Assembly: GCA_963825135.1 (NCBI GenBank)
Contig: CAWGRW010000007.1
Span: forward strand, 1 to 11,045
Source of the DNA: an uncultured bacterium
GTDB taxonomy: Bacteria; Desulfobacterota_D; UBA1144; Nemesobacterales; UBA2774
Length of the DNA stretch: 11,045 nt
Reading direction: 5' to 3'
Below are positions 1 through 11,045 of the stretch, piece by piece (positions within the stretch are counted from its first letter, which is position 1; every line of letters begins with the position of its first letter). Below the pieces are notes generated by a model. That model was given only the letters and a program-made list of their open reading frames with translations, had not been told where the DNA came from and did not search any database. Both the position numbers and the translations under genes were made by a program.

Positions 1-95
1 GCTTCCGCCCGCGGCGCCCGCATTGTTCAAAGGCGCTATTACTATAGAAAACACGGCTAAGAATATGATTAAAGGAATGAAAAATATCTTATTCG

Positions 96-153
96 CCCTC
101 ATCTAACCCTTGCCTCCTCTTGATTGGATAAGATTTTATTATGAGAGGGGGAA
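96..153. repeat. BoxC/REP-like pyrimidine-tract/purine-tract hairpin element (copy A)
   Basis: CCCTCATCTAACCCT leader, then CCTCCTCTT (113-121) able to pair with GAGAGGGGG (143-151, two G-U pairs), followed by AA. Same layout as the element at 3557-3682 and as enterobacterial BoxC-type repeats (recalled, not searched). Confidence 0.35.
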
Positions 154-271
154 TATTACAAATTGGCTCGATGTCCGAGGCGCAGGGGATGGAATCACGT
201 GGCATTGAGTATGAGTAGCCGCCTTCGCTGAATTTGCGCTAATTAAAAAGCCCCGATAAGTTTCTAAAACC

Positions 272-919
272 ATGAAGCGGATGCTGAGAGGGCTCTATGT
301 GATAACGGATAAGAAGCTCATTTCACGGGACATCTTCGTGGCGGCTGTGGAAAAAGCCGTTCGAGGGGGGGCGAGTGTCGTTCAGCTCAGGGAAAAAGAC
401 ACGCCTGAGGACGAGATCGTGAGCCTCGGCAAAGCGCTCCTCAAGGTGACCGGAAAATACGGAGTCCCATTAATAATTAATGATTCGGTAGAGTTGGCAA
501 TGGAGATAGGGGCCGACGGGGTGCATCTCGGTGAGGATGATTCGGATGTTCGTCACGCTAGAGAAGCGCTCGGGGAGGGCAAGATTATAGGAGTCTCCTG
601 CTACGGGAGGCTCGAAAGAGGGCTCGACGCCGAGCGGGACGGGGCTGATTACGTCGCCTTCGGGACCCCGTTCTTCACTCCAACTAAGCCGGAAAGGACC
701 CCCACTTCGTTCGATGTCCTGAGGGAGGCGGTTTCAAGGATAAAAAGTATTCCGGTATTCGCGATAGGTGGAATTACGCCGGCAAACGCCGATTCGGTCT
801 TCGAAACGGGCGTCGACGGCATCGCTGTCATCACCGCCGTTTTCGGCTCGGGAGATCCGGAGATGGCCGCACGGGAGCTTGCCTCAATCGCTGATAGATA
901 TTTGAAAAAGAGAGATTAA
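272..919 (+). CDS. thiE: thiamine-phosphate synthase
   Basis: 215-aa ORF with ThiE motifs LYVITD, VQLREK, LIIND, GADGVHLGEDD, IIGVSC, ADYVAFG, TPTK and AIGGIT. Confidence 0.96.
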   Translation: MKRMLRGLYVITDKKLISRDIFVAAVEKAVRGGASVVQLREKDTPEDEIVSLGKALLKVTGKYGVPLIINDSVELAMEIGADGVHLGEDDSDVRHAREALGEGKIIGVSCYGRLERGLDAERDGADYVAFGTPFFTPTKPERTPTSFDVLREAVSRIKSIPVFAIGGITPANADSVFETGVDGIAVITAVFGSGDPEMAARELASIADRYLKKRD

Positions 920-934
920 CTTCCGAGAGACTAC

Positions 935-3421
935 CTAAACTACTATATTTACAATCTTTTTGGGGACTACGAAAACCTTTCTGGGCTCTTTTCCGGCAAG
1001 ATAGCCCCTGACCTTTTCGTCGGCGAACGCGGCCTCTTTCATCGCTTCGTCGCTTACGTCCGCGTCCATCGAGAGCTGGGCCCTCACCTTCCCGTTCACC
1101 TGAACGACCACGGTGATCGCGGCTCCGGCCACGAGCTCTCTATTCCACTCGAGCCAGGGCTCATCGACGAGCAACCCCTCATATCCGAGCTCATTCCAGA
1201 GCTCCTCCGACACGTGGGGAGCTATCGGGTAAAGGAGCCTCACCATGGCCTCGACCGACTCTCTCACCACCTTTACATCCTCGTCGCAGGCGGGGTCGAA
1301 GCGGGACGTATCGTTAAGAAGCTCCATGACGGCGGCGATAGCAGTATTGAACTGAAATTTTTCAAGGTCGTCCGTAACCTTCTTTATAGTCTTATGCACC
1401 TTGGTCAGAAGGTCCCTGCCGGAGACGGATATCTTACTCGCGTCCGGGGCTTTGCCCTTGAGGCTTTCGATTGCAGGGAACCTGTCGGAGACGAGGCGCC
1501 AGAGCCTGTTTAAAAACCTGAACGCCCCTTCTATCCCCTCGTCGCTCCAGTCGAGGTCCTTCTGCACGGGGGCGGCGAAGAGCATGAAGAGCCTCACCGT
1601 GTCGGCCCCGTATTTCTTTATCATGTCGTCCGGGTCTACGATGTTGCCGACGGACTTCGACATCTTGGCCCCGTCCTTTATGACCATCCCCTGCGTGAGG
1701 AGGTTAGTGAAGGGCTCGTCGAGAGCGCACATGCCCAAGTCCCGGAGCACCTTCGTGTAGAACCTCGCGTAGAGCAGATGCAGTATCGCGTGCTCTATAC
1801 CGCCGATGTACCTGTCCACGGGGAGCCAGTACCCGACCTCCTTTTTATCGAACATGCCTTCGCCGTAATGAGGGGACGCGTACCTGAGGAAGTACCAGGA
1901 GGACTCGACGAACGTGTCCATGGTGTCTGTCTCGCGCTTCGCCTTGCCGCCGCACTTGGGGCAGACGGTGTTGACGAAGCTCTTGGCCTTAGCCAACGGC
2001 GACCCGCCCTTACCCGTGAATTTTATGTCGAGCGGAAGCTCTACGGGGAGGTCTTCGTCGGGAACGGGGACTACTCCGCACTTATCGCAATAGACGATCG
2101 GAATTGGCGCGCCCCAGTAACGTTGGCGCGAAATGCCCCAGTCCCTGAGCCTGTAATTGACCCTTCTTTTGCCTATACCTTTTTCCTCTACATATTCTAT
2201 AACCTTCTCTTTCCCTTCTTCCGAAGGGAGGCCCGTGAACTGCCCTGAATTCGTCATAACTCCGGGGTCTTCGTATGCCTCCGTCATATCTTCCGCACGG
2301 AGCTTAGTCCCTTCGGGTTCTATCACGGGAACGATAGGAAGCCCGTACTCCCTTGCGAACTCGAAGTCCCTCTGGTCGTGAGCGGGGACGCACATGATTA
2401 TTCCGGTCCCGTACTCGACGAGCACGAAGTTGGCTATGTATATCGGGACGCGCAGACCGTTGAAAGGGTTTATGGCGAAAGCTCCCGTGAAGACGCCTTC
2501 TTTCTTCGCTCCTTCCGCTATCCGTTCGAGGCTGCTCTGTTTCGTGACTCGTTTTATGAACTTGAGCGCTTCCTTTTCCTGAGACTTCCCTTTTATCAAC
2601 TCAGCCGCGAGCGGGTGCTCGGGCGCGATGCTCATATACGTGACGCCGAATACGGTGTCGGGGCGCGTCGTGAATATGCTGAGACCGCTCTCACCGCCAA
2701 CGGTTTCTTCGAGTGGAAAATCTATTTCGGCGCCGGTGGACTTCCCGATCCAGTTCTTCTGCATGGCGAGGACCCTTTCGGGCCAGCCTTCTTTCAGCTT
2801 TTCGGTCCATTCGAGGAGCTCCTCGGTATATTCCGTGGTCTTGAAAAACCACCCGTCCATCACCTTTAATTCCACTGTGGAACCGCAGCGCCAGCAGAGC
2901 CCGTCCTCCACCTGCTCGTTCGCGAGCACGGTCTCGCACGACGGGCACCAGTTGACGGTCGTCGATCTCCGGTAGGCGAGCCCCTTCGCGTACATACGGG
3001 TGAATACCATCTGCTCCCATTTATAATAGGTAGGGTCGCAGGTGGCGATCTCTCTCGACCAGTCGTAGCTGAACCCGAGCTGTTTTAACTGCGCCTTCAT
3101 CTGCACGATGTTGTCGTAGGTCCACACGGCGGGGTGCACACCCCGGGCGATAGCAGCGTTCTCGGCGGGGAGCCCGAACGCGTCCCACCCGATAGGATGG
3201 AGCACGTTATACCCGCGCGTACGCTTATACCGGGCGACGACGTCGCCTATGGTGTAGTTCCTGACGTGGCCCATGTGTATGCGGCCCGAGGGGTAAGGGA
3301 ACATCTCGAGCACGTAGTACTTCTCCCTCCGCTTCTCCGCCCGGACCTCGTACATTTTCCTCGCGTCCCATATGTCCCGCCACTTTTTTTCTATTTCTTC
3401 CGGTTTATAACTCTCTTTCAT
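935..3421 (-). CDS. leuS: leucyl-tRNA synthetase
   Basis: 828-aa ORF with MFPYPSG-x2-HMGH (HIGH motif), GWDAFGLPAENAA, FTTRPDT and GTG..VPAHDQRD editing-domain motifs, DWGISRQRYWG, KMSKS and C-terminal VQVNGKVR. Confidence 0.99.
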   Translation of the reverse strand: MKESYKPEEIEKKWRDIWDARKMYEVRAEKRREKYYVLEMFPYPSGRIHMGHVRNYTIGDVVARYKRTRGYNVLHPIGWDAFGLPAENAAIARGVHPAVWTYDNIVQMKAQLKQLGFSYDWSREIATCDPTYYKWEQMVFTRMYAKGLAYRRSTTVNWCPSCETVLANEQVEDGLCWRCGSTVELKVMDGWFFKTTEYTEELLEWTEKLKEGWPERVLAMQKNWIGKSTGAEIDFPLEETVGGESGLSIFTTRPDTVFGVTYMSIAPEHPLAAELIKGKSQEKEALKFIKRVTKQSSLERIAEGAKKEGVFTGAFAINPFNGLRVPIYIANFVLVEYGTGIIMCVPAHDQRDFEFAREYGLPIVPVIEPEGTKLRAEDMTEAYEDPGVMTNSGQFTGLPSEEGKEKVIEYVEEKGIGKRRVNYRLRDWGISRQRYWGAPIPIVYCDKCGVVPVPDEDLPVELPLDIKFTGKGGSPLAKAKSFVNTVCPKCGGKAKRETDTMDTFVESSWYFLRYASPHYGEGMFDKKEVGYWLPVDRYIGGIEHAILHLLYARFYTKVLRDLGMCALDEPFTNLLTQGMVIKDGAKMSKSVGNIVDPDDMIKKYGADTVRLFMLFAAPVQKDLDWSDEGIEGAFRFLNRLWRLVSDRFPAIESLKGKAPDASKISVSGRDLLTKVHKTIKKVTDDLEKFQFNTAIAAVMELLNDTSRFDPACDEDVKVVRESVEAMVRLLYPIAPHVSEELWNELGYEGLLVDEPWLEWNRELVAGAAITVVVQVNGKVRAQLSMDADVSDEAMKEAAFADEKVRGYLAGKEPRKVFVVPKKIVNIVV

Positions 3422-3556
3422 AGCGTGCTCTCAGGCTCCGGCCGTTTATAATAAGGATAGAAATATTTACCATAACCGGAGGCATAGGACAAAGAATACG
3501 TATATTTCCGGGATATGGATTTTTCGGCATAAACCGTGTTTTATTATATTAATGTA

Positions 3557-3682
3557 CCCCCTCACCCTGACCCTCTTTGGTTTGGGCAGCATTGAGCCGG
3601 GAGTTAAGGTGCTTCAGAGCCTTTGTTATAGGGCGTCCGACTGCGCGCTCGCTTGCAGCCGTTCCACAGAGGGGAGAGGGAA
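3557..3682. repeat. BoxC/REP-like element (copy B), apparently interrupted by an ~87-nt insert
   Basis: CCCCCTCACCCTGACCCTCT (3557-3576) and CCACAGAGGGGAGAGGGAA (3664-3682). CCCTCT 3571-3576 is complementary to AGAGGG 3675-3680. Confidence 0.4.
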
Positions 3683-3705
3683 GTTAGAGAAAGAAGGATT
3701 CTGAT

Positions 3706-4500
3706 ATGAGCCGTGAATCAGAGCTGAAAGGGATCATCGAGGACTTGAAGAGGCGTCTCGAATTTGAGAAATCCATGGGAGTCGCGAGGGCGCCAGTGGA
3801 AAAAAAGGCCGGGGAAGAGACCATCCCGAAGGCTCCCGGGAAAGAGACGCAACCAAAAGCTCAGACATCACCTGAAAAAAAGGACGACGCTATAAGAATA
3901 GAAGAGCAGATCGGCATATTCGACGCCTCCGCCAAGAAGATGACGCTCGAAGAGATAAGGGCGGAGATAGGGGACTGCACCCGGTGCAAGCTCCACGAGG
4001 GGAGGACGAATTTGGTGTTCGGGGAAGGGAACCCGAAGGCGAGGCTCGTATTCGTGGGGGAGGGGCCGGGGAGGGACGAGGACCTGCAGGGACGTCCGTT
4101 CGTGGGGAGGTCGGGACAGCTCCTCACCAAGATAATAGAGGCTATGGGGTTAAAGAGGGAGGACGTATATATATGCAACGTGGTGAAGTGCCGCCCGCCC
4201 GAGAACAGGACTCCAGAGCCCGACGAGATGGCGACCTGCGAGCAGTTCCTCTTCAAGCAGATTAGGTCGATAGAGCCCGGGGTCGTAGTGTGCCTAGGGA
4301 GCACGGCCGCGCAGTCCATACTTAAAACGAAACAGAGCCTCGGGAGCCTCAGGGGGAAGTTCCATCAATACGGAAGGGCGAAACTTATGGTAACTTATCA
4401 TCCTGCGGCCCTTCTCAGGAACCCGAATTTCAAGAAGCCGCTCTGGGAAGATATGCAGGTAGTGATGAAAGAGCTTGGAATCTCAAAACCGGGCGATTAG
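3706..4500 (+). CDS. udg: uracil-DNA glycosylase family 4 (Fe-S cluster type)
   Basis: 264-aa ORF with CTRCKLH, VFGEG, FVGEGPG, GRPFVGRSG, NVVKCRPPENR and YHPAALLR. AAGGA RBS-like sequence upstream. Low-complexity N-terminal extension. Confidence 0.94.
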   Translation: MSRESELKGIIEDLKRRLEFEKSMGVARAPVEKKAGEETIPKAPGKETQPKAQTSPEKKDDAIRIEEQIGIFDASAKKMTLEEIRAEIGDCTRCKLHEGRTNLVFGEGNPKARLVFVGEGPGRDEDLQGRPFVGRSGQLLTKIIEAMGLKREDVYICNVVKCRPPENRTPEPDEMATCEQFLFKQIRSIEPGVVVCLGSTAAQSILKTKQSLGSLRGKFHQYGRAKLMVTYHPAALLRNPNFKKPLWEDMQVVMKELGISKPGD

Positions 4501-4563
4501 CTCAGTGGATAGAGCGCAGGCCTCCGAAGCCTGAGGCCGGGGGTTCGAGTCCCCCATCGCCCG
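4491..4563 (+). tRNA. tRNA-Arg(CCG); CCA end not encoded (followed by CAA)
   Basis: Full cloverleaf: acceptor GGGCGAT/ATCGCCC; D arm GCTC-AGTGGATA-GAGC with the A20 arginine identity base; anticodon stem CAGGC/GCCTG with loop CTCCGAA (CCG at 4524-4526); T arm GGGGG-TTCGAGT-CCCCC; discriminator G4563. Confidence 0.97.
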
Positions 4564-4677
4564 CAATAAAATAAACTATGATAAGTATAGATTAAACCAA
4601 TATACAGAAGTTGGATTTAGTATGTAGATCGTGCGTAGTGTCCAAACAGGGGTGGCTCATTACGATGGAGAAGTGAC

Positions 4678-5163
4678 ATGATGAAGCAAGCAAAGAACAC
4701 GATTTGCCTTTGGTACAATGGCGACGCCGAAGAGGCGGCGCGTTTTTACGCCGAGACCTTCCCCGATTCATCTGTTGGCGCGGTACTCCGCGCACCGGGA
4801 GATTTTCCGTCGGGGGTGCAAGGGGACGTGTTGACGGTCGAGTTTACCGTTATGGGGATTCCTTGCCTCGGGCTCAATGGCGGACCCGCATTCAAGCACA
4901 ACGAAGCGTTCTCATTTCAGGTCGCAACTGTTGACCAAGCCGAAACGGATCGTTACTGGAACGCGATAGTAGGCAACGGTGGCGAGGAGAGTGCGTGCGG
5001 CTGGTGCAAGGACAAATGGGGATTGTCCTGGCAGATCACGCCGATTGCTCTCATCAAAGCGATAACCAATCCCGATCGCGATGCCGCCAAGCGCGCATTC
5101 GATGCGATGATGCAGATGAAAAAGATCGACATTGCTGCAATCGAGGCGGCGCGCCGCGGTTGA
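4678..5163 (+). CDS. VOC/glyoxalase-superfamily protein (PhnB-like, '3-demethylubiquinone-9 3-methyltransferase' family)
   Basis: 161 aa with ICLWY..DAEEAARFY, VLTVEFT, LNGGP.F...EAFSF, CGWCKDKWGLSWQI and AMMQMKKIDIA. GGAG RBS at 4667-4670. Start could also be 4681. Confidence 0.9.
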   Translation: MMKQAKNTICLWYNGDAEEAARFYAETFPDSSVGAVLRAPGDFPSGVQGDVLTVEFTVMGIPCLGLNGGPAFKHNEAFSFQVATVDQAETDRYWNAIVGNGGEESACGWCKDKWGLSWQITPIALIKAITNPDRDAAKRAFDAMMQMKKIDIAAIEAARRG

Positions 5164-5169
5164 GGTTGC
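5155..5169 (+). repeat. 15-nt cassette-end motif CGCGGTTGAGGTTGC, copy 1
   Basis: Identical to 6064-6078. Lies immediately 5' of the tRNA fragment, is absent from the intact tRNA, and contains the VOC stop codon. Confidence 0.9.
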
Positions 5170-5216
5170 GCCTCCGAAGCCTGAGGCCGGGGGTTCGAAT
5201 CCCTCATCGCCTGCCA
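5170..5216 (+). repeat. tRNA-Arg 3'-half direct repeat (att-like site) 1
   Basis: 47 nt GCCTCCGAAGCCTGAGGCCGGGGGTTCGAATCCCTCATCGCCTGCCA. Matches the tRNA from 4520 onward with three substitutions and ends in CCA. Confidence 0.95.
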
Positions 5217-5276
5217 AATACCGCCGATTGTGCGGCATGACGCGATATCACCGTCGATTCTGTTTTGCGCTAGCGC

Positions 5277-5305
5277 TTGATAGCGGCGATGGTACCCGTT
5301 ATCCT
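5277..5305 (+). promoter_or_regulatory. putative sigma70-type promoter for a leaderless TIR transcript
   Basis: TTGATA (5277-5282), 17 nt, TATCCT (5300-5305), 7 nt, then ATG 5313. No Shine-Dalgarno sequence before the ATG. Confidence 0.5.
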
Positions 5306-5312
5306 CGACCAC

Positions 5313-6011
5313 ATGGCTAGATGCACAGCACCAGTACATGGCCATCGCACAGCGAGCGGTCGCAGCGGCCTGCCCTGCATGTGGTGGCCGCTATCGCGGC
5401 TACGGGTCAGCTACTGGTCGTACTCGTCCCCGTCCTACTCCTCGTCGGGGAGCAGCGGGGGCGGCCGGAGCAGCGGCGGCGGGTCCGGCAGCAGCGCAAG
5501 GCCGCGCTGGTCGCGAGCCGGTTCGTCCGTGGTGTACACGCCTGCCGAGGTGCGGGCACTCACGCCGGTCCGCGAAAGCGTCGAGAAGCGAGCGCCCCTG
5601 CCTGACCTTCGGGACGTCTTTCTCTGCCACGCGTGGGACGACCGGAAAGGGGCCGCCAAGGAGCTGCACGATCTGCTCGAGTCACGCGGTGTCTCGGTCT
5701 GGTTCAGCGAGAAGGACGTCGCCCTCGGCACGCCGTTGCTCCGCGAAATCGACAAGGGACTGGCGAAGTCGCGAGTCGGGATCGTGCTGGTGACCCCTGC
5801 GCTGCTGCGCCGCCTCCAAGGAGAGGGCATCGCCGACAAAGAGCTTTCGGCACTCCTCGCGCGTGACCTGCTCGTTCCCATCGTGCACGACACGACGTAT
5901 GAAGCTCTCCGCGAAGTCAGCCCCCTGCTCGGCTCGCGAAGCGGCCTGAGCACTGCAGAAGAGCCGATGGCAAACGTCGCGGCCAAGCTCGCCGAGCTGG
6001 TCGCCCTCTAG
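5313..6011 (+). CDS. TIR-domain protein with N-terminal Cys/His segment and Ser/Gly-rich linker
   Basis: C-terminal half has TIR motifs DVFLCHAWDD, VSVWFSE, EIDKGLAKSRVGIVLVTP, DKEL (putative catalytic Glu) and LVPIVH. ATG 5313 (232 aa) preferred over TTG 5277, which coincides with the predicted -35 box. Confidence 0.88.
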   Translation: MARCTAPVHGHRTASGRSGLPCMWWPLSRLRVSYWSYSSPSYSSSGSSGGGRSSGGGSGSSARPRWSRAGSSVVYTPAEVRALTPVRESVEKRAPLPDLRDVFLCHAWDDRKGAAKELHDLLESRGVSVWFSEKDVALGTPLLREIDKGLAKSRVGIVLVTPALLRRLQGEGIADKELSALLARDLLVPIVHDTTYEALREVSPLLGSRSGLSTAEEPMANVAAKLAELVAL

Positions 6012-6063
6012 CTCTATTGTCAGGGTGGCCGGCCCGACGTCGCACAAGCGGTCAAGGCGCCGG

Positions 6064-6078
6064 CGCGGTTGAGGTTGC
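6064..6078 (+). repeat. 15-nt cassette-end motif CGCGGTTGAGGTTGC, copy 2
   Basis: Identical to 5155-5169 and again directly abuts the tRNA fragment. Confidence 0.9.
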
Positions 6079-6125
6079 GCCTCCGAAGCCTGAGGCCGGG
6101 GGTTCGAGTCCCCCATCGCCCGCCA
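6079..6125 (+). repeat. tRNA-Arg 3'-half direct repeat (att-like site) 2
   Basis: 47 nt: identical to tRNA 4520-4563, then CCA. Confidence 0.95.
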
Positions 6126-6146
6126 TTGTTTACTCAATATTTAAAA

Positions 6147-9100
6147 TCACACACTTAGTCCATTCCTTACAATATCTTCCAGACATTCAAATCTAATGCC
6201 TTTTTTTCCTGGTGAAGTGTCATACAATATCGGAACGGGATTTGAAAAAATAACGTATGGAACAATATTTACTTCTCCCAAATTGAGCTTGCAGAATTTT
6301 GAAAGCTGGTCTTTGTGCATTGAGAGCACATCAATACGAAGCAAGTGCTTTTTTAGCCGATCTGGTTTTCCATCTCTATCCTCACCCCTAAATTCCATCA
6401 ATTGCTCTGCAATTTCCTTGGAAGTTTTTGCGTAATATAAATCCTTGCACTCTATTACATATATCGATTTCTCTCCATTCCTCCAGGCTATTACATCTAT
6501 ATCACCATAGTCTCTATCAAGGTTTTGTCTTGAAATAATGGAAGCTACCTTAACATCCGAATACGCCTCATAACCCAGAGATTTAATAGAACCGGCCACT
6601 TCCTTATTGAATTTGTGTCCCCGTCTGGTTCTTTCCTTCCCGATCCATTCCCTCATTTCGGGGGAACTGCAGCGGCTTTCTTCAATGTTACATTGGTTAT
6701 ACGTATCTAGGATATAAGCCAGCGATTCCCCTACAAGACCTGCAGAAAGTATGAATCTTGAGTCCTCTGCGTCGTCTACTATTACGAATGGTTTCATAAG
6801 AAGAGATAGCCTGCGGCGGAAAAGCCACGGGTTAATATCCCTCTGCGTATAAGTGGAAGGTGGCATTGCCCAATCATTGCGGGGCTGCAATGAGAAAGAA
6901 TTGAGAATCTTAGTTGCATCCTTACCGCTACAGAGCATCCCTTTTTCACAGAACGCAATAATTTCACTTTTTCGGGCTGCGAACACAGTTTTTTGTTTTT
7001 CTTCAGCCATATTTTCTATTTCTTCCCGGAATCTAAGTAACGTCTCAGCACATACCCCAGTCTCTTTTTCAAATGCGTCTAGAAATTCTTGAGAAAAAAT
7101 CTTTGATAACTGTCTTTGGAAAGGCACATCTTCAAAATATTTTTTATACCTGTCAGCTGCTGATGTGAAACTTGTTTTTTCAACTCGAGCGGAGAGGGGA
7201 ATTAAGACTTCGTCGTGAAAAGTTTGTTCTGTTTTTATTTCCCCACTAGCGGATACCACAATTCTTGGTTCTGTTACACCTTTAGCAATGGCATCCGACA
7301 TGTTTCCAATGTGAAATAAAAGGGATGCCATTGACATGAGTGGACTCAGATCAAAGCGACCCATCTCTGCTCCGCCGTCTATAGGGCTTTCGCAAACAGC
7401 TGTTTCAACAATAATCCTGCATGCGATGTCAGCTGCATAAAATCCGGAAAAATGCTCTCTGGTAACATTATAAACATCTTCTTTGTCATGATGTAACCCT
7501 AAAATGGCTTTGGCTGATCTCTTCCATTTCTCCTTCTCAGCGGCTACACCTTCAATATTTCTTAGAGCAGTTGTTATCAAAGATTCACGATTATATTCTT
7601 TAAGTTTTCTCTTGAGGTTATCCCATGAATGGTCCACTATTTTTTCTAAGAACGAACTACATTTTTCTTTCCCTTTAATTTCCTTATAACCTATTACACC
7701 TTCTAAATGACCCAATCCAATTTTTACAAAACCTGCATCAAATTTATCAATCCGCTCAAAATCACATCTGTCAAAGACTTGTATATGTTCCCTAAATCCG
7801 TGTGCTTTAAAAAAGTGTATATACCTTGCATCTTCATTAGGGATGATTTGATCACACAACTCATCGATCTGTGAATTCTCCAAAGTATGATTTACCAAAG
7901 TAAAAAAAGCTTGTACGCATGATCGAACCAACGCTCGTTCACTTATGTTTCTTGAATTATAAAGATTGTATAAAAATGGCTCTCTCACTTGAAGCTTAAT
8001 AGTATTTACATCATGGATAACCTCCACGTCAATAAGACTATCTGTTTCTCCCGGAGGATCCTCCGGTAAATATTCGTAGTGAGGAAGAGCCGAAACATCC
8101 AGTTCATAAAGTATCGGTCCAGATATCAAATTATAGAATCTTCCATCAAGAATCGATGATATTCTATTCATCCAATTGAGGAGCGCATCCCAAATTCTGA
8201 TACTAGAATCTGAATCGAGTTCGGCCTCATCCTGTTTTAGCTCTACCCACCAAGGTCTGATTTTTGTTACCGCACAACCTGATCAACCGTCCCTTGCCTG
8301 CATCCTGATAGCTCGCAAATATAGGGATATCTGCGTCTTCAGCGAAAAAGGATGTTAAAATCTTTCTGCGTACTCTTTTAAACATCCCGTCTATGTATTT
8401 TTCACTATGCATGTCGCTGGATTGCCGCGTTGTTTGACGAACCTTCACCAAACAATCCGTTGGAATTCTGATTATGCATTCGCCTTTACCAACTTCTACG
8501 TACTCTGGAACTGGATTATAATCTGTCATCTCATACCAACCATACAGATTTAATAAACCATTAATATTGGCAATCTTCACATTATATTCAGCCATTTTCC
8601 TTCTCTGTTCCAAAAGTTTCCAAAGAGATTTAGCAATAGCGTCCGGAATCCAACCAATGGTTTCAAGGTCATGCGCTGATATGAATTCAAAATTCCAATT
8701 CGAGATTTTCTCGGACATCATTAGCACCGCCGGGCGTCCATAACCTGCTGATACTATTAAAGACAAGCCATCTTTGAAATCTTCCCTAGCGTCAGTGAGT
8801 CTTTTGCTGCGAGTATGCGCCGTTCAATTTCCTCCGATTGTTCATGTGAATGAGGTGGTGGATTATCCATACCTTCTTCTAAGAGTCCATGAAGAGTGTC
8901 TATCCTTACCAAAATATGAAGATAACGTCCCTTATCAATCTGCGCTATGACATCAAAGAAATATGCTCCAGCTATTTTTTCTGGTCGTAATTGCAGACCT
9001 TGGGGGACAGGCTTTCCCAAGATGGGTGTCTCCTGCAGAAAACTTATATATTCCCTTACATAATTTCTTTCAAAGCTGTCTGCCAGCCCCATCTGTGAAG

Positions 9101-9843
9101 CCATTCAAATATGTATCTCCGGATTGCCACACTAATAGCCGTAGGAAGAACCAAAATAATCTTATTATCATCAACAAGAAGTGGAGAACGTTCGAGGTCG
9201 GTGTTACCGAATTGTTGGTTCCGAAGATTTTCCCGGTAATTTGAATCAAATACAAATGCAGTCAAATCCTCTGTGGAAAAACCCATTCTTTCAATATCTG
9301 CCCGTGAAAAAGTCAAAGTCTTTGCCAGTCGTTTTAGAGTCTCAGTGTTAGGAACATTTATATCTTCTTTGTCATGGCTTTCAGCTATTTGATAAAATGC
9401 AGCGTTATTACGGTGAGCACTTCCTCACTAATAGACAAAAGCGCATGAATGGGCTTGAACAATGAACCAGAACCCATATTTGGAGGAATTGACTGAATAG
9501 TGTCGAGTACTTTTTGAAGAAAAAAATCGTTTCCTTCCCATAGCCCGTTATAGATGCGGAAATCCCCCCATTGAGTCATCACTCCTGCCACGAAGACGTC
9601 TTCAACCGGATCATCCATGTAGGATGCAGCGCTGATTGGATTGAAATCATTCAGCCATCTTTGAATTCTTTTTGAAGAAGGTTGTAGTTTTCCGTCACTA
9701 TGACTGAGCAAATAATGTATGAGTAATTCTATCCTGAAAGTATTTGCATGAAACCGTGGTGCAAGAAGAAGCCCGGAAACCAAGCTTGCTGATTTTATTG
9801 GATTAGCTTCTCGTATTTCTCGCGGTAATTCATTCATGATCAT
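6147..9843 (-). pseudogene. large (~1230 aa) hypothetical protein with C-terminal PD-(D/E)xK nuclease-like motif, split by four frameshifts (genuine or assembly error)
   Basis: Five collinear minus-strand ORFs (9385-~9843, 9056-9316, 8757-9104, 8227-8766, 6147-8171) have overlapping open frames and join at about 9418, 9100, 8800 and 8282, e.g. SISEEV/AHRNN and GKGRL/GCAVTKIRPWW. C-terminal GDIDVIAW...VIECKDL at ~6439-6506. Start ATG at 9843 or 9837. Confidence 0.72.
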
Positions 9844-9972
9844 CGAAATTAAATTATAATTGCAAATATGGCAAGAGACTATTTCGAAACCCTCTTTTGC
9901 CAAATATATAAGTTTGAAACAAAGGTATGCCCTAGGTCGCGAAAGCTGCACTCCTGAATATCTGACTACCCT

Positions 9973-10013
9973 AGCCTGAGGCCCCGGGGGTTCGAGTCCC
10001 CCATCGCCCGCCA
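9973..10013 (+). repeat. tRNA-Arg 3'-part direct repeat (att-like site) 3, shorter and with a 2-nt insertion
   Basis: AGCCTGAGGCC[CC]GGGGGTTCGAGTCCCCCATCGCCCGCCA. Matches the tRNA from 4528 and lacks the anticodon and the 15-nt motif. Confidence 0.93.
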
Positions 10014-10040
10014 TTCTCCAGCCTCGGAATAAGTAAGAAT

Positions 10041-10112
10041 TTGAAAAAATTCCATTTTAATATTGTATAATGTGACTCTAAAATTCAATTACGAATTGCA
10101 TATGCGCAATTC
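10041..10112 (+). promoter_or_regulatory. putative promoter and palindromic operator upstream of the SDR gene
   Basis: TTGAAA (10041-10046) and TATAAT (10066-10071), with a long 19-nt spacer. Inverted repeat GAATTGC-N6-GCAATTC (10093-10112). AAGGGG RBS-like sequence at 10118-10123. Confidence 0.4.
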
Positions 10113-10132
10113 ATTTCAAGGGGTATACGACA

Positions 10133-10927
10133 ATGACTCTTCCCGTACCAGACATTTCTAAAAATCTATTCGACTTAAACGGTTTCTGCAGTATCGTTAC
10201 CGGCGCCGGTAAGGGAATAGGCTTGACTTTATCCCGGGCGCTCGCTTACAACGGGAGCGACCTTGTCCTTGTAGGCCGGAGTGCCGGTGACCTCGAGGCA
10301 GCGGCAGATTCAGTACGCGCGATAGGACGCAAAGTAAGAACCGTTGTAACCGACGTGACTGCTGAGGACGCGCCGGAGATGATCGTAAATGCAGCTATGG
10401 ATCTGAGCCGTAGAATCGACGTGCTGATCAACAATGCAGGGTTCATGACGTTCGCCGATATGCTCGAGGTCGACGATAAGACCTGGGATGATATTTACTC
10501 AGTGAACGTCCGGGCCCCGATGAGGATAATGAAGGTGGTACTGAAAGAGATGGTAAAAGCCGGGCGAGGGAGCGTAATTAATATTGGAAGCTCATGGTCG
10601 TCGCGGGCTTCGGTTTTCAACCTGGATGGCGGCGGAGTGGATTATTGCTCTTCAAAGGCGGCCCTTCAAGCTTTGACCAGGGCTGCAGCCCATGACGTGG
10701 CTCCCAAAGGAGTGCGTGTAAACAACATCGCCCCGGGAGCGGTCGACACCCCTATGCACGCAGACCACCGGGATTTGCTATACCAGTTCGTGAAACACAT
10801 CCCCCTCGGGCGTATGGGTATGGCTGAAGACCTGGCTGGAACGGCCGTGTTTCTGGCTTCCGACGCAAGCACATTCATCACCGGCCAGACGATACATGTA
10901 AACGGCGGCATGCTGATGGTGGACTGA
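10133..10927 (+). CDS. classical short-chain dehydrogenase/reductase (SDR), substrate unknown
   Basis: 264 aa with TGAGKGIG (TGxxxGxG), INNAG, catalytic YCSSK (YxxxK), VRVNNIAPG, PLGR and ITGQTIHVNGG. Confidence 0.95.
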   Translation: MTLPVPDISKNLFDLNGFCSIVTGAGKGIGLTLSRALAYNGSDLVLVGRSAGDLEAAADSVRAIGRKVRTVVTDVTAEDAPEMIVNAAMDLSRRIDVLINNAGFMTFADMLEVDDKTWDDIYSVNVRAPMRIMKVVLKEMVKAGRGSVINIGSSWSSRASVFNLDGGGVDYCSSKAALQALTRAAAHDVAPKGVRVNNIAPGAVDTPMHADHRDLLYQFVKHIPLGRMGMAEDLAGTAVFLASDASTFITGQTIHVNGGMLMVD

Positions 10928-11045
10928 GCTGCGATCAGGTTCCGAAAATAAATCTATTCTCTCTTATTGCGGCCGGAACTGAACCTGATATGCGGCTTTC
11001 AGGACCCGAACGGCCCTCTTCCAATTCCAATTGAATCTTTATGGC

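Follow-up and report, generated by a model that had tools for sequence, protein, structure and literature searches.

A compact, integrase-free array of three foreign gene units between tRNA-Arg(CCG) 3' copies, possibly a decayed additive genomic island

Genomic islands of the tyrosine-integrase type insert in the 3' part of a tRNA gene and regenerate it, leave a direct tRNA 3' repeat at their far end and carry an integrase gene internally. Several described systems come close to the locus analyzed here: i) In additive flexible genomic islands (Alteromonas; fGI-2 of 'Ca. Methylopumilus') the same hot spot holds other cassettes in relatives, partial tRNA repeats lie behind the cassettes, and a unit may measure anything between 330 bp and 42 kb, with 1 to 63 CDS; such small-cassette tRNA hot spots are known from marine and freshwater bacteria, and the passages of PMC4898812 and PMC10872708 that deal with them leave open how gene-sized pieces without an integration enzyme enter; ii) CIMEs of the Streptococcus ICESt1/ICESt3 family accrete in tandem at tRNA 3' ends, keep attL and attR, have lost integration and transfer genes, and are recognisable ICE/IME derivatives lying beside a related functional element able to mobilise them, with the relevant part of PMC5704250 offering a precedent for decay to CIMEs followed by accretion; iii) Tycheposons of Prochlorococcus islands, according to sections of preprint 10.1101/2020.12.28.424599, integrate at tRNA genes, bring their own tyrosine recombinase and replication modules, and occur as tandem elements and degenerate remnants (fragmented integrases included) with partial tRNAs from older events between them; iv) Integrons, including sedentary chromosomal ones with defence cassettes, hold ordered and mostly single-gene units, some of them anti-phage, that lack an internal recombinase.

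The window analyzed here is the whole stretch of 11,045 nt. A family-4-type uracil-DNA glycosylase gene (UDG; 3706..4500, + strand; Pfam PF03167, E 1.6e-41) forms the conserved left flank, and its homologs, up to 91% identical, come from MAGs named as Thermodesulfobacteriota/Deltaproteobacteria. The UDG stop codon overlaps the first bases of an intact tRNA-Arg(CCG) gene (4491..4564, + strand; ARAGORN; Rfam RF00005, 73.3 bits against a gathering score of 29), which is the integration target and the attL side of the array. On the right lies a short-chain dehydrogenase gene (SDR; 10133..10927, + strand; Pfam adh_short_C2, E 5.4e-55), a putative backbone gene only: no ortholog of it was found beside the tRNA in five related loci (L001-L005), where tblastn matches had at most 34% identity and lay in unrelated loci.

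Between these flanks, three direct copies of the tRNA 3' part (R2, R3 and R4, all on the + strand) end at 5216, 6125 and 10013. Start-to-start spacing from the tRNA through R2 and R3 to R4 was 650, 909 and 3888 nt, and a 28-nt core of the tRNA 3' end (up to 3 mismatches) matched four times, while the mean in shuffled sequence was 0 and none of 200 shuffles reached four. Thus the intact tRNA, its three direct 3' repeats and the unit sizes (650, 909 and ~3890 bp) claimed in a preliminary description of this DNA were all recovered.

The copies differ in extent. R2 (5155..5216; attR of unit 1; below the Rfam threshold) opens with the last bases of the VOC gene plus 9 nt (5155-5169), followed by a tRNA copy (5170-5216) with three substitutions of its own in the T arm and acceptor; by BLAST of the units, 5170-5211 was 95% identical to tRNA positions 30-71. 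R3 (6079..6125; attR of unit 2) reproduces tRNA positions 30-74 at 100% identity over 45 nt (6079-6123) and continues with an encoded CCA. The shortest copy, R4 (9973..10013), begins only at tRNA position 38 and carries two extra nucleotides in the variable loop; over positions 47-74 it is 100% identical to the tRNA. Only R3 was matched by the Rfam tRNA model among the three copies, at 22.2 bits, below the gathering score. ARAGORN called a second 'tRNA' at 5144-5216, which was discarded as a gene, Rfam having no match above threshold there.

R2 and R3 are alike over 62 nt (5155-5216 against 6064-6125; 95%), including 15-17 extra bases 5' of the tRNA part. These bases (5155-5169 and 6064-6078) form the VOC gene's native 3' end, and an initial reading of them as a common 'P arm' of one element family was revised. 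In R2, R3 and the relative L001 the repeat starts where the anticodon loop begins on its 5' side (tRNA position ~28-30), next to unrelated left flanks, and it starts at position 38 in R4 and in the relative L003. Since the boundaries recur between unrelated left flanks, they argue for site-specific cutting, and the two start positions imply more than one recombination specificity. Moreover, the working tRNA gene ends in GCAA without an encoded CCA and differs in its 3' end from R2-R4 and from four of the five relatives; the displaced R3 and R4 retain the CCA-encoding end, as do those four relatives. A different end on the working tRNA is expected if an incoming element supplies a new 3' end. 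For the R3 region, a search for the source element returned only two uninformative partial matches of 40-44 nt, one in Thermus phage P23-77 and one in a Bosea plasmid.

Base composition sets the three units apart: GC content is 52% in unit 1, 66% in unit 2 and 40% in unit 3, against 55% in the upstream backbone. This supports the units as independent foreign acquisitions bounded by att-type tRNA repeats, in line with the preliminary description. The VOC and TIR genes lie on the + strand and Upx on the - strand, each with its own upstream region of 96-130 nt; in a scan of the array, promoter and terminator sites were no more numerous than in shuffles. One gene with short flanks had been proposed for each unit, which holds for VOC, TIR and Upx by origin and fails for the present state of Upx, now in five frame pieces.

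Unit 1 carries an intact gene of the VOC/glyoxalase superfamily (4678..5163, + strand; 161 aa; PF06983, E 6.6e-49), whose product has full length. Of 17 aligned homologs, 16 were 86-91% identical to it, and the last, P0121, which has an internal duplication, reached 77%. The best 120 homologs listed were 81-91% identical and carried source names from several phyla, and some homolog clusters are known solely from contigs of 576-700 nt. The unit opens with an AT-rich leader (4565..4649, + strand; 29% GC, 0.294, against 0.564 for 4650-5163), while DNA homology to plasmid VOC genes begins at query 86-129, that is from window position ~4650 onward; the leader is thus of other origin than the VOC module. 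Of the VOC upstream leader itself, whose conservation reaches an estimated 150 nt or more in seven extended homologs, ~55 nt is kept in the window. No known RNA family was found upstream of VOC in the five plasmid loci scanned (L081, L082, L084-L086). The family C-terminus IEAARRG, followed by the stop, is native to the gene, the coding sequence abuts R2, and the VOC flank and the tRNA have GCCTCCGA in common at the junction. A read-through homolog (P0129) suggests the same bases after VOC, with divergence at the anticodon-loop position. The idea that a tRNA half always accompanies VOC was refuted for plasmid copies, none of six plasmid loci having tRNA-like sequence after the stop.

Unit 2 carries a lone ThsB-like TIR gene of 68% GC (5313..6011, + strand, starting at ATG 5313; PADLOC PDLC00424, E 9.1e-119; Pfam TIR_2). 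Its frame is open, yet two indels (+1 near 5360, +2 near 5410) form a compensated frameshift that scrambles ~18 residues, including the conserved CPAC motif (alignment with eight homologs; DNA comparison with L087-L089). A ThsA-like gene (SIR2/SLOG or similar) was not found in the window, and none is annotated beside three plasmid TIR copies inspected; the TIR gene stands alone here, and the ThsB-ThsA pair of Thoeris is absent from the window. At the DNA level, TIR is 68-84% identical to copies in plasmids of Alpha- and Betaproteobacteria, Planctomycetes and the Bacillus cereus group, and homology does not extend beyond the ORF. The right end of the unit (6047..6078, + strand) is a remnant of the 3' end of a VOC gene, exact over 6064-6078 and weaker back to ~6047.

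Unit 3 is occupied by a pseudogene of the anti-phage nuclease Upx (6147..9843, - strand; 40% GC; PADLOC PDLC02221 and NCBIfam NF042954). The whole gene is present and collinear with full-length homologs (tblastn with P0361, P0363 and P0364), and four frameshifts, near 9418, 9096, 8812 and 8280, divide it into five reading-frame pieces. Three pieces matched NF042954 at 467, 73 and 85 bits, against a cut-off of 1900 bits and a full length of ~1240 aa, so the gene is a pseudogene of the Upx family. Homopolymer sequencing error is an improbable source of the frameshifts, none of the four sites lying in a run of six or more. The Upx stop lies 21 nt from R3 and its start ~130 nt from R4.

Recombinases were sought throughout. 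A Pfam comparison gave no tyrosine or serine recombinase family for the array (4565-10013; 33 frames, read from stop to stop, with 60 aa or more), for the 12 ORFs listed in the window, or for 68 frames on the downstream side of the tRNA in L001-L005. Neither a recombinase domain nor a recognisable remnant was therefore found in 101 frames (33 of the window and 68 of relatives), covering seven units in four genomes, and the earlier claim that the units hold no recombinase remnant stood (0/33 array frames, 0/12 window ORFs). Furthermore, no primase or helicase domain was found in the array, no transfer gene in the units, and no parent or helper element in the window or the five related loci. In L001, a 427-aa gene beside the tRNA was considered as a divergent integrase and rejected, with no Pfam or PHROGs match and an outer-membrane-barrel-like end. 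That gene adjoins LolA-like and MMPL genes.

The preliminary description had proposed comparing the locus across related genomes, and this revealed a variable site. The synteny of LeuRS, UDG and tRNA is kept in all five relatives, which among the matches listed have UDG identities of at most 71% (UDG proteins at 85-91% lie outside the comparison). Content beyond the tRNA differs in every relative, and tRNA repeats occur in three of the five: L001 has one unit of 5.7 kb, L002 one of 4.6 kb, and L003 two, of 2.4 kb and 656 nt, the latter a toxin-antitoxin unit. No tRNA repeat was found within 10 kb in L004 and L005. The tRNA 3' half varies little across relatives (0-4 mismatches in 28 nt). On either side of the L002 island lies a 300-nt duplication that extends well beyond the tRNA; given this, the island may have had another mode of origin. 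In L003 a GmrSD-like gene is split into two ORFs.

We prefer to read the array, with a probability of roughly one half, as an additive genomic island at a tRNA hot spot, built by stepwise site-specific integration and then subjected to reductive decay. Three unrelated foreign segments would have entered successively by site-specific recombination of the tyrosine-integrase type, between the attachment site of the element and the tRNA-Arg(CCG) segment from anticodon loop to 3' end. With each entry the tRNA would have been restored and the older unit shifted away from it along with a displaced tRNA 3' copy, so that R4 would be the displaced original tRNA 3' end. For the order of arrival we infer Upx, then a VOC-type unit, then the present VOC unit, the body of the second having perhaps been replaced later by, or fused with, the TIR gene. 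Decay rises with distance from the tRNA (VOC intact, TIR with a compensated frameshift, Upx with four frameshifts), a gradient that fits the earlier proposal that the newest unit sits next to the tRNA. The present units would be CIME-like, with both att repeats kept and integration genes absent, and would not be self-mobile; their most likely origin is the trimming of larger elements through deletions in a small genome.

That sequence within the array was deleted or replaced is indicated by the VOC remnant in unit 2 and by the cut of the VOC module within its conserved leader. For the same two reasons the units are not the clean cassettes of the preliminary description. Room for arm-type sites is also small, with 21 nt from R3 to the Upx stop and VOC coding sequence adjoining R2. 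On the other hand, several observations run against decay and trimming: i) some recombinase remnant might be expected of decayed autonomous elements, and 0 of 101 frames had one; ii) units of 650, 909 and 656 nt still have complete genes and start regions; iii) repeated precise trimming is not the simplest account of three units below 1 kb; iv) R2 and R3 both have the VOC-type right end, which could equally reflect repeated arrival of one small mobile unit.

An alternative that we hold possible, with clearly lower probability, is that the units were minimal and non-autonomous from the start: small circles of one gene and a tRNA-half site, moved by a recombinase from elsewhere in the genome or from a helper element. 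The absence of a recombinase in all seven units of four genomes agrees with this, as does the tight packing of three units of 650-909 nt around complete genes. Their cargo likewise consists of modules the size of an ORF that recur in many unrelated settings (VOC homologs, plasmid TIR DNA), the VOC-type right end is present twice in the array, and P0129 hints at the same post-VOC bases elsewhere, diverging at the anticodon-loop position. Against such an origin, the units are mosaics with truncated pieces and show two or three differing repeat boundaries, and the plasmid VOC copies lack downstream tRNA-like sequence (0/6 loci). A translated tRNA half was absent from the ORF extensions of the 240 closest VOC and TIR homologs, a weak test as few of these ORFs extend. 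By analogy with lambda/P4-type systems, the flanks would also be too short to serve an arm-dependent integrase. Movement of cassettes by an integrase in trans, as the preliminary description proposed, is thus tentative at best: repeats bounding foreign units that lack a recombinase stood, and mosaic units with differing boundaries count against it. Somewhat more doubtful is the further step that the tRNA-Arg(CCG) 3' half may serve as the recombination site of an integrase-less chromosomal cassette platform, which would exchange sub-kilobase circles through a recombinase in trans.

Spread by homology, with no integrase at all, we consider unlikely. Here RecA would loop units out between repeats of 45-62 nt, and entry would follow a single crossover at the same tRNA 3' half or illegitimate recombination at microhomology. 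Around the site, six genomes yielded no recombinase, relatives keep the tRNA 3' half with 0-4 mismatches in 28 nt, the L002 island is bordered by a 300-nt duplication, and GCCTCCGA occurs in both VOC flank and tRNA at the junction, all of which this route would accommodate. Consistent with it, the part of PMC4898812 on such hot spots ascribes cassette integration to illegitimate recombination. However, the same anticodon-loop boundary on unrelated units in two genomes is a site-specific signature and not random microhomology, and the origin of the first flanked unit is left unexplained. The exact identity spans 28-45 nt, which is short for efficient RecA exchange. A chimeric metagenome assembly, with contigs of different organisms joined via the tRNA fragment, is very improbable: the apparently uncultured lineage whose related records are all MAGs, the very different GC values of the units, the conservation of tRNA segments between organisms and the frequency of VOC genes as tiny separate contigs would suit it, but ordinary reads would span exact shared stretches of 28-45 nt with unique sequence on both sides, R2 has three substitutions of its own, any unit would in its true genome again require a tRNA half on either side, and independent assemblies of relatives look alike (L001; L003 with two units).

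The locus is a compact example of a tRNA hot spot with small gene cassettes, with three single-gene units and two immune genes at differing stages of decay, and its kind of frame recurs around the 656-nt toxin-antitoxin unit in a second genome of the lineage. If the units are trimmed remains, as under stepwise accretion and decay, the locus records how fast streamlined genomes strip mobile elements down to cargo. If they move instead as mini-circles with a borrowed recombinase, this would account for the exchange of single defence genes between phyla by streamlined genomes. A cassette platform, if real, would be a functional analogue of integrons working on tRNA halves in place of attC in a Thermodesulfobacteriota/Dadabacteria-like lineage, with anti-phage nucleases, TIR proteins, toxin-antitoxin pairs and VOC enzymes as cargo, some of it 68-91% identical across phyla.

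Compared with known systems, the likeness to integrons asserted at first is an analogy only. The order of mostly single-gene units, some of them anti-phage, without an internal recombinase is shared; intI and attI are absent from the 11-kb window, the boundaries are direct tRNA-Arg copies matching the tRNA model and not the imperfect inverted repeats of attC, and orientation is mixed (VOC and TIR on +, Upx on -), with own upstream regions and no common promoter. Tycheposons resemble the array in their integration at tRNA genes, in further partial tRNAs from older events and in a streamlined host, whereas the recombinase and replication modules are absent here (0/33 frames). Of the classical tRNA-targeting island, insertion in the 3' part with regeneration (73.3 bits; altered 3' end) and a direct 3' repeat at the far end (R2-R4; L001 and L003) are present, while the internal integrase gene is not (0/33 and 0/68 frames). 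As in CIMEs, attL and attR are kept while integration and transfer genes are missing, although the units are far smaller and have neither parent nor helper in the window or the five related loci. The additive flexible islands, too, vary in content between relatives, with other cassettes and partial tRNA repeats at the same hot spot; they differ in that the repeat here is 41-47 nt long from the anticodon loop as against the last 20 nt of the tRNA, in the three single-gene units of which two are anti-phage genes, and in the host, a Thermodesulfobacteriota/Dadabacteria-like lineage. The architecture is one already published, as additive flexible genomic islands, CIME-type accretion and tandem tycheposon remnants, and is found here in an unusually compact, integrase-free form.

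ARAGORN places a tRNA-Arg(CCG) gene at 4491-4564, which scores 73.3 bits in Rfam against a gathering score of 29, and a repeat finder returned three further direct copies of its 3' part (R2, R3 and R4, ending at 5216, 6125 and 10013) with start-to-start spacings of 650, 909 and 3888 nt. Moreover, the 28-nt tRNA core, at up to three mismatches, matched four times in the window, and 200 shuffles gave a mean of 0 matches with none reaching four. Thus the intact tRNA with three direct 3' repeats, and the spacings of 650, 909 and ~3890 nt, that the preliminary description had claimed were borne out by ARAGORN, Rfam, the repeat finder and the shuffles. R3 shows no difference from tRNA positions 30-74, and R2 is 95% identical to positions 30-71; R4 is identical to positions 47-74, and beyond a 2-nt insertion its identity continues as far as position 38. 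The sole match to the Rfam tRNA model among the copies was R3 (22.2 bits, under threshold), and a second tRNA called by ARAGORN at 5144-5216 was rejected as unsupported, with no above-threshold Rfam match there. The 3' end of the working tRNA is unlike that of the displaced copies, which retain the CCA-encoding end, as do four of five relatives. To the left, the stop codon (4498-4500) of the uracil-DNA glycosylase gene (UDG, 3706-4500) falls within the first ten tRNA bases (4491-4500), and the UDG product has 264 aa versus 267 aa in most close homologs.

One gene with short flanks makes up each unit, as had been proposed, but in just one unit is that gene fully intact: i) unit 1 (4565-5216; GC 52%) holds an intact VOC gene (PF06983, E 6.6e-49; 4678-5163); ii) unit 2 (5217-6125; GC 66%) holds a lone ThsB-like TIR gene (5313-6011), open with a compensated frameshift; iii) unit 3 (6126-10013; GC 40%) holds a minus-strand Upx pseudogene with four frameshifts. 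Unit GC was computed without each unit's terminal tRNA copy, and the upstream backbone stands at 55%. Decay rises outward from the tRNA, being least in VOC and greatest in Upx, with TIR in between.

PADLOC and NCBIfam assign three ORF pieces to the Upx family, and tblastn with three full-length homologs resolved them as one collinear gene, from ~9843 down to 6147, whose frame shifts near 9418, 9096, 8812 and 8280; no homopolymer run of six or more lies at these shift sites. The family is said to have been first reported by Gao et al. in 2020. Upx is described in PMC13099982 as a single-protein anti-phage nuclease.

The whole TIR gene matched the PADLOC ThsB model PDLC00424 (E 9.1e-119), and no ThsA-like partner lies within the window. 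Relative to all eight aligned homologs, and at the DNA level to three plasmid copies, it carries two indels, +1 near 5360 and +2 near 5410, which leave the frame open and the TIR domain itself unshifted but scramble ~18 residues (5360-5412), including a conserved CPAC motif whose segment may be a zinc-binding N-terminal knuckle. Matching plasmid records numbered 212 (126 of them Klebsiella plasmids), with hosts including Bradyrhizobium, Polaromonas, Planctomycetes and the Bacillus cereus group, and DNA identity was 68-84% among the 30 listed of these 212. The copy on a Bacillus paranthracis plasmid has 54% GC amid flanks of 31%, and in the three plasmid contexts inspected (L087, 5003-5692; L088; L089) the gene stands alone, with homology ending at the ORF. 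With its DNA conserved on plasmids from several phyla, this lone gene is highly promiscuous.

Of 17 aligned homologs, 16 match the intact VOC gene at full length with 86-91% identity; the seventeenth (P0121) has an internal duplication and 77% identity. The search yielded 8000 proteins, of which the best 120 were 81-91% identical; named sources among these 120 were cyanobacteria, Nitrosomonas, Marinobacter, Desulforhopalus, Planctomycetes and Thiolinea, and several clusters among them were found on contigs of 576-700 nt alone. Many large 90%-identity clusters (P0153, P0156, P0161, P0164 and others) come solely from contigs of this size, scarcely exceeding the gene. Such tiny contigs would be expected if the gene occurred in many contexts, or between assembly-breaking repeats. 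Six plasmid copies had ordinary surroundings, with no tRNA-like sequence past the VOC stop at these six loci. Upstream of VOC, seven close homologs (P0123, P0134, P0143, P0144, P0194, P0223 and P0225) have a conserved element, visible in two frames as N-terminal ORF extensions whose translations resemble one another; the lengths of these extensions put it at an estimated 150 nt or more. Of this element, only the last ~55 nt (4622-4677) are retained in the window, behind an unrelated AT-rich leader that is 85 nt long and has 29% GC. No Rfam family was found upstream of VOC in five plasmid loci scanned; the element may be a leader or a regulatory RNA not recognised so far.

R2 and R3 have 15-17 bases in common beyond the tRNA part, for a total of 62 nt at 95%. 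Since the VOC family ends in IEAARRG and a stop in the homolog alignment, these extra bases represent the native VOC gene end plus 9 nt, and therefore unit 2 terminates in a VOC gene remnant. Either a VOC-type unit would thus formerly have occupied the place of the TIR gene, or the TIR segment would have come on a VOC-derived vehicle. In another genome the read-through homolog P0129, judged from a single protein translation, apparently has the same 9 nt after VOC and diverges at the anticodon-loop position.

Relatives were sought with an alignment of 30 UDG sequences against a genome collection; at least 600 matches were listed and 80 loci kept, five of which (L001-L005) have the tRNA-Arg core within four mismatches. 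UDG homolog names place the window in Thermodesulfobacteriota. All five loci retain the LeuRS-UDG-tRNA order, and with UDG proteins just 58-71% identical to that of the window they are not close relatives. In L001, a 51-nt repeat from tRNA position 28 closes a 5.7-kb unit (OMP-like, LolA-like, MMPL, HxlR); in L002, a 300-nt duplication past the tRNA flanks a 4.6-kb unit (sigma-54 activator, two methyltransferases); in L003 (11573-14806), the tRNA-Arg is followed by units of 2.4 kb (split GmrSD-like gene, Asp/Arg hydroxylase) and 656 nt (DUF2281 and PemK/MazF toxin-antitoxin pair), with a degraded second full tRNA copy (49 bits) between them and a partial copy last; L004 and L005 have no repeat within 10 kb of the tRNA and no unit. 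The L002 direct repeat (3043-3342 and 7690-7989, 91% identity) consists of the tRNA T arm, the acceptor end and ~270 nt downstream with a small ORF. Downstream of the L005 tRNA (11272-20740) lies a defence-island-like cluster without tRNA repeat: Schlafen/AlbA_2, a DUF4143 AAA ATPase, an IS630-like DDE transposase and a Schlafen-type helicase.

No recombinase domain was found in the 12 main window ORFs or in the 33 array frames (stop-to-stop, at least 60 aa), which agrees with the earlier claim that the units lack a recombinase. Downstream of the tRNA in L001-L005, the 68 frames of 110 aa or longer included no tyrosine or serine recombinase; the one IS630-like DDE transposase was in L005. Including the window, seven units in four of six genomes contain 0 integrases.

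Several lines of evidence fit a stepwise process in which units would be added by site-specific integration at the tRNA: i) R2, R3 and the L001 repeat, from unrelated units of two genomes, share a boundary at the anticodon loop's 5' edge; ii) another boundary, at position 38, is common to R4 and L003; iii) the 3' end of the working tRNA differs from the CCA-encoding displaced copies; iv) decay grows outward. Attachment sites in the anticodon loop reportedly typify one class of tyrosine integrases that target tRNA genes, as credited to Williams 2002. Accretion followed by trimming of the units has, in our estimate, a probability of about 0.5, and trimming is favoured by the VOC remnant in unit 2 and the truncated VOC leader, by broken genes in the window and in L003, by more than one boundary class, and by too little space for arm-type sites. 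That the units were instead born small, as cassettes mobilised in trans, is possible but doubtful, and draws on seven units entirely without recombinase remnants, three sub-kilobase units with complete genes, and a VOC-type end present in duplicate. The L002 repeat is far longer than an att core, so duplication or homologous exchange may have produced that island. For the array, spread driven by homology without an integrase seems improbable. A chimeric assembly of the array is very improbable.

The interpretation in the preliminary description finds partial support; the likeness to an integron fails on intI, attC and orientation. In literature largely outside subscription journals, we found no account of the locus in this lineage, and nothing that proves single-gene tRNA-half cassettes to be mobilised in trans. 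Additive flexible genomic islands, as in Alteromonas and 'Ca. Methylopumilus' fGI-2, are presented in PMC4898812 and PMC10872708 as tRNA or tmRNA hot spots; CIMEs (cis-mobilizable elements), according to PMC5704250, are decayed elements that retain attL and attR and accrete with newcomers; and Prochlorococcus islands, according to a preprint (10.1101/2020.12.28.424599), contain tandem tycheposons with partial tRNAs between them, plus fragmented integrases. Noteworthy here are the lineage-wide absence of integrases, the decay gradient and the single-gene defence units.

Follow-up and report, generated by a model that had tools for sequence, protein, structure and literature searches.

Here we describe a tRNA-Arg(CCG) gene beside which foreign genes have accumulated. 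In the window, by which we mean the whole 11,045-nucleotide stretch of DNA analysed, positions 4565-10013 consist of three tandem single-gene insertions, carrying in order a VOC/PhnB-like gene, a ThsB-type TIR gene and a frame-shifted Upx gene. We consider it probable that these are att-flanked, decayed or minimal elements without an integrase, similar to those known as CIMEs, that were stacked by successive site-specific integration, and that the first two descend from one attP lineage. The locus is a small and clean case of a tRNA gene gathering foreign genes, with three stacked one-gene insertions of which two are anti-phage, and the tail of the VOC gene persists as a visible scar that would make one insertion the descendant of an element resembling its neighbour.

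The framework of the array is the tRNA gene itself together with three fragments of its 3′ part, all of which lie downstream of the live gene in direct orientation. The outermost fragment was absent from the original prediction, and it is this fourth copy that leads us to read the region as three inserts in a row, every one of them with a copy of the tRNA 3′ part on either side. The copies are as follows:

4491..4564, plus strand: live tRNA-Arg(CCG) gene (ARAGORN; Rfam tRNA, 73.3 bits, E 6.7e-15)
5170..5216, plus strand: tRNA 3′ fragment, copy 2, from the anticodon loop to CCA
6079..6125, plus strand: tRNA 3′ fragment, copy 3, equal to the live tRNA through the discriminator base and then CCA
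9973..10013, plus strand: tRNA 3′ fragment, copy 4, found by repeat search

The live tRNA gene has no encoded CCA and is followed by GCAATA, in the place of which all three fragments carry GCCA. Copy 2 departs from the live tRNA by three transitions, one each in the T-loop, T-stem and acceptor, and in copy 4 identity begins right after the anticodon loop and the variable region holds a 2-nt CC insertion. On the left the array is bordered by thiE, leuS and a gene for a family-4 uracil-DNA glycosylase (UDG), and on the right by an SDR/FabG-like gene; GC content in these host flanks is 55% and 51%, respectively. The best match of the host LeuRS, at 93%, is to proteins of uncultured Thermodesulfobacteriota or Candidatus Dadabacteria, and because these best matches lie in uncultured lineages the window may come from a metagenome assembly.

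The three inserts and the genes of the first two are these:

4565..5169, plus strand: insertion 1, 605 nt, 52.7% GC, between the tRNA end and fragment copy 2
4678..5163, plus strand: VOC/PhnB-like gene, 161 aa (PF06983, E 6.6e-49)
5217..6078, plus strand: insertion 2, 862 nt, 66.5% GC, one gene and the att-side end
5313..6011, plus strand: ThsB-type TIR gene, 232 aa (PADLOC ThsB PDLC00424, full length, E 7.5e-119; PF13676)
6126..9972, minus strand: insertion 3, 3847 nt, 39.6% GC, one Upx anti-phage gene (PADLOC Upx)

Insertion 1 opens with an AT-rich leader of 85 nt (29% GC), after which comes its one gene. As had been predicted, the cargo genes of the first two insertions are unrelated and unlike in composition, the VOC/PhnB-like gene having 56.6% GC and the TIR gene 67.8%. 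No ThsA was found among the ORFs of the window with Pfam and PADLOC, so that of the pair by which Thoeris is recognised (ThsB plus ThsA) the window holds ThsB. A site of the form TTGATA-17-TATCCT is predicted at 5277-5305, from which, or through read-through of the tRNA promoter, the VOC and TIR genes might be expressed. The Upx gene occupies about 6147-9890 on the minus strand in five successive frames separated by four frame breaks, and its pieces are colinear on the NCBIfam model NF042954 (positions 20-158, 166-273, 365-547 and 551-1223). Inserts 1 and 2 have gene and site in one orientation, the site following closely on the gene; of the three cargo genes, a single one runs opposite to the others. 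Two of the three are defence (anti-phage) genes.

Among the scanned ORFs of at least 50 aa in the window, Pfam, NCBIfam and PADLOC revealed no integrase or recombinase family, and the ORFs scanned with the same three resources held no relics of ICE, IME or phage genes. No excisionase was seen in the window, and neither integration nor transfer genes were found in the inserts, where both would formerly have been present. It is the lack of an integrase in all three inserts that leads us to regard them as decayed or minimal att-flanked elements. All three inserts hold exactly one gene, which is odd for random decay.

The feature that first drew attention to the locus was a 15-nt motif said to occur twice, each time directly before an att-like repeat, and this holds up in full. 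The 15-mer CGCGGTTGAGGTTGC has exactly two copies in the window:

5155..5169, plus strand: motif copy 1, nine nt of VOC coding end (Arg-Gly-stop) plus GGTTGC
6064..6078, plus strand: motif copy 2, the same as copy 1, non-coding here

With up to three mismatches allowed, these are still the only two sites in the window, at a setting loose enough for at least two matches to appear in 11 of 200 shuffles as well; a junction 21-mer and a 30-nt degenerate pattern both pick out the same two sites, and neither had any match in 200 shuffles. Both motif copies abut, in one register, the 5′ side of the tRNA-Arg(CCG) 3′-part copies at 5170-5216 and 6079-6125. The predicted start of identity also recurs in the alignment to the live tRNA: it begins with the last two bases on the 5′ side of the anticodon stem, 2 nt ahead of the CTCCGAA loop, and extends in both copies to the tRNA 3′ end. 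A weaker similarity had been claimed further upstream, and here the outcome is mixed. The two octamers are present (TCGAGGCG at 5141 and TCAAGGCG at 6052), but their offsets to the motif differ by 2 nt and the similarity of the region does not rise above chance, the score of a free local alignment being reached by 436 of 2000 shuffles and those of anchored alignments by 83 to 1091 of 2000.

Most of the motif turns out to be the end of a gene, which the original prediction had not noticed. The VOC protein finishes ...IEAARRG*, its stop codon is the TGA within the 15-nt motif, and the first nine nt of the motif, CGCGGTTGA, are the 3′ end of the VOC gene (Arg-Gly-stop), so that the extra part is just GGTTGC. 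We compared seven plasmid VOC homologues, from Crinalium, Kovacikia, Gemmatirosa, Sinorhizobium, Aeromonas, Variovorax and Shinella: all seven stop at the same position, five of them end in AARRG*, and one (Sinorhizobium) has CGCGGTTGA exactly, while neither GGTTGC nor a tRNA piece stands behind the VOC gene in any of the seven. None of the 10 plasmid loci examined has GGTTGC after GGTTGA, and none has the tRNA core. Among the best 120 protein relatives of the VOC protein, 75 end in RRG and 99 in RG. Since the VOC end is conserved in homologues that have no tRNA piece, the first nine nt of the motif, together with TCGAGGCG, are ordinary conserved VOC coding sequence, and GGTTGC is a non-coding spacer between the VOC gene and the tRNA identity block. 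A motif common to att sites may, as this case warns, be merely a conserved end of a cargo gene.

The same origin bears on the suggestion that a donor tRNA-Arg supplied the motif as its degenerate 5′ half, within an attP that resembled a whole tRNA. ARAGORN does fold 5144-5216 and calls it a tRNA-Arg, and Infernal places 6063-6122 on the tRNA model in an alignment from which the D-arm is deleted. The alignment scores 22.2 bits (E 0.76), which is below the 29-bit Rfam cut-off, and Rfam RF00005 gave no tRNA match on 5144-5216; the two sites fold no better than shuffled sequences (z -0.42 and +0.19), and the supposed 5′ part belongs to the VOC reading frame and is conserved also where a homologue has no tRNA in its vicinity. 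On the grounds of coding origin, sub-threshold score and shuffle-like folding we rejected this explanation, which we find scarcely credible. What ARAGORN reports at 5144-5216 is a pseudo-tRNA, the VOC coding tail joined to a tRNA fragment, and it serves as a warning that the program can take such a junction for a tRNA.

Insert 2 bears the identical 15 nt and has no VOC gene. By simple arithmetic, a coincidence of nine bases at a fixed position has a probability of about 4e-6, and because so rare a coincidence is unlikely we take the end of insert 2 to descend from an element that ended in a VOC gene. An alignment anchored on eight VOC tails hints at a somewhat longer remnant:

6035..6072, plus strand: possible decayed VOC 3′-end stump of about 37 nt

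When 14, 20, 28 or 36 nt upstream of the motif are taken, the observed score is reached by 145, 65, 2 and 20 of 1000 shuffles, respectively, the length of 28 nt having been chosen post hoc, after a shared GACGTCGC was noticed. A free local alignment between the tail of insert 2 and the VOC gene is not significant (436 of 2000 shuffles). The last nine nt of the stump are secure, and the remainder of the roughly 37 nt is suggestive.

How, then, might the array have formed? We infer the recombination mechanism from the anatomy of the locus alone, and the steps are accordingly worded as a proposal. Each insert would have arrived through site-specific recombination, presumably by a tyrosine integrase, between the tRNA gene and an attP that contained the tRNA 3′ part from the anticodon loop onward. 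Each newcomer would give the tRNA a fresh 3′ half and displace the older fragment outward, so that the 3′ part of the live tRNA would come from the most recent insertion, copy 2 would be the attP-derived part of insertion 2, and copy 4 would be the original 3′ end of the host tRNA. Upx would then be the oldest arrival, TIR the next and VOC the newest, an order with which the state of the genes agrees, the outermost gene (Upx) being the most decayed with its four frame breaks. The two 15-mers would be the element-side flanks of two attR-type junctions in the three-insert stack. Inserts 1 and 2 would represent one attP lineage, with the VOC tail (Arg-Gly-stop) and six further bases to the left of the crossover; insert 1 would have kept the whole VOC gene, and in insert 2 the VOC gene would have been lost save for its stump, with the TIR defence gene placed in front. 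Both insertions would share their 15 nt because the same insertion-site end was inherited, which is partly the tail of a cargo gene. For these two, 5170 and the first variant base of copy 2 would bound the crossover, which places it somewhere from the anticodon loop to the T-stem. All the inserts would now be movable only with an integrase supplied in trans. Insert 3 lacks the 15-nt motif and its tRNA identity begins at a different point, which suggests that it used another type of site or has diverged.

Tyrosine integrases that target tRNA genes have reportedly been sorted (Williams, 2002) into sublocation classes, one of which crosses over in the anticodon loop, and the original prediction had considered the start of identity to fit that class. 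The shared 15-mer agrees with this, as two elements with one attP type and a crossover at or after the anticodon loop would leave just such a pattern. The prediction had further taken the motif for a recombinase-binding arm on the attP side. It does appear to lie on the element side of attR-type junctions and to have reached both insertions from a common ancestor, but with nine of its nucleotides supplied by the VOC end it is no arm in its own right.

A different history would be a local event, either a duplication of one att junction, the 15 nt with its tRNA fragment, or gene conversion that made the two copies alike, and in that case the shared motif would be uninformative about the attP of the second element. 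The two junctions do agree without a difference over the 15 nt of the motif and the following 29 nt, and the motif is present at this locus alone in the collections searched (185,579 genomes and 72,556 plasmids). Beyond that stretch, however, copies 2 and 3 differ at three positions in the T-arm and acceptor, each tRNA copy has its own downstream flank, and the live tRNA has a third kind of 3′ flank, without CCA; a separate 3′ flank and small differences for each fragment argue for separate donor att sites. Duplication also leaves unexplained the 68% GC TIR gene that lies between the copies, and the candidate stump is closer to other VOC alleles, of the GACGTCGC type, than to the VOC gene next to it. 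We therefore regard duplication of one att site, which the original prediction had listed among its alternatives, and the local-event history more generally, as quite improbable. An assembly chimera, in which segments of different organisms were joined at a common tRNA sequence, is in our estimation very improbable. The GC content does jump along the window (from 55% to 53%, 67%, 40% and 51%) and the host probably belongs to an uncultured lineage, but joins at true tRNA genes would leave tRNA 5′ halves and not a VOC tail with GGTTGC, the longest exact repeats are shorter than 50 nt, and the left and right flanks are alike in composition and carry ordinary housekeeping genes. Even if the order of the segments had been scrambled, both junctions would stay real.

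A more far-reaching alternative to the stack of CIME-like elements, built on the cassette family that the original prediction had favoured, is that the 15-mer is a conserved recombinase-binding arm that marks a family of single-gene minicircle cassettes, caught at tRNA-Arg by a trans-acting integrase in an integron-like manner. Several properties of the array invite this reading: each of the three inserts is a single gene without an integrase, in two of them a site comes soon after the gene and points the same way, the 15 nt agree fully and the 28 nt upstream of them do not (3 of 30 ungapped matches), and the cargo is widely transferred and includes two defence genes. If true, this would amount to a new platform for gene capture, comparable with that of integrons. 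The searches for further instances speak otherwise. The exact 21-nt junction has 0 loci in a collection of genomes from 185,579 species, which excludes the window's own genome, and 0 loci were likewise returned from the same 185,579 genomes by a relaxed pattern that accepts any non-G before the identity block, leaves the bases of the variable loop and T-stem free, excludes true tRNAs by design and finds both junctions in the window itself. Against 72,556 plasmids the att region (6040-6130) gave a single weak match of 44 nt, to the tRNA part alone, and 50,697 phage records contained nothing that matched the stretch 4565-6130, in which both motifs and fragments 2 and 3 lie; the Upx insert matched neither the plasmids nor the phages. 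The proposed family with many cargo genes thus goes unseen in these collections, and across the genomes, plasmids and phages searched the motif occurs at this locus alone, an outcome that the original prediction had itself named as counting against its reading.

The plasmid relatives of the cargo genes add to this. In the TIR and VOC homologues on plasmids, homology ends at the ORF ends or within about 30 nt of them; no tRNA gene lies near the homologue in any of the six loci scanned, no direct repeats of att type bracket the gene in the four plasmid loci scanned for them, and judging from their sequences these loci appear to bear no sign of the same cassette structure. Within the window, too, the points against a cassette family are several: the VOC gene, with its native coding end, accounts for nine of the 15 nt, and their conservation needs no recombinase; the third insert lacks the motif and differs in where identity starts; and no common sequence was found in the inserts on the opposite side of the site. 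Neither cargo protein has a near-identical copy among 5.8 billion proteins, the best full-length identity being 91% for VOC and 89% for TIR. Keyword searches of the open-access literature returned no description of single-gene tRNA-att cassettes. Taken with the evidence in its favour, we hold the cassette family to be rather unlikely.

Integrons are the natural point of comparison for such a family. Their cassettes are single genes, each with an attC site, which are inserted by attC x attI recombination by IntI, and the recombinase is not part of the cassette; the attC site is an imperfect palindrome with an R''/R' core pair and folds as a hairpin. The array resembles an integron in its close-packed and compositionally foreign single genes, each with a short site and no recombinase inside. 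It differs in having a tRNA 3′ part as its site, with no R''/R' pair by eye and no hairpin beyond what shuffles give, in that the window contains neither IntI nor attI (its flanks being thiE, leuS, family-4 UDG and SDR), and in that its three genes do not all point the same way, one being reversed. A true attC reading was rejected, the sites having no attC-like hairpin (z -0.42 and +0.19) and the window no IntI or attI. An integron analogue anchored at a tRNA is a different matter: here single-gene minicircles of 0.6-4 kb, with an attP of about 60 nt (a short arm plus the tRNA-Arg 3′ part), would be captured serially by an integrase encoded elsewhere. Cargo would be swapped ahead of the conserved arm, with the VOC stump as the scar of one swap, and a small array of defence and stress genes would be built in a streamlined uncultured bacterium. 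Three inserts of exactly one gene each, with short leaders, are not wholly accounted for by simple decay, and this keeps the integron-like possibility alive, unlikely as we judge it to be.

Returning to the preferred reading, that of stacked, integrase-less elements, the anatomy can be set beside three kinds of element already described. In islands whose integrases cross over in the anticodon loop, as in the array, the identity block spans the tRNA from that loop to its 3′ end and the insert has the displaced fragment at its far end; the array, however, has no integrase gene next to the tRNA, and typical islands are far larger than its inserts. Of the features by which islands integrating at tRNA genes are recognised, the array has the tRNA gene on one side of the inserts with its 3′ part directly repeated on the other, and the scanned ORFs of the three inserts include no integrase. 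In Prochlorococcus, tycheposon islands are described as serial integrations at one tRNA, parted by partial tRNA copies, and as carrying an integrase and usually replication genes (bioRxiv 10.1101/2020.12.28.424599). The array is like them in its stacking with partial tRNAs, its degenerate remnants and its adaptive or defence cargo; it has no integrase or replication genes of its own, so that the likeness would be one of layout.

The closest described kind is the CIME, or cis-mobilizable element. As a review of IMEs defines them, CIMEs are flanked by attL and attR, are without genes for integration or transfer, and undergo tandem accretion at the 3′ ends of tRNA genes, and decay to att-flanked elements without an integrase has already been described (PMC5704250). 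The inserts here are likewise att-flanked and devoid of integration and transfer genes, and they follow one another directly behind a tRNA gene. The inserts differ in being 0.6-3.8 kb long with a single gene each, in having in the window neither ICE or IME relics nor a functional partner element, and in their host, which is Thermodesulfobacteriota/Dadabacteria-like and not a streptococcus; any mobilisation in cis is putative. As to an origin by decay, the VOC stump (9 to about 37 nt) and the broken Upx gene do show decay, and relics of ICE or IME genes were not among what was seen.

The cargo of the first two inserts has a wide distribution of its own, and VOC and TIR are widely transferred single genes. 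The VOC gene has up to 85% nucleotide identity to plasmid genes of Cyanobacteriota, Gemmatimonadota and Pseudomonadota, and the TIR gene 70-84% to plasmid genes of Alpha-, Beta- and Gammaproteobacteria, Bacillus, Paenibacillus and Planctomycetes. On the Crinalium plasmid the VOC gene has 57.8% GC between flanks of 39-44%, and on a Bacillus paranthracis plasmid the TIR gene has 54.5% GC between flanks of 30-34%.

The inserted stretch behind the live tRNA-Arg(CCG) consists of three tandem single-gene insertions, and features within it and beside it are as follows.

3706-4500, uracil-DNA glycosylase ORF, which shares 10 nt (4491-4500) with the start of the tRNA gene at its 5′ end
4678-5163, gene for a VOC/PhnB-like protein of 161 aa
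5313-6011, ThsB-type TIR gene, full-length
6147-9890, minus strand, Upx anti-phage gene, the sole gene of the third insert, which it fills
9973-10013, fourth tRNA-Arg 3′ fragment, with identity from just past the anticodon loop

The family to which the VOC/PhnB-like protein belongs is very abundant, and members at 85-91% identity carry source names as varied as Cyanobacteria, Nitrosomonas, Marinobacter, Desulforhopalus, Planctomycetes, and Thiolinea, a spread which suggests that the gene is often transferred on its own. Relatives of the TIR gene (70-84% DNA identity) are carried on plasmids of several phyla, and the relative on a Bacillus paranthracis plasmid has a GC content of 54.5%, whereas its flanks are at 30-34%. 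No ThsA partner for the TIR gene lies within the window. The Upx gene, which contains four frame shifts, had no match at the DNA level in plasmid and phage collections.

A predicted promoter-like site, TTGATA-17-TATCCT (5277-5305; a consensus match only), ends 8 nt upstream of the TIR start codon, so a transcript from it would be nearly leaderless. The VOC gene has a 113-nt leader, and a scan of it for promoter-like sites gave none on the plus strand.

ARAGORN called a second tRNA-Arg(CCG) at 5144-5216; this was rejected as a tRNA gene, since it is the VOC coding tail joined to a tRNA fragment. The far boundary of the whole inserted stretch is the fourth fragment, whose variable region carries a 2-nt insertion, CC. 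All three displaced fragments have GCCA (5212-5216, 6121-6125, and 10009-10013), whereas in the live tRNA the discriminator base is followed by GCAATA, so that CCA is not encoded (4560-4570).
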